Positions 1-64,000 of a stretch of 64,000 nucleotides of DNA are shown piece after piece. The stretch spans positions 384,001 to 448,000 of the forward strand of contig CBDCSU010000004.1 of NCBI GenBank assembly GCA_965221775.1, in the 5' to 3' direction. This DNA is from Candidatus Latescibacterota bacterium (GTDB taxonomy: Bacteria; Latescibacterota; UBA2968; UBA8231). Made by a program: the position numbers and the translations under genes. Position 1 is the stretch's first letter. The number at the start of each line of letters is the position of its first letter. The notes under the pieces were generated by a model. That model did not search any database and was not told the DNA's origin. It worked only from the letters and a program-made list of their open reading frames with translations.

Positions 1-773
1 GCGGTGTCCCCCAGGCGGGCGAGGTATTCACCGTCGTCCCCTCGGAGCGCGATGCCAAGGCCATCGTCACCAGGCGCCAGCAGATCAAGCGGGAGCAGGA
101 CGCCCGCAGGAGGAGCCTGACCCTCGGCGACCTGCAGCACCAGATCCAGGAAGGCCGCATCAAGGACCTCAACGTCGTGGTCAAGGGCGACGTGGACGGT
201 TCGGTGGAGGCGATCACCCAGGAGCTGGGCGGCATCACCCACGAGGAGGTGCGCATCGCCGTCATCCACGCTGCCGTCGGTCCCGTATCGGACAACGACG
301 TGATGCTGGCCTCGGCCTCGGGGGCGGTAATCATCGCTTTTCATGTGACCATCGAGAGTTCCGCGGCGGCCATGGCCGAGGAGAACGGCGTCGAGATCCG
401 CGAGTACAGCGTGATCTACGAGGTCGTGGAGGAGTTGAGGGCCGCCCTTGGCGGCCTCCTCGCCCCGAGCCTCGAGGAGCGCATCATCGGCACCGTCGAG
501 GTGCGCCAGCTGTTCTCCTCCTCCCGGGCCGGCAACATCGCCGGGTGCTACGTGCAGGACGGCCGGATCGCCCGCAGCAACTCGGTCCGGCTGCGCCGCG
601 AGGAAGAGATCGTCTGGGAAGGCCGCATCGCCTCGCTGCGGCGGTTCAAGGACGACGTGCGCGAAGTGCTCGAAGGTTTCGAGTGCGGGATCGCCCTGGA
701 GGGACACAACGATGTCCGCGAGGGAGACCTGATCGAGGCGGTGGACGTCGTCGAAACCGTGCGGACCCTGTAG
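1..773 (+). CDS. infB: translation initiation factor IF-2, C-terminal part (5' truncated by window)
   Basis: Frame open from position 3 (GVPQAGEVF...); KGDVDGSVEA, YSVIYE, IAGCYV, SLRRFKDDVREV..G.ECGI motifs of IF2 C1/C2 domains. Confidence 0.97.
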   Translation, partial: GVPQAGEVFTVVPSERDAKAIVTRRQQIKREQDARRRSLTLGDLQHQIQEGRIKDLNVVVKGDVDGSVEAITQELGGITHEEVRIAVIHAAVGPVSDNDVMLASASGAVIIAFHVTIESSAAAMAEENGVEIREYSVIYEVVEELRAALGGLLAPSLEERIIGTVEVRQLFSSSRAGNIAGCYVQDGRIARSNSVRLRREEEIVWEGRIASLRRFKDDVREVLEGFECGIALEGHNDVREGDLIEAVDVVETVRTL

Positions 774-791
774 AGTTGTCCCTCGGGTGCC

Positions 792-1073
792 GTGGTCGTT
801 CTGGTCAGCGAGGTGCAGTTGTATCTGCCCGACGCCCACTCCCTCAAGCAGAAGCGCCAGGTGCTCAACAGCATCAAGGAACGCCTGCACAACCGGTTTC
901 ACCTCTCCGTGGCGGAGATCGATCACGCCGATCTGTGGCAGCGCAGCACCCTCGGCATGGCCGTGGTGAGCAACTCCGGAAGGCAGGCCGACGAGGTTCT
1001 GGCCAAAGCGGTGAATTTCATCGAATCCGACGGTCGGGTGCAGATCATCGACTACACCATAGAGGAGCGCTGA
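792..1073 (+). CDS. DUF503 (YlxP-like) protein
   Basis: HSLKQKRQV...RF..SVAEI...DLWQR signature; canonical position between infB and rbfA. Confidence 0.9.
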   Translation: MVVLVSEVQLYLPDAHSLKQKRQVLNSIKERLHNRFHLSVAEIDHADLWQRSTLGMAVVSNSGRQADEVLAKAVNFIESDGRVQIIDYTIEER

Positions 1074-1075
1074 CC

Positions 1076-1459
1076 TTGGCAGGCACCCACCGCGTGCAGC
1101 GCGTGCGCCTGCAGTTGCTGCGGGAACTGGGCGAGATCGTGCGGCGGCTGCGGGACCCGCGCCTCGGGTTTGTGACCGTCATGGACGTGGAGATCCCCAG
1201 CGACGACCTGAGCCACGCCACTCTCTTCGTCAGCGTCCTCGGCGACGCAAGAGAGCAGGAGCATGCAATGGCCGCGCTGGAGAGCGCCCTCGGGTACATC
1301 CGCCGCGAGTTGGCCCGGCGGTTGACGATCCGGCACGTGCCCGAGCTCGCTGTCCGCTACGACCACACCTCGGAGCGCGCGGCCCGGGTCAACGCCATCA
1401 TCGACGGGCTGCCCGGCACCGGGGGCCGCACGGCGGAGGCTCCGCCGCCTCGTGGATGA
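1076..1459 (+). CDS. rbfA: 30S ribosome-binding factor A
   Basis: C-terminal part of ORF 545..1459; TTG start at 1076; RDPRLGFVTV, DLSHA, GYIRRELARRL.IRHVPEL...YD motifs. Confidence 0.93.
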   Translation: MAGTHRVQRVRLQLLRELGEIVRRLRDPRLGFVTVMDVEIPSDDLSHATLFVSVLGDAREQEHAMAALESALGYIRRELARRLTIRHVPELAVRYDHTSERAARVNAIIDGLPGTGGRTAEAPPPRG

Positions 1460-2346
1460 CCGTGGAGGGGACCGGGGGCGTCCTCGTCGTCGACAAGCCC
1501 ACCGGGCCGACGTCGCACGATGTGGTGGCCAGGACTCGCCGGGTCCTCGGGATCCGACGAGTCGGACACTGCGGCACCCTCGATCCCCTGGCCACGGGCG
1601 TTCTCGTCCTCTGCGTGGGCCCCATGACCCGGTTCAGCCGCTGGCTGACCGGCGGCGACAAGGAATACGAGGCCTGCTTCCGCCTCGGGGCGACCAGCGA
1701 TACCGACGACGCCCTCGGCGAGATCACCGAAACGCCTGGCGCGAAACCGATGCCGCGGAGCGGGATCGAAACCGTCCTGAAGCGCTTCCTCGGGGTCATC
1801 GATCAGGTGCCGCCCGAGCACTCGGCGGTGCGTGTCCGCGGCGTCCGCAGCTACCACCGGGCCCGGCGCGGAGAGGCCACGGGGCTGGTGGCGCGGCCGG
1901 TCCGCATCGACCGGTTCGAGATCACCGGCTACGAGCCGCCCCGGTTGCGCGTGCGGGTACAGTGCGGCCAGGGCACCTACATCCGCTCCCTGGCGCGGGA
2001 CCTGGGCCGGGCCCTCGGCTGTGGCGGCCTGGTGGAACAGCTGAGGCGCCTGCGCGTGGGTGCGCTGACGATTCGCGATGCCGTCGAATGGGCGGCCCTG
2101 GAGCGGCCGGCCGCGCCGGGCATGTTTCTGGACGCACGCAGGGCCTTGTGCGGAATCCTCGGCTTCGTCGAGATCGACGGGGGAAGGGCCGATTCCTTCT
2201 TCCATGGGCAGCCCGTACCGGTAGAGGCGTGCCCCGGAGAGAAGGCGGTCTTTCACGAGGCCGGTTTTCTCGGCGTGGGACAAGTCGACGAGGAGGGCCG
2301 ACTGCGCCCCCTCAGAGTGGTGGCCGAGTGGCCCGCCCTGCCATGA
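1456..2346 (+). CDS. truB: tRNA pseudouridine(55) synthase
   Basis: VDKP.G.TSHDVV, GHCGTLDPLATGVL (catalytic Asp), CGQGTYIRSLARDLG. Confidence 0.96.
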   Translation: MTVEGTGGVLVVDKPTGPTSHDVVARTRRVLGIRRVGHCGTLDPLATGVLVLCVGPMTRFSRWLTGGDKEYEACFRLGATSDTDDALGEITETPGAKPMPRSGIETVLKRFLGVIDQVPPEHSAVRVRGVRSYHRARRGEATGLVARPVRIDRFEITGYEPPRLRVRVQCGQGTYIRSLARDLGRALGCGGLVEQLRRLRVGALTIRDAVEWAALERPAAPGMFLDARRALCGILGFVEIDGGRADSFFHGQPVPVEACPGEKAVFHEAGFLGVGQVDEEGRLRPLRVVAEWPALP

Positions 2347-2753
2347 GCGGGCCTCCGAGGGCGCCGCGGCAGGACGCCGGCGGCCAGGGCCCTTCGGAGA
2401 TGACCCTGGAGGGCACCGTCGTCCGGGGCGAGGGCCGGGGCCGGCGGCTCGGGTTTCCTACCGCCAACCTGCGGGTTGCTGCCGGTACGGAGCCGCCGCA
2501 AGGCGTCTTCGCGGCCCGGGTCCATCGGGCCGGAGTCGAGTTCGCAGCCGTCGCCAACATCGGCACACGCCCGACCTTCGATGGACAGGAGGTCTCGGTG
2601 GAGGTGCATCTACTGGACTTCGAGGGAGACCTGTACGATGAGCGGCTGCGCGTCACCCTCGAACGCCGTCTTCGGGGCGAAAGGCGCTTCGACACGGTCG
2701 AGGAACTGCGGCGCCAGATCGCCGGAGATATCCAGCAGGCCCGTTCCCGATGA
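2343..2753 (+). CDS. monofunctional riboflavin kinase (RibF C-terminal domain only); start 2343 or 2400
   Basis: G.VV.G..RGR.LGFPTANL, NIG.RPTF, VEVHLLDF.GDLY, LR.ERRF motifs; no room for the N-terminal FMN adenylyltransferase domain after truB. Confidence 0.9.
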   Translation: MSGPPRAPRQDAGGQGPSEMTLEGTVVRGEGRGRRLGFPTANLRVAAGTEPPQGVFAARVHRAGVEFAAVANIGTRPTFDGQEVSVEVHLLDFEGDLYDERLRVTLERRLRGERRFDTVEELRRQIAGDIQQARSR

Positions 2754-2789
2754 GGGAGGGCTCACACAACAACATCGGAGGCAAGGACG

Positions 2790-3059
2790 TTGTCGATCAC
2801 CGCTGAACGCAGGAAAGAGCTGGTTGTGAAGTTCGGAGAGAAAGAGGCCGACACGGGGTCGGCGGCGGTGCAGATCGCCATCCTCTCCGAGCGCATCCGC
2901 AATCTCACCGAGCACCTTCGGGTGCACGGCCGCGACTTCGCCACCCGGCGCGGCTTGCTGAAGCTCATCGGGCGGCGGCGGCGCTTGCAGCAGTACCTGC
3001 AGGGGAAGTCGCCCGAGGCTTACGCGGCACTGATCAGGAACCTCGATCTGCGGCGCTGA
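2790..3059 (+). CDS. rpsO: 30S ribosomal protein S15
   Basis: DTGS..VQIA.L..RI..LTEHL..H..D...RRGLLKL.G.RRRL; 89 aa; precedes pnp. Confidence 0.97.
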   Translation: MSITAERRKELVVKFGEKEADTGSAAVQIAILSERIRNLTEHLRVHGRDFATRRGLLKLIGRRRRLQQYLQGKSPEAYAALIRNLDLRR

Positions 3060-3167
3060 AGTCCCTGGCGCCGAAGCCAGGTCCGGACACGAACGATCCG
3101 TCACCCTCCTTCTGCCAGGGATGGCGGGTCCCACCCAAGAACGCCACACAGGAAAGCACCGAGAGAG

Positions 3168-5243
3168 ATGACACACAAAGTCGAGATGGACTGGGGAGGA
3201 CGCACGCTCTCCCTGGAGAGCGGCAAGGTCGCCGCGAGAGCCAACGGAGCCGTGTGGGTCCGGTACGCGGACACCATCGTGCTGGTCACCGCATGCAGGT
3301 CCCATCGCGCCGAGGACAGAGGTTTTCTGCCCCTGACCGTGGAGTACCGCGAGAAGGCGTACGCCGCCGGCCACATTCCCGGGAACTTCTTCAAACGGGA
3401 AGGCCGCATGGGGGAGAAGGAAACCCTGAGCGCGCGGATGATCGACCACATGATCCGCCCCCTGTTCCCCAAGAAGTTCCCCCACGAGATCCAGGTCTTC
3501 GTCTCAGTCCTCTCTGCCGACGGCGAGAACGACGCTGACATCATCGGGATGGTCGGGGCCTCGGCGGCCCTTTGCCTCTCCGACCTCCCCTTCGAGGGGC
3601 CCATCGCCGCTCTCCGAGTCGGGCGCGTCGACGGCGATCTGATCGTCAACCCCACCCTCTCGCAACTCGAAGAGAGCGACATGGACCTCATCATCTCGGG
3701 TGACCGGGACAGCATCGGGTCCGTCGAAGGAGGCGCCGAGGAGATCTCGGAAGCCGCCCTCCTGGAGGCCCTCGAGTTCGCTCATGAGCACATCCAGGAG
3801 ATCCTCGATCTCCAGGAGGACCTCGCCGAGAAGGCGGGGCGCCAGAAGATGGAGTACTCGCCGCCGGTCATCGACGCCGAGTTGGTGAAGGCGGTGGAGG
3901 CAGCCGCCGCGCAGCGGATCTCCGAGGCGAACCGCTGCGGAGACCGCGACAAGCGCGGCACCCTGATCGAGCAGATGGAAGCCGAGGTCGCCGCCGAGTT
4001 GGAGGAGCGTTTCCCCGACTCGGGCAAGGCCATCGGCGAATTGCTCTACGACATGACCAAGGCGGACATGCGTAGAATGGTGCTGAGCGAGCAGCGCCGC
4101 ATCGACGGCCGCAAGCTCGACGAGGTCCGGGAGGTGACCTGCGAGGTCGGAGTCCTGCCCCGGGCGCATGGCTCGGCCCTGTTCACCCGGGGCCAGACCC
4201 AGGCCCTGTGCACCTCGACCTTGGGGAACAAGTTCGACGAGAGGATGATCGAGGACCTGCGGGGCAAGGCCTTCAAGTCCTATTACCTCGACTACAACTT
4301 CCCCTCCTACAGCACCGACGAGGTCTCCTTTCCCAGGGGTCCCGGGCGGCGGGAGATCGGGCACGGCCACCTGGCCGAGCGGGCCCTGGAGCCCGTGGTC
4401 CCGGTGGTGGAGTCCTTCCCGTACACCGTCCGGCTGGTCTCCGACATCCAGTCATCCAATGGATCCACGTCGATGGCCACCGTGTGCGGCAGCTCCCTGG
4501 CCCTCATGGACGCCGGCATCCCGATCAAGTCCGCCGTCACCGCTTCCGGCGTCGGTCTCATCAGCGAGGGGGAGGAGTACGCCATCCTCACCGACATCCT
4601 CGGCGACGAGGACTTTCTCGGCGACATGGATCTGAAGGTGGCGGGCACCGAGGAGGGGATCACGGCGGTGCAGATGGAGAACAAGATCGCCGGCATCCGC
4701 CTCGAGATTCTGGAGGAAGCCCTCGAGCGGGCCCGCGCGGGGCGCATGCACATCCTCGATGTCATGAACGCCTGCATCGACACCCATCGGGCCGAGCTGT
4801 CCCGCCACGCGCCGCGTATCGAGTTCCTCAAGATCGACCAGGAGAAGATCGGCGCCGTCATCGGCCCGGGGGGCCGGACGATCCGCGAGATCGAGAAGAG
4901 CGGCGCCAGCGTCAGTGTCGAGGACGACGGCACGATCACCATCTCCGCCGTCGAGGCGGAGGCCGCGGACCAGGCGCGGGGGATGATCGAGGCGGTCACG
5001 GCGGAGGCCGAGATCGGCGCCGAGTACGAGGGCACGGTGAAGCGGATCATGCCCTTCGGCGCCTTCGTCGAGATCCTTCCCGGCAAGGAGGGGTTGCTCC
5101 ATATCTCCGAGCTCGACCACCGCCGCGTCGACACGGTGGAGGACGTCGTCGCCGAGGGAGACCAGGTGGCGGTGAAGGTTCTCGACATCGACAACGCCGG
5201 CAAGATCCGGCTCAGCCGCAAGGCGATGCTGCCGAGGAGCTGA
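3168..5243 (+). CDS. pnp: polyribonucleotide nucleotidyltransferase (PNPase)
   Basis: [47 protein letters not shown], then KH and S1 domains. Confidence 0.98.
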
Positions 5244-5277
5244 CCTTCGGAAGAGGCGGCGCGACAGGCGCGGAAAG

Positions 5278-5327
5278 AAGACTACCGAAGCTCGCGGCAG
5301 GCCCTCGGCATCGGTAGTCTTTCTGTT
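5278..5327 (+). terminator. stem-loop downstream of pnp (possible terminator or processing site)
   Basis: 11-bp inverted repeat AAGACTACCGA (5278-5288) / TCGGTAGTCTT (5311-5321) followed by TCTGTT. Confidence 0.45.
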
Positions 5328-5343
5328 GAAGGAGTGGACGATC

Positions 5344-6672
5344 GTGGGTGACGACCGTTCAGCACAGCCGGACGTGACCATCTGCCGGGTCGCCGAGATC
5401 GCGGAGAGGGAAGGGGAACGCGTGCAGCTCTCCGGCTGGATCTACAACAGCCGCTCCAGCGGCAAGCTTCACTTCCTGCAGGTGCGCGACGGCTCCGGCA
5501 TCGTCCAGTGTGTCATCTTCCAGGGAGAGGTGGCGCCGGAGGTCTTCACAGGGTGCCATCAACTGCCCCAGGAGACGGCGGTGGTCGTACGGGGCCGGGT
5601 GCGCGCCGATCCGCGTTCGCCCCTCGGTTACGAGGTGGGGGTGGAGGACCTGGAGGTGGTCCATCGGTCCGAAGAGTACCCCATCTCGCCCAAGGAGCAC
5701 GGCGTCGCTTTTCTGCTGGAGCATCGCCACCTGTGGCTGCGCTCGGTGCGTCCCAACGCCGTGCTGCGGGTGCGCGCCGTGGTCATCGACGCCTGCAGGG
5801 AGTACATGCGGCGCGAGGGCTTCCTCCTCATCGACGCCCCGGTCCTCACCCCCGCCGCCTGTGAGGGAACGACCACCCTCTTCGAGACCGACTACTTCGG
5901 CGAGACGGCCTACCTCACCCAGAGCGGCCAGCTCTACATGGAGGCTGCGGCCATGGCCTTCGGCAAGGTATACTGCTTCGGCCCCACCTTCCGCGCCGAG
6001 AAGTCGAAGACGCGGCGCCACCTCACCGAGTTCTGGATGATCGAACCCGAGATGGCTTACTGCGATCTGGCGGGCAACATGGAGGTCGCCGAGGGGTTGG
6101 TGACGCACGTGGTGCGAAGGGTCCTCGCCGAGTGCCGGCACGACCTCGAGGCGTTGGAACGCGACCCGGCGCCCCTGGAACGGACCGCCGAGGGACAGCC
6201 TTTCCCGCGGATCTCCTACGGGGAGGCGATCGAGATCCTGCGCGAGGAAGGAAGCGATCTGCCCTGGGGAAGCGATCTCGGCGGCGACGACGAGACCCTG
6301 CTGTCGAAGCGCTTCGATCGGCCCGTCCTCGTGCATCGCTATCCGGCGCAGGTGAAGGCCTTCTACATGAAGTCCGATCCCGAGGACCGGCGCCTCGCCC
6401 TGTGCGTGGACATGATCGCTCCCGAGGGATACGGTGAGATCATCGGCGGCGGCCAGCGCGAGGACGACCTGCGGGTCCTCGAAACACGCATCGCCGAGCA
6501 CGGGCTCCCAGCCGAGGCCTTCGCCTGGTACCTCGACCTGAGGCGCTACGGCTCCGTGCCCCATGCCGGCTTCGGCATGGGCATCGAGCGCGTCGTGGCG
6601 TGGCTGTGCGGCACCCGGCACGTGCGCGAGACGATTCCCTTTCCCAGAACCCTGCAGAGGCTGTACCCCTGA
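5344..6672 (+). CDS. asnS: asparagine--tRNA ligase
   Basis: OB-fold (GW..N.RSSGKL.FL..RDGSG), [54 protein letters not shown]; GTG at 5344 follows AAGGAG. Confidence 0.95.
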
Positions 6673-6675
6673 TCG

Positions 6676-9615
6676 ATGGCAAAGACGGCTGACCACCCCG
6701 GCTCGGCGGGATCCTACGACTTCCAGCGCATCGAGAAGCGCTGGCGCGAGCACTGGATCGCCGAGGGCACGTACCGCACCGCCGGCCCGGGAGAGGAGGG
6801 CTACGACCCGGAGCAGCCGCGGTGCTACATCCTCGACATGTTCCCTTACCCCAGCGGTGAGGGCCTGCACATCGGCCACCCGAAGGGCTACATCGCCTCC
6901 GACATCTACAGCCGCTTCAAACGCATGGCGGGATACAACGTCCTGCATCCCATGGGGTTCGACAGTTTCGGCCTACCCGCCGAGCAGTATGCCATCGAGC
7001 ACAACGTCCATCCCGCCGTCTCCACCGATCAATGCGTCGACCGCATCCGCGCCCAGCTGCAGTACCTGGGCCTCGGCTACGACTGGGACCGGGAGATCTC
7101 CACCTCCCACGAGGACTACTACCGCTGGACCCAATGGATCTTCCTGCAGCTCTTCGACAGCTGGTACGACCCGGAGCTGGCGTGGCGCGACGACTCGGGG
7201 CGGTCCGTCCGCGGGCGGACCCGCCCGATCTCCGAGCTCGTGGATTCCTTCGAGAGGGGAGAGCGGCGGATCACGGACCAGGACCGGCGGTCCCTGCAGG
7301 GACGCCCCGGGGGCGCCGTGGAGGCCGGGTGGCAGGAGCTGTCCGAGGCGCAGCGCCAGGCGGTCCTGAACAACTACCGCATGGCCTACCAGAAGGAGGT
7401 CACCGTCAACTGGTGCCCCGGCCTCGGCACGGTCCTGGCCAACGAGGAGGTCACCGCCGAGGGTTGCAGCGAGATCGGCGACCACCCGGTGTACAGGCGG
7501 CCGCTGAAGCAGTGGATGCTGCGCATCACCGCCTTCGCCGAGCGGCTCCTGGAGGACCTCGATGCGGGGGCCCTGCCCGACGGCCGCGGCGGCACCTTTG
7601 CCCTCAACTGGCCGGAGTCGATCAAGCAGATGCAGCGCAACTGGATCGGCCGCAGCGAGGGCGCCGAGGTCCGCTTCGACGTGCTCGACGCCTCGGGCCG
7701 CGCCCGATCCAGCCTGGAGGTCTTCACCACCCGCCCCGATACCCTCTTCGGAGCCACCTTCATGGTCGTGGCGCCCCAGCATCCCCTGTTGTCGGAGGGC
7801 GACCAGATTCCGGAGGCCTGGCCGGAGGACACGCCTGGCGCCTGGAGGGGGGAGCCGGGAGCCTCCTCGCCCAGGGAAGCCGTGTCCCGCTACGCGGCCC
7901 AGGCGGCTCAATCCGCCTTCTCGGCGGCCGGGCAGGACCAGGAGAAGAGCGGGGTCTTCACGGGGATCTTCGCGCGCCGCCCCATGGACGGGCAGCGCAT
8001 CCCGGTCTTCACCGCCGACTATGTGAGCATGGACTACGGCACCGGAGCGATCATGGCCGTCCCCGCCCACGACGACCGGGACTACGCCTTCGCCCACAAG
8101 TACGGGATCCCGGTCATCGAGGTCGTCGAGCCGCCCCCGGAGGCGGCCGGCACCTCTCCCTATACGGGGGATGGAAGGTCGATCAACTCGCCCGGCGCAG
8201 GGGCCGGCGATCCCGCAAGCGGCAGCCCCTTTTCGATCTCGGGTCTGGCCACGGCCGAGGCGAAATCGCGCATGGTCGGCGCCCTGGAAGCGGCCGGCGT
8301 GGGCCGAAGGGCGGTCACCTGCCGCCTGCGTGACTGGGTGTTCTCGCGCCAGCGCTATTGGGGAGAGCCGTTCCCCCTGGCCACCCATCCCGACGGCTAC
8401 ACGGTGACCACCGGCCTGCCCGTGGTCCTCCCCGAACGAGAGGACTTCCGGCCCAGTACCTCGGATGATCCCGACACCCCGGTCACTCCGCCCCTCGGGC
8501 GGGCGGGCAGGGAGTGGACCCAGGTGGCGGTGGGGGGAACCCTCTGCGACCGCGAGCTCAACGTCATGCCCCAGTGGGCGGGATCGTGCTGGTACTTCCT
8601 GCGCTTCATCGATCCCCACAACGACGGAGCCTTCTGCGATCCGGAGAAGGAGAAGAGCTTCATGCCCGTCGATCTCTACATCGGCGGCGCCGAACACGCG
8701 GTGCTCCACCTGCTCTACGCCAGGTTCTGGCACAAGGCGCTCTTCGATCTGGGGCACGTGAGCTCCCCGGAGCCCTTCAAGAAGCAGTTCAGCCAGGGCA
8801 TGGTCACCGCCGACGCCTTCACCGACGACCGGGGGGTGTACATCGACATCCGCCAGGTCGCTTTCGACGGCGACGGCGAGCCCATCCACGCGCAGACCGG
8901 GCAGCGGCTGTCGAGACAACGGGGGAAGATGGGGAAGCGCTACAAGAACGGACTGCCCCCGGAAGAGGTAGGGGAGGAGTTCGGCGTCGATACCCTGCGG
9001 CTGTACGAGATGTACATGGGGCCCCTGGAGCAGAGCGCCCCGTGGAGCATGGAGGGGATCCGCGGCATGCAGCGGGTCCTGCAGCGGATCTGGAGAAACC
9101 TCGTCGCCCAGGACGGGAGCGCAAAGATCGACGACGGCAACGCCCCGGAGGAACTGCGCAGGCTGCTCCACCGGACCATTCGACGGATCACCGCCGACCT
9201 GGAGGGCCTGCGCTTCAACACCGCCATCGCCGGCCTCATCGAGCTCAACAACGAGTTGGTCTCACTCGAGAGAGTCCCGGTCAAGGTGGCGCGAACGCTC
9301 ATCCTCCTCCTGCATCCACTGGCCCCTCATCTTGCGGAAGAGCTGTGGGAGCGTTGCGGTTTCGGCTCCGGAGATCTCTCCGGCCAACCCTGGCCCGAAT
9401 TCGACGAAGCCCTGACCCGCCGGGAGACGATCCTCCTTCCGGTGCAGGTCAACGGCAAGGTCCGCGCCACGGTCGAGGTACCCGCTTCGACCTCCGAGGA
9501 GGAGGTGAGGGAGCATGTCCTCGGCCTGGACAACATCAAGCGGTACTTGCCCGACTCCGGCGAGATCAAGCGCATGATCCTCGTCCCGGGCAGGATCGTG
9601 AACATCGTAGTCTGA
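6676..9615 (+). CDS. leuS: leucine--tRNA ligase
   Basis: MFPYPSG.GLHIGH, FTTRPDT editing motif, GTGAIMAVPAHD, RLRDW.FSRQRYWG, YIGGAEHAVLHLLY, VQVNGKVR. Confidence 0.97.
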   Translation: MAKTADHPGSAGSYDFQRIEKRWREHWIAEGTYRTAGPGEEGYDPEQPRCYILDMFPYPSGEGLHIGHPKGYIASDIYSRFKRMAGYNVLHPMGFDSFGLPAEQYAIEHNVHPAVSTDQCVDRIRAQLQYLGLGYDWDREISTSHEDYYRWTQWIFLQLFDSWYDPELAWRDDSGRSVRGRTRPISELVDSFERGERRITDQDRRSLQGRPGGAVEAGWQELSEAQRQAVLNNYRMAYQKEVTVNWCPGLGTVLANEEVTAEGCSEIGDHPVYRRPLKQWMLRITAFAERLLEDLDAGALPDGRGGTFALNWPESIKQMQRNWIGRSEGAEVRFDVLDASGRARSSLEVFTTRPDTLFGATFMVVAPQHPLLSEGDQIPEAWPEDTPGAWRGEPGASSPREAVSRYAAQAAQSAFSAAGQDQEKSGVFTGIFARRPMDGQRIPVFTADYVSMDYGTGAIMAVPAHDDRDYAFAHKYGIPVIEVVEPPPEAAGTSPYTGDGRSINSPGAGAGDPASGSPFSISGLATAEAKSRMVGALEAAGVGRRAVTCRLRDWVFSRQRYWGEPFPLATHPDGYTVTTGLPVVLPEREDFRPSTSDDPDTPVTPPLGRAGREWTQVAVGGTLCDRELNVMPQWAGSCWYFLRFIDPHNDGAFCDPEKEKSFMPVDLYIGGAEHAVLHLLYARFWHKALFDLGHVSSPEPFKKQFSQGMVTADAFTDDRGVYIDIRQVAFDGDGEPIHAQTGQRLSRQRGKMGKRYKNGLPPEEVGEEFGVDTLRLYEMYMGPLEQSAPWSMEGIRGMQRVLQRIWRNLVAQDGSAKIDDGNAPEELRRLLHRTIRRITADLEGLRFNTAIAGLIELNNELVSLERVPVKVARTLILLLHPLAPHLAEELWERCGFGSGDLSGQPWPEFDEALTRRETILLPVQVNGKVRATVEVPASTSEEEVREHVLGLDNIKRYLPDSGEIKRMILVPGRIVNIVV

Positions 9616-9666
9616 CGCGGCGAGGCCCCACCCCTGGGACTTCGTGGTGGCAGGCTGCCCAGGAAT

Positions 9667-9694
9667 GGGACACATAAGTAACTTTATGTCTATT
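9667..9694. other. dif-like recombination site 1 (11-6-11)
   Basis: GGGACACATAA GTAACT TTATGTCTATT: TAA-N6-TTA core with ACATAA/TTATGT inner symmetry, resembling E. coli dif GGTGCGCATAA TGTATA TTATGTTAAAT; AT-rich island in GC-rich DNA. Confidence 0.65.
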
Positions 9695-9742
9695 TCCGGT
9701 CTCACCTGGGCGCGGAAAGCCCCCCGGCGAACAGGGAAGCCA

Positions 9743-10696
9743 TCACCGGATGTGGATGTAGTCCGAGGCGTTGTCCGTCAGCCGTTCCCGGTTCTCGTAG
9801 TATCGCATGGTGGTCTTGAGATCCTTGTGGCGCAGGTGAGCCTGCACCTGCTGGGGCTTGGCCCCGCCCTCGATCGACAGAGTGCAGCAGGTGTGGCGGA
9901 ACATGTGAGCGGTCACGTTTCGAGTCACGCCGGCACGGCGGGCGTGCTTGCGCACGATGGCGTTGATCGACTGGTCCGAGATCGGTCTTCCGCGGGACCG
10001 GTTGCGGGCCAGGGAGATGAAGGCATGCCCGTCCACCCGAAAGCCCCCGAGCTCGAGGGCCTGACGGTAGAGTGCCAGGTAGTGCAGAACGATGGGCTGC
10101 AGCTTTACGTCCTGAGGAACGCCGGACTTCGTCTCCGTGAGCCGGAGGAGGTGGAAGGCGCCTTCCTCGCTGAAATCCGCCCACTTCACGTTGGCAACTT
10201 CGGAGCGCCGAAGGCCGGCAAAGGTGAGGAGGTGCAGAACCGCCAAGTCCCGTGCCCGGATCAGCGGGTTCTCCTCTTCGGCAACAACATCAACAATGCT
10301 CTGTAATTCATTTCGGGACAGCGCCTTGCCGCTCACCGTCTCGTCCAGGCGATAGCCGCGCACGAGAGAGGCGTCGGCCGGGTTCTTGTCGATCAGGTCC
10401 GTGGCGACCATCATGCGGAAGAAGGCCTTCAGGCTCGCCAGCTTGCGGTTGATCGTCGACCGCCTGCGGCCGCTGGCGGCCAGGGTGTTCCGGAAGTCGA
10501 TGACATCGTCGAAGGTCACTGCGGCCACTCTCTCGGGAGTGACATGGCCGCTGCCGAAAAACTCACGGAGGTCCGCGCCGTAGGCCTTTCGGGTGCGCTC
10601 CGTCAACTGGCCCGCAAGGAAGCGCTCCAGTGGGTCCTCGGAGGCGGATCGTACAGGGTGCGTCGAAAGAGGGGCTGGCGTGGCTTCGGTGCTCAT
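9743..10696 (-). CDS. tyrosine recombinase (Xer/resolvase-like; SAM-like core-binding domain plus catalytic domain)
   Basis: T..AY..DL..F and STINRKLASLK.FF; complete catalytic set R (GLRRSE), K (TKSG), HxxR (HMFRH), H (LRHK), Y (TTMRY); no arm-binding N-terminal domain. Confidence 0.93.
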   Translation of the reverse strand: MSTEATPAPLSTHPVRSASEDPLERFLAGQLTERTRKAYGADLREFFGSGHVTPERVAAVTFDDVIDFRNTLAASGRRRSTINRKLASLKAFFRMMVATDLIDKNPADASLVRGYRLDETVSGKALSRNELQSIVDVVAEEENPLIRARDLAVLHLLTFAGLRRSEVANVKWADFSEEGAFHLLRLTETKSGVPQDVKLQPIVLHYLALYRQALELGGFRVDGHAFISLARNRSRGRPISDQSINAIVRKHARRAGVTRNVTAHMFRHTCCTLSIEGGAKPQQVQAHLRHKDLKTTMRYYENRERLTDNASDYIHIR

Positions 10697-10702
10697 CGAT
10701 CC

Positions 10703-10731
10703 AATATACCCAGCGCGCCGGGATCTGTCAT
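10703..10731 (-). promoter_or_regulatory. sigma70-like promoter of the recombinase, probably leaderless
   Basis: Minus strand ATGACA (10731-10726) -17 bp- TATATT (10708-10703), only 6 nt before the ATG at 10696. Confidence 0.55.
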
Positions 10732-10786
10732 TGCCGCGATCTCGCGGCAGCAGGCACGCTTCCTGGGGCCCGATTCGGGCTGTATC

Positions 10787-10818
10787 TAACCAACGATAAT
10801 GACTGTTATCGTTGGTTA
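10787..10818. other. perfect palindromic recombinase-binding or recombination site 2 (13-6-13)
   Basis: TAACCAACGATAA TGACTG TTATCGTTGGTTA; arms are exact reverse complements; TAA-N6-TTA core as in Xer-type sites; 90 bp upstream of the recombinase start. Confidence 0.75.
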
Positions 10819-10921
10819 AGGGGCTTCGGCTTCACGGGGCGGCCGGGTCTTTGCCCCGGGGCCTCCTGGATCCCTTTGCTCGCACGCAGGCCAACCCCCT
10901 GGGCCTGGCTTCCAGAGCAGA

Positions 10922-10949
10922 ATGACACATAATCTATATTATCCGCCAT
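10922..10949. other. dif-like recombination site 3 (11-6-11), best candidate for the chromosomal dif
   Basis: ATGACACATAA TCTATA TTATCCGCCAT; reverse complement ATGGCGGATAA TATAGA TTATGTGTCAT resembles XerC-arm / spacer / XerD-arm organisation; shares GACACATAA with site 1. Confidence 0.65.
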
Positions 10950-10964
10950 GAATGCCGGTTGGAG

Positions 10965-12761
10965 TCATGTCCGGTGGAAGAGTCGATCGAGCTCTTGCAG
11001 AAGGATCTTGATCAGGATCGGCCGGCCGTGAGGACAGGCGAAGGGCTCGCGCGCGTTGAGCAGCTTCCGGACCAGCGTCTCCATCTCCGGGACGGAGAGC
11101 CTCTCGCCGGCGCGGATCGAAGTGTGGCACGCCATCGATGCGGCGACGGCGTCCCGTACCTCCAATCGGACATCCAGCTCCTCGATCAGGTCGGACAGAA
11201 TCTCGTGGAACAGGTCTCCGTCACCCCAGTGACGCAGCCCGGGCGGGATGGCATCGAGCAGCAGGCTCCCGGGACCGAACTCGCGCACGCCGAATCCCAG
11301 TCTCTCGAACAGCTCCCGAGCTTGCAGAAAGGCCTCCATCTCCACCGGGCTGACCGTGACGGTGAGGGGCACCAACAGCTGCTGGGAGGCCCCGCCTTCC
11401 GTTTCGAGGGCGTCCTGCACCTCCTCGAAGCGAACCCGCTCGTGCGCCACGTGCTGATCGACGACGAGGAGCCCGTCGCGGATGGGGATCAGCACGTACT
11501 TGTCGTGTATCTGCCAGGAGACCGTGGAGCGCCGCGCCTCCCCCAGGGTCTTCCTTCCCGCGGCGTCCGCCGGCACCGGCTCTCCGGGGACCGGGGCCGC
11601 GGGCAGCAGGGTCAGTCTCATCTGGTCCGCCGACCCGTCCCACGGCTCTGACTCGGGTTCGGGGAGATAGCCGGTCCGGCTCTCGGCCGGACCCTCGACC
11701 CGGGCCGTCTCCGCCGGCGCCGCCTCTCCGTCCTCACCGGACGGATAGGAGTAGGCCCGGGCCTCGGGGACCTTCAGGGCATCTCGCACCGCCTCCTGCA
11801 CCAGCTGCCGCAACTCCGGCTCCCGCGAAAAGCGCACCTCCCGCTTCGTGGGATGGACGTTGACGTCGAGATGGCGGGGATCGAGGTCCAGCCACAGGAC
11901 GAACTCGGGATGGGCGTTGTGCGGCAGCAGCGAGCCGTACCCGTTGTAGACGGCGGTGGTCAGGGGGCGACAGGCGATGGGACGCTGCCGGACCACGACG
12001 TACTGCCTGGAACGGGCCCGCCCGCACTCTCCCGGAGGCGTCAGGAAGCCCTCGACCCGCGCCTCCGCTCCACCGACCTCCGACTCCCGCTGAAGGGCGA
12101 GGAGCCGGCTGGCCTCGAGGCGGAGCAGTTCTGCCGCTCGCAGGTCTCGCTCCCCCGGAGGCAGGTCGAGGATCTGCCGGCCGCCGTGATCGAGGCGGAA
12201 GGAGACCTCCGGCCGGGCGGCGGCCAGGGCCACGACGGCCTGGGTCACATGCCGCAGCTCCGTGTCCCGGTGGCGCAGGAACTTCCGCCGTGCGGGGGTG
12301 TTGTAGAACAAGCCGCGGACCTCGATGGTGGTCCCCACGTCGCGCCCCGCGGGCAGCAGCTCGCGCTGCACACCGCCCTCGACGACGAGACGCGTGCCCT
12401 CGTCGCCCCCGGCGGGCCGGCTCTCCACCGTCAGCCGGGAGACGGCGGCGATGCTGGCCAGCGCCTCTCCTCGAAACCCCATGGTGGAGATGGTGAAGAG
12501 GTCGGTGGGCGTACGCATCTTGCTGGTGGCATGACGCTCGGTGCAGAGCTCCACGTCCTCCCGCGGCATGCCCAGACCGTTGTCGGCGACGCGGATCGCC
12601 TGCCGGCCCGCCTCTTCGATCTCGATCCCTATACGGCTGGCCCCGGCGTCGAGAGCGTTCTCCACCAGCTCCTTCACCACCGAGGCCGGCCGTTCGATCA
12701 CCTCCCCGGCGGCGATCTTGAGCACGAGGCTCTCGGGCAACCGCTGGATGCTCGCGCCCAT
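10965..12761 (-). CDS. mutL: DNA mismatch repair endonuclease MutL
   Basis: IAAGEVIERPASVVKELVENALDAGA, HATSK, GFRGEALASI, DVNVHPTKREVRF, DQH.AHER, MACH, CPHGRP. Confidence 0.97.
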   Translation of the reverse strand: MGASIQRLPESLVLKIAAGEVIERPASVVKELVENALDAGASRIGIEIEEAGRQAIRVADNGLGMPREDVELCTERHATSKMRTPTDLFTISTMGFRGEALASIAAVSRLTVESRPAGGDEGTRLVVEGGVQRELLPAGRDVGTTIEVRGLFYNTPARRKFLRHRDTELRHVTQAVVALAAARPEVSFRLDHGGRQILDLPPGERDLRAAELLRLEASRLLALQRESEVGGAEARVEGFLTPPGECGRARSRQYVVVRQRPIACRPLTTAVYNGYGSLLPHNAHPEFVLWLDLDPRHLDVNVHPTKREVRFSREPELRQLVQEAVRDALKVPEARAYSYPSGEDGEAAPAETARVEGPAESRTGYLPEPESEPWDGSADQMRLTLLPAAPVPGEPVPADAAGRKTLGEARRSTVSWQIHDKYVLIPIRDGLLVVDQHVAHERVRFEEVQDALETEGGASQQLLVPLTVTVSPVEMEAFLQARELFERLGFGVREFGPGSLLLDAIPPGLRHWGDGDLFHEILSDLIEELDVRLEVRDAVAASMACHTSIRAGERLSVPEMETLVRKLLNAREPFACPHGRPILIKILLQELDRLFHRT

Positions 12762-12763
12762 CG

Positions 12764-13342
12764 CTACAGCTCCGGGGCGATCTCGGAGACGCGGCGCTCG
12801 TACTCCTCCTGGGTCAGGCGCCCCTCCTCCAGGTCCTTGCGGGCCCGGGCCAGGCGCTCCCGGGGGCTGCCCACCCGGCGGTGCGTCCGGGCCTGCTGCA
12901 CCAGGTTGTACAGTCCGAAGAGGAGGAGGCCGCCGATGGCGGCCATCCAGGCGGACTCGCGCAACCAGCGTCCCCGGTCGGAGCCCACGGACACGGCCAC
13001 CCCCGAGGCCCGCCACCGGGCGAAGACCTCGATCAGCTCGGACTCATCGGGCATGGGCGCGATGACGTCCTTGGCCAGGGACTGGTGGCCCTCCGCCTCG
13101 ATGACCACGGGTTGGCGCAGGCGGCCGATGAGCCTGCCCTCCACCACCTCGACCCTCTCGACCATCTCCTGGGACACCAGCTCCTCCAGCCGCTCCGGAC
13201 GGATGGCGGTCTCGGAGGGTGCCAGAAGGCTCAGCAGCAGGAGCAGGCTGATCAGCCCCAGGGCCAGGATCAGGGCGAGGGCCGTGGGCGAGGGTTCCGG
13301 GGTCGTCCCCGGGTTCTCCCTGGTCTCGTCATGGGTTGTCAC
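12764..13342 (-). CDS. membrane protein with FtsH-extracellular-like domain between two TM helices and a C-terminal SHOCT-like tail
   Basis: GTG start overlaps upstream stop (GTGA); hydrophobic ALALILALGLISLLLLLSLL and AWMAAIGGLLLFGLYNLV; tail RERL..ARKDLEEGRLTQEEYERR. Confidence 0.7.
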   Translation of the reverse strand: MTTHDETRENPGTTPEPSPTALALILALGLISLLLLLSLLAPSETAIRPERLEELVSQEMVERVEVVEGRLIGRLRQPVVIEAEGHQSLAKDVIAPMPDESELIEVFARWRASGVAVSVGSDRGRWLRESAWMAAIGGLLLFGLYNLVQQARTHRRVGSPRERLARARKDLEEGRLTQEEYERRVSEIAPEL

Positions 13343-14205
13343 CGCAGCTCCCTCTCTCCCAGCCGGTGTCCGTGGCGGGCCGCCCGGTGCAGCCAGGCCG
13401 CCAGCTGCAAGGCGCGTCCGAGGCCCTCGGCCAGCGGGTCGGGGGCCGCCCCCCGTCCCTGCCTGACGGCCAGTAGATCTCGGTACTGGCGGCGCAAGCC
13501 GGTCACGCGGGCCTCGCCCAGGTCCTCGTGCACGAGGGCGCGGCCGCCCTGGCCGTAGAGCTCGAAGGCGGCCTCCGCCTCCGTCTCGGCTCCAAGGGCG
13601 TGAACCTCCAACACCGCTTCGAGCCCGTTGAGAAACTCCAGGTGGGCGAGGGCCAGGTCCTCCTCCGGCCGGTTGCGGACCAGGGCCCGGGTGTGGGCGG
13701 CCACCGTGTCGATGCGGCCGAAGATCTCCTCCAGCAGCAGGGGCGCCCAGAGGGCGTGCGACCCGAGGACGCCGCCCGTCCCGGCCCAGGCTCGCGGCAC
13801 CCGGACCCGCAGTCGGGAGTAGACCGGCCTCTCGACCCGGGTGACGGAGCGCCGCACCTCGTCGGCAAAACCCGAATGCAGGCTCGGAGCGTCGATGCGA
13901 AGCAGGCCCTGCCGCTCCGGCGCCCCCACGACGTCCCCCAGCTCTCCCGTCCGCCGCCCGGCGGCGGGAGGGCAGGCGCACAGGACCCCGTGCCCCGCTT
14001 CCAGGGCCCGGCGCACCCAGTATCCTCGCTCCGAAGGCGGGGAGAGAACGGTGACGATCCCCACCCGCGGGTCCGCCAACCACCCCTCCGGGCTCTCCTC
14101 CCCCGAAGGATGGAGGGCTCGCAGGCCCTCCACGGCGTCGACGGCCGCCAGATGGCGGGAACGCTCGGCGCTCCCCAGGACGGCGACGCCCATCTCTTCC
14201 GACAC
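13339..14205 (-). CDS. Gfo/Idh/MocA-family oxidoreductase-like protein, degenerate
   Basis: LADP.V..V.V.SP, ALEAG.GVLC and GGVL..HA patterns plus a C-terminal GFO-like fold; lacks GxGxxG and EKP. Confidence 0.6.
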   Translation of the reverse strand: MSEEMGVAVLGSAERSRHLAAVDAVEGLRALHPSGEESPEGWLADPRVGIVTVLSPPSERGYWVRRALEAGHGVLCACPPAAGRRTGELGDVVGAPERQGLLRIDAPSLHSGFADEVRRSVTRVERPVYSRLRVRVPRAWAGTGGVLGSHALWAPLLLEEIFGRIDTVAAHTRALVRNRPEEDLALAHLEFLNGLEAVLEVHALGAETEAEAAFELYGQGGRALVHEDLGEARVTGLRRQYRDLLAVRQGRGAAPDPLAEGLGRALQLAAWLHRAARHGHRLGERELR

Positions 14206-14293
14206 GAGCTTCCTCTCTCCTCTGACAGGGGTGAGCACCGCCGCCGGCCAGGGGCCATAAGGGGACGGCAGCGGGACCTCCTCGCGGAAGGGC

Positions 14294-15295
14294 TCAAGCC
14301 TTGGCGGGCCTGTTCCCCCCCTCCTTCTCCCCTGCCGCCTGTCTGTTCATCTGCCGAATGAGGCGCTTGTTGAACTCATGGGCCGCGTGGTAGCCGTCGA
14401 TGCGGAGCAGGTAGTTGAAGGCGATCGTCTCGGCGATGACGGTGATGTTCTTTCCGGGGTAGATCGGAACGGTGATCTCCGGGACCTCCACCCCGAGGAT
14501 GTTGAAGGCGCGGTCCTCGATGCCGGTGCGCTCGTAGTCCAGCTCCTCCTCCCAGTCCACGAGGGTGAGGACGATCTCGACTCGTTTCTGGCGGCGGGTC
14601 CCGCCGACGCCGAAGAGCCGCTTCACGTCCACGATGCCGATGCCCCGGATCTCGATGTGGTCCTGCAGCAGCCGCGGCGGACGGCCCATGAGCAGCCCGT
14701 GCGACTGGCGGGTGATGATCACCGTGTCGTCGGCCACGAGCCGGTGTCCGCGCTCGACAAGATCGAGACCGACCTCGCTCTTGCCGATGGCGCTGCGGCC
14801 CATGACCAGCAGGCCCACACCGTGGACATCGACGAGGGTTCCGTGCAGGGTCACCTGCGGAGCGAAGTGATCGTCCAGGTAGAAGTGAAGGAGATGGATG
14901 AACTTGGTGGTGTCGAACTCCGAGCGCAGCAGGGGGATCCCGTACTTGTCGGCGAGGCGGCGCAACTCGGGGAGCAGCCGGCCCCGGCCGGTGACGATCA
15001 CGCAGGGCAGCTCGAACTGGTAGATGATCTCCAGGGCCTGGAGCCGCCGGTCGGGAGGCAGGCTCCGGAGGTACTCCAGTTCGTGGTTGCCGAGGATCTG
15101 CACCAGGTCGAAGGTGAAGACCTCGACGAAGCCGGTGAGGGTCAGTCCGGGCCGATGGACGTCGCTGCTGTTGATGGAGCGGCCCATTCCCCCCTCCCCT
15201 GCCAGCAGACGCAGACCGAGACGGCGGCCATACTCCTTGAGCAGAGTCTCGATCTCCATCCGCGCCTCGCTCTGGCTGTTCGTGGTGGTGCTCAT
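14294..15295 (-). CDS. hprK: HPr kinase/phosphorylase
   Basis: HRPGL.L.GF, LHG.LVDV.G.GLL..G.S.IGKSE..L.LVERGHRLVADD, IEIRGIGIVDV, P..PGKN. Confidence 0.96.
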   Translation of the reverse strand: MSTTTNSQSEARMEIETLLKEYGRRLGLRLLAGEGGMGRSINSSDVHRPGLTLTGFVEVFTFDLVQILGNHELEYLRSLPPDRRLQALEIIYQFELPCVIVTGRGRLLPELRRLADKYGIPLLRSEFDTTKFIHLLHFYLDDHFAPQVTLHGTLVDVHGVGLLVMGRSAIGKSEVGLDLVERGHRLVADDTVIITRQSHGLLMGRPPRLLQDHIEIRGIGIVDVKRLFGVGGTRRQKRVEIVLTLVDWEEELDYERTGIEDRAFNILGVEVPEITVPIYPGKNITVIAETIAFNYLLRIDGYHAAHEFNKRLIRQMNRQAAGEKEGGNRPAKA

Positions 15296-16209
15296 CCCGC
15301 TCCCTCCCTGGCCACGGCGTCGCCGTGGGCCCGCCTGAAGCCCTCGTAGCGGCTGCCGGAGATCTGTCCCCGCTCCACCGCCTCGCGGATGGCGCATCCC
15401 GGCTCGTGGATGTGCGTACAGTCGCGGAACCGGCATCCGCCGGCCAGGGGCTTCATCTCCCGGTAGTACTCCACCAGGTCCGACGCTCCCACTCCCCACG
15501 GCTGGAGCTGCTTGAGGCCGGGCGTGTCGACCACGTAGCCGCCCCCGCGCAGCCGGTGCAGGGAGGCCGCCGTCGTCGTGTGGCGCCCGCGGTCGTGATG
15601 GCGCATCAGCCCCTGCGTCTTCAGGCCGAGCCCCGGCTCGAGGCGGTTGAGGATCGCCGACTTGCCCACCCCGGAGGGGCCGACCAGGACCGAGACGCCC
15701 TCGCGGAAGGACTCGGCCAGGGACTCCATCCCGGCCCCCGTGGCGGCGCTGGTCTCGACCACCCGGTAGGCGAGGTTCCGGTACAGGTCCACCAGGGGCC
15801 GGCGGCTGTCTGCGTCGTCGAGGTCGATCTTGTTGACGCAGAGGATGGTCTCCTCGATGCCGCCGCTGGCGGCCATGACCAGGGCGCGGTCGATGAACCC
15901 CGTGCTCGGCGCCGGATCGAGGGCCGCGCAGACCACGAAGAAGCGGTCGAGGTTGGAGGCGATGACCTGCCGGGTCGGCCGCCCGCCGGTGGCCATGCGG
16001 GCGAGGTTCGACGTCCGCGGCAGGACCGACTCGATCACCCCCCGGCCGGCTTCGGTGCGGCTCACGCGGACCAGGTCTCCCGCCACCACCGGGGAGCGGT
16101 CCTCCCGGCGCCCGGCCTTCAGTCCTCCCCGGAGCTGACAGAGGATCTCCCCCCCGTCGAGGCCGACGAGGACCTCCCAACCGGAGACGCGCAGGGCCCG
16201 GCCGCGCAA
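15292..16209 (-). CDS. rsgA: ribosome small subunit-dependent GTPase A (start uncertain, TTG 16209)
   Basis: VVAGD.V, NKID, GPSGVGKS, GRHTTT, DTPG, CRFRDCTH.HEPGC Zn-finger. Confidence 0.95.
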   Translation of the reverse strand: MRGRALRVSGWEVLVGLDGGEILCQLRGGLKAGRREDRSPVVAGDLVRVSRTEAGRGVIESVLPRTSNLARMATGGRPTRQVIASNLDRFFVVCAALDPAPSTGFIDRALVMAASGGIEETILCVNKIDLDDADSRRPLVDLYRNLAYRVVETSAATGAGMESLAESFREGVSVLVGPSGVGKSAILNRLEPGLGLKTQGLMRHHDRGRHTTTAASLHRLRGGGYVVDTPGLKQLQPWGVGASDLVEYYREMKPLAGGCRFRDCTHIHEPGCAIREAVERGQISGSRYEGFRRAHGDAVAREGAG

Positions 16210-16216
16210 CTCGCGG

Positions 16217-16939
16217 TCACTCGCCGCGGGCGAGGCGCTCTGCGGCGTAGGCTGGCCAGCCGAGGTCGTGGATCTTCTCCTGGGTACGGCGCAGGGGATA
16301 CTCGGCGCGTCGAAGCTCGACGCGCTCGGCATCGACGTCCCACAAGGCGAAACTGGCGCGCGGGTCCCCGTCCCGGGGCTGTCCCACGCTGCCGGTGTTG
16401 ACCAGGTAACGGTGGCGTCCGATGGCCAGCTCCGACGAGGTGAGCGGGACGGGCCCGGACTCCATCTGGCAGAACAGGGCGGCGTGGTGCGTGTGTCCGA
16501 CGAAGGCGATGCGCCACTCCAGTTGTTCGAGACACCAGCGGACGTGCTCCAGCAGGTAGAGGGTCTGCCACTCTTCCGGACAGACGGGGTTGGCATGGGC
16601 GAAGACCCCTTCCCCCTCGACGTGGCGGTAGGCGAAGCCCCGGATGTAGTCGAGTTCGTCCTCGGCCACGAGGGCCCTCGATTCCAGAAGGGTGTCCCGG
16701 GCCATGCTGTTGAGCTCGTGAACCCGCTGTCCGTCCACCAGGGCCTGGTCGTGGTTTCCGAGGACGCAGACCGCGCCCGCCTCCCGCAGCCGGTGGATGC
16801 AGGCCACCGGGTCGGGACCGTAGCCCACCAGGTCGCCCAGCACGAGGAGCTTGTCGGCGCCTTCCTGGTCGACGGCGATGAGAACGGCCTCGAGGGCCTC
16901 GAGGTTCGCGTGGATGTCGGAGAGAACGGCGAGCCGCAT
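16217..16939 (-). CDS. metallophosphoesterase (calcineurin-like family)
   Basis: SDIHAN, LGDLVGYGP, LGNHD, GHTH, N.GSVGQPRDGDPRA motifs. Confidence 0.92.
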   Translation of the reverse strand: MRLAVLSDIHANLEALEAVLIAVDQEGADKLLVLGDLVGYGPDPVACIHRLREAGAVCVLGNHDQALVDGQRVHELNSMARDTLLESRALVAEDELDYIRGFAYRHVEGEGVFAHANPVCPEEWQTLYLLEHVRWCLEQLEWRIAFVGHTHHAALFCQMESGPVPLTSSELAIGRHRYLVNTGSVGQPRDGDPRASFALWDVDAERVELRRAEYPLRRTQEKIHDLGWPAYAAERLARGE

Positions 16940-16941
16940 GG

Positions 16942-17883
16942 TCAGTGGAAGAGGGCGCTGATCGACGTCTCTTCGTGGATGGCGCGAATGGCGTCGGCGA
17001 AGTGCCGGGCCACGGAGACGACGGCGAGCTTGCTCGAGTCGGCCCGCCCCGGCTGCGGCACCGTGTCGGTGACGACGAGGGACTCCAGGGCGGATGCCTC
17101 GATCCGGCTCGCCGCGTCGGCCGCCAGGGTCCCGTGCACACAGCCGGCGTGGACCGACCGGGCCCCCCGCTCGAGGACGGCCTCGGCGCCGTCGAGGATG
17201 GAGTCCCCGGTGATGATCTCGTCGTCGAAGAGCAGCACGTCGCGGCCCTCCACGGCGCCGATGACGCCGTGCACCTGCCTCTGACCCGCGGCCTCCCGGA
17301 TGTCGATCACCACGAGGGGCAGCCCGAGGTGGCGGGCATACGCCTCGGTCACCTTGGCACGGCCGATGTCGGGTGCCGCGGCGACGCAGCGGGACAGGTC
17401 GAGGCGGTCGGCGAAGTGGCCGCAGATCGACGGCACGCCGCTCAGCTGGTCGATGGGGATGCGGCAGAAACCCATGATCTGCGGGCTGTGCAGGGTCATC
17501 GTCAGGACCCGGTCGGCGCCGGCCTCCACCAGCAGGTCGGCCATGAGCCGGGCGGCGACGGAGATGCGCGGCTCGTCCTTGCTGTCGGCCAGGGAGTACG
17601 GGTAGTAGGGCAGGACCGCCGTGACCCGCCCGGCGGAGGCGTACTTGAGGGCGTCGAGAGCGATGAGCAGCTCCATCAGGTGATCGCTGACGGGCGGGCA
17701 CGAGGTCTGGATCAGGAAGACGTCACAGCCGCGCACGTTCTCGCAGATCTTGACCTTCACGTTCTCGTTGCTGAAGCAGACGAACTCGATCCGCCCCGGC
17801 TCGATGCCGAGAGCTCGGCAGATGCCCTCGGCCAGGTCCGGGTTGCTGTTGCCGGCGAAGACCTTGAGTGTCCTGGCGCCCAT
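16942..17883 (-). CDS. prs: ribose-phosphate pyrophosphokinase paralogue, probably catalytically impaired
   Basis: F..E..V.I.ENVRG.DVF, MELL...DALK.ASA, PD.G and DDEIITG; but YSLAD replaces YARQD and DIRE replaces DKRR. Confidence 0.85.
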   Translation of the reverse strand: MGARTLKVFAGNSNPDLAEGICRALGIEPGRIEFVCFSNENVKVKICENVRGCDVFLIQTSCPPVSDHLMELLIALDALKYASAGRVTAVLPYYPYSLADSKDEPRISVAARLMADLLVEAGADRVLTMTLHSPQIMGFCRIPIDQLSGVPSICGHFADRLDLSRCVAAAPDIGRAKVTEAYARHLGLPLVVIDIREAAGQRQVHGVIGAVEGRDVLLFDDEIITGDSILDGAEAVLERGARSVHAGCVHGTLAADAASRIEASALESLVVTDTVPQPGRADSSKLAVVSVARHFADAIRAIHEETSISALFH

Positions 17884-17889
17884 CTCTCT

Positions 17890-18561
17890 TCAGGGCAGCA
17901 GGGCCAGCTCCTGGCGGGCCCGCTGGGCAACGGGGGTCTGCCCGTACTCGCGGACCACCCTCTCCAGGATCTCGCGTTGGCGGGAGGCATCGTCCAGCAG
18001 CCGGTAGCACCGGGCCCCGTCCATCAGCGCCATCGCCGAGGGCGGGTGGTCGGGATGGTCGTCGGCGTAGTCCACGAAGGCCCGGGCCGCGGCGGCGAGG
18101 TCGCCCTGGGCCTCGAGGCAGGCGGCAAGGCCCGTGCGGGCGGCGAAGACCAGAGGCGGCTGGTCGCCGTGCTCGTCGAGGTAACGCTGAAACAGCCCCT
18201 GGGCGTCGACGTAGCGGCCCAGGGTGAAGTAGCGGTTGCCGAGGGTGATCATCCCGTGGGCCGCGGCCGGGGTCCCGGCGTATTCCTCGATCAGTTGCCG
18301 GGAGATCCCGACGACGCGGTCGATCTGTCCGGACTGCTCGGCCAGGTCGGACTCGAAGATCATGGCCGACGCCTGGCTGCGGGCCTCCAGGCGCTGGCCC
18401 TGCACGAAATTGGCGATGACGATGACGGCCACCACCGCCACGGCGCCGCCGATGAACAGTTGCGCCCGGCTCTTGACGTACTCCCCCGCCTGGAGGACCC
18501 ACTCGAGGAATCGGTCCTCCTCCAACTCCGCCTTGCTCGGCCGCCGGTTACGCTCCTCCAT
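17890..18561 (-). CDS. membrane-anchored tetratricopeptide repeat protein (YfgM-like)
   Basis: K.EL.ED.F N-terminus, one TM helix, TPR-like helices ending in Y..T..A. Confidence 0.75.
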   Translation of the reverse strand: MEERNRRPSKAELEEDRFLEWVLQAGEYVKSRAQLFIGGAVAVVAVIVIANFVQGQRLEARSQASAMIFESDLAEQSGQIDRVVGISRQLIEEYAGTPAAAHGMITLGNRYFTLGRYVDAQGLFQRYLDEHGDQPPLVFAARTGLAACLEAQGDLAAAARAFVDYADDHPDHPPSAMALMDGARCYRLLDDASRQREILERVVREYGQTPVAQRARQELALLP

Positions 18562-18594
18562 GGGGCTCCTTTCCAGGACGCTGGGTGGTCGAAC

Positions 18595-19122
18595 TCAACC
18601 CTCTTCTCCAAACTGAACGGCGCTCTCGATCCGGTACGCCTCCAGTCCCTTCCGGCCTCCCAGGGGCTGGAGCTCGACGAGGAAGGAGAGCCCCGCGATC
18701 CGGCCACCGAGGGCCTCCACCAGCCGGCAGGCGGCGCGGGCGGTCCCTCCCGTGGCCAGCACATCGTCGAGGACGAGGACGCAGTCACCAGCCACCAGGG
18801 CGTCCTTGTGAACCTCGATCACGGCACGGCCGTACTCAAGCTGGTACTCTTCCCGGACCGTCTCCCGGGGCAGCCGGCCCTCCTTGCGCATGGGCACGAA
18901 ACCGGCGCCGAGGCTCGTGGCCACCGCCGGGCCGAGGAGGAAGCCGCGCGCCTCGATCCCGGCCACGAGGTCGACGCCGCTGTCGGCGAAGGGCGCCGCC
19001 AGGGCGTCGACGGCGGCCCTCAACTCCCGGGCATCGCCCAACAGCGGGGTGATGTCCCGGAAGAGCACCCCCGCCTCGGGAAAGTCGGGCACGTCCCGGA
19101 TGAGGGACCGCAGTCGGCTCAC
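18595..19122 (-). CDS. apt: adenine phosphoribosyltransferase
   Basis: IRDVPDFP..GV.FRDITPLL, GIEARGF, RK.G.LP, YQLEYG, VLDDVLATGGT. Confidence 0.97.
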   Translation of the reverse strand: MSRLRSLIRDVPDFPEAGVLFRDITPLLGDARELRAAVDALAAPFADSGVDLVAGIEARGFLLGPAVATSLGAGFVPMRKEGRLPRETVREEYQLEYGRAVIEVHKDALVAGDCVLVLDDVLATGGTARAACRLVEALGGRIAGLSFLVELQPLGGRKGLEAYRIESAVQFGEEG

Positions 19123-19137
19123 CTCTCTCTCCCCTTC

Positions 19138-20082
19138 TCAGCCCAGGAGACGGCTCACCGACTCGCCGTGATGGATCGCCTTGATGGCGTCGCCGAAGAG
19201 GCGCGCCACGGAGATCGTCTCGATCCGGGACGAGGCCTGGCCGGTGGGCAGCGGAATCGTATTCGTCTTGACGAAGACCTCCACCGGCGAATCGTCGATC
19301 CTGGCCAGCGCGTCTCCGGAGAACACCCCGTGGGTGCAGCCGGCCATGATGCGCTGGGCTCCGCGTTCCTTCAGCAGGCGGACCGCCTCCATCATCGAGC
19401 CGCCGGTGAGGACCTCGTCGTCGAAGATCAGGGCGTCGCGTCCGTCGATCTCGCCGATCACGGTCAGGATCTCGGCGGTCTCGTCGTCGGCGTGGCGGCG
19501 CTTGTCCATGATCGCCAGCGGCAGGTCGAGACGATGGGCGTAGAAGCTGGCCTCGGTGGCCGATCCCACATCGGGCGACACGACCACCGCCCGGCTCAGG
19601 TCCTTGGTCTGCATCAGGTGATCGCAGATGAGGTTGGTTGCCCACAGCTGATCGACGGGGATGCGGGAGAAAGCCGCGATCTGGGGCGAGTGCAGGGTCA
19701 TGGTGAGGATCCGATTGGCGCCGGCCGTCTCGAGGAGATCGGCCACGAGGCGGGCGCTGATCGAGATCCGGGGCTCGTCCTTCTTGTCGGAACGCACGTA
19801 GGGGTAGTAGGGCAGGACGGCGGTGATCCGGCGCGCCGAGGCGTACTTCAAGGCGTCGATGAGCAGCAGCAGCTCGATGAAGTGGTCGTTCACCGGGGAG
19901 CAGGAGGTCTGGATGACGAAGACGTCGTCCTCGCGGACATTCTCCTCCACGCGCACCTTGATGGTGTCGTTGGGAGTCCTCTCGAAGCTCACGCGTCCCG
20001 GGGGACAGTCGAGATAGGAGCAGATCTCGGCAGCCAGCTCCGGGTTGCTCGAACCGGACAGGATCTTGAGGTAGTTCTTCAT
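19138..20082 (-). CDS. prs: ribose-phosphate pyrophosphokinase (intact catalytic motifs)
   Basis: C-terminal part of ORF 19138..21354, ATG 20082; [39 protein letters not shown]. Confidence 0.92.
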
Positions 20083-21113
20083 CCCAGGGAGCGCGCCACG
20101 TCCTTGGCGAAGTAGGTGAGGATGAGGTCGGCGCCGGCCCGCTTGATGGCGACCAGCACCTCGTCGCGGATGCGGACCTCGTCGATCCAGCCGCGCTCGG
20201 CGGCGGCCTTGATCATGGCGTACTCGCCGCTGACGTTGTACGCCGCCAGGGGCGCGTCGAAACGGTCGCGGGCGGCGCGCAGGACGTCGAGATAGGCGAG
20301 GGCGGGCTTGACCATGACCACGTCGGCCCCCTCCTCCAGATCGAGGGCGATCTCCCTCAGGGCCTCGCGCACGTTGGGCGGATCCATCTGGTAGCCGCGG
20401 CGGTCGCCGAAGCGCGGCGCCGAGCCGGCGGCCTCCCGGAAGGGGCCGTAGAAGCCGGAGGCGTACTTGGCGGCATAGGCCATGATCGGCACCCCGGGGT
20501 GCCCGGCGCGGTCCAGGGCCCGGCGGATGGCGCCGACGCGGCCGTCCATCATGTCCGAAGGTGCCACCACATCGACGCCGGCATCGGCGTAGACCACGGA
20601 GGTGCGCGCCAGCAACTCCACGGTGCGGTCGTTGTCGACGCCGTCTTCGGTGAGCACGCCGCAGTGGCCGTGGTCGGTGTACTCGCAGAGACAGACGTCG
20701 GCGATCACCAGCAGGTCGAGGCCGGCCTCGCCGATCGCCGCCGCCGCCCGGGGGATGAGGCCCTGCGGGTCGTACCCCGGGCTGCCGGCCTCGTCCTTGT
20801 GATCGGGAACGCCGAAGAGGATGACCGCGGGGATACCCGCGCCGGCAGCCTCCCGGCACTCCTCCACCAGCACGTCCACCGACATGCGGGCCACCCCCGG
20901 CATGGCCTCGATCTCCTGGCGGACGCCCCGGCCCGGGCAGGTGAAGAGCGGCAGGACCAGGTCCTCGCGGCGCACATGGTGCTCGCGGACCATGCTGCGC
21001 ACGAGGGCGCTGCCGCGCAGACGCCGGGGACGGCAGGCTCCCGGCAGGCCGGCGGCCTGTTCCGGGAGGGTTGCGAGAGGGTTGCCGATGCTGGCCACGA
21101 AGCCCGGTCTCAC
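20079..21113 (-). CDS. hemB: porphobilinogen synthase, Zn-binding type
   Basis: [50 protein letters not shown]. Confidence 0.97.
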
Positions 21114-22306
21114 ACCTTGTCGAGGGCCTGCTCGAGGTCGTCGATGAGGTCCCCCGCATCCTCGATGCCGACGCTGTAGCGGACCAGCTCGTCGGTGATG
21201 CCGATGGCCAGCCGGTCGGGTCGGCTGAGGTCGGAGTAGGAGATCGTCGCCGGATGGCTGACCAGGCTCTCCACCCCCCCGAGGCTGGGGGCCAGGTACG
21301 GCAGCCGCAGCTGGTGGACGAAGCTGCGCGTGAGCTGCAGATCTCCCTCGACATCGAAGCTGACCACGCCTCCGAACCCCTTCATCTGGCGCGTCGCCAC
21401 GGCATGGTCGGGATGACTGGCCAGGCCGGGGTAGAACACCTTGCGGACCTTGGGGTGCCCCTCGAGCCAGCGGGCGATCTCGAGGGCGGTCTGGTTCTGT
21501 CGCTCCATGCGCAGGGCCAGGGTCTTGAGGCCGCGGATCAGCAGGTAGGCGGTGTTCGGATCGGAGTTGGTGCCGATGATGTCGCGGAACTCCTTGATCG
21601 CCTGCACCATCGGCCCCTTGCCGCAGACGCTGCCGGCCATCAGGTCGTTGTGCCCCCCCAGGTACTTGGTGGCGCTGTGGAACACGAGATCGGCGCCGAA
21701 CTCGATGGGACGCTGGTTCACCGGCGTGGCGAAAGTGCTGTCGATGAGCAGGCGCAGCCGGTGCTGTCTGGCGAAGGGCACGAGCCGGTCGAGGTCGGCC
21801 ACGTGCAGGTGCGGGTTCGTCGGCGATTCGGCGAAGAGGATCCGGGTCTCCTTGCGGATCGCCCCTTCCAGGGCTTCGAAGTCGCCCGGGGCGACGCCCG
21901 TGCAGGTTATGCCGAACTTGCCGAGGACGTCGCAGAGCTGGACCGTGCGCCGGTAGCAGTCCTCCATGATCACCAGGTGCTGGCCGCTGCGCATCATGGC
22001 CAGCAGGACCGTGGTGATGGCGCTCATGCCGGAGGAGAACAGCAGGGCGGCGTCGGCCCCGTCGAGGGCGGCGAGCTTGGCCTCGGCGGCGCCGACCGTG
22101 GGATTGCCGTAGCGGCCGTACTCGAAGTGGGTGCGCTGGCCCTGCTTGTACTCCTCGAACTCGTCGAGGCTGTCGAATACGTAGGTCGCCGTCTGGGCGA
22201 TCGGCGTGGTCACCGACTTGGCGTGCTTGCGGCGCTCCTCGCCGCCGTGGACCGCCCAGGTGGAAGGGCCGCCCGCGGCGGCGGTCGAGAGATCTTCTTC
22301 GCTCAT
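21110..22306 (-). CDS. metB: cystathionine gamma-synthase (plant-like Cys/Met PLP enzyme)
   Basis: [35 protein letters not shown] (PLP Lys), [10 protein letters not shown]. Confidence 0.82.
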
Positions 22307-22316
22307 TCGGACAGGT

Positions 22317-23654
22317 TCAGGCGTAGACGGTGTCCACGGTTTCGAGAACGGCCCGCCGCACCTGCTCGAGGTCGGCGTCGACTTCCACGGGCCGGTTGGC
22401 ATGGTTCGGGGTGACGCCGAACCCGTCCAGGCGGTCCTCGTGGTAACCCACCTTGAATTCCGGGAACTTCAGCCCCAGGGCGGTGGAGATCACCACGACG
22501 CGGCTGTCCGGCCGGACGGTCCCGCGGGCGATGAGCTTCTCCAGCGCCGCCAGGGCGACCCCGGTGTGGGGACAGGTGAACAGGCCGCCGCGGTCGGCGC
22601 GGGCGCAGGCGTCGGCCAGCTCGGCCTCGGTGGCCTCCTCCACGACACCGTCGAGACGGCGCATGACCCGGATCGCCCGCTCCCAGCTGACCGGGTCGCC
22701 GATGCGGATGGCGGAAGCCAGGGTGTCGGAGGCCTCGACCGGCTCGAAGGACTCGAAGCCCGTCCGATAGCTGCGATAGAGAGGATCGGCGTTCCGGGCC
22801 TGGGCCACCGCCAGGCGCGGCAACCGGTCGATCATGCCCATCTGGCGCATCTCCAGGAACCCCTTCCCGAGGGCGCTCACGTTCCCCAGGTTGCCGCCCG
22901 GGATCACGATCCAGTCCGGGACGACCCAGTCGAACTGCTGCAGCAGCTCGATGCCGACCGTCTTCTGCCCCTCGATCCGCAGGGAGTTCATCGAGTTGGC
23001 CAGGTAGACGTTCTCGCTCTTCACGAGATCCCGAACCAGGCGCATGCAACCGTCGAAGTCGGTGCGGATCGACAACGTCAGGGCGCCGTTGGCGATGGGC
23101 TGGATCAACTGCGACACGGAGATCTTGTCCTTTGGCAGGAGCACGATCACGGGGATGCCGGCGGCGGCGCCGTAGGCGGCCAGGGAGGCCGAGGTGTCCC
23201 CCGTGGAGGCGCAGGCGATGGCCGGGATCGCCTGTCCGTCGGCCCGCATCTGCTTGACCATGGAGACGAGCACCGTCATGCCGAGATCCTTGAAGGAGCC
23301 CGTGTGGCTGTGGCCGCACTGCTTGATCCACAACTCGCCGACACCGATCTCGTCGCCGAGGCGGTCGGCCCAGAACAAGTTGCTGCCGCCCTCGTAGATG
23401 GAGACCACGTTGCCGTCGTCCACGGCGGGACAGACCAGTTCTTTCTTGCCCCACACGCCGCTGCCGTAGGGCCAGACCGTCCCCATGTAGCGCTGGTCGA
23501 AGAGGCGCCGCCACTCGGTCCCCGGCCGCCGGCCCAGGGCCTCCATGTCATGGACGACCTCGAAGAGTCCGCCGCACCCGCACTCGTAGACCACCTCGTC
23601 GAGATCGTGGCGGCTGCCGCAGCGGATGCACTCGAACCAAGCCTGGTACTCCAT
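22317..23654 (-). CDS. thrC: threonine synthase (plant-type clade)
   Basis: [71 protein letters not shown]. Confidence 0.93.
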
Positions 23655-23751
23655 CGATCACCGAGCGGTTGGAGCGGTTGCGGGAGAAGGGGTTATACAG
23701 CGGGAAATCTACCCCGGGGGCCGTACACCGGCAAGGAAACGGGACGCCGGA

Positions 23752-24312
23752 TCAGGCTGGCACGCGCCGCACCAGCCATGGGACCGCGGCCGCGGCGATG
23801 AGGGTTTCGGGCACCATGTAGCTGGCGTTGTAGAGGAGGGAGTACTTCCACACCGGCGTCCCCTCGGGGGCCAGGTGGGCGAAGTAGACGACCCCGGACA
23901 GGACGTGGCTCCCCAGCCTTGCCAGGCTGGCGCCCGCCGCGGCCGCGGCGATCGTCCAGGGGCCGCTCCCGGCGGAGGCCGCCAGGCCGGCGAGGCCCAG
24001 ACTGGCGAAGGCCGCGGGGTAGTCCAGAACCAGCTGCACCGGGTGTACGAAGTAGGGTGTCATGACGAAGTTGACGACCCCGTAGGCGGCCCCGGCCAGG
24101 ATGCCGGCGCGGGGCCCCCTGCGCAGCGAAAGAAAGAGAATGGGCAGGGTGTGCAGACTCACCGAGCCGCCGTACACCAGGTGGGGCAGCTTGACGCGAA
24201 CCAGGCTGAGGACCGCTGCCAGGGCGATGGCGACGGCGGTCTCCGCGGCGGTGCCGGTCCTCACGAAGGAGGAACCCGCCGGCCCGGGAGGCGTCTCACC
24301 AGTGCGGGCCAT
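23752..24312 (-). CDS. thiT: ECF transporter S-component, ThiT/YuaJ family (start uncertain)
   Basis: GGSVSL..LPI, RRG.RAG..AG, HPVQ..LDY..AF, H.LSGV.YF, YSLLYN.SY. Confidence 0.85.
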   Translation of the reverse strand: MARTGETPPGPAGSSFVRTGTAAETAVAIALAAVLSLVRVKLPHLVYGGSVSLHTLPILFLSLRRGPRAGILAGAAYGVVNFVMTPYFVHPVQLVLDYPAAFASLGLAGLAASAGSGPWTIAAAAAGASLARLGSHVLSGVVYFAHLAPEGTPVWKYSLLYNASYMVPETLIAAAAVPWLVRRVPA

Positions 24313-24405
24313 CCCGGTCTTGGCTCGCGCCTCCCTGGCGGCCGGGGGCGTACTCGCCTCCGGCCGCACCTCGTTCTACCGCCCGGGGGCCTCGGCACCC
24401 CGGCC

Positions 24406-25434
24406 TCAGTTCAAGCGCTGCAGGAGCATGTACCCCTGCTGGATGCGGACCGGGCCGCCGACCCCCCCCACCTGCAGCTTCAGCACATTGCTCTCGACCT
24501 CGGGGAGCATCTCCCCGGGCCCGAAGAACCCGAGATCGCCGCCGTCCCTGGCATTGGGCGCCTGGGAGAACCTGGCCGCCAGATCCCCGAAGTCGCCGCC
24601 GGCCTCCAGCTTCTCGAGGATGTCGAGGGCCTGGGACTCCGTCGGAACGAGGATGAAGCGGGCCCGCATCTTGCCGTCGAGGATCGCCCGGATGCCCTCC
24701 ATGTTGACGTTGATGGCATGCAGGAGTCCCGGATCCCGGGCGACCGCCTTCGTCCGGCCGTACCACTCGAGGGCCTCGGCATAGCGTTTCCCGGCGGCCA
24801 GCAGGTAGGCGATGTTGTTGTGCGACTCCACGTCGTCGGGGAGAAACTCGAGGACCCTGTGGTAGCGCAGCAGAGCGCTGTCGGGCTTCCCCGTGCGCGT
24901 GTAGTGCAACGCCAGCAGGCGGTGGGCGTGGGCGTTGCGGTCGTCGAAGGCGAGGGCCGTGTCGAGCTCGGCGCGGGAGGCGGCCAGGTCTCCGGCCTGC
25001 AGGTGCAGGAAGGCGAGCTGGGTGCGCACGCCGGAGTTCCCCGGGGCCAGCTCCATGGCCCGGCGCACGTAGTGCAGGGCGGAGTCGAGGCGGCCCACGG
25101 CGAGGAAGGCGTCGTTGAGCATGGAGTAGACGGGAAGCTGGGCCGGGCGCTCGCCCAGGGACCGGTGCAGGAGCTGCACCGCACGGCTGCCGTTTCCCTG
25201 GATGAGGTAGAGCTCGGCGATGCGGTTCAGCACCTGGGCGCTGCCGGCTCCCTCGGCGAGGGCCTCTTCGTAGCGCAGCAGCGACTGGTCGAGTTGGCCG
25301 CGTCGGGCCAGCCCTTCGGCCTCCCTCACCAGGCTCACCAGCCTGGGTTCCGGGTCCGGCCGGTCCTGTGCCGACGTGCCCGCCGCCGCCAGGGTGATCC
25401 CGGCGAGCAGGAGGGCGCCATTGGCCAGGCTCAC
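24406..25434 (-). CDS. exported TPR-repeat protein with C-terminal parvulin (PpiC-type) PPIase domain
   Basis: Signal peptide; several TPR repeats; ARFILV..E..A...L..G.DF..LA..FS..P....GGDLG.F..G.M. Confidence 0.85.
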   Translation of the reverse strand: MSLANGALLLAGITLAAAGTSAQDRPDPEPRLVSLVREAEGLARRGQLDQSLLRYEEALAEGAGSAQVLNRIAELYLIQGNGSRAVQLLHRSLGERPAQLPVYSMLNDAFLAVGRLDSALHYVRRAMELAPGNSGVRTQLAFLHLQAGDLAASRAELDTALAFDDRNAHAHRLLALHYTRTGKPDSALLRYHRVLEFLPDDVESHNNIAYLLAAGKRYAEALEWYGRTKAVARDPGLLHAINVNMEGIRAILDGKMRARFILVPTESQALDILEKLEAGGDFGDLAARFSQAPNARDGGDLGFFGPGEMLPEVESNVLKLQVGGVGGPVRIQQGYMLLQRLN

Positions 25435-25450
25435 CGATCCGCCTCCCGCC

Positions 25451-26218
25451 TCACCGGTCCTCGGACCGCAGCCGCTGCACGACTTCCCGGGTGATCCGCT
25501 CCACGAGGCCGTCCTCCGGGCTGCCCTCCGGGGGATCGCACCCGGGCCGTCCGCGGATCCCGAATCGCTTGCGCAGCTCGATCAACTCCCCGACCTGATC
25601 GCGGTCGAGGGTGTTGGTGGCCCCGAGCTGCCGGGAGACGAGGACGATCCGCGCGAAGTGCTCCACCGTCTCCATCTTGAAGTGGGCCTCCTGCACCGAC
25701 TTGCCGAGGGTTACGGCGCCGTGATTGGCCATCAGCACGGCATCGTACTTCTCGAGGAGGGGGCGCATCGGCTCGAAGATGTCGGGCCCGCCCGGCGTGC
25801 CGTAGGGCGCGAGAGGGACACCGCCGAGGAGCACGACCACTTCCGGCAGGACGCATTCGGTCAGGTCGAGGCCGGCCACGGCAAAGCCCGTGGCCGTGGG
25901 CGGATGGGCGTGGACGACGGCGGCCACGTCGGCGCGCAGCCGGTAGGCCTCCAGGTGCATGCGGATCTCCGAGGAGATCTTCATCGGCCCGGAGACCTGG
26001 GTCCCGTCCATGTCGCAGATGGCCAGCATCTCCTCGGTGAGGAACCCCTTGCTGACGCCGGTGGGGGTGCACAGCACCCGGTCGCCGCCGATCCGGGCCG
26101 AGAGGTTGCCGTCGTTGGCGGCGACGAATCCGAGCTGGTAGATGCGGCGCCCCATCTCGCAGATCTCGCGGCGGGCGGCGAAGGCGGAGGAAGCGGTGGC
26201 CACCGGATCAGCGGGCAT
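25451..26218 (-). CDS. class II aldolase (fuculose/rhamnulose-1-P type) with C-terminal encapsulation-peptide-like helix
   Basis: AANDGNLS, TPTG.SKG, SSE..MH, VVHAHPP, L.NHGA; tail EDGLVERITREVVQRL after a Pro/Gly linker. Confidence 0.9.
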   Translation of the reverse strand: MPADPVATASSAFAARREICEMGRRIYQLGFVAANDGNLSARIGGDRVLCTPTGVSKGFLTEEMLAICDMDGTQVSGPMKISSEIRMHLEAYRLRADVAAVVHAHPPTATGFAVAGLDLTECVLPEVVVLLGGVPLAPYGTPGGPDIFEPMRPLLEKYDAVLMANHGAVTLGKSVQEAHFKMETVEHFARIVLVSRQLGATNTLDRDQVGELIELRKRFGIRGRPGCDPPEGSPEDGLVERITREVVQRLRSEDR

Positions 26219-27107
26219 GGGCCGGGCCGAGGACCGAAACCGGCGACCAGCGCCCCTGACCGAGGACGATCAGGCCGGCCAGACCCGGCACCACGAGGTT
26301 GACGGCACACAGCGCGAGGGCGGCCTGCAGGGCCACCGCCGGCTGGACTCCGGCCAGCCCGAGGACGGAGACCGCGGCGAACTCGCGCACCCCCAGGTCG
26401 AGGAAGCTGATCGGCAGCAGGGTCTTGAGGGCGAAGACGGCGGGCACGCTCCAGAAGACGGAGGGGGGCAGGGGACCGGCAGCCAGCAGCAGGAGGTGGA
26501 ACTGCGCGAAGAAGACCAGGTTGAAGACCGCGGAACCGCAGAGATTGGCAGCCCAGCCGCGACCGGGAACCGCGCTCAGCACCTCGAGCCATTCGCGGCG
26601 GTGCCGACAGCGGCGAAGGAGGTACCATCCAGCCCCCCCGATCGCCACGGCCGACGCCGCGCCGCCGAGGAGCCAGCCACCCCCGATCCCGGGGAGGACG
26701 GATGCCGAGAGGGCGCCCGCCAGCAGCGTCACTCCAGCGGATGTCGTGCGGTCCGCCGCGGCCAGCTGGGTGGCGGCCAGCCGCCGTCCCGGCAGGATCA
26801 GGCCGCGGCCGAGCTCCCCTACCCGCCCGGGGGTGATGAGACCCAGGCCGAAGCCGGCCAGCAGGGACCGCAGCGCGTCGGCGCCGGAGACCTCGGGAGC
26901 CGCCGCGCGCAGCAGGACCCTCCACTTCCACCACTGCAGGACAAGACCGACCGGCAGGAGAGCCACGGCGGCCCCGGCGAAACGCAGGTCCAGCCCGGCC
27001 ACCGTGCGCAGCAACGCCTGCGGCGACGTGGTCAGGCCGACGACGCCGGCCAGGAGGACGAGGCCGACGGCGACTCTCGCGAGGGACGAGGGCAGCCGCC
27101 CCATCAC
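26208..27107 (-). CDS. lysylphosphatidylglycerol synthase TM / flippase-like membrane protein (UPF0104)
   Basis: [27 protein letters not shown] motifs; multiple TM segments. Confidence 0.85.
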
Positions 27108-27397
27108 GAGCCGGGTCCGGGCCCGGCCGCAGAGCTCAGCAGCGGCTCGAGGGATGGGTGCGGCCGGGGTATCACGTGAACGGCGACGACCTCCCCCACG
27201 GCGCGCGCCGCCCGCTCGCCGGCCTCGGTGGCGGCGCGCACGGCGGCCACGTCCCCGCGGACCAGGGCGGTGATCAGCCCTCCGCCGACGGGGTGCCAGC
27301 CGAGGAGCTCCACCTCAGCTGCCTTGACCATGGCGTCGCTGGCCTCGACGAGGGCCACCAGGCCGCGGGTCTCGATCAGCCCGAGGGCATCGCCCAT
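27104..27397 (-). CDS. bacterial microcompartment hexameric shell protein (BMC-H, EutM/PduA-like)
   Basis: [47 protein letters not shown]. Confidence 0.96.
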
Positions 27398-27455
27398 GTT
27401 TGGATAACATTCTCGGAGAAAAGGACTTGCAGGGTTCTTCGGGAGCAACCGGGCA

Positions 27456-27484
27456 ATAATCGCGCCGCCCCCGGCATCGGTCAA
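27456..27484 (-). promoter_or_regulatory. putative sigma70 promoter of the BMC-H operon
   Basis: Minus strand TTGACC (27484-27479) -17 bp- GATTAT (27461-27456). Confidence 0.4.
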
Positions 27485-27522
27485 GGCGGCGGGGCCGGCC
27501 CGATGGCCCCCCGGGACGCCGG

Positions 27523-28611
27523 TCAGCGGAACAGGAAGGTGATCACCTCGCCGTCCCCGACCACGTGGTCCCGGCCCTCGGAACGCAGCCTCCCCGTGTC
27601 CCGCAGCCGCGCCGCGTCCCCGTCCACCGACAGCACGTCGGCGACGGTGGTCACCTCGGCGCGGATGAACCCGGCCTCCATGTCGGAGTGGATGCGGCCG
27701 GCGGCGGCGGCCGCCTTCGTGCCCGACGGCACCTGCCAGGCCTGCAGCTTGTCGTTGGCCAGGGTGTAGAAGGTGATCAGCCCGAGCAGATCGCGCGCTT
27801 CCCTCAGGAGGCGGTCGACACCACTCTCCCGCATACCCAGGGTGGCGATGAACTCCTCCCGCTCCTCCTCCCCCAGTTGGGCGAGCTCGGCCTCGATGCC
27901 GGCGGAGATCCCCAGGACCGACCGCGGTCCGTAACGGTCGCGGAGGGCGCTGGCGGAGCGGGCCTCCACCCCGTCCTCTTCCGACACGTTGGCCACGACG
28001 AGCACCGGCTTGCCGGTGAGGAAGTCGTATCCTCGGAGGGCCGCCAGGTGCTCCGGTGAGAGATGGCCCTGTCGAAGTGGAACTCCCTCCGACAGGATCC
28101 CATGGGCCGCCCCCAGGGCGGCCAGCTCCGTCTGCCGGCCGGACTTCGGATCGGACCGCACCACCTTGTCGAGCTGGGGCAGATTGCCCTCGGCCACCTC
28201 CAGGTCAGCCAGGATCAGCTCGGTGTCCACCGTGTCGGCGTCCCTCGGCGGGTCGAGGTCCCCCTCCACGTGGGAGACCGTCTCCGCCTCGAAGCAGCGC
28301 ACCACGTGAAGCAGGGCGTCGGTCTGGCGCACGTCGGCGAGGAACTGGTTGCCCCTCCCCTCTCCGCGGCTGGCGCCGCGCACCAGACCCGCGATGTCGG
28401 TGATCCGGATGGCCGCCGGGGTGCAGCTGGCCGGCTGCAGCGCCCCTTCGAGCCGGCGCAGGCGCCCATCGGGAACGTCGACGACGGCCACGTTCGGCTC
28501 GATGGTGCAGAAGGGATAGCTGGAGGCCGCCGCCGACCCCCGGCTCAGGGCGTTGAACAGGGTCGACTTGCCTGCGTTGGGCAGACCGACGATCCCGACG
28601 GAGAGGCTCAT
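27523..28611 (-). CDS. ychF: redox-regulated ATPase YchF
   Basis: [48 protein letters not shown]...GFIRAE. Confidence 0.96.
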
Positions 28612-30299
28612 CCGCCCTCCTCCGCCGGCAGCAGACCCGGGCGGACCATCAAGGTCTTCTCCCGCCTCACCGAGGCCAGACCCGGCGGGCCACCCCTGGG
28701 CTTGGAGACGTACTTGGCGAGGGTGTAGATGACGGGCACCTTGCCGGCCGTGCGGCCCTTGCTCCACCAGGCGGCCACCGCCGCCGCCTCTTCGAGGGTC
28801 TTCCGCGACGGCTCGTCCTTGCGTCCCTCGCGGCGCAGGATCACGTGGGAGCCGGAGTAGCCCCGGGCGTGGAACCAGAAGTCGTTCTGGGCCGCCATGC
28901 GATGGGAGAGCCGGTCGTTCTCCTGGTTGTTCCGTCCGGCCCACACCGACCAGCCCGAGGAGGTGCGGTAGCGGCGCGGATGGGCGGGCGAGTCCTGTCG
29001 ACCGTCCGCAGCCGCCCGGCCGTCCCTGTTCAGACCCAGGTTCTCCTCCCAGCGCTCCATCTCCTTCTCCGGCAACTGGTTGTCCCTGTTCTTCTCAAGC
29101 TTCTTCAGAAGGAGGCGGGTCTCCTCCAACTGCTCCTCCACCCGCTCCAGGCGCGGCGGCAGCACCTCCAGCCTGCGGCGCAGGCGCCGGGCCCGCTTGA
29201 GCATGCGGCCGGCCTGGCCCGCCGCCGACCGCCCCGGCTCCAGCTCGACGACGATGGCCGCCGCCTCCGGGTCGTGCACGTCGGTCACCTCCAGACGGCC
29301 CGGCCCCCTGGCGCCCGGGTCGCCGGCGGCCATCAGGGAGTGGGCGGCCCTCTCCAGGTGGTCCACTTGGCGGGCCTCCTCGAGGTCGGAGTTCAGCGCC
29401 GCCCTGCGGCGCTCGAGCCGGCCGGCGGCCCGGCTCAGCCGGGAGCGCTGGCCGGCGCCGGCAGAAGGGGCGGCCTCGGCCAGGGGCGCCCGAAGGGCGT
29501 CGCTCACGGAGCCGAAGACCTGCACCTCGGCCGCGGCAACCGGCTCCAACAGGGAGACCCGCACCCATCCCCCGCCCGCGGGCCACCGGAACACCTGGAG
29601 GTGGCAGCCGCCGTGCAGCCGCCGGCCCGCCTCGTGCAGTCTCTCGGCCACGGCCGGTCCGCAATCGCTCAGCGGCCGGGTCGGGTCGGCGCCGGCCTCG
29701 GCGCACCATCGGGCGATGACGTGACGGTCCAGGCCGGCCAGCGACCGGCGCATCGCCTCCTCCAGGGTTCCCTCCCCCGCGAGCACCGCCTCCCAGTCCG
29801 CCCTCTCGATGGCGGCGGGATCGAGACGGCCGGAGAGGCCGGGAGACCGATAGGAGTCGCCCGTGCGCGGCGCCCGCCGGTCGCCCCCGGCGGACCAGGT
29901 CCCGAGGATCCGGCCGTGGCGCTCCCCCACGAGGCAGAGCCGGTACCGGGGCGGGACCAGCACGATGTGGAGGACGCCGTACGTCGGATCCCCGGCGGCG
30001 TCTTTGCGCTGCAGGCGAACCTGCAGGACGCGGTCGCCCTCGGCGCAGGAAACCGCCTCCACGCGGGCCCCGAGGAGGTAGCGCAGGGAGCGGTCTCCCC
30101 GCTCCGGACGCTCCGGCGACGGACCCAGAGCGAGACCGCCCGGGGGGCCGAAACGGACCTGCAGCGAGTGCTCCGAGGCCCCCTGCGCCTCGAGGGACAT
30201 CCCCTCGGCGTCGGCGGCGGCCTGCCGCAGGCGGAGGCCGCTCCAGGCGGCGCCCAGTTCCTCGGAGAGCAACTCGAGCGTGATCCGGTCGAGGAGCAT
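28608..30299 (-). CDS. rqcH: RqcH / NFACT (FbpA-like) ribosome quality control factor
   Basis: NFACT-N with GDRVL motif, coiled-coil middle, NFACT-R with GRNN.END.L, DFWFHA....GSHVIL, AA.WSK, YT.AKYV.KP. Confidence 0.85.
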   Translation of the reverse strand: MLLDRITLELLSEELGAAWSGLRLRQAAADAEGMSLEAQGASEHSLQVRFGPPGGLALGPSPERPERGDRSLRYLLGARVEAVSCAEGDRVLQVRLQRKDAAGDPTYGVLHIVLVPPRYRLCLVGERHGRILGTWSAGGDRRAPRTGDSYRSPGLSGRLDPAAIERADWEAVLAGEGTLEEAMRRSLAGLDRHVIARWCAEAGADPTRPLSDCGPAVAERLHEAGRRLHGGCHLQVFRWPAGGGWVRVSLLEPVAAAEVQVFGSVSDALRAPLAEAAPSAGAGQRSRLSRAAGRLERRRAALNSDLEEARQVDHLERAAHSLMAAGDPGARGPGRLEVTDVHDPEAAAIVVELEPGRSAAGQAGRMLKRARRLRRRLEVLPPRLERVEEQLEETRLLLKKLEKNRDNQLPEKEMERWEENLGLNRDGRAAADGRQDSPAHPRRYRTSSGWSVWAGRNNQENDRLSHRMAAQNDFWFHARGYSGSHVILRREGRKDEPSRKTLEEAAAVAAWWSKGRTAGKVPVIYTLAKYVSKPRGGPPGLASVRREKTLMVRPGLLPAEEGG

Positions 30300-30343
30300 G
30301 GGTCAGTCGATCCTGAGGCGCGGCCGGAGCCGGGGCCGCTGCT

Positions 30344-33118
30344 TCAGTTGGCGAGCATCTCCAGGCTCGAGGACAGCCTGGCGAGGCTGGCGCGGCACTC
30401 CCCCTGGCGCAGGCGCTCCTTCTCGACCACCGCCGCCGGCGCCTTGGCCAGGAAGGCCTCGTTGCCGAGCTTCCGCTCCAGGCCAAGCAGCAGGCCCTGC
30501 AGCTTGTCGATCTCCTTGCGCAGCCGGCGTGTCTCGGCATCGACGTCGATCACCCCCTCGAGGGGGATGAAGAGCTCCACCTCCCCCACCACGGCACTGC
30601 CGGAAGAGGGCGGCTGCGGCAGGCCGACGCCCACCTCGACCGACTCCGCCCCGACCAAGGCCTGCAGGTAGGCCCGCCGGCGATCGAGGGTGGAGGCGGT
30701 CTCCGGGCCGGCGGTGGAGATCACGAGGGCCACCTTGCGCCCCCGGGGCACGTTGAGCTCGCTGCGGATCGTGCGCGCCGCCGAGATCACCTCCTGCAGA
30801 AAGGCCATCTCCCGCTCGGCGTCGTCGTCCAGGTCCCCCTCCTCGGCCACCGGCCAGGAGGCGATCATCAGGCTCTCGGCCTTGTCGTCCACCGGCAGTT
30901 GCTGCCACAGCTCCTCGGTGACGAAGGGCATGATCGGGTGCATCAGGCGCAGCGCCTGCTCGAGGACGGAGACCAGCACGCCCCGCACCTGGTCCCGTTC
31001 GGCCGGCGACCCGGCCAGGAGACGGGGCTTGGCCAGCTCGATGTACCAGTCGCAGTAGTCCCGCCAGAGGAAGTCGTGGAGCGCCCGGGTGGCCTCGCCG
31101 AAGCGGCACCCCTCCTGGGCCTGATCGACGAGCTGCACCGTGCGCGCCAGCCGGCTGCGGATCCAGCGGTCGGCGAGATCCTCGGGAGGAGCGGCGGAGG
31201 ACGGCGCCGCCTGGCCGTCGAGGTTCATCAGCACGTAGCGCGCGGAGTTCCACAGCTTGTTGCAGAACCGCCGCCCCGACTCGGCGCTGAGACTCTCCTT
31301 GACCTCGTTGTCGGCCACGTCGGCGTCGAAGCGCATGTCCTGGGTGGAGCCGCACTGGGCCAGCAGGCTCCAGCGGGTGGCGTCGGCGCCGTAGAGGCGC
31401 ACCAGGTCGAGGGGGTTCAGGCCGGTGCCGAGACTCTTGCTCATCCGGCGACCGTCGCGGGTGAACACCGTGGGGTGCACGAGGACCTTGCGGAAGGGGA
31501 TCTCGTCGACGAACTCCAGCGCCGTCATCACCATCCGCAGGACCCACAAGTAGAGGATCTGGCGGTCGGTGATCATGAGATCGGTGGGGTGGAAGTACTC
31601 CAGGTCCTCGGTCGAGTCGGGCCAACCCAGGGTGGCGAAGGGCCACAGGGCCGAGGAGAACCACGTGTCGAGCACGTCGGGGTCCTGCACGATGCGGCGG
31701 CCGCCGCACTCCGGGCAGGCCTCCGGCGCCTCGACGCCGACCAGCGGCCGGGCGCCGCCCTCCACCGAGACGCGGAAGGCGCCGGCAGCCAGGGCCTCGT
31801 CCCGCCCGTACCCGCTCACCGGCTCCAGGCCATCGCCCGAGCAATCGGCGCAGTACCAGGCCGGGATCCTGTGGCCCCACCAGATCTGCCGCGACAAGGC
31901 CCAGTCGCGGATGGTGTCCAGCCACTCCAGGGCATAGCTCCGGTAGCGGTCGGGCACGTAGGCGACCTGCGCCGCCGCCCTGCCGTCGAGGTGGGGGCGA
32001 ACCCTTTCGGCCAGGGGCTTCATGTCCATGAACCACTGCTCCATGGGCAGCGGCTCGATCGCCGTCCCGCACTTGTCATGGTGGGGCACGGCGTGCTCGT
32101 AGTCCTCCGTGGTCACCAGCAGGCCCGCCGACTCCAGGGCGGCCACCACGTTCTTGCGGCACTCGTACCGGTCCTGGCCGGCGTAGGGACCCGCCCGTGA
32201 GGTCATCACCGCGTCGAAGTCGATGACGGGGATCTGCTCCAGTCCGTGGCGGGCGCCGATCTCGTAGTCGTTCGGGTCGTGGGCCGGCGTCACCTTCACC
32301 GCCCCCGAGCCCATCTCCGGGTCCGCATGGTCGTCGGCCACGATGGGGATCGGCCGGTCCATGAGGGGCAGCATCACCTGCCCCCCGACGGCGGCCTTCC
32401 AGCGCTCGTCGCCGGGATGGACGGCGACGCCCGTGTCCCCGAGCATGGTCTCGGGGCGGGTGGTGGCCACAACCACGTCGGGGCCGCCGTCGAGGCCGGG
32501 ATAGCGGATGTGCCAGAGCCGCCCCTGGGTCAGGATCTCCTCGGTCTCCAGGTCGGAGATGACGCTGCCGCACCTGGGACACCAGTTGATCATCCGGGTG
32601 CCGCGGTAGATCCAGCCCTTCTCGTGAAACCTCTGAAAAGCCTTGAGGACGGCGGCGATGTAGCCGTCGTCCAGGGTGAAGCGGCTGCGCTCCCAGTCGT
32701 AGCTGCAGCCCAGCTTGCGCATCTGGTCGTAGATCGCTTCACCGTAGGTCTCGCGCCAGGCCCGGATGCGCTCCACCAGGCCCTCCCGCCCGAGGTCGTG
32801 GCGGGTACGGCCCTCCTCCTGGTGCAGCTGCTCCTCCACCTTCATCTGCGTGGCGATCCCGGCGTGGTCGGTGCCCGGCAGCACCAGCGCCTCGTACCCC
32901 TGCATGCGCTTGCGGCGGATGACGTTGTCGTGGATCGCGTGCTGCACGGCGTGGCCCATGTGCAGCTCGCCGGTGACGTTCGGCGGCGGGATGGTGATGC
33001 ACCAGGGGGTGCGGTCCGGGTTCGGACGGGCGCGGAACCAGCCCGCCGACTCCCAGCGCCCGTACCAGCTCCGCTCGCAGCGCTCGGGGTCGTATCGCTT
33101 GGGCAGTTCGCCGGTCAT
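30344..33118 (-). CDS. valS: valine--tRNA ligase
   Basis: PPPNVTG.LHMGH, GTDHAGIATQ, ATTRPET, VKVTPAHD, SRQIWWGHRIP, DVLDTWFSSALWPF, RMSKS, C-terminal coiled coil. Confidence 0.97.
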   Translation of the reverse strand: MTGELPKRYDPERCERSWYGRWESAGWFRARPNPDRTPWCITIPPPNVTGELHMGHAVQHAIHDNVIRRKRMQGYEALVLPGTDHAGIATQMKVEEQLHQEEGRTRHDLGREGLVERIRAWRETYGEAIYDQMRKLGCSYDWERSRFTLDDGYIAAVLKAFQRFHEKGWIYRGTRMINWCPRCGSVISDLETEEILTQGRLWHIRYPGLDGGPDVVVATTRPETMLGDTGVAVHPGDERWKAAVGGQVMLPLMDRPIPIVADDHADPEMGSGAVKVTPAHDPNDYEIGARHGLEQIPVIDFDAVMTSRAGPYAGQDRYECRKNVVAALESAGLLVTTEDYEHAVPHHDKCGTAIEPLPMEQWFMDMKPLAERVRPHLDGRAAAQVAYVPDRYRSYALEWLDTIRDWALSRQIWWGHRIPAWYCADCSGDGLEPVSGYGRDEALAAGAFRVSVEGGARPLVGVEAPEACPECGGRRIVQDPDVLDTWFSSALWPFATLGWPDSTEDLEYFHPTDLMITDRQILYLWVLRMVMTALEFVDEIPFRKVLVHPTVFTRDGRRMSKSLGTGLNPLDLVRLYGADATRWSLLAQCGSTQDMRFDADVADNEVKESLSAESGRRFCNKLWNSARYVLMNLDGQAAPSSAAPPEDLADRWIRSRLARTVQLVDQAQEGCRFGEATRALHDFLWRDYCDWYIELAKPRLLAGSPAERDQVRGVLVSVLEQALRLMHPIMPFVTEELWQQLPVDDKAESLMIASWPVAEEGDLDDDAEREMAFLQEVISAARTIRSELNVPRGRKVALVISTAGPETASTLDRRRAYLQALVGAESVEVGVGLPQPPSSGSAVVGEVELFIPLEGVIDVDAETRRLRKEIDKLQGLLLGLERKLGNEAFLAKAPAAVVEKERLRQGECRASLARLSSSLEMLAN

Positions 33119-33175
33119 TCGATCTCGGAGGATGACTTCGTTGAATGCTGTAACCGCGTGTCGGATAAGCAGTTC

Positions 33176-33204
33176 AATATAGGAGGGAAGGGTGCTTCAG
33201 ACAA
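33176..33204 (-). promoter_or_regulatory. putative sigma70 promoter of valS
   Basis: Minus strand TTGTCT (33204-33199) -17 bp- TATATT (33181-33176). Confidence 0.5.
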
Positions 33205-33241
33205 TCCTCCGGAGCCCTGGAGAGGGCTTCCGGACCCGGCT

Positions 33242-33270
33242 TTGCGGACCCCGAGAGGGGCTTCTATACT
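33242..33270 (+). promoter_or_regulatory. putative sigma70 promoter of the murQ cluster (divergent from valS)
   Basis: TTGCGG (33242-33247) -17 bp- TATACT (33265-33270). Confidence 0.5.
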
Positions 33271-33327
33271 TGCCCCGCCGATGCCGTGTCTCCCGGCCCT
33301 TCCCAGCAGAGTCGAAGCCGAGAACGG

Positions 33328-34236
33328 ATGACGGACTGGTCTTCCCTGTCGACGGAACAGCGCAATCCGGCCAGCGCGGAAATCGACGAGTTGGGAAGCC
33401 TCGACCTCGTACGTCTGATCAACCAGGAGGACTCGCACGTGCCTGCGGCGGTCGGCCGGGTGGCGCCCGAGCTGGCGGCGGCCGTCGACCGGGTGGTCGA
33501 GGCGGTCCGGGCCGGGGGCCGCCTGCTCTACGCCGGCGCCGGGACCAGCGGGCGGCTGGGGATCCTCGACGCCTCGGAATGTCCGCCCACGTTCGGCACC
33601 GACCCCGACCTGGTGCAGGGCCTGATCGCAGGGGGCGAGGGCGCCGTGTTCCGCGCCGTGGAGGGGGCCGAGGACAACCCTCGGGGCGCCGTGCCGGACC
33701 TCGAGGCCCGCGGCCTGCGCCCGCCGGACATCGTCGCCGGCATCGCCGCCAGCGGCGTCACCCCCTGGGTCCTGGGCGCCCTGGACCACGCCCGTTCCCT
33801 GGGTTGCAGGACGATCCTGGTCTCGTGCAGCCCATCGGCCGCCGCCGCGGTGGAGGCGGACGTGAAGATCGTGCCCGAAGTCGGCCCCGAGGTCGTCACC
33901 GGGTCCACCCGCCTCAAGGCGGGCACGGCGACCAAGCTGGTCCTCAACACCTTGACCACCGCGGCCATGGTCCGTCTGGGCAAGACCTTCGGCAACCTCA
34001 TGGTCGATCTGCGGCCGACGAACGCGAAGTTGCGGGACCGCAGCTGCCGGATCCTGGCGGCCCTGACGGGGATCGACCCGCCGGCGGCTCACCGCCAGTT
34101 GGAGACCACCGGCTGGGACCTGAAGCTGGCCCTGGTGATGGAGACCTGCGGAGTCGACGCCGCCCGGGCCCGCGGGCTGCTCGAGGCCAGCGGCGGGCAC
34201 GTGAAAGGCGCCGTCGCCGGCGCCGGAGGCCGATGA
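33328..34236 (+). CDS. murQ: N-acetylmuramic acid 6-phosphate etherase
   Basis: TEQRNP, GAGTSGRLGILDASECPPTFG, EGAED, GPEVVTGSTRLKAGTATK, NLMVD. Confidence 0.96.
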   Translation: MTDWSSLSTEQRNPASAEIDELGSLDLVRLINQEDSHVPAAVGRVAPELAAAVDRVVEAVRAGGRLLYAGAGTSGRLGILDASECPPTFGTDPDLVQGLIAGGEGAVFRAVEGAEDNPRGAVPDLEARGLRPPDIVAGIAASGVTPWVLGALDHARSLGCRTILVSCSPSAAAAVEADVKIVPEVGPEVVTGSTRLKAGTATKLVLNTLTTAAMVRLGKTFGNLMVDLRPTNAKLRDRSCRILAALTGIDPPAAHRQLETTGWDLKLALVMETCGVDAARARGLLEASGGHVKGAVAGAGGR

Positions 34237-35205
34237 ATGCAGACCCGCACCCTCGGCTCGACGGACCTGCGCGTCTCCGCCCTGGGCCTGGGCACGGTCG
34301 AGCTGGGTATCCCCTACGGGATCGGCAGACCGCCGCCCCCGGACGACCGCCTCTGCCTGCGGCTGCTGCACCGGGCGCGCGACCAGGGCGTGACCTACAT
34401 CGACACCGCCCCGGCCTACGGACGCAGCGAGGAACTCGTGGGCCGCGCTTTCCCCGGTGGCCGGGATGTCGTCGTGGCCACCAAGGTCTCCCTCCGGGAC
34501 GACTCCGGAGCCCTCCTGGCGCCGCAGCTTCTGTCCCGGGCCATCGGCGACTCCGTCGACCGCAGCCGCCGCAGACTCTCGGTGGAAACCCTCGACCTGC
34601 TGCAGGTCCACAACCTCGGCGAAGGCGAGCTGAGCGAGGCGTTGCTGGCGGCCATGGCCGCGCAGGTCGAGGCGGGACGCGTGCGCCACTGGGGTGTGTC
34701 CACCTACGGCCGGCTGGCGCCCCGGGAAGCGCTGCGTCACAGACGGTCCATCGACGCGCTGCAGGTGGCCTACAGCATCCTCGACCGCACCCTCGAGGAG
34801 GAGATCCTGCCCCGCTGCCGCGAACAGGACGTGGGCCTCGTGGTGCGCTCCGTCTTCCTGCAGGGCGTGCTCTCGGCGCGGCGGCGCGACCTCGGCCCCC
34901 GCCTGGAGCCGCTGCGGAGGGCCGCCGACGCCGCGGGCCGGGTCGCCGACGGCCTCGGGATCGGCCTGCCCGGTCTCGCCTTGCGCTTCGCCTTGCACGA
35001 GTCCCGCGCCCACGTGACGCTCGTCGGCACGGCTCACCCGGATGAGCTCGACGCCAACCTGCGCGCCCTCGAGGCAGGCCCTCTCCCCTCCGACACGGTG
35101 GCCCAGCTGCGCCGGATTCACGTCGAGGACGAGAGTCTGCTCAACCCTGGAACCTGGAACCCCCTCCCGGAAGGCCCGAACCAATGCCGGATACATCCCC
35201 GTTGA
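34237..35205 (+). CDS. aldo/keto reductase
   Basis: LGLGT, IDTAPAYG.SE, VATK, LDLLQVH, WGVS.Y. Confidence 0.92.
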   Translation: MQTRTLGSTDLRVSALGLGTVELGIPYGIGRPPPPDDRLCLRLLHRARDQGVTYIDTAPAYGRSEELVGRAFPGGRDVVVATKVSLRDDSGALLAPQLLSRAIGDSVDRSRRRLSVETLDLLQVHNLGEGELSEALLAAMAAQVEAGRVRHWGVSTYGRLAPREALRHRRSIDALQVAYSILDRTLEEEILPRCREQDVGLVVRSVFLQGVLSARRRDLGPRLEPLRRAADAAGRVADGLGIGLPGLALRFALHESRAHVTLVGTAHPDELDANLRALEAGPLPSDTVAQLRRIHVEDESLLNPGTWNPLPEGPNQCRIHPR

Positions 35206-36287
35206 TCGGTGTGGCGGTGGACGAGCTCGATACGCCCGCCCTGCTCGTAGACCTGGACCGCTTCGAAGCCAACGTCGCCCACCTGGCCGGGTACTGCCGG
35301 GACCACGGTGTCGCCTGGCGCCCCCACAGCAAGTGCCACAAGAGCCCGGAGATCGCCGCCATCGAGCGCGCCGCCGGCGCCGTCGGGGTCACCTGCGCCA
35401 AGCTCAGCGAGGCCCAGATCATGGTCGACCACGGGATCGACGACGTCCTGCTGGCCAACCAGGTGATCTCCCATTCCAAGCTGCGCAGGCTCTCCCGGCT
35501 CCAGGAACGGGCCCGGGTGATCGGCATCGTCGACGCCGAGGAGGCGGTGCGCGCCGCCTCGGCTGCCGGCGTCGAGGCGGGCCTGCCGATTCCGCTGCTC
35601 GTCGACGTCGACATCGGCATGCACCGCACCGGCGTCCCCCCGGAGGCGGTGCTGCCCCTGGCGCGCAGCATCGCCGAGGCGCCCGGCACCCGGCTCCTCG
35701 GCGTAATGGGCTACGAGGGCCACGTCCTCAGTGAGCATCCCCCCGAGGTCAAGGAACGGGCCTGTCACGAGGCCCTCGCCCATCTCGGGCGGGCCCGGGA
35801 CGGGCTTCTGGCCGACGGCCTCCCCTGTGAGATCGTCTCGGCGGGAGGCACCGGGTCGTACGCCCTCACCGCCGCCTGGGAAGGGGTCACGGAGATCCAG
35901 GCCGGAGGCGGGATCTTCATGGACGCCATGTACCGCGAGAAGTGTCACGTCGGCGAGGAGCTCGGTTACGCCCTGACCGTGCTGGCCGGCGTGACCGGCC
36001 GCCACGACGGCCACATCGTCCTCGACTCGGGGTTCAAGACCCTGTCGGCCTTCCATTACCCGCCCCGGGCCCTGGGCCGCGACGACCTCGAGTTCCGCTA
36101 CCTCTCCGCCGAGCACGGCGTCTTCGACATCCGCCCGGGCCATGCCGGCCCCGCCCTCGGAGAGCGCATCCACCTGCTTCCCGGGTACGGCGACTCGACG
36201 ACCGTCCTCCACGACGCCTTTCTCGGGGTTCGCCAGGGGCGCGTCGAGTGCCAGTGGGACATCCTCGGCCGGGGAGCCCTGACCTGA
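35184..36287 (+). CDS. DSD1-family fold-type III PLP enzyme (D-threonine aldolase / D-serine dehydratase-like)
   Basis: LDTPALLVD, RPH.K.HK, AKL.EA, DIG.HR.GV, YEGH, GGTG, EIQAG, SAEHG. Confidence 0.9.
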   Translation: MPDTSPLIGVAVDELDTPALLVDLDRFEANVAHLAGYCRDHGVAWRPHSKCHKSPEIAAIERAAGAVGVTCAKLSEAQIMVDHGIDDVLLANQVISHSKLRRLSRLQERARVIGIVDAEEAVRAASAAGVEAGLPIPLLVDVDIGMHRTGVPPEAVLPLARSIAEAPGTRLLGVMGYEGHVLSEHPPEVKERACHEALAHLGRARDGLLADGLPCEIVSAGGTGSYALTAAWEGVTEIQAGGGIFMDAMYREKCHVGEELGYALTVLAGVTGRHDGHIVLDSGFKTLSAFHYPPRALGRDDLEFRYLSAEHGVFDIRPGHAGPALGERIHLLPGYGDSTTVLHDAFLGVRQGRVECQWDILGRGALT

Positions 36288-36294
36288 CGGCCTC

Positions 36295-37476
36295 GTGAAC
36301 CTGCTCCTGGTCTCGGTCGACAGCCTGCGCCTCGATCACGCGGCGAGGGCCTCCGGGGCCCGGGTGCGGACGCCGCGCTTCGACGCGCTCACACGCGGCT
36401 TCGCCTTCACCGAGTCCTGCTTCTCCGTCTCCTCCGCCACCCGTCCCGTCCACGCCACCCTGGTGACGGGCCTCTACCCCTTCGAGCACGGAGTGCAGGG
36501 CCAGCACGACCAGCGCCTGCGCCCGGGCGCACCCCGGCTCTTCTCCCGCCTCCGGGAGGCCGGCTGCCGCGTCGGCTTGTTCTCGGAGGCGGCCTCGATC
36601 TTCCACGGCCTCGATTTCGGCGCCCCCGTCCTGGACCTCGACCTGCGGCCGGGGGCCGGTCTCGCGCGCCTGCGCGCCTGGCTGGCGGAGTCGGCGGCCG
36701 CTTCGCGGCGCTGCCTCTTCGTCCACTACTGGAGCACCCACACCCCCTACGGGGCCGCCGACGGTCTGGCCATGGGAGAGACCCTGCGGCTCCTGCGCGG
36801 CGGACGGCTCGAGGTCGTCCGGGACCGCTACCGGGCGGCGGTGGAGAGCCTCTTCGAGGGAGGCATCGCGCCCCTCCTGGAGGAGATCGACCTCGGCGCC
36901 TGGTCGGTCGTGATCTTCGGCGACCACGGGGAGAGCTGGACCCCGGAGGAGCCGTACCACGGCAAGACCCTGCGCAACTCCGTCCTGAGGGTGCCCCTGT
37001 GGATGCACGTCCCCGGCGGCGGCGGCGGGATCGGGGCGGACGGGGAGGTGGTCAGTCTGATCGACTTGCACGAGACCGTGGGGGCCATCTGCGGACTGGA
37101 GGGGGCAGAGCCCGGCTTCGGGCGAGACCTGACCCACTCCTCCGGGGGGGGCCGGTACTGCCTGGCCGAGGTCCGTCCGGGGGGCGACGACGATGCGGCG
37201 CAAGGCCCGGAGCACTCGAAGACCGGCCTCCGCTGGTGCGTCCTGGACCACCGCCACAAACTCCTCGGCGGGGAGAATGGCTGGGAGCTGGTCGACACCT
37301 GGTCGGAGCTTCCGGCCTCCGGCGAGGCCGTATCCGACCTCGCCGAGTCCTACCGGAGGGCCAGGCTGGAGATGCGCCGGAGATCCAGGTGGGGCGAGAG
37401 CGCGGAGCCGGTCTCGGACGTGGACGGGGGCGCGGAACTGCGCCGAAGGCTCCGGGCCCTCGGCTACCTGGACTAG
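36295..37476 (+). CDS. sulfatase-like hydrolase/transferase (alkaline phosphatase superfamily)
   Basis: NLLLVSVDSLR.DH, TRPVH.TL.TGLYP..HGV, H....H.PY, GDHGE, HG, LRALGY tail. Confidence 0.85.
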   Translation: MNLLLVSVDSLRLDHAARASGARVRTPRFDALTRGFAFTESCFSVSSATRPVHATLVTGLYPFEHGVQGQHDQRLRPGAPRLFSRLREAGCRVGLFSEAASIFHGLDFGAPVLDLDLRPGAGLARLRAWLAESAAASRRCLFVHYWSTHTPYGAADGLAMGETLRLLRGGRLEVVRDRYRAAVESLFEGGIAPLLEEIDLGAWSVVIFGDHGESWTPEEPYHGKTLRNSVLRVPLWMHVPGGGGGIGADGEVVSLIDLHETVGAICGLEGAEPGFGRDLTHSSGGGRYCLAEVRPGGDDDAAQGPEHSKTGLRWCVLDHRHKLLGGENGWELVDTWSELPASGEAVSDLAESYRRARLEMRRRSRWGESAEPVSDVDGGAELRRRLRALGYLD

Positions 37477-37913
37477 GAACCGCCTCCGGATTCCGGATGT
37501 TCCGGAGCGCCCGGCCCCCGGCGCATCAGGGACGACTTGTAGCGCTCGGGCTCGAAGGCCTCGAGAGTGACGATGCGGCACCCCGGAAAAGACTGGGCGA
37601 GCCCCGGCGGGGCCTTCTGGTCGTAGCCCAGGGCGATCACCCCGGGGCCGATGTCGGCCACCACCCGCAGGAAATCGGAGCCGGGATACCCGAGACGAGC
37701 GTCGTCCACGGCCTCGTGCTCCGAGATCCGCCGCAGGCGTTCGTCCTCCCCCTGGTCCGGCCCCTTGCCCTTGATGCGCAGGACATTGGCGTCCCTCGCC
37801 ACGACCACGAACAGCTCGTCCCCGAGATGGGCGGCCTGCCGGAGGAAGGAGTCGTGGCCCGGGTGGAAGTGGTCGAAGGTGCCGCAGCACATGACCCGCC
37901 GCCCCGCCCCCAC
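37473..37913 (-). CDS. cytidyltransferase-fold nucleotidyltransferase, archaeal RibL-like FAD synthase
   Basis: GTFD.FHPGH, GDEL.VVVARD..V...KG..P...E.ER, P..I.LGYDQ, YKSS. Confidence 0.75.
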   Translation of the reverse strand: MGAGRRVMCCGTFDHFHPGHDSFLRQAAHLGDELFVVVARDANVLRIKGKGPDQGEDERLRRISEHEAVDDARLGYPGSDFLRVVADIGPGVIALGYDQKAPPGLAQSFPGCRIVTLEAFEPERYKSSLMRRGPGAPEHPESGGGS

Positions 37914-38431
37914 TAGCGGCCCTCCCTCTCCTTCGATCGGCGGTCCACCCAGAACTGTCCGCCCTGCTCGCGGCTGAAGCGCTGTCCGAAGCTGTCGGCC
38001 TCCTCGCGGCGGGCGAAGTAGCCGATGCGCAGGCGGACCCCCTGGTCGGAGGGCAGGAGATAGGCCGGGTAGTCGAGGGCCTTGAGCTGCCGGAGCCGCT
38101 CACGGGCCCGGGAGGGGTCTGCAAACATCCCGATCTGCACCGTGTACTCCCCGTCGGGAGCGAAGGCCACCCCATCCTTGGCGGCGGCCGGGGCGGCCGG
38201 GGCCTCGACGGGCTCTTCCCGGGCTTCCTCGACCTTCGGCGGAGGGCCCGACAGGTCGGCGGTGCGGACCTGCTGACTGTCCTTCACGACGTAGACGATC
38301 TCGGTGCGCGTCCCCGGCTCCTCCCCGCCGGGGTCGGAGCCGCCTCCGGCGCATGCGCACAGAGCCAGGGACAACGCCAGGGAGGCCTGGGCGGGAACGG
38401 CGAGCCGGGAGGATGGACGGGGCTGTCTCAT
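37913..38431 (-). CDS. SPOR-domain lipoprotein
   Basis: Lipobox-like LCAC; C-terminal YTVQIG.F...RA...L...Y.AY......RLRIG.F..REEA. Confidence 0.8.
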   Translation of the reverse strand: MRQPRPSSRLAVPAQASLALSLALCACAGGGSDPGGEEPGTRTEIVYVVKDSQQVRTADLSGPPPKVEEAREEPVEAPAAPAAAKDGVAFAPDGEYTVQIGMFADPSRARERLRQLKALDYPAYLLPSDQGVRLRIGYFARREEADSFGQRFSREQGGQFWVDRRSKEREGR

Positions 38432-38435
38432 GGTC

Positions 38436-39434
38436 TCACATCTTCAGGACGCTCTTGGAGCCCGGGACCGCCCCCTCGAGCCGTTCGAGGAGGAACAACC
38501 CCCATTTCTTGCGATTCACATGGTACGGCAAGGAGGCGAGGGCTTCCAGCGGCAGGCCGGAACGGCGCAGCCGCGTCCCCAACTCCGGACCCGGCGGGGC
38601 CAGCATGGCCACGAGCCCTCCCGGGGCGACGACCCGGGAGGGCTCGGCCATCTGCTCCTCCAGGCCGTCCGCCCCGGCCCGAGGGACCACGAGGGCCGCC
38701 GCGGCGGTCTCGTCGGCCACCGGCAGGCGCCGGCCGTCGGCGCCCAGAGCGAGGCCGCTGCCGTCCCCTCGGCCGACCCAGGCTCCCGCCCTCCCCTTGT
38801 GGGGGACCGCCACGAGGAGATCCCGGTCATCGAGGTCGAGAAGCCGCGCCACGGAGCTGGCCGCAGGCCCGGGCCAGCCCTCCCGGCGGGGATCTCCCCC
38901 GGGCCGTCCGGGACCCAGCTGCACGGAGACCAGGGCGCGCCGGCGCCTCACCTGCAGGCTCAGCCGCATCGGCGAGCCGCTCCCGGTGCCGGGCTGCAGC
39001 CCGAGCTCGGACCTCAGGAGCGCCTCAGCCCCGGCGCGCAGCTCCCCGGTCTCGAAGCGGTGGTTCCCGCGAAGGCTGACCTCCAGGTGGAACCGGCGCC
39101 CGTCGACGCCCGGGTCGCAGGCGCGGGCGATGCGCTGCACGCTCTCCAGCGGCAGCTGACGGAGGCATCTCAGGACCCGCTCCAGGCCGGGACCGCCCAC
39201 GGTGACATCGTGGGCCTGCGCGGCGATCGCCTGCAGGCGGGTGGGACACCGCAACTCGAGGAGCCGGCGGGGACTGGCGCGGTAGCGGAAGAACACCCGG
39301 CCCACTGCGCCTCGCTCGGGGCGCACGGCGGACGCCGCGGAGCCCAGGCGGACCCGCATCTCCTCGACGGCGACCTCCTCGAGGCCGCCGATGCAGGTGA
39401 TGACGAACTCCGTCAGACTCGCGGGGGCGGACAT
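38436..39434 (-). CDS. THUMP-domain protein with degenerate methyltransferase domain (Trm14/RlmL-like)
   Basis: TC..GLE.VA.EE N-terminus, G.H.F THUMP segment, ADGRRLP; lacks DPxCGSGT and NPPY. Confidence 0.6.
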   Translation of the reverse strand: MSAPASLTEFVITCIGGLEEVAVEEMRVRLGSAASAVRPERGAVGRVFFRYRASPRRLLELRCPTRLQAIAAQAHDVTVGGPGLERVLRCLRQLPLESVQRIARACDPGVDGRRFHLEVSLRGNHRFETGELRAGAEALLRSELGLQPGTGSGSPMRLSLQVRRRRALVSVQLGPGRPGGDPRREGWPGPAASSVARLLDLDDRDLLVAVPHKGRAGAWVGRGDGSGLALGADGRRLPVADETAAAALVVPRAGADGLEEQMAEPSRVVAPGGLVAMLAPPGPELGTRLRRSGLPLEALASLPYHVNRKKWGLFLLERLEGAVPGSKSVLKM

Positions 39435-39440
39435 GCCGGC

Positions 39441-40712
39441 TCAGCCCATGGGGAGGACGGTGGCGGTGGCCGGGCCGTCCGGCGTCAGGCACTCGGCGGC
39501 GCAGGCCGCTACCTCCCCCGCGTCCAGGGCGCCGCCGCCGAGATGGAGGTCCACGAGATCGAAGGGATGGCAGCCGCGGCCCACGGCGCACTCGACGAGG
39601 TCGGCGCACTCCTCCGCGTCCTCCCACCGGCAGACCATCTCGCCGAAGACCCGGCGCCGGGCCCGCTCGAAGCCCTCCTCGATCCACCCTTGCCGCAGGC
39701 CCGTCTCCAGCACCTCGACGATGGCGTGGCGCAGCTGCCCGGGGCGGTCCGTGTCTCCCCCGAGCAGGCAGAAGCCGTACAGCCCGTCGAGGTGAACCTC
39801 GCCGCCGAAGCTCTCACCGTCGACCAGACCGGACTCGTACGCCTCCTCGAAGAAGCGGCTCGAGGCGCCGAAGAGGATGTCGAGGGCCACCTCCAGGCTC
39901 AGCTCGCGCCGCAGCAACTCCGGCCCTGCAGCCGGGACCGGATCCGGGAACAGCAGCAAGTGTCGGGCCTTGGCCACGGCTCTGCGGACCTCGGCGTCCT
40001 GCGGCCTCGCTTCGATCCTCGGTCCGCGGCCCCCACCGGCGGCAGCCGCCGGCCACGCCTCCAGCAGCTCCACGCCGCGCCGGCAGACGGCGTCCCCCGC
40101 CGCGGCGCCGCAGACGATCAGCTGCAAGGCGCCCGGGTGGTAGTACTGCTGGTGGCATCGGCTCAGCACCCCGGCGTCGATCCGGCGCAGGCTTTCCGAG
40201 GTTCCGGCGATGTCCACGGCGATCCTGTGTTCGCCGTACAGGGCGCGCAGGGCGGTCTGGAAGGCCACCCACTCGACGCTGTCATCGAAGAGCTGGATCT
40301 CGCGGGCGATGATCTCTCGTTCCCGCTCGATCCCTGCCTCGGGGAAGTGGCCCCGACCGGCGAGCTCGAAGAGCAGGGGCAGGCAGTCCTCGAAGGCTCC
40401 GGCGCTGGAGGTGAAGGAGAAAGAGGTGCCGGTGAGCCCGGTCTGGGCGTCGACGTCGGCTCCCAGACGGGTGAAGCGGTCGGTGATGTCCCCCTCGGGC
40501 TTCTCGAAGAGCCGGTGCTCCAGGAAGTGGGCGGTGCCCTCCGGAAGGGCCGGTCCTCCGGGGGCTCCGGCGTCGATGGAACCGAAGTCGACCAGGAGGA
40601 CCGCGTGACAGCGGCGGCCCGGCCCGGGCACGGCCCACACCCTTCCGCCGCCCGGGGCGGCGGCGGTCCATACCTCCTCGCGCAGCAGGGGATGCCTTCT
40701 CCGGTTCACCAC
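39441..40712 (-). CDS. M16 peptidase, active subunit (YmfH-like)
   Basis: DFGSID, G.AHFLEH.LF (HxxEH), E..II.REI..FDD, DIAGT.ES. Confidence 0.88.
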   Translation of the reverse strand: MVNRRRHPLLREEVWTAAAPGGGRVWAVPGPGRRCHAVLLVDFGSIDAGAPGGPALPEGTAHFLEHRLFEKPEGDITDRFTRLGADVDAQTGLTGTSFSFTSSAGAFEDCLPLLFELAGRGHFPEAGIEREREIIAREIQLFDDSVEWVAFQTALRALYGEHRIAVDIAGTSESLRRIDAGVLSRCHQQYYHPGALQLIVCGAAAGDAVCRRGVELLEAWPAAAAGGGRGPRIEARPQDAEVRRAVAKARHLLLFPDPVPAAGPELLRRELSLEVALDILFGASSRFFEEAYESGLVDGESFGGEVHLDGLYGFCLLGGDTDRPGQLRHAIVEVLETGLRQGWIEEGFERARRRVFGEMVCRWEDAEECADLVECAVGRGCHPFDLVDLHLGGGALDAGEVAACAAECLTPDGPATATVLPMG

Positions 40713-41998
40713 GGCGCCAGAAAGTAGTCGGTCTCCAGTACCAGGCGCGCCGCCGCGGCGCGGATCTCCGCCGCGTCCACCCCGGCCAGGGCCTGGCGCA
40801 GGCGCGTGCGCGAGGTGTCGGCGCCCGCCAGCCGGCGGTAGTAGTCGAAACGGACGAGGCGGTCCCGGGCGTCATCGAAGCTGTCGAGCCGGTTCAGGGC
40901 GAGGGTCCGCGAGCGCTCGAGCTCGCCGCCGCCGGGGCCGGCATCGGCGAGTTCCCGCAGCTGCTGCCGCACCAGGCGGCCAACGGCCTCCCGGTCTCCG
41001 GCCTCGACCCCGGCCTCGACGAAGAGCATCCCTCCCATGGCCTCGCCGTAGGAGGTGATGTAGTAGCACATCCCCGACTCCTCCCGGACCACCCGCCAGA
41101 GGCGGGAGTGCTGATCGGCCCCGAAGATCAGGTCCAGGAGGGCCAGGGCCGGGTAGCGGCAGCGCTCCCCGCCGCCCACGGTGGCATCGGTGCGGTACCC
41201 AAGCATCATCCGGCCCTGGGCCAGCCTGTCCCGCTCGGTCACCCTCCTCACACCCTCCCCCGCCAGGTGGACGGGAGGCGGAGGGGTCGCCTTCAGGGAG
41301 GGGCGCGGCCAGCCCAGGGCCGCCTCCGCCAGGGCCGCCGCACGGTCGACGTCGACATCGCCGCAGATGTAGAGATCGAGGGCCGCCGAAGCCCGGAGCC
41401 CGGCCAGCTCGGCCAGAAGGTCGGAGCCGGTCACCCCGCACAGCTCCGACGGGTCGCCGTGCGCCGCCAGCCCGTAGGCTTCACCCGCGCACATGATCTC
41501 GAGACAGCGCCTCTGGGCGAGGGCGGTCCGATCGGAGTACATCGCCTCGACGCTGCGGCGCAGGGACTCCTTCTCCTGCTCCACCCGGGCCTCCGGAAAG
41601 ACCCCCCCCTCCAGGTACGGCTCGCGCAACGCCTGACCCAGCAGCTCGAGGCCGGGGGCCAGCAGGTCGGGGCGGCCGGGGAGGTACGCGCCTTCCACGG
41701 CCTCGTAGTGCAGGTGCAGAACCTGGAAGGGCCCCATGCCTTCGGTCTGGGAGGAGAAGAGGGCCCCATAGAGGTCGTCGGTGTGGCGGTTCAGCTGCCG
41801 AAGACCCGGGAGGCGGGCGGTGCCGCGCTCCAGCAGGCGCCCCACCAGGGCCATCCGCGTCGCCGCCACGGGCCGGAGCAGACGCGGAAGGAAGAGATCG
41901 ATCCACACCGACTTGAAGCGGCGCGAAGGGCGCACGTGGAGGCGCAGCCCGGGGCGCAGGAGGAGGCTGTCGAAGTCCGAGTCGCGCTCCGGGGCCAC
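40706..41998 (-). CDS. M16 peptidase, inactive subunit (YmfF-like); start uncertain
   Basis: RFKS, LL.RGT, LYGA, QG.M.LGY, SRLW..VRE..G.CYY; lacks HxxEH; paired with the ymfH-like gene. Confidence 0.85.
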   Translation of the reverse strand: MAPERDSDFDSLLLRPGLRLHVRPSRRFKSVWIDLFLPRLLRPVAATRMALVGRLLERGTARLPGLRQLNRHTDDLYGALFSSQTEGMGPFQVLHLHYEAVEGAYLPGRPDLLAPGLELLGQALREPYLEGGVFPEARVEQEKESLRRSVEAMYSDRTALAQRRCLEIMCAGEAYGLAAHGDPSELCGVTGSDLLAELAGLRASAALDLYICGDVDVDRAAALAEAALGWPRPSLKATPPPPVHLAGEGVRRVTERDRLAQGRMMLGYRTDATVGGGERCRYPALALLDLIFGADQHSRLWRVVREESGMCYYITSYGEAMGGMLFVEAGVEAGDREAVGRLVRQQLRELADAGPGGGELERSRTLALNRLDSFDDARDRLVRFDYYRRLAGADTSRTRLRQALAGVDAAEIRAAAARLVLETDYFLAPW

Positions 41999-42207
41999 GG
42001 CGAGAGCGGGGGTTGGTGCGTGGTTGGCGGCAGAGTCCGGGGCGGCCCCTGGGTGGGCCTCGCCGGTTTCGGGCTCAGGGTCCAAGATCGGTGAACCCCG
42101 CTTCCAGGGCAAAGCGCAGGGCCCCGCCGTGCGCCGGTCCGATCCCCGGGGCTTGCCCGCCGGCTGCGGGTAAGCGATGATGGTGCCTCTTGCCTCCAGG
42201 ACCAAGG

Positions 42208-42966
42208 ATGAGCGACTCTCTGGATCAGGTCTCCATCGTGCTCGTGGAGCCGGCGGTTCCCGGGAACATCGGCTCCGTGGCACGGGTCATGCGCAACACG
42301 GGGATGAGCCGCCTCGTCCTCGTCCGCCCCGGCCACTGGCGCACCCCCGAATGCGAGTGGATGGCCCACGGCTCGACGGACCTCCTGGACGAGGCCCGTG
42401 TCGTGGAGGACCTGGAGGAGGCGGTCACCGACTGCCAGATCGTCCTCGGGACCACGCACCGCGTGGGCAGGCTCCGGGTCGTGGACGATGACTACCGCGC
42501 ATCCCTGGCCGAGACCGCAGCCCAGGCCGCGGCGGGCCGGCGCATCGCCGTCCTCTTCGGCCGCGAGAAGGACGGCCTCTCGCGGTCGGAACTGCTGCGC
42601 TGCCAGCGCCTCATCCGCATCCCCTCGGCGGTCCCCCACCCCTCCTTCAACCTGTCCCACGCCGTGCTCCTGGTGGCCTACGAGCTGTTCCGCCGCCTCG
42701 GGGATCCGCCGCGGAGGGCCCCCGCCGCGCCGCTGGCCACGGCCGCCCAGATCGACCGGGTCGTGGAGCACCTGCTGGAGGCGATGCTCACCATCGGGTT
42801 CCGGCCCCGGAACGAGGACCCGGCGAACTTCGAGCGCGTGCTCCGCCGGTTCCTGGGGCGGGCACCCCTCGAAAGGCGGGACGCCGCCGTGCTGCACCGC
42901 CTGGCGGGACAGGTCGGCAAGTTCGCCCGCCGGCTCCGGCAGGGCCGGGACGAGCCTTCAGGGTGA
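42208..42966 (+). CDS. trmJ: SPOUT RNA methyltransferase, TrmJ/LasT family
   Basis: IVLVEP..PGNIGSVARVM.N.G, FGREKDGLS, SFNLSHAV. Confidence 0.85.
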   Translation: MSDSLDQVSIVLVEPAVPGNIGSVARVMRNTGMSRLVLVRPGHWRTPECEWMAHGSTDLLDEARVVEDLEEAVTDCQIVLGTTHRVGRLRVVDDDYRASLAETAAQAAAGRRIAVLFGREKDGLSRSELLRCQRLIRIPSAVPHPSFNLSHAVLLVAYELFRRLGDPPRRAPAAPLATAAQIDRVVEHLLEAMLTIGFRPRNEDPANFERVLRRFLGRAPLERRDAAVLHRLAGQVGKFARRLRQGRDEPSG

Positions 42967-43971
42967 GTCCGGCACCGGTTCGAGCCAGCGCTGGAACCAG
43001 GCCAGGACGCGGCTCTCCATCGGCCTCGAGAACCCGTGCCCCACATCCTCCTCGATCCAGAGCTCCAGTCTGTCCGCGGCGCTGTCGGCATAGGCCGGCG
43101 CGGCGGCCGCAAAGGTCCGGCGCGCCGCCGCCGGGGTGATGTAGGGGTCCAGCTCTCCGGTCATCAGCAGCAGCGGCCGGGGGGCCAGGGAAGCCGCCAG
43201 GCGCGGCGCGTCGAGGACGGCCAGCTCCGGCATCCAGCCGAGAAAAGCCTCCCGGACCCGGTCCGGAGAAGCCCCGTCCCGGATCAGGCGTTCGGTCAGC
43301 GGCAATCCCCGGAACAGCCGCCGCCAGGCGTCGGTGCCGAAGACCTCCGCCCAGCACAGCTGGCCGGCCACGGAGACGACGCAGTCGACCCGCTCGTCGA
43401 CCGAGGCCAGCAGCAGCGCCTCCATGCCGCCCATGCTCAGCCCCATCATGCCGATGCGGCCGGCATCGGCCTCCGGCCGCGCGGCGGCGTAGTCCAGGGC
43501 GCGCTGCAGGTCGAGGACGTACTCGCCGAGCACTCGCGGCAGGCCCTTGGCGCGGATGGCTGCCGCCGGGTCCCCCGGGCGCTCTCCGTGATAGGGCCTG
43601 TCGATGGTGAGGACGAAGAACCCGGCCTGGGCCCACAGGGGCAGCAGGGCCCGCGGCCGCAGCAGGTCCTCCTTGCGGTTGGGACTGCCCGGCATGAGCA
43701 GGAGGACGGGCAGGGGGCGCGCCCTCGGCAGCTCGGACCAGCTCACCAGGGCGGGTATGGTGCGGCCGTGGTAGCCGTCGAAGCGGACCCGTTCGACGAC
43801 GGCGTCGCGGCGGCGCCAGGAGCTGTCCACTTGCGCCGAGAGCGGAACGGAGGGCCTGTGGGCCAGGTGCAGGGCCTTGCGGATCCGGGTCTCGGCGTCG
43901 GGGGCGGCGCGGCACCCGGAGCCGATGACGAGCAGGGCCAGCGCGGCCCACCCCCGCCTGCCGCGGCTCAC
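42958..43971 (-). CDS. exported alpha/beta hydrolase (dienelactone hydrolase / esterase-like), probable lipoprotein
   Basis: Signal ending GSGC; ID..YHGER; G.SMGG nucleophile elbow; GELD; GHG catalytic His. Confidence 0.85.
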
Positions 43972-44931
43972 TTCTCGAGAGCCACCAGTTCCATGTCCCG
44001 CTCCACCATCATCGCCACCATCTCCTCGAAGGAGACCTCCGGCTCCCATCCCAGGATCCGGCGGGCCTTCGAAGGATCGCCGCGCAGGACCTCGACCTCG
44101 GCCGGCCGCAGGAAGCGCTCGTCGACCTCGACGTACTCCTCCCAGTCGAGGCCCACGGAGCCGAAGGCGGCCTCGCAGAACTCGCGGATCGTGCGGTCGC
44201 GGCCGGTGGCGATGACGAAGTCGTCGGGGGTCTCCTGCTGCAGCATCATCCACATGGCGCGCACGAAGTCCCCCGCGTACCCCCAGTCCCGGCGGGCGTC
44301 GAGGTTGCCCAGCAGGAGCCGGCTGTCCCTGCCCTGCTTAATCCGCGCCACCCCGTTGGTGATCTTGCGGCTGACGAACTCCAGGCCCCGGCGAGGAGAC
44401 TCGTGGTTGAAGAGGATCCCCGCGCAGGCGTACATGTCGTACGACTCGCGGTAGTTGATGGTGATCCAGTGCCCGTAGACCTTGGAGACGCCGTAGGGGC
44501 TGCGCGGGTAGAAGGGAGTCGTCTCGGTCTGCGGCGACTCCCGCACCTTTCCGAAGAGCTCCGACGTGGAGGCCTGGTAGAAGCGGATCCCCGCGTCGGT
44601 GGAGCGGATCGCCTCGAGGAGACGGGCCACGCCGAGAGCGGTGATCTCGCCCGTGAGCAGGGGCTGGGCCCAGGAGGCCGGAACGAAGGACTGGGCGCCG
44701 AGGTTGTAGACCTCGTGGGGGCGGGCTTCCTGGATGGCGAACATCAGCGAGTTCTGGTCGAGGAGGTCTCCCGACAGCAGGTGGACGTCGTGCTGGATGT
44801 GGCGGATACGCTCGAAGTTCACCGTGCTGGAACGGCGGATCAGTCCGTAGACGTCGTAGCCCTTCTCGAGGAGGAACTCGGCGAGGTAGGAACCGTCCTG
44901 GCCGGTGATCCCCGTAACGAGAGCGCGGCGG

Positions 44932-44939
<8 letters not shown>
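43968..44939 (-). CDS. gmd: GDP-mannose 4,6-dehydratase
   Basis: [56 protein letters not shown]. Confidence 0.97.
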
Positions 44940-47821
<2,882 letters not shown>

Positions 47822-47835
<14 letters not shown>

Positions 47836-48961
47836 CGGCGCTCCTCCTCGGGCGGCTGCCGCGCCGGGAACGGCGGCGGCGGACCCTTGACGGAACGAAG
47901 GGCAGGGACACAACCTCGGCGGCTACCGTCGTGCCGCGGATCTCCACTTCCAGCCTGGTCCCCGCGTCGGCGCGCCCGCTGGCCACGTAGCCCATGGCGA
48001 TCCCGCGCCGCAGGACGGGAGAGTGAGTGCCGCTGGTCACGCGGCCGACCTGCACCCCGCCGGCTCTCAGCACCTGCCCGGCCCGGGGGATGCCCCGGTC
48101 GAGCAGGCCGAGGCCGACAAGCCGCCGTGAGAGGCCGGCATCGCTCTGGGCCCGCAGCGGCCCCCGGCCCGGGAACTCCCGCGGCTTGTCCAGGGCGAGG
48201 GCCCATGCCAGACCCGCTTCCAGGGGGCTCGTGTCCTCGGTCAGCTCGTGTCCGTAGAGGCAGAAGCCGGCTTCCAGGCGCAGCGAGTCCCGGGCCGCCA
48301 GGCCCACGGGGTGGGCGCCGGCCTCGAGCAGCCGCGACCAGAGGGCCGGGCCGTCGGCGGCGGGGCAGATGATCTCGAAACCATCCTCCCCGGTATAGCC
48401 GCTGCGGCTGACCAGCCAGTCGCCCGAGGCGCCCTCGGCCATGGTGAAACCGAAGAAGCCCAGGCCTCTGCAGAAGTCGTCGATGACGGAGGTGACCAGG
48501 CCTTCCGCCTTCGGCCCCTGGACGGCGATCATCGCCTGACTCCCGGTTCGTTCCTCCACCCGGGGGAGGGCGGACGGCAGACGCTCGAGGATCCAGGCGC
48601 GGTCGGACTCGGTGCGCGCCGCGTTGACGACGAGGAGGAACCCCTCCTCCGCGAGGCGGTACACGGCGAGATCGTCGAGGACCCCGCCCTGGTCATTGCA
48701 CAGGACGGTGTAGGCCATGCGGCCGGGCGGCAACGGCTCGACGGCGCAGGGCAGCAGACCATCGAGGAACTCCGCCGACCCCGGGCCGGAGACGTACAGG
48801 CGCCCCATGTGGCTCACGTCGAAGAGGCCGGCACCCGTCCGGGTCTGTTGGTGCTCCCCCTGGATTCCGGTGTATTGGATCGGCATTTCCCAGCCCGCGA
48901 AATCGACGAGGCGGGCCCCGGCTCCATGATGTCGATCCCACAGGGGCGTCCTGCGACTCAA
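47822..48961 (-). CDS. gcvT: glycine cleavage system aminomethyltransferase T
   Basis: RTPL...H, FAGWEMP.QY, FDVSHMG, QGP, SRSGYTGEDGFE, GL.ARDSLRLEAG; TTG start overlaps coaE stop. Confidence 0.96.
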
Positions 48962-49563
48962 GCTTCCCTCCGGTCCTGCCGTTGCTCCAGGCCTTCCCAG
49001 ACCCGCGCCGCCTGGCTGCGCAGGGACCCGAGATCGCCGTTGTTGCTCACCTCGTAGTCGACGGATCCCTCGGGAGTGTCGTTCTGCTGCAGGGCGCGGC
49101 GCTGGCGCACTTCCTCGGGGGCGAGTCCCCGCTTCCGGGCGACACGTTGCGTGGCGAGGCCGGACTCGGTATTGACCAGAATGACGGCGTCGAAGCGGTC
49201 CTGCAGACCCCACTCGAAGACCAGGGGCGCGTCTAGGAGGACGATCCCACCGCCCGCCTCGCCCTCCCGCAGAGCCTCCCAGATCCGGGGTTCCAACTCC
49301 GGTCTGACCAGCTCCTCCAGCCGCTGCCGGCCTTCCTCGTTGGCCAAGGCCCGCCGGGCGAGACCCCGGCGATCGAGCCTGCCTTCGCCGTCGAGCAGGT
49401 CCTCTCCGAAGGCCTCCGCCAGCCGGCAGCGCAGGTCTTCGCTCTCGTCGACGACCTGCCGCGCCAGCGCGTCGGCATCGATCCGGCGGGCGCCGAGGTC
49501 CTCGAGCATGGCGGCCAGGGTGGTCTTGCCCGCGCCCATGTTGCCGGTGACCGCCACCAGCAT
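48958..49563 (-). CDS. coaE: dephospho-CoA kinase
   Basis: VTG..GAGKTT, IDAD..AR, LDR..LA, DAPL.FE, N.G. Confidence 0.93.
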   Translation of the reverse strand: MLVAVTGNMGAGKTTLAAMLEDLGARRIDADALARQVVDESEDLRCRLAEAFGEDLLDGEGRLDRRGLARRALANEEGRQRLEELVRPELEPRIWEALREGEAGGGIVLLDAPLVFEWGLQDRFDAVILVNTESGLATQRVARKRGLAPEEVRQRRALQQNDTPEGSVDYEVSNNGDLGSLRSQAARVWEGLEQRQDRREA

Positions 49564-49586
49564 CTCAGCGCTCCTGGCGGCCGGCC

Positions 49587-50441
49587 TCACTTCCCCTTGA
49601 GATGGCGGAAGAACTCGGTGTCGGCGGGCTGGACGAGGACCGTGTTCTCCTGCAGCGACTTCTCATACGCCTCGAGAGTCCGGGTGAACTGGTAGAATCC
49701 GGTGGCGTTGCGGTAGGCCGCCGCGTAGATCGCCAGGGCCTCGGCGTCCCCCTGGCCCCGGATCCCCTGGGCCCGCTCGTAGGCCTCGGCAGCAATGGTG
49801 GCCGCCTCCAGATCGGTCTCGGCACGGATCTTCAGTGCCTCTTCCTCGCCCTCGGATCGGTAGGCCTTGGCCTCCCTGGCGCGTTCGGCCCGCATTCGAT
49901 TGTAGACCGCCTGCTCGTTCTCCGGAGGAAGGTCCGCGCGCTTGATGCGCACGTCCAGGACCTCGATCCCGTAGACCTTCGCGGCCAGGTTCGCCCGCGC
50001 CCTCACGGAGTCCATGATCGCCTGGCGGTTGGTGGCCACCACCTCCGACAGGTCGTGCTGGCCGAGCTCCTTGCGCAACTCGGAGTAGATGACGTCGTCG
50101 AGCCGGGCCAGGGCCTCGTCTACGGTTCGCAGGGCCTGCATGAAGGTCAGGGCGTCGACGATCCGCCAGCGGGCGTAGTTGTCGATGATGAGGGTCTTCT
50201 TGTCCTTCGTGTAGATGGGGTCCGGGTTCGAGTCGTAGTCGAGGAGGCGGCGGTCGAAGAAGGTCGTCTTCTGGATCGGATCGGGCAGCTTGAAGTACAG
50301 CCCGGGCTCGGTGTTCACCTCAACGGGCTGCCCGAACTGGGTGACCACGACCTGCTCGACCTCGGTGACGGTGTAGAAGACGAGGTTGGCGCCGAAGAGG
50401 AGCAGCACGAGGGCGACGACGACACCGACGGCGTTGCGCAT
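49587..50441 (-). CDS. hflC: FtsH modulator HflC
   Basis: QFG.P, T.DKK...ID.YARWRI, GIEV.DVRIKR.DLP, RM.AER, GQGDA.A. Confidence 0.95.
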   Translation of the reverse strand: MRNAVGVVVALVLLLFGANLVFYTVTEVEQVVVTQFGQPVEVNTEPGLYFKLPDPIQKTTFFDRRLLDYDSNPDPIYTKDKKTLIIDNYARWRIVDALTFMQALRTVDEALARLDDVIYSELRKELGQHDLSEVVATNRQAIMDSVRARANLAAKVYGIEVLDVRIKRADLPPENEQAVYNRMRAERAREAKAYRSEGEEEALKIRAETDLEAATIAAEAYERAQGIRGQGDAEALAIYAAAYRNATGFYQFTRTLEAYEKSLQENTVLVQPADTEFFRHLKGK

Positions 50442-50454
50442 GGCGGCGGCCTCC

Positions 50455-51453
50455 CTATTCCGAGCGCGCCGGCTGCAGGCGCTCGAGGTTGATGAGGTTG
50501 AGGACGCCCTGGCCATCGGCGTCGATGATGTACTTCTGCAGCCCCGGCAGGATCCGCTCCATCGTCTCGATGTAGAGCCGCTTCTCGGTCACCTTGGGGG
50601 CTTTCACGTACTCGGCATGGATCGCCCGGAAGCGGTCGGCGTCGCCCTGGGAGCGGCGCACCCGCTCGACGGCGTAGGCCTCGGACTCCTTGATCATGCG
50701 CTCGGCCTCGCCCCGGGCCTTGGGGATTACGTCGTTCTGGTAGCCCCTGGCCTCGTTCACCAGCCGTTCCCGGTCTTCCTTGGCGCTGGCCACATCCTTG
50801 AAGGCCGCGTCCACCTGCTCGGGAGGGCCCACCGACTGCAGCTGCACGGACTCGACGGTGAGCCCGCAGCCGTAGGTCTGGAACAACTCCTGCAGCCTTT
50901 CCTTGATCGCGATCTGCACCTCCAGCTTGCCTTCCGTGAGAACCTCGTCGATGCCGCGTCGGCCCACGACCTGCCGCAGGGCGGCCTCGCAGGCGTCGTG
51001 GACAAGCCCCTCGCCTCCCCCTTCGAAAGCGCCCAGGCCCCGCACCTGAAACAGGGCATCGACGACGTTGCTCACCTTGTACTGCACGACGAGCTCGACG
51101 TTGACGATGTTGAGATCGCCCGTGAGCATGAGCGACTCGTTGGGCCGCTGCCGGTAGCGCGCCGGAGGACCCGGGTCGATGGTGCGGAAGCCGATCTCCT
51201 CCCGGTAGACCCGCGTCACCGAGCGGATGATTTGCATCTCGATCGGCGAGGGCAGACGGTAGTGCAGGCCCGGGTTGACTACCCTCTGCACCTTGCCGAA
51301 GCGCAGGATCACCGCTTTCTCGTCGGGATCGACGGTGTAGATCCCGCTGGCCAGCCACAGGACGGCGAGGACGGCGAGGACGAGGTACACCGTGCACGGG
51401 CTGAAGCGCAGGTTCTGCACGGGAGACTTGGGGAAATCGAACTGTTGAGGCAT
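50455..51453 (-). CDS. hflK: FtsH modulator HflK
   Basis: SGIYTV, MLTGD.NIV, PP.QV.AAF.DV, A.GY.N.VIPKARG.A, RLY.ETME. Confidence 0.95.
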   Translation of the reverse strand: MPQQFDFPKSPVQNLRFSPCTVYLVLAVLAVLWLASGIYTVDPDEKAVILRFGKVQRVVNPGLHYRLPSPIEMQIIRSVTRVYREEIGFRTIDPGPPARYRQRPNESLMLTGDLNIVNVELVVQYKVSNVVDALFQVRGLGAFEGGGEGLVHDACEAALRQVVGRRGIDEVLTEGKLEVQIAIKERLQELFQTYGCGLTVESVQLQSVGPPEQVDAAFKDVASAKEDRERLVNEARGYQNDVIPKARGEAERMIKESEAYAVERVRRSQGDADRFRAIHAEYVKAPKVTEKRLYIETMERILPGLQKYIIDADGQGVLNLINLERLQPARSE

Positions 51454-51466
51454 GGCTACCGTCCGT

Positions 51467-52384
51467 TCAGGGTCCCTCCTCCTCCGCGAGGAGGCCGAGG
51501 GACTCGATGCCTGTCAGGGTGCAGTTCCGCGACGCGGCCCGAATCGCGCGGTCCAGGGCCTGCGGGACCGTCCCGCCTGCCAGCAGACCCGCCGCCATGG
51601 CCGCCAGGAAGACATCCCCGCAGCCCGTGGGATCGACCGGGAGGCCCTCGGGCACCGCCTGCGCCGGTCGGCGAAGGCGGCGAACCCCGCCGTCGGAGGC
51701 CCGCCAGGCGCAGAGCGCGCCCCGTTCACCCAAAGTAATCACGGCAACCTTCGGTCCCAGGTCCAGAAGGGAGACGGCCCACTCCTGCAACTCCTCAGCA
51801 GGGGCTCCCAGGGTACGGGCCTCCAACTCGTTCATCTGAATCAGGTCGGCCATCGACGCCCAGAGGGGCCAGAGAGGTGGGGGACGCGGGTGTCGGCGGC
51901 CCTCCGCGTCCCTCGCCAGGGTCAGGCTGTGGACATCCATCAGGATCGGACCGTCAACGATGCGCCGGAGGCCGCGAAGGGTGTCCGGCTCGAGCTCGAA
52001 CCCGGTGATGAAGTTGACGAGCAGGGCGTCGAGAGAGGAGTTCGAGCAAGGCAGGTCGGCTGGTGCGAGGGGCGGCACGTCCCCCCGGAGACGTTCGCTC
52101 TTGCGCCCGGCGCTGTCATAGCGGATCTCGCAGCGAAAGCCCGGACCGTCTAGCCGCCGCAGTCCCCCCAGTGAGACCTCGGGACAGGCTCCCAGGAGAG
52201 CCTCAACCCTCGGCTCGATCTCCCGCGGGAGCCGTGCGAAGGGCCGGGTGCGCAGCCGCCCCTGCCCGAGGTGGGCCAGGGCACAAGCGGTGAACAGGAT
52301 TCCGCCCAGGCTGTCGCTGCTTCGGCCGTCGGGATGGTGAATCGTGTCGAGGTTGATGCTGCCGATGACCCCGACCTCCGGCAT
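51467..52384 (-). CDS. PfkB/ribokinase-family carbohydrate kinase
   Basis: [28 protein letters not shown]. Confidence 0.88.
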
Positions 52385-52497
52385 CGCTCCCCCCGGCGGA
52401 AACCCGGCGGCCTGCCGCCATCCGGTGCCACGGGCGGTCCCGGGATCAGCCATGGCCGGCTTTGACCTTTGGGCGATGGACCCCTATGCTCCCTCTC

Positions 52498-53112
52498 ATG
52501 GCGATCGTACCTGTTGTCATCGAGCAGACGGGCCGCGGCGAGCGGGCCTACGACATCTTCTCGCGGCTCCTCAAGGAACGGATCATCTTCATCGGGTCGG
52601 TGATCGACGACGCCGAAGCCAACCTGATCATCGCCCAGTTGCTCTTCCTGGCCTCCGAGGACCCAAAGAAGGACATCTCCCTCTACATCAACAGCCCCGG
52701 AGGCCTGATCACCTCGGGCCTGGCGATCTACGACACGATTCAGCACATCCCCTGCGACGTGGCCACCCTCTGCGTCGGCCAGGCCTACAGCATGTCGGCC
52801 ATCCTGCTGTCCGGCGGCACCCAGGGAAAGCGCCACGCCCTGCCCCATTCGCGGGTGATGCTCCACCAGCCCTGGGGAGGCGTGGGCGGCCAGGCCGCCG
52901 ACGTGGAGATCCACGCGCGCGAGATCATGGAGTGGCGCCGCCGGCTCAACCAGATCCTCGTGGAGCACACCGGCAAGGACAGGGAGACGATCGACCAGGT
53001 CACCGACCGCAGCTACTACCTGTCGCCCCAGGAGGCCCGAGACTTCGGCCTGATCGACGGAGTCTTCCAGTCGGCAGCCGAGGCCGGCGCCGCCGAGCTC
53101 GTCCCCGCCTGA
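52498..53112 (+). CDS. clpP: ATP-dependent Clp protease proteolytic subunit paralogue (triad Asp replaced by Ser)
   Basis: [38 protein letters not shown] (Ser), HQP (His); TDRSYYLS at the DRD position. Confidence 0.93.
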
Positions 53113-53119
53113 CCTGCCC

Positions 53120-54130
53120 TCAGAAGGCGGCGACCTCCCCGATCCGCCGCGCTCCGCAGAGGAGCATCACCAGGCGGTCGAAGCCGAGGGCCACTCCCGA
53201 GGCCTCCGGCATCGATGTGAGATCCCGCAGGAACTCCTCGTCCAGGGGCAGTTCCCGCCGCTTCTCCCGCCGCCGCCGCAGTCGCTCCACGCGGAAGCGC
53301 CGTCTCTGCTGCCTGGCGTCGGTCAACTCGCCGAACCCGTTGGCGAGCTCGAGTCCGCCGGCATAGGACTCGAAGCGCTCCGACACCCGGGGGTCCTTCC
53401 CGTCGAGACGGGCCAGAGCCGCCAACTGCGCGGGATAGGCGGTCAGGTGAACGCCCTGCCCCATGTTGGCGAGGGCTGGCTCGACGCGCTCCACCAGCAG
53501 CTTGTGGAAGACGGTCTCCCACTCGTCGCCATCCTCGACGCTGGTGCACCCGGCTGCGCGGGCGCCCTCCCGCAGCGACCTGGCGCCGCCGTCGAGGAGA
53601 CAGTCCCGGGGGATCCCGGCGTGACGCTCGAAGGCGGCGGCCACCGTGAGCCGCGGCCAGGGTGGGGTCAGGTCCACGGGGGCGCCGGCGGGGCTGCGGC
53701 CGCAGGATCCGCCGTTGACCTTGCGGGCGGCCTTCGACAGGAGACCCTCCACGTCGGCCAGGATCCGGTCGGGGCCCGCATGCGCCCGGTACCACTCCAC
53801 CATGACGAACTCCGGCCGGTGGCTCGGAGAGTGCTCGCCGCCGCGGAAGCAGCGGCAGATCTGGTAGATCTTCGGGGGGCTCCCCAGAGCCAGCAGACGC
53901 TTCATGTGGTACTCGGGAGAGGTGATCAGCCAGCCGGCGCCGCCGCCGAGGCCGACGGGCTCCAAGTGGGCGTCGAGGGCGGGCGCCGGCACGGCGGCGG
54001 GCGTCTCGACCTCGACGAAACCCTGGTGCCTGAAGTACTCACGAACCGCCTCAAGGACCGAGTGCCTCAAGGAGAGGAGCTGACCCAGACTTTCGCGGGA
54101 CCTGGACTCGCCGGCCGGGCCTCGGATCAT
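53120..54130 (-). CDS. epmA: EF-P lysine aminoacylase (GenX/PoxA)
   Basis: F.EVETP, L.TSPEYHMKRLL, H.PEF.M.EWYR, YPA..AALAR, ERFE.Y..GLELANGF.EL, GVALG.DRL; no anticodon-binding domain. Confidence 0.93.
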   Translation of the reverse strand: MIRGPAGESRSRESLGQLLSLRHSVLEAVREYFRHQGFVEVETPAAVPAPALDAHLEPVGLGGGAGWLITSPEYHMKRLLALGSPPKIYQICRCFRGGEHSPSHRPEFVMVEWYRAHAGPDRILADVEGLLSKAARKVNGGSCGRSPAGAPVDLTPPWPRLTVAAAFERHAGIPRDCLLDGGARSLREGARAAGCTSVEDGDEWETVFHKLLVERVEPALANMGQGVHLTAYPAQLAALARLDGKDPRVSERFESYAGGLELANGFGELTDARQQRRRFRVERLRRRREKRRELPLDEEFLRDLTSMPEASGVALGFDRLVMLLCGARRIGEVAAF

Positions 54131-54185
54131 CTCGAGTGCGGAGCTGCCGGTCCGAGGGGGTCGGATGGCGGCCGGAGAACGACGG

Positions 54186-55409
54186 TCAGGCCCGCTTCTT
54201 CCGGTAGACGAAGGTGGGCGGGCCCTTGTGCTGGATGAAGTCGGCGGTGATGATGCACTCCTTGACCTCGTTCCTCGAGGGTAACTCGAACATGATCTCG
54301 TACATCGCCGTCTCCAGGACCGCCCGCAGACCCCTGGCGCCCATGGACTTCTCCTGCGAGAGCTCGACCACCTTGCGCAAGGCCTCGTCCTCGAAACTGA
54401 GACCCAGACCATCCATCTCGAAGAGCTTCTTGTACTGGCGGACGAGGGCGTTCTTCGGCTTCTCGAGGATTTCGAGGAGGGCGTAGTCGCTCAGGGGGTG
54501 AAGGGTGCTGATCACCGGGAGGCGCCCGATCAACTCGGGGATCAGCCCGTACTGGATGAGGTCCTCCGGCTCCACCCGCGACAGCAGTTGGCCAGCGTCG
54601 AGCTCGTCCTTCGCCTCGTGCTGGACGCCGAACCCCATGGCGCGGCTGCCGATTCGGGAGGAGATGATCTTGTCGAGCCCGTCGAAGGCACCGCCGCAGA
54701 TGAACAGGATGTTCCGTGTGTTGATCTGTACGAGGGGCTGTTCCGGATGCTTGCGCCCACCCTTCGGGGGCACTCCCGAAACCGTGCCCTCCAGAATCTT
54801 GAGCAGCTCCTGCTGCACCCCCTCCCCCGACACGTCCCTGGTGATCGACGGGTTGCCCGACTTGCGCGCCACCTTGTCGATCTCGTCGATGAAGAGGATG
54901 CCGCGCTCCGCCTGCGCCACGTCGTAGTCGGCGGACTGGAGGATGCGGACCAGGATGTTCTCCACGTCCTCACCGACGTACCCGGCCTCGGTGAGGACCG
55001 TGGCATCGACGATGGCAAAGGGAACCTGGAGTATCCGGGCAAGAGACTCGGCCAGCAGCGTCTTGCCGGTGCCGGTGGGTCCGATGAGCAGGATGTTGCT
55101 CTTGGACAACTCCACATCGGAGCCGCCCGAGTTCACCCTCTTGTAGTGGTTGTATACGGCCACGGAGAGGGCCTTCTTGGACCGTTCCTGGCCGATGATG
55201 TGTTCGTCCAGCTGGCCCTTGAGTTCCGCGGGCTTCGGCAGAGGATCGCCGTTGAGGCTGGGCTTCTGCTTGTCCTCCTCCTCCAGCACCTCGTTGCACA
55301 ACGAAACGCACTCGTTGCAGATGTGCACGGAGGAAGGGCCGGTGACGATCTTGTCGACCTGCCCCACGCCTTTGCCGCAGAATGCGCAGCTGACGGTCTT
55401 CTTCAGCAC
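54186..55409 (-). CDS. clpX: ATP-dependent Clp protease ATP-binding subunit ClpX
   Basis: CxFC...ICNEC Zn domain, [34 protein letters not shown] loop, GARGLR. Confidence 0.98.
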
Positions 55410-55430
55410 CGCGTCCCCTCCGGGCCGCGC

Positions 55431-56153
55431 TCAGCTCGGAGCCGGGGCCGACTCGTCGTCCTCTCCGTCCTGTGCGGCTCCAGCCTCGGCGGCTTCGGCC
55501 ACGGGCAGGGCGGCGTCCGTCTTCTCTTCCTCGGAAGATTCCGAAGCCACTGCAGACTCCGTCTCGCTCAACTCTCCGGACTCCTCGTCGAGCCCTCCGA
55601 GTTCCTGAGCCTCCGCCTCCTGACCTGCGACGCGCGTGGCGTCCTCGGAAGACTCTCCGGAGCCGGGCTTCATCACGTTGATCGCTTGGAAACCCTTGGC
55701 CGTCTTGGTGACCATGAACTCCACCTCGTCGCCCTGGGTCAGACTGCGGTCCCAGGAGGAAATATCGCGCCAATGCACGAAGACATCGGTGTCGGCCGCC
55801 GTAGAGATGAATCCGTATCCCTTGTCGTTGTTGAACCACTTGACGGCACCTCGGATCCAGGTGTTCTCCTCAAGGCCCTCGCCGCGTCCGCGGGGCGCGG
55901 AAGCCTCGGGCCTTCCGGGCCTTGAGGACGGCGTCTGGGCAGGGGCTGGAGCCGCCTTCCCTCCCTCGACCTCCACGACGCGGTCGAGCATCTGCCGCCG
56001 GACCGATTCGCCACCGCTGCCGTCGAGAAGCCACTCGAGGCTCGTGAACAGACCGATGACATAGGAACTGTCGGCCCCGTACAGGCGGCGGGCCTGGACG
56101 ATCCGATCTGCGATGGATGAGATGTTACCGTGATTGATCTGCAGGGATGCCAA
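55431..56153 (-). CDS. cold-shock domain protein with N-terminal helical extension and acidic C-terminal tail
   Basis: GAVKWFNNDKGYGFI, DVFVHW.DI, L.QGDEVEF; TTG start after GGAGGAGG RBS. Confidence 0.85.
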   Translation of the reverse strand: MASLQINHGNISSIADRIVQARRLYGADSSYVIGLFTSLEWLLDGSGGESVRRQMLDRVVEVEGGKAAPAPAQTPSSRPGRPEASAPRGRGEGLEENTWIRGAVKWFNNDKGYGFISTAADTDVFVHWRDISSWDRSLTQGDEVEFMVTKTAKGFQAINVMKPGSGESSEDATRVAGQEAEAQELGGLDEESGELSETESAVASESSEEEKTDAALPVAEAAEAGAAQDGEDDESAPAPS

Positions 56154-56278
56154 ACGATCACCCTCCTCCCCTGACCCAAGTCAATCCGGCGGGGCCCGCC
56201 GCCGGCCTGGCACTGGAATCGACCGATATGTGAGCCGGTCATCGAATCACTCTAAGTACCCACACGGCTGTTCCATTG

Positions 56279-57778
56279 TCAACTCTGGGAGACTCTGCTC
56301 CAGGTCGCCCCCCGGACGTCGGGTCGCGGGAGCCCGGAGATCCGGTACCCCCGGACTCCCTCGTGGAACCTCTGGACGCTGACCTTGAGGATTCCGGTGG
56401 CGGGAACGGCGATCAGCATGCCGACCACACCCCCGAACTCGCTGCCCATCATCACCACCGTCAGCACCACCAGGGGATGGAGGGCGACACTGCGGGCGAC
56501 GACGATAGGCTGCACCAGCACGTTGTCGACGATCTGGATGCACAGGAACAGCAGGACCACCTTGGCCACCATCGCGCCGCCGCTCGCCGTGGCCAGAGCC
56601 ACCCCGGTGGCCGAAGCGATGCCGATGACCGGCCCCAGGTAGGGGATCATGTTCGCCAGGCCCGCGGCGATGCCCACGGGAATTGCGTACGGCAGCTCAA
56701 GAAGGATCAAGCCCGTCACCGAGAGGAAGGCGACGACGGAGACGGCGAGAAGCTGTCCGCGTATATACCCGCCGATGGAGTGGTTGATGGAGTGCACGAG
56801 GTTGAGGGTCATCTCGAAGTAGGCGTTGGGGACCATCTCGACCAGGGCACGGGTGATCCGCCGTCCTTCCTTGAGGAAGAAGAAGGCCACGAAGGGAACC
56901 AAGACCAGGAGCATGACGCCCGAGACGAAACCACTGAGCAGCCGGGTCGTCACCGAGCCGCTGAGGAACCTCGTCGTGCGCTCGAAGAGAACGTCGACGA
57001 GTTGGTGGCTGTGGGTCGTGACCCATGTGGTGGCGGCGGCCATCGACTCCTCCCCGAAGCCGAGGTAGCGGCCGAGTCTCCAGGTCTTGGAGGTGATCCG
57101 CCTGACGAGGTGGGGGCCTGCCAGGCCGAAATCGAGACCTCCCGCCGAGAGGGTCCACTCGCCCAGGGGCCTGGCACCTCCGTGGCGTCGCTCCCAGGCG
57201 CCCTTCTGATCTCCCCTCTCCATCAGATTGCCGCGCAGAGGTATCGCATGAGGGGTGCCGGCCAGGCCCTCCAGGACGAGGGCGCCCGCATGTTCGGCAA
57301 CGTCGAGTGGAGCGAATTCAACCCTCAGGGCCGTCTGCTGTCCCGGCTCCAGAAAGAGCTTTCCGTCCGCCGGGTCGAGAAGGACGAAGGGGTTGGTCTC
57401 GCCCTCCGACCGGATGGTGGCCCGCGCGGAGAGGGCCTGGTCCGCCCGTCCCGTTATGGTGATCGTGGACTGGACGCGCTCCGGCCGCAGCAGGTCTTCG
57501 TAGAGATCGATCATCTCCCCGGTCATGCGCTTGCCGAGGGTGACCATCCCGAAGGCCAGCACGGCGAAGGTCGCGAGGAAGATCAGCAGGATGCTGGGCA
57601 CGCGTCTCAGCCCCCGAGCCTCCATACCATCCACCAACGGCGTCAGGACGTAGGCGAGGACGAAGGCGAGCACGAAGGGAGCCAGGATGCCCCGAAGGAG
57701 GTATACCAGCCACAGGGCCAGGAGGGCCGTGAGGATGGCCGCCAGCAGCGCGATCCTCGGACCGGAAAGGGAGCCCAT
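56279..57778 (-). CDS. AI-2E family transporter with inserted Ig-like domain
   Basis: PF.LA.VLAY.L.P.V, F.AFF.LKEG, GYIRGQ, N.IPYLGP, Q..DN.LVQP, LHP, G..GMLIAVP; about 120-aa soluble insert. Confidence 0.9.
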   Translation of the reverse strand: MGSLSGPRIALLAAILTALLALWLVYLLRGILAPFVLAFVLAYVLTPLVDGMEARGLRRVPSILLIFLATFAVLAFGMVTLGKRMTGEMIDLYEDLLRPERVQSTITITGRADQALSARATIRSEGETNPFVLLDPADGKLFLEPGQQTALRVEFAPLDVAEHAGALVLEGLAGTPHAIPLRGNLMERGDQKGAWERRHGGARPLGEWTLSAGGLDFGLAGPHLVRRITSKTWRLGRYLGFGEESMAAATTWVTTHSHQLVDVLFERTTRFLSGSVTTRLLSGFVSGVMLLVLVPFVAFFFLKEGRRITRALVEMVPNAYFEMTLNLVHSINHSIGGYIRGQLLAVSVVAFLSVTGLILLELPYAIPVGIAAGLANMIPYLGPVIGIASATGVALATASGGAMVAKVVLLFLCIQIVDNVLVQPIVVARSVALHPLVVLTVVMMGSEFGGVVGMLIAVPATGILKVSVQRFHEGVRGYRISGLPRPDVRGATWSRVSQS

Positions 57779-57780
57779 GT

Positions 57781-58368
57781 TCAGCCCTCGGCCGGCGGCT
57801 CCTCGCCGGCCCCGGCTCCGTCCGCCGGCTCGCCGGAATCAGCCTCCGCCTCGAGCCGGCGCACCCTCTGCCGGGCCTCCCGCAGCAAGCGGTTGGTCTG
57901 GCGCAGCCGTACCGCGGCCATGCGCGAGAGCTGCATCACGACCTTTACTCCGATGCGAGGCTGGCTCTTGATCAGCTGGAGCAGCTCGGGACGGTAGAGC
58001 CCCACGACCCTGGTCGACTGCCGGGCCACCGCGGAGGCGGTGCGGGGCGACTCGTCGAGGAGCACCTGGTCTCCGAAGAAGTCCCCCTCACCGAAGGTGG
58101 CGACTTCGACGGCGGCGCCGTCCGCCTCCTCCTGGAGGACCGCCACCTCTCCGGAGAGGATGACATACATCCCGACCCCCGGGTCCCCCGCTCTGACGAT
58201 GGTCTCCTCCGCGGAATAGGTGCGCGGATGGAGGACTTCGCGGACGCGCTCGAACTCCCGGCGGCTCAGATCCTGAAAGACCGGAACCTTGGACAACACT
58301 TCGTAGAGTTCGTCACCGTCGCGGTCCCGGCGGCGGAAGAGGTTACTCCAGAAGGGGTCCGGGGGCAT
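57781..58368 (-). CDS. stand-alone cyclic nucleotide-binding domain protein
   Basis: L.KVP.F.DL, GD.G.GMYVILSGEV, GDFFGD..LL...PRTAS.VA; no HTH. Confidence 0.88.
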   Translation of the reverse strand: MPPDPFWSNLFRRRDRDGDELYEVLSKVPVFQDLSRREFERVREVLHPRTYSAEETIVRAGDPGVGMYVILSGEVAVLQEEADGAAVEVATFGEGDFFGDQVLLDESPRTASAVARQSTRVVGLYRPELLQLIKSQPRIGVKVVMQLSRMAAVRLRQTNRLLREARQRVRRLEAEADSGEPADGAGAGEEPPAEG

Positions 58369-58406
58369 GGGACGGGTCGGCGAAATCGGTTCGTGCCGCG
58401 AGGAGA

Positions 58407-58733
58407 TCAGGCCAGGACGGCGTCCAGCTTCTCGCTGATCTGCACCTTGGGAACGGCGCCGATGACCTGATCGGCGACCTTTCCCTCGCGAAAGATGAGC
58501 AGGGTGGGAATGCTGCGGATTCCGTATTCCTGTGCCGTCCTCTGTGCCGAGTCGACATCGAGCTTGCCGACCTTGGCACGGCCGTCGTATTCGCCCGCCA
58601 GCTCCTCGACAATGGGCGAGACCATCCGGCACGGCCCGCACCAAGTCGCCCAGAAGTCGACGAGCACGGGCCGGTCGGACTCAAGGACTTCGGATGCGAA
58701 GTTGTCGTCGGTCAGGACGATCGGATCGGCCAT
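58407..58733 (-). CDS. trxA: thioredoxin
   Basis: VLVDFWATWCGPCRM, YGIRSIPTL. Confidence 0.97.
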   Translation of the reverse strand: MADPIVLTDDNFASEVLESDRPVLVDFWATWCGPCRMVSPIVEELAGEYDGRAKVGKLDVDSAQRTAQEYGIRSIPTLLIFREGKVADQVIGAVPKVQISEKLDAVLA

Positions 58734-58777
58734 CGAACCTCCAGTTGGGTAAGTCAGTGTTTATCCGTCACTTACTG

Positions 58778-59863
58778 TCAGTGCCCAATATACTGGGGAG
58801 CGTCTTTCCGTGTCAACCCAGGGGTTGTGCCCGGCCGGGGTGGGACCAGGGCCGCCAGACAGAGGTCCAGCACCGCCCGGGAACGCGTTCTGCCTCCTCC
58901 GCCCTTGAGCAGATCGTCGGTCCGGCGCAGCGCGCTCAGCCCCCGCCAGAGGGCGAGGGACGAGAATCGGCGGGCCTGTTGCCGGTAGGACTCCAGGAAG
59001 AAGGGCGCGACTCCCAAGCTGCGCGCCATCCGATCCTTCGGCAGCCCCTCTTTCTCGAGCTGCTGGGTGCGAAGCAGCAGCTGCAGATGGCGGGCCATGA
59101 GCGGCAGGATGCGGTTCGGCTCCTCGCCCTGCTCCAGCAGCGCATGCAGCAGCCCCGCCGCACCCCGGCGGTCCGCCCGGCCCACGGCATCGGTGAAGTC
59201 GAAGACACTCTCGCCCCGGGTGCCCACAAGGGCTTCCACGTCCTCATCCTTGACGGCCCCGGCCCCGCCGACGAACAGAGATAGCTTGTCGAGCTCATTG
59301 GCCAGCTCCGCCAACTGGGTTCCCACGTACATCCCCAGTCGCTCCACGGCGCCGGCGGAAGGCTGCAGGTTCCGCTCGGCCGCCATCTCCCGGATCACCT
59401 CCGGCAACTGGTTGTCGTAGGGAACCCGGAACTCACAGCCGATCCCCTGTTTCGCCAGTTGCGAAAAAAAGCGGCGGCGCATGTCGACCTTGCCGCCCAC
59501 GGCGAGCAGGACCGAGCTCTCGGAGGGGTCTTCGACGATCGGCTCGAGGGCCTTGCACAACGGTGGAGTCAGGCGCTCGACGTTGCGCAGGGCCACCACC
59601 CGGTGGGTCGCCATCATCGGGTAGGAGTAGTAGACGTCGAGCAGCCTTTGCGGATCGAGAGCGTCGCCATGGAACCGGTCGACGTTGAAGTCGGCCGCCG
59701 CATCGGGACGGAGACGTTCCATGAGCCACTCATACAGGCCATCGCGGCGGTAGGCTTCCTCGCCGTGGAGCAGGTAGAAGGGCGCCCCATCGCCGTTCTC
59801 GACATGGTGGCGCACGGCCTCCGGATTCCATCGAGAGGAGCGAGAACGCCTGGCCGCGCTCAC
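58778..59863 (-). CDS. holA: DNA polymerase III delta subunit
   Basis: YLLHGEE.Y, DFN...F.G, PMM..HR.V, NEL.KL.LF, VFD.TDA, D..LK.G. Confidence 0.9.
   Translation of the reverse strand: MSAARRSRSSRWNPEAVRHHVENGDGAPFYLLHGEEAYRRDGLYEWLMERLRPDAAADFNVDRFHGDALDPQRLLDVYYSYPMMATHRVVALRNVERLTPPLCKALEPIVEDPSESSVLLAVGGKVDMRRRFFSQLAKQGIGCEFRVPYDNQLPEVIREMAAERNLQPSAGAVERLGMYVGTQLAELANELDKLSLFVGGAGAVKDEDVEALVGTRGESVFDFTDAVGRADRRGAAGLLHALLEQGEEPNRILPLMARHLQLLLRTQQLEKEGLPKDRMARSLGVAPFFLESYRQQARRFSSLALWRGLSALRRTDDLLKGGGGRTRSRAVLDLCLAALVPPRPGTTPGLTRKDAPQYIGH
58787..58816 (-). promoter_or_regulatory. putative sigma70 promoter for trxA inside the 3' end of holA
   Basis: Minus strand TTGACA (58816-58811) -18 bp- TATATT (58792-58787). 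Confidence 0.5.
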
Positions 59864-60039
59864 CGCCCCTCCTCCTTCGGGGACGGGTCCGCCGCATCCT
59901 CGAACTCGGCCTCCACGACGCGGCGTCGGTCGAGGGTTGCGCGGGCCCTCCGGGCATCGTCGGGCTCCGACCGGCCGATGGACCGGATCAGGCGATAGCC
60001 AAGCCCGCAGAGGAGACCGAAGAGAAGGAGCTTGATCAA
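59860..60039 (-). CDS. 59-aa single-pass membrane protein (not in the ORF track)
   Basis: TTG 60039; LIKLLLFGLLCGLGYRLIRSIGRSEPDDARRARATLDRRRVVEAEFEDAADPSPKEEGR*; stop overlaps the holA GTG. Confidence 0.65.
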   Translation of the reverse strand: MIKLLLFGLLCGLGYRLIRSIGRSEPDDARRARATLDRRRVVEAEFEDAADPSPKEEGR

Positions 60040-60075
60040 CGTGAGTTCTTGTGAGGGACGAGGGGGCCGGTGGGC

Positions 60076-60104
60076 AAACTACCGGGGTGTGCGGCGGGGG
60101 TCAA
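60076..60104 (-). promoter_or_regulatory. putative sigma70 promoter for the small ORF-holA unit
   Basis: Minus strand TTGACC (60104-60099) -17 bp- TAGTTT (60081-60076). Confidence 0.45.
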
Positions 60105-60147
60105 CAAGGGGGAGGGCCGATCCCACGCTTTCCGGAAGACCCGGCGA

Positions 60148-62388
60148 TCAGCGCGACCGGCGCTTCCCGGCCCGGCCCCCGCCCCTTCGAGCCGACCGGA
60201 GTCCCTGGCGCGCCGCCCGGGCGGAGGCGCGGCGATCGCCGCGGCCCCCCGGGCGCGCCTCACGCGTGCGCTTCGACCTCCCGTCCCCACGGACATCGAG
60301 AACCTGGAGGTCCATCCGCCGCGAGGAGGGCTCGACCCGCTCCACCCGTACCCGCACGGACGTGCCGATGCCGAGGACGAGGCCGGTGCGGCGCCCCCGC
60401 AGTCGGTGGCGCAACTCGTCGAACTCGAAGTCGTCGCCGGGGAGCAGGCGCCGGGGGCAGAACCCCTCCACCAGCCACTTGTCCAGCTCGATGAATAGGC
60501 CGGCGCCCACCACCCCCGACACGATCCCGTCCACCTCCTCCCCCAGGCGCCGGGCCATGAACCGCAACTGCTTGATCCGCCTGTAGTCGCGCTCGGCCGC
60601 CTCCGCCCTCCGTTCGCAGTGACTGGTCCACTCGCCGAGCCACTCCAGGTCCTCCGCGTGCGGCGCCTCGGCCTCGAGGAGATGGTCTTTCAGGAGGCGG
60701 TGGACGAGCAGGTCGGGATAACGGCGGATCGGAGAGGTGAAGTGGAGGTAGGGCTCAACGGCGAGCCCGAAGTGGGCGCTGGAGGAGGCGGCGTATCGAG
60801 CCCGCATCATGGAGCGCAGCATCAACTGGCCGAGGAGCCCGGAGTCGCGACGACCCCGCAGGGCCTCCAGGGTGTGCTGCAGTTGAGCACTGCTTACGGA
60901 TCCCGAAGGAGGCAGCCGGCGGCCGAGGGATCCGGCCAGCGTGCGGAAGCGTTCGAGCTTCTCCGGGTCCGGTGGATCGTGGACCCTGTAGAGAACGGGA
61001 AGACCGGCGTCGAGAGCCCTCGAGGCGACGGCCTCGTTGGCGGCCAGCATGCACTCCTCGACGAGCCGGTGGCTGCGCCCTCGAAGACCACGGGCGAGGC
61101 GGACCGGCACGCCGTCGCCGCCGACCTCGACGACCGCTTCGGGGAGGTCGAAGTCGATGGCTCCGCGATCCAGCCGCCGCGCCCGCAGGCGCTCCGCGAG
61201 GTCGCACATCTCCCTCAGGAGATCCCGATGGCCAGCGGCGCAACCGGCTGCGGGGCCGTCCTCGAGGGCGGGCTCGACCTCGGCATAGGTCAACCGTGCT
61301 GCCGACCGGACCACCGACAGATGGAAGCGGCTCTCGAGAACCCTCCCGGCTCCATCGATGTCGAGGAACACGCTGACGGCGAGCCTGTCCTTCCCCGGAG
61401 CCAGGCTGCAGAGGCCGGTGGCCACTCCCGAGGGAAGCATGTGGATGACCCGGTCGAGGAGGTAGACGGAGCTTCCCCGCTCCCGGGCCTGCCCGTCGAT
61501 GGCGCCGCCCCGAGGGACGTAGTGGGCCACGTCTGCGATGTGTACACCGAGACGCTGGCAACCATCGGGAAGGGGCTCGAGGGAGAGGGCGTCGTCATAG
61601 TCCCGCGCCTCCTCCGGGTCCACCGTCAGGACCGTCAGGTCCCGGAGGTCGAGGCGCCGCTCCAGCTCCCGCTCGCGATCCACCCCGGCATCCGCCAACA
61701 GTGCCCCCGCCTCGGCCTCGGCCCGGGGATCCGCCGCGGTCGGGATCCCGTGGGCGGCGGTGGCGGCCTCGAGGTCGTGGCGGGGATCTTCGGGGCTGCC
61801 GATCACACGGTCGAGGCGGCCCCGGACCGGCGGCCCCGCCGCGGCCTCCACCTCCACCACGACGAGATCACCCTCCCCCGGGGGATCGGCCGTGGCTTCG
61901 TCGAGATGGATCAGGGAGTCGGCGGTGGCGACCGCGCCGTGGCGGCCACGGCGGCGGTAGGTCCCCACCCTCGGGTGCGGAGCCGCCGCACGGGTGCCGG
62001 CGATGCGCCCACGGGGCCGCTTGCCCCCCTGGCCTGCCTCGGTGATCTCCACCTCCACCCAGTCCCCATCGACTGCACCGGACAGGGCCTCGGCGGAGAC
62101 GAAGAGATCGGGCTGACCGCTGCGGGACACGAGGCCGAAACCCCGCGCATGGATGGAGAGGCGCCCCCAGGACCTTCGGGTGGAGGCGGCCAGGACATAG
62201 CGCTGCCGACCGGCGCGCCTGACCTCGCCCCTCTCCTCCAGATCCCGCATGACCCCCCGGAAGAACCGGTACTCGTGCCTTCCCACGCCGAGGCGCCGGG
62301 CGAGGTCCTTCAGCTTGGCGGGCCGGTAGTCGTCACCCGAGAGGTGCGAGAGGATCTGTTCACGGAGACGAATCTCGGGGGAGGGCAT
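60148..62388 (-). CDS. rnr: ribonuclease R
   Basis: N-terminal HTH and CSD, TVDP..ARDYDDALS, HIADV, HFGLA..Y.HFTSPIRRYPDL, S1 domain, basic tail. Confidence 0.95.
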   Translation of the reverse strand: MPSPEIRLREQILSHLSGDDYRPAKLKDLARRLGVGRHEYRFFRGVMRDLEERGEVRRAGRQRYVLAASTRRSWGRLSIHARGFGLVSRSGQPDLFVSAEALSGAVDGDWVEVEITEAGQGGKRPRGRIAGTRAAAPHPRVGTYRRRGRHGAVATADSLIHLDEATADPPGEGDLVVVEVEAAAGPPVRGRLDRVIGSPEDPRHDLEAATAAHGIPTAADPRAEAEAGALLADAGVDRERELERRLDLRDLTVLTVDPEEARDYDDALSLEPLPDGCQRLGVHIADVAHYVPRGGAIDGQARERGSSVYLLDRVIHMLPSGVATGLCSLAPGKDRLAVSVFLDIDGAGRVLESRFHLSVVRSAARLTYAEVEPALEDGPAAGCAAGHRDLLREMCDLAERLRARRLDRGAIDFDLPEAVVEVGGDGVPVRLARGLRGRSHRLVEECMLAANEAVASRALDAGLPVLYRVHDPPDPEKLERFRTLAGSLGRRLPPSGSVSSAQLQHTLEALRGRRDSGLLGQLMLRSMMRARYAASSSAHFGLAVEPYLHFTSPIRRYPDLLVHRLLKDHLLEAEAPHAEDLEWLGEWTSHCERRAEAAERDYRRIKQLRFMARRLGEEVDGIVSGVVGAGLFIELDKWLVEGFCPRRLLPGDDFEFDELRHRLRGRRTGLVLGIGTSVRVRVERVEPSSRRMDLQVLDVRGDGRSKRTREARPGGRGDRRASARAARQGLRSARRGGGRAGKRRSR

Positions 62389-62401
62389 CACCAGACACGG
62401 C

Positions 62402-62437
62402 AAAAGAAGAGGGCGCCCCGGACCGGCCGGGTCACCC
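62402..62437 (-). terminator. possible intrinsic terminator between the lipoprotein gene and rnr
   Basis: Minus strand GGGTGACCCGG-CCGGT-CCGGGGCGCCC hairpin followed by TCTTCTTTT. Confidence 0.35.
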
Positions 62438-62473
62438 TCCAAGTGAGCTCGCCGAGGTCGCCGCGACCGGCCT

Positions 62474-62935
62474 TCAGTCCTGGCCGGGCCAGGCCAGGCC
62501 GGTCTCCCCGGGACGGTCTGCCTCCGCCCAGAGCTTGTCCAGGTTGTTCACGTGCACCACGTAGCCCTCCTCGACCAGGTCGATCTGGCGCAGCCCGCTG
62601 ATTGTGAAGGTCGGGAAGTCCGGCTCCACAAGCTTGGTCAGCGAGGATTGGAGATCCCGCTTCAAGGCGTTGTGTCCCGCCTTGATGAACTTGTCCCTCG
62701 TGTGCCCGAAACCTTCCATGTCGGCCAGGTAGGCCTCGATCGTCTCCCGCAGCCCGGCCGCCTTGCTCGGCTGGTCCGACTTCAGATAGAAACGGTACTC
62801 AACGAGCTTCTGGTTGTATTGGTCCATCTGCTTCAGCTGCTCGACGTACGGTCCCAACTCGTCCACTTCCTCGCCGCACCCCGCCACGGCGAAGGCTACC
62901 AGGAACACCCTTGCTGCTGCGCCTGCGCAACTCAT
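62474..62935 (-). CDS. hypothetical lipoprotein
   Basis: ATG 62935; signal with VAGC lipobox; helical mature domain with host-like codon usage. Confidence 0.7.
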   Translation of the reverse strand: MSCAGAAARVFLVAFAVAGCGEEVDELGPYVEQLKQMDQYNQKLVEYRFYLKSDQPSKAAGLRETIEAYLADMEGFGHTRDKFIKAGHNALKRDLQSSLTKLVEPDFPTFTISGLRQIDLVEEGYVVHVNNLDKLWAEADRPGETGLAWPGQD

Positions 62936-63114
62936 CTCTCGCCCCCTTCGGGTGGTTGCCTCGCCGGAAGCACCGGCCGACCCAGTCGAAGCCGGAGCCT
63001 CTGGACCTGCCAGGTCCACGGTGGAGAAACAGGACAGTTCCCCTGGACCCGTCAAGGGAGACGGGCTCAGGGGGAGGACCGGCGAGTCCGCATGACGGAC
63101 CGGCCCCCATGTCA

Positions 63115-63888
63115 TCACTCCCGGAGTTGGCAGAGGATGTCCTCTCGGAGTCGGCCATTCGTCGACACGCCGTCCCCGCCGTGGATCGTGGGTTGGCCAC
63201 GCCAGTCGGTGAAGGAGCCGCCCGCCTCCGCCAGAATCACCGGAAGGGGCCCGCAGTCCCAGGGACTGATGATGGGATCCAGCATCGCCTCGGCGCGTCC
63301 CGTGGCCACGAGGACATGTCCGTAGCAGTCCCCCCACCCCCTCTCGAGGCGGGCCCGGCTTGCGAGGGCTTCCCAAGGGCCCTGACGGCCGCCCTCGGCG
63401 AAGCTCCGGGCGGAGGTGTAGCAGATCGATGCATCGGACAGTCGGCCCACCGCCGAGACCCGGGCGCGGCGCCCGTTCCAGAAGCAGCCCTCGCCCCTGG
63501 AGGCGCACACCATCTCGTCCAGGGCGGGAAGGTATACGGCCCCCGCCAGGCAGGTGTCGCGGGGCCCCTCCAGCCCGATCAGAACCCCGAAGAGAGGCAC
63601 CCCTGAGACGAAGGATTTCGTGCCGTCGATGGGGTCCACGTACCACGTTCGACCCGACCTGGACTCGACGGGGTCGAACTCCTCGCCCACGATCCCGTCG
63701 TCGGGGTACGAGGCCTGGAGCCCCTGACGGATGATCGCCTCCGCCTCCCGGTCCGCCGCGGTCACCGGGGACTCGTCCTCCTTGAGCTCGGCCACGACGC
63801 CGGTCTGGTAGTGCCGCAAGGTCAACCGCCCCGCCCTCCAGGCGAGGTCGACGGCCACCTCCATCTCCGGGCGCCAGCTCCCGCTCAT
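63115..63888 (-). CDS. hisN: histidinol-phosphatase, inositol monophosphatase family
   Basis: K.DESPVT.ADR.AE, GEE, W.VDPIDGTKSF..GVPL, WGDCYG..LVA.G, WD. Confidence 0.85.
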   Translation of the reverse strand: MSGSWRPEMEVAVDLAWRAGRLTLRHYQTGVVAELKEDESPVTAADREAEAIIRQGLQASYPDDGIVGEEFDPVESRSGRTWYVDPIDGTKSFVSGVPLFGVLIGLEGPRDTCLAGAVYLPALDEMVCASRGEGCFWNGRRARVSAVGRLSDASICYTSARSFAEGGRQGPWEALASRARLERGWGDCYGHVLVATGRAEAMLDPIISPWDCGPLPVILAEAGGSFTDWRGQPTIHGGDGVSTNGRLREDILCQLRE

Positions 63889-63928
63889 GGCCGCGCCGGG
63901 AAGACCACCTTCGTCCAGATCTCCGGGG

Positions 63929-64000
63929 TCATGGCCTCTCTTCCCTCCATCCTTCCTCGCCCGCGGTCTGAGCGGAGGCCAGGACCGCCCGGACGCGGTT
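63929..64000 (-). CDS. probable 3' end of a gene entering from beyond the window
   Basis: Frame reads NRVRAVLASAQTAGEEGWREERP*; too short to identify. Confidence 0.3.
   Translation of the reverse strand, partial: NRVRAVLASAQTAGEEGWREERP

Follow-up and report, generated by a model that had tools for sequence, protein, structure and literature searches.

A tyrosine recombinase and its putative target site between dif sites at the replication terminus of an uncultured bacterial family

Chromosome dimer resolution is thought to rely on XerCD/dif or on one replacement recombinase. Leslie and Sherratt reportedly found in 1995 that Cre/loxP at the E. coli terminus is able to replace XerCD/dif. The IMEX elements (gonococcal genetic island, CTX and TLC) lack a recombinase gene and vary in their presence, and the sites of Acinetobacter dif/pdif modules are inverted relative to each other. 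For the chromosomal dif modules of Acinetobacter, extra dif-like sites are described beside the main chromosomal dif (excerpt of PMC12907356). The XerS/difSL system has its recombinase gene beside the site, the pair 'acting as a single module', and difSL has a spacer of 11 bp (excerpt of PMC5357621).

XerS/difSL, XerH/difH and archaeal XerA/dif each have one Xer-like recombinase gene adjoining a near-palindromic site at the terminus, and the same layout was found here for a recombinase gene, rec, and a palindrome, site 2. XerS-type systems replace XerCD, whereas the family that carries rec keeps XerC, XerD and canonical dif, with the module nested between dif sites. A literature search judged largely on abstracts found no described third recombinase nested between dif sites, nor paired inverted dif sites at a terminus.

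The locus between leuS and mutL

The window analysed is a stretch of 64,000 nucleotides on contig C4 of a 5.36-Mb genome of 70% G+C (G000), from a family of uncultured bacteria that is labelled Gemmatimonadota or 'Latescibacterota' in public records. The locus occupies positions 9667-10949 of the window and, with its flanks, comprises the following features.

leuS, 6676..9615, plus strand: flanking housekeeping gene of 979 aa, convergent with rec (ORF; Pfam tRNA-synt_1_2, tRNA-synt_1, Anticodon_1)
Site 1, 9667..9694, no strand assigned: dif-like 11-6-11 site, GGGACACATAA-GTAACT-TTATGTCTATT, both arms XerD-arm-like
rec, 9743..10696, minus strand: Xer-like tyrosine recombinase of 317 aa (Pfam Phage_int_SAM_1, residues 28-97; Phage_integrase, residues 126-303)
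Promoter-like site, 10703..10731, minus strand: ATGACA-17-TATATT, ending 6 bases ahead of the rec ATG
Site 2, 10787..10818, no strand assigned: perfect 13-6-13 palindrome, TAACCAACGATAA-TGACTG-TTATCGTTGGTTA, putative cognate core recombination site of rec
Site 3, 10922..10949, minus strand: XerCD-type dif, reading ATGACACATAA-TCTATA-TTATCCGCCAT on the forward strand
mutL, 10965..13016, minus strand: gene of 683 aa upstream of rec on the same strand (ORF; Pfam MutL_C, DNA_mis_repair, HATPase_c_3)

Between leuS and mutL, rec is the sole plausible gene by ORF and Pfam search, and its two Pfam domains leave no stretch into which an arm-binding domain would fit. An earlier note, made from the letters of the window, had described a solo recombinase lacking such a domain among three dif-like sites, and all of these were recovered at the positions above (sequence, ORFs, Pfam). 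Its concern that TAA-N6-TTA might be common genome-wide was not borne out: the motif occurs at 12 places in the 5.36 Mb of G000, three of them in this 1.3 kb. The longer ATAA-N6-TTAT occurs at six places genome-wide, three at the locus, and GACACATAA has four copies in the genome, two of which lie here, at 9669 and 10924, on the same strand and 1255 bp apart.

The promoter-like site has 10/12 matches (the scan gave one site against 0.2 expected), and the rec transcript is likely leaderless. Site 2 is placed 91 bp ahead of the rec start codon and 56-87 bp upstream of the -35 hexamer, clear of the core promoter. Among 53 loci, site 2 was found upstream of rec in 48 and was undetected in five, at 64-640 bp from the rec match; its arms are conserved, and its spacer is conserved but occurs in either orientation.

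Sites 1 and 3 are XerCD-type dif sites. The dif after rec in relatives reads ATGTCTTATAA-N6-TTATGTAAATA, and in the sister family a lone ACGGTATAA-GATACA-TTATGTAAACT occupies another part of the chromosome. On the minus strand, site 3 reads ATGGCGGATAA TATAGA TTATGTGTCAT, which corresponds to a XerC-like arm, a spacer and a XerD-like arm. Sites homologous to site 3 are carried by L038 and L039, the loci of the closest relatives (rec identity 88% and 87%, respectively), and a rec-less genome, G006, shares its spacer and mutL-side arm (TCTATA TTATGCGCC) with a different arm on the cassette side. Site 3 is the strongest candidate for the dif in use in G000, and site 1 is probably its degenerate partner. 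In contigs of other sequencing runs, site 1 differs at 9667, 9678, 9679 and 9690, and no difference inside sites 2 and 3 is listed in the covering contigs.

The earlier note had taken sites 1 and 3 for direct repeats, with TTATGTGTC as the XerD-like arm. That arm fits site 3, and a direct orientation is favoured by the shared GACACATAA and by L038 and L039, where the XerD-like arm of site 1 is directed away from rec. Site 1 itself has two XerD-like arms, so both the arm assignment there and its orientation relative to site 3 are ambiguous from G000 alone; by the family XerD-arm consensus the other arm is slightly favoured, with 8/11 matches against 6/11.

Terminus position and inheritance of rec

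The replication terminus lies here: octamers resembling KOPS (GGGGGAGG type) change polarity within 2 kb of the locus. When skewed octamers trained on contigs C5 and C6 were applied to C4, their cumulative maximum fell at C4:391,846, with site 1 at C4:393,667, and the forward:reverse counts were 333:97 before 400 kb and 213:657 after. Cumulative GC skew on C4 declines from about 400 kb onward. In 9/9 complete relatives, the homologous locus lies 0.467-0.496 chromosome lengths from dnaA (about 0.47-0.50).

A single copy of rec is present in 59 of the 75 other genomes of the family and in 15 of its 18 genera, and rec was found in 0/16 genomes from three other families of the class. The conservation of flanks and sites among homologues, which the earlier note had left to be checked, is extensive: besides site 2, mutL precedes rec on the same strand in 45/53 related loci, leuS adjoins the locus in 44/53 (36 after rec, 8 before mutL), and a dif-like site follows rec within 200 bp in 38/49. 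Identity to the window in rec tracks that in leuS and mutL (88/92/91%, 73/68/60% and about 61/63/42%), and rec and leuS identities are weakly correlated, most loci being crowded near 61-64% (Spearman 0.53, n = 34).

The dN/dS of rec is 0.04-0.18, indicating strong purifying selection. At least 97% identity is reached at 104 of the 317 positions, which include the catalytic residues; across 121 sequences, conservation is 97% or higher at R163, K190, H264, R267, H290 and Y299/Y300. The enzyme thus appears catalytically intact, and together with the dN/dS values this means that selection acts on its activity. Single copy, leuS/mutL synteny and purifying selection mark rec as a resident, vertically inherited gene and not a recent insertion, and no extrachromosomal or second copy was seen in the genome, in the family genomes or in contigs of four runs.

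No empty leuS/mutL allele with a single dif was found, and the contiguous rec-less loci (G006 and three genomes of genus g22) all hold a Cre-like cassette. In five further rec-less genomes (G012, G021, G024, G020 and G132) the contig stops at the locus or next to it; in G130, leuS is followed by AT-rich DNA that contains Ns and shows no clear site, and G137 gave no leuS match. Excision and inversion were searched for in the Logan contigs of 4 of 20 listed runs (X15, X1, X2 and X9), contigs being blind to rare forms, and neither a joint linking site 1 to site 3 nor an inversion joint was present. The joints listed in these contigs were skips of 214 bp and 186 bp inside leuS and a 103-bp replacement just ahead of mutL (X9).

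One of two readings offered by the earlier note, a 1.3-kb IMEX-like insertion by XerCD, is not supported as a recent event in view of this vertical inheritance and synteny with leuS and mutL, and because no empty allele was found. The locus resembles an IMEX in holding DNA between a dif and a degenerate second dif at the terminus, the sites of the window being apparently direct, with unlike spacers. The IMEX label does not suit a cassette that encodes its own recombinase and essentially nothing else, and that is vertically inherited in fixed synteny. As to the orientation of the bounding sites, the shared GACACATAA and L038 and L039 indicate direct repeats, against which stand the two XerD-like arms of site 1 and the inverted sites of most other genera.

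By sequence comparison, rec represents a lineage distinct from XerC and XerD. Its NCBIfam scores are 116 bits for XerC (TIGR02224, cut-off 335) and 114 bits for XerD (TIGR02225, cut-off 330), and it falls far below the cut-offs for XerA_Arch (103 bits against 220) and XerS (63 bits against 267); a XerH model was not among its NCBIfam matches. The integron integrase model TIGR02249 gave 55 bits against a cut-off of 265, over residues 239-301 only, which does not place rec in that class. Leaving aside one chain under an unrelated name, its best solved sequence relative in the PDB is the Pyrococcus XerA-like 4a8e (E 7.5e-12). The 6-bp spacer of site 2 likewise differs from the 11 bp of difSL.

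In a tree, G000 has a XerD-clade gene at C5:204148 and a XerC-clade gene at C6:352405, with rec outside both clades. Separate xerC and xerD genes, another point that the earlier note had left to be checked, are therefore encoded elsewhere in G000, and XerC, XerD and well-conserved dif sites all persist through the family, so rec is not the only Xer system there. Low XerD-model scores in the window's genus had prompted the idea that rec stands in for lost XerC/XerD, which was dropped when the tree placed a 290-bit and a 148-bit protein in the XerD and XerC clades.

Our best explanation, held with a little less than even confidence, is that the dif-bracketed terminus cassette is a self-contained module of one recombinase and one site, and probably a second dimer-resolution system. 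In this proposal, the substrates of XerC and XerD, which are encoded separately, would be sites 3 and 1, site 3 being the better conserved and site 1 a fast-changing site with two XerD-like arms. Between these dif sites, rec and site 2, upstream of the rec promoter, form a cassette inherited vertically across the family. Two rec monomers would bind each site 2 around a 6-bp crossover region; at the terminus, rec would bring the sister copies of this site into synapsis and, by one more crossover, convert the dimer to monomers, beside XerCD/dif. The gene would thus lie beside its own site, as in XerS/difSL or Cre/loxP. The flanking dif sites would turn the cassette into a 'dif module', which XerCD would flip as a block where the sites are inverted, as in most relatives; in the window, with apparently direct repeats and unlike spacers, the cassette should resist excision. 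With the same reserve, the segment may be regarded as a dimer-resolution hub at the terminus of this family of sponge and marine bacteria.

The second reading in the earlier note was that the locus is resident at the terminus and its third recombinase works alongside or instead of XerCD. The residence beside XerCD is upheld by the polarity switch, the position opposite dnaA in 9/9 relatives and the synteny; the dimer-resolution role is one that we infer. With XerC, XerD and dif all kept, a second dimer-resolution system would be redundant, yet the strong conservation of rec points to a non-redundant role. Through its whole history the family has kept both XerCD/dif and an extra module, nested in a pair of dif sites and seen to flip with them. 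Should rec resolve dimers, the locus would be a living intermediate between two- and one-recombinase systems and a natural counterpart of the experiment in which Cre/loxP was substituted for dif; if not, it would be a strongly conserved, terminus-tied recombinase with another job.

Block inversion and cassette replacement

In relatives, an inverted partner dif is found upstream, ahead of mutL or in the interval from mutL to site 2. In one genus, the block [dif-mutL-site 2-rec-dif] occurs reversed with respect to leuS and the opposite flank; the flank swap was verified there, and block orientation has switched at least six times across the tree, in some cases between sisters that have diverged by about 3%. 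Two inverted bounding Xer sites, as in a dif module, are thus found in relatives, the orientation in the window being probably direct, and the bounding sites are places of movement and exchange, as seen from the flank swap, the flips and the other cassette in G006 and g22. XerCD presumably catalyse both the block inversions and the cassette exchange. Like the dif/pdif modules on the plasmids and chromosomes of Acinetobacter, this is a short cassette bounded by XerC/XerD sites, inverted in most relatives; unlike them, it carries a recombinase together with the putative target of that enzyme, is inherited through the history of the family at the terminus, and flips. Chromosomal dif sites that bound exchangeable cassettes are thereby evidenced beyond Acinetobacter.

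In four rec-less genomes (G006 and the three of g22), the leuS/mutL slot beside dif is occupied by a gene for a Cre-like recombinase, preceded upstream by a lox-like palindrome. Each of the top 17 PDB sequence hits of this protein is Cre or Tre (best E 2e-19). The palindrome of the cassette has a 13/14-6 layout and, in G126, the arm AAACTTCGTATAA, which resembles the loxP arm. Cre is a plasmid-prophage enzyme, whereas this Cre-like gene is chromosomal and lies at the terminus; rec itself is not Cre-like. The cassette idea of the earlier note survives in another form, with a Cre-like swap in a dif-bracketed slot and a block that flips between inverted flanking dif sites in most relatives.

A somewhat unlikely possibility is that the locus is a dif-bracketed, invertible 'cassette slot', in which Xer-like modules (in most genomes) or Cre-like modules (in few) are exchanged by XerCD, and the resident is a housekeeping second resolvase, always on and exploited by other DNA. 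The exploiters on this account would be invertible segments beside leucine-rich-repeat genes and repeat arrays with rec half-sites, much as IMEX exploit XerCD. If true, it would amount to a natural two-system terminus and a natural recombinase-mediated cassette exchange.

The bracketing of the cassette by dif-like sites in the window and in relatives also fits a domesticated or selfish dif module, a mobile recombinase and palindrome that would live in the dif slot, be moved or swapped there by XerCD at the flanking dif sites in the manner of recombinase-mediated cassette exchange, and persist through non-excisability, not host benefit. In 36/49 rec loci, and in the Cre-like loci of G006 and two of three g22 genomes (L100 and L102), the recombinase gene has at its 3' end a dif whose XerD-like arm faces it. 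The cassette occupying the slot in G006 and g22 is unrelated to rec, and the Cre-like family is distributed patchily and in multiple copies, as many as 12 matches being found in a single genome; the homology between G000 and G006 at site 3 takes in the spacer and mutL-side arm, and the cassette-side arm differs. We nevertheless consider this origin improbable for rec, which is single-copy in 15/18 genera in fixed synteny, follows leuS and mutL in identity, keeps its catalytic residues under a dN/dS of 0.04-0.18, and has shown neither an empty slot nor an extrachromosomal or second copy.

Sites of the site 2 type

The pattern ACYANCGATAA-N6-TTAT occurs in 50/60 rec-positive and 0/16 rec-negative genomes of the family; the reversed pattern, used as a control, gave 4 hits in the 76 genomes. 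Neither of the dif arms has the sequence of the site 2 arms (ACCAACGATAA), which argues against rec binding one arm of a 28-bp dif. In G152, three loci each have two inverted sites of this type, 158 bp apart and with reverse-complementary spacers; they neighbour genes for leucine-rich-repeat proteins and a dynamin-like GTPase, and no recombinase gene was found within about 2 kb of the three pairs. The inner segment is in opposite orientation relative to homologous flanks at six other loci (in G160, G157, G149, G138 and G150, and at a second G152 locus); the data strictly need only one orientation change. A site type limited to rec-positive genomes and found as inverted pairs round invertible segments behaves as the site of rec, and we infer that site 2 is its own recombination core site.

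The G152 segment was also considered as an invertible promoter, with a TTGACA hexamer inside; the promoter scan found none, and it is called here an invertible segment. These segments are candidates for phase variation of leucine-rich-repeat proteins in sponge symbionts. The recombinase and target form a new pair, with a 13-6-13 site and natural spacer variants, that could serve as a genome-engineering tool.

Four genomes (G017, G124, G023 and G165) have 9-17 strand-hits of the pattern each, among them a four-copy array and direct repeats that share a spacer and lie 1.9-32 kb from each other; in G017, two array copies share the spacer CGGGTA with the genome's own site 2. In lineages with many such sites away from the terminus, the main work of rec may be elsewhere. 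Such sites, and the spacer-matched G152 pairs distant from any recombinase gene with their opposed segments, would be expected of a trans-acting switch recombinase that inverts or rearranges scattered sites (phase variation, cassette shuffling), site 2 being a home copy or a regulatory one and its place at the terminus incidental. We regard this as an unlikely account of rec as a whole: many of the genomes tabulated, including G000, have no site of the ACYANCGATAA-N6-TTAT type besides site 2, and the further palindrome of G000 is solitary, with no pairs; the position of rec beside dif at the terminus is conserved across genera; the Cre-like replacement, having a different DNA specificity, could not serve rec-type switches; and the inverton data strictly require no more than one orientation change, with no promoter found inside the segment.

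Site 2 was also tried as a terminator or an operator and rejected, with no terminator-like feature there and a position outside the core promoter. That the sites are not for recombination at all, site 2 being an operator or hairpin for rec or mutL and sites 1 and 3 AT-rich dif look-alikes, is very improbable: all three are intergenic, site 2 closely follows the mutL stop in many relatives and such a palindrome could bind any dimeric regulator, but the locus sits at the KOPS-like polarity switch opposite dnaA, the flanking sites match the dif of the family and sister family in both arms, the block is inverted exactly at them, and site 2, at its varying distance from rec, is of a type that is confined to rec-positive genomes and forms spacer-matched inverted pairs.

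For a second site-2-like palindrome, at C6:2410192, no partner site was found in G000, the palindrome itself was not found in G007, and the eight neighbouring ORFs had no Pfam match; it is solitary and carries a different spacer.

Anatomy and inheritance of the rec locus

As the earlier note had described, in coordinates and sequence, the 317-aa Xer-like tyrosine recombinase gene rec stands alone between leuS and mutL, with three AT-rich TAA-N6-TTA sites around it.

Features of the rec locus (sites 1 to 3 located by sequence)
6676-9615, plus strand: leuS
9667-9694: site 1, dif-like
9743-10696, minus strand: rec, 317-aa ORF, sole ORF between leuS and mutL
10787-10818: site 2, perfect 13-6-13 palindrome
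10922-10949: site 3, dif-like
10965-13016, minus strand: mutL

Rec residues 28-303 are taken up by the SAM-like domain and the catalytic domain typical of tyrosine recombinases, so that an arm-binding domain would not fit, in line with the first description. In the window genome (G000; 5.36 Mb, 6 contigs, 70% G+C), TAA-N6-TTA occurs at just 12 places, 3 of them at the rec locus, which answers the concern that such motifs might be common genome-wide. ATAA-N6-TTAT occurs at six places, three at this locus, and GACACATAA at four, two of them here with 1255 bp between them. Given this rarity, the site cluster is far beyond chance. A further dif-like site, the fourth in the genome (GGTAACATAA AGATAG TTATTTCTTAG; G000:C5:4285, locus L036), lies close to the start of contig C5.

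Rec scored 116 bits against the XerC model (cut-off 335), 114 against XerD (cut-off 330), 103 against archaeal XerA, 63 against XerS and 55 against integron integrase. Its best named solved relative by sequence was the Pyrococcus XerA-like protein 4a8e (E 7.5e-12), with XerD at 2e-7. The top PDB sequence match was chain 9i5v_14 (E 3.9e-15, 401 aa), deposited as a ribosome-associated translation inhibitor, a name ill-suited to a tyrosine recombinase alignment spanning rec residues 32-300. In a tree built together with both canonical Xer proteins of relatives, rec fell outside both the XerC and XerD clades; a check for separate xerC and xerD genes in the window genome located C6:352405 in the former and C5:204148 in the latter. 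The XerC of the window's clade (G000:C6:352405; G006, G007, G014, G016) forms a long branch, scoring 144-177 bits on the XerD model, against 228-301 for members of the XerC clade from the sister family and from other genera. This clade also has the most divergent dif-like sites, and thus enzyme and site may be co-evolving.

Among other genomes of the family, rec is present in 59 of 75, covering 15 of 18 genera, with one copy per genome; three other families of the class (16 genomes) lacked it. Its context is conserved: of 53 loci, 45 have a co-oriented mutL upstream and 44 have leuS alongside, and identity to the window declines jointly for rec, leuS and mutL (88/92/91%, 73/68/60% and about 61/63/42%). 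Between close pairs, rec dN/dS was 0.04-0.18, and 104 of 317 positions were at least 97% identical among 121 sequences, including R163, K190, H264, R267, H290 and Y299/Y300. Rec thus appears to be an old, vertically inherited and active enzyme. Synteny, single copy in each genome that has it and purifying dN/dS rule out a recent insertion; the IMEX-like cassette inserted by XerCD, one of two readings in the earlier note, is not upheld by this inheritance and by the leuS/mutL context conserved across those genera. The rec gene of the MAG G004 (C270; L032, L033, L084) is broken across two overlapping frames, reflecting a frameshift or an assembly error.

Bracketing dif sites and the replication terminus

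The window's own locus was compared with 53 related loci from public MAGs (labelled Candidatus Latescibacterota, Gemmatimonadaceae or Gemmatimonadota), all oriented with rec on the plus strand. Of the 49 loci with at least 150 bp beyond the rec stop, 38 have a dif-like site no more than 200 bp downstream of that stop; in 36 of those 38 the XerD-like arm points towards rec. This post-rec site reads ATGTCTTATAA-N6-TTATGTAAATA in the best-sampled genus. The sister family, without rec, carries a single ACGGTATAA-GATACA-TTATGTAAACT elsewhere on the chromosome (strict pattern; 3 of 5 complete genomes), with none of leuS, mutL or rec found in the 1.5 kb searched around it. Comparison with these two sets of sites identifies sites 1 and 3 as dif sites of the XerC/XerD type.

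A second, upstream dif-like site was observed in 31 of 54 loci, some of the matches being weak, between mutL and site 2 in the window's clade and before mutL in the large genus g14. The upstream and post-rec sites face each other in inverted orientation, with their XerD-like arms pointing inward. L038 and L039, the loci closest to the window (rec identity 88% and 87%), have a post-rec site of opposite polarity, and there the pair forms direct repeats with unlike spacers. Sites 1 and 3 of the window share GACACATAA in direct orientation and are therefore likely, but not certain, to be direct repeats, as first suggested, since both arms of site 1 are XerD-like. Contigs of other sponge/marine metagenomes differ from the window at four site 1 positions (9667, 9678, 9679, 9690), with none listed within the parts of sites 2 and 3 that they cover, and the site 3 spacer and mutL-side arm are also found in the congener G006. 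We infer that site 3 would serve as the functional dif, with site 1 as its degenerate partner. In many post-rec dif copies of g14 (e.g. L046-L049, L054, L060, L061, L065) the XerD-like arm has ATATGTAAA replacing TTATGTAAA at its inner end, and the pre-mutL copy is canonical; in some other genomes the pre-mutL copy instead carries the variant. One dif copy may be weakened in such genomes.

Leading-strand-skewed octamers of the GGGGGAGG type were trained on contigs C5 and C6, then applied to C4, the contig of the window. Their cumulative excess is maximal at 391,846, with site 1 at C4:393,667, and the forward-to-reverse counts shift from 333:97 up to 400 kb to 213:657 beyond it; cumulative GC skew falls steadily from about 400 kb on. 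The gene dnaA lies on C6, and in 9 of 9 complete relatives the homologous locus is 0.467-0.496 chromosome lengths from dnaA (one genome size rounded). The rec locus is the replication terminus, bearing out that part of the alternative reading, a resident terminus locus with a third recombinase. With the terminus here, contig arithmetic would give two chromosome arms of about 2.7 Mb.

In g14, the block dif-mutL-site 2-rec-dif occurs in both orientations relative to leuS, and the far-side gene swaps with block orientation. The first 450 bp of ten loci with leuS after rec is a reversed match to the post-rec DNA of 8 of 8 loci with leuS before mutL. Across 36 scored loci, orientation changed at least 6 times on the block tree, even between sister pairs about 3% diverged. 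These rearrangements point to active bracketing dif sites. Inversion is expected from FtsK-activated XerCD acting on two inverted dif sites, and XerCD is the probable catalyst. Several short-read MAG contigs end within about 130 bp of dif sites of the locus (after rec in L041, L045, L079 and L081; after or within mutL in G012 and G021; about 120 bp after leuS in G024), which points to a repeat or to sampled populations of mixed orientation.

Site 2 and rec-type sites elsewhere

Site 2 proved conserved beside rec orthologues, lying upstream in 48 of 53 loci at a distance of 64 to 640 bp, with the consensus TATACTAACGATAA-CAGGCA-TTATCGTTAGTATA. Across L038-L090, a CAGGCA-like spacer is kept in either orientation relative to rec (27 vs 16), even within one genus; because the two forms differ at all six letters, there has been repeated flipping, either of the spacer or of the entire palindrome, for which template switching at the hairpin is a possible neutral cause. 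The window rec has a good promoter-like site (ATGACA-17-TATATT) ending 6 bases before the ATG, and site 2 lies 56-87 bp upstream of its -35 hexamer, a distance that rules out a classical operator.

The pattern ACYANCGATAA-N6-TTAT was found in 50 of 60 rec-positive and 0 of 16 rec-negative family genomes, an association that is partly trivial, site 2 being beside rec; the reversed pattern, used as control, gave 4 matches in 76 genomes. Additional sites of this type are likewise confined to rec-positive genomes. One related genome, G152, has three paralogous loci (L138-L140; C1:1960158-1960343, 2709038-2709223 and 1109451-1109636), each with two inverted rec-type sites 158 bp apart around a segment of about 130 bp. 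The spacers of the pairs are reverse-complementary (TAAAAG/CTTTTA; CAACAA/TTGTTG). No recombinase gene was found within about 2 kb of the pairs, whose neighbouring genes encode leucine-rich-repeat proteins of 633 and 646 aa and a dynamin-like GTPase. Relative to the shared flank, this inner segment is reversed in the homologous loci of G160, G157, G149, G138 and G150 as well as in a second G152 locus, with breakpoints at the rec-type sites. Spacer-matched inverted pairs around a two-orientation segment have the look of a tyrosine-recombinase inversion system. The G152 segments are candidate phase-variable loci, and site 2 appears to behave as the recombination site of rec.

Repeated elements ending in rec-type half-sites were also observed as direct repeats in G017 (C1:5655216-5664837, L175) and G023 (C2:2705459/2707358, 2775540/2777405 and 2204662/2211489; L173, L174, L176). 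These are 0.36-0.54 kb long and 96-99% identical, with identical spacers, and two G017 copies have the same spacer as that genome's site 2. The genes between them are unrelated (heparinase-like, cupin, PhyH-like and others without known type), a layout that resembles a cassette array. In the window genome, rec-type sites comprise only site 2 and one solitary look-alike with a different spacer (AACCCCCGATAA GGGACA TTATCGCTGGTT; G000:C6:2410192-2410219, L035:3190-3225), outside the window. An imperfect direct repeat of about 55 bp flanks this palindrome on either side, eight ORFs tested around it gave no Pfam match, and no such site was found in the congener G007.

Cre-like replacement and possible function

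The complete chromosome of G006 lacks rec and has a 319-aa recombinase in opposite orientation between leuS and mutL, whose top 17 PDB sequence matches are all Cre or Tre (best E 2e-19). This gene has its own different palindrome, GGTTACTTGGTATAA-TATCCC-TTATAGAAAGTAACG, 23 bp upstream, and three dif-like sites around it. Three rec-less genomes of genus g22 carry in the leuS/mutL slot a Cre-like gene, 63-66% identical, with a lox-like palindrome; in L100 and L102 a dif follows the gene, XerD-like arm towards it. The slot lies 0.47 (G126) and 0.49 (G006) chromosome lengths from dnaA. Since rec and the Cre-like gene encode unrelated recombinases and, each with its own palindrome, occupy the same place with the same geometry beside dif, the slot appears to be generic.

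Rec and site 2 would form a module of the classic multimer-resolution layout, gene beside core site, at the single chromosome place where such a module resolves dimers, and a Cre/lox-like module could take its place. The overall anatomy of the locus is secure; the dimer-resolution function of rec is not. The main difficulty is redundancy: rec is strongly constrained in a family that has also conserved XerC, XerD and dif. A trans-acting switch recombinase, its terminus position incidental, accounts for some observations but is at odds with others, as does a domesticated dif module without host function.

The rec/site 2 module would work like XerS/difSL, XerH/difH, XerA/dif and Cre/loxP, but rec falls below the family-model cut-offs and shares its genome with XerCD. 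The dif bracket is similar to Acinetobacter dif modules and, in this window, to an IMEX, whereas here the cargo is the recombinase and the unit is vertically inherited. A full-text literature search found no published description of this layout, and we consider the locus a variation on known kinds of system, not previously described in the literature searched.

Elsewhere the Cre-like family is patchy and multi-copy, occurring in 20 of 168 phylum genomes with up to 12 matches per genome. The window genome has a copy at G000:C6:2370013-2370957 (L099), 72% identical to the G006 slot recombinase and with no lox-like palindrome seen upstream, and a second Cre-like gene, 45% identical, at G000:C1:22913-23815 on a 37-kb contig.
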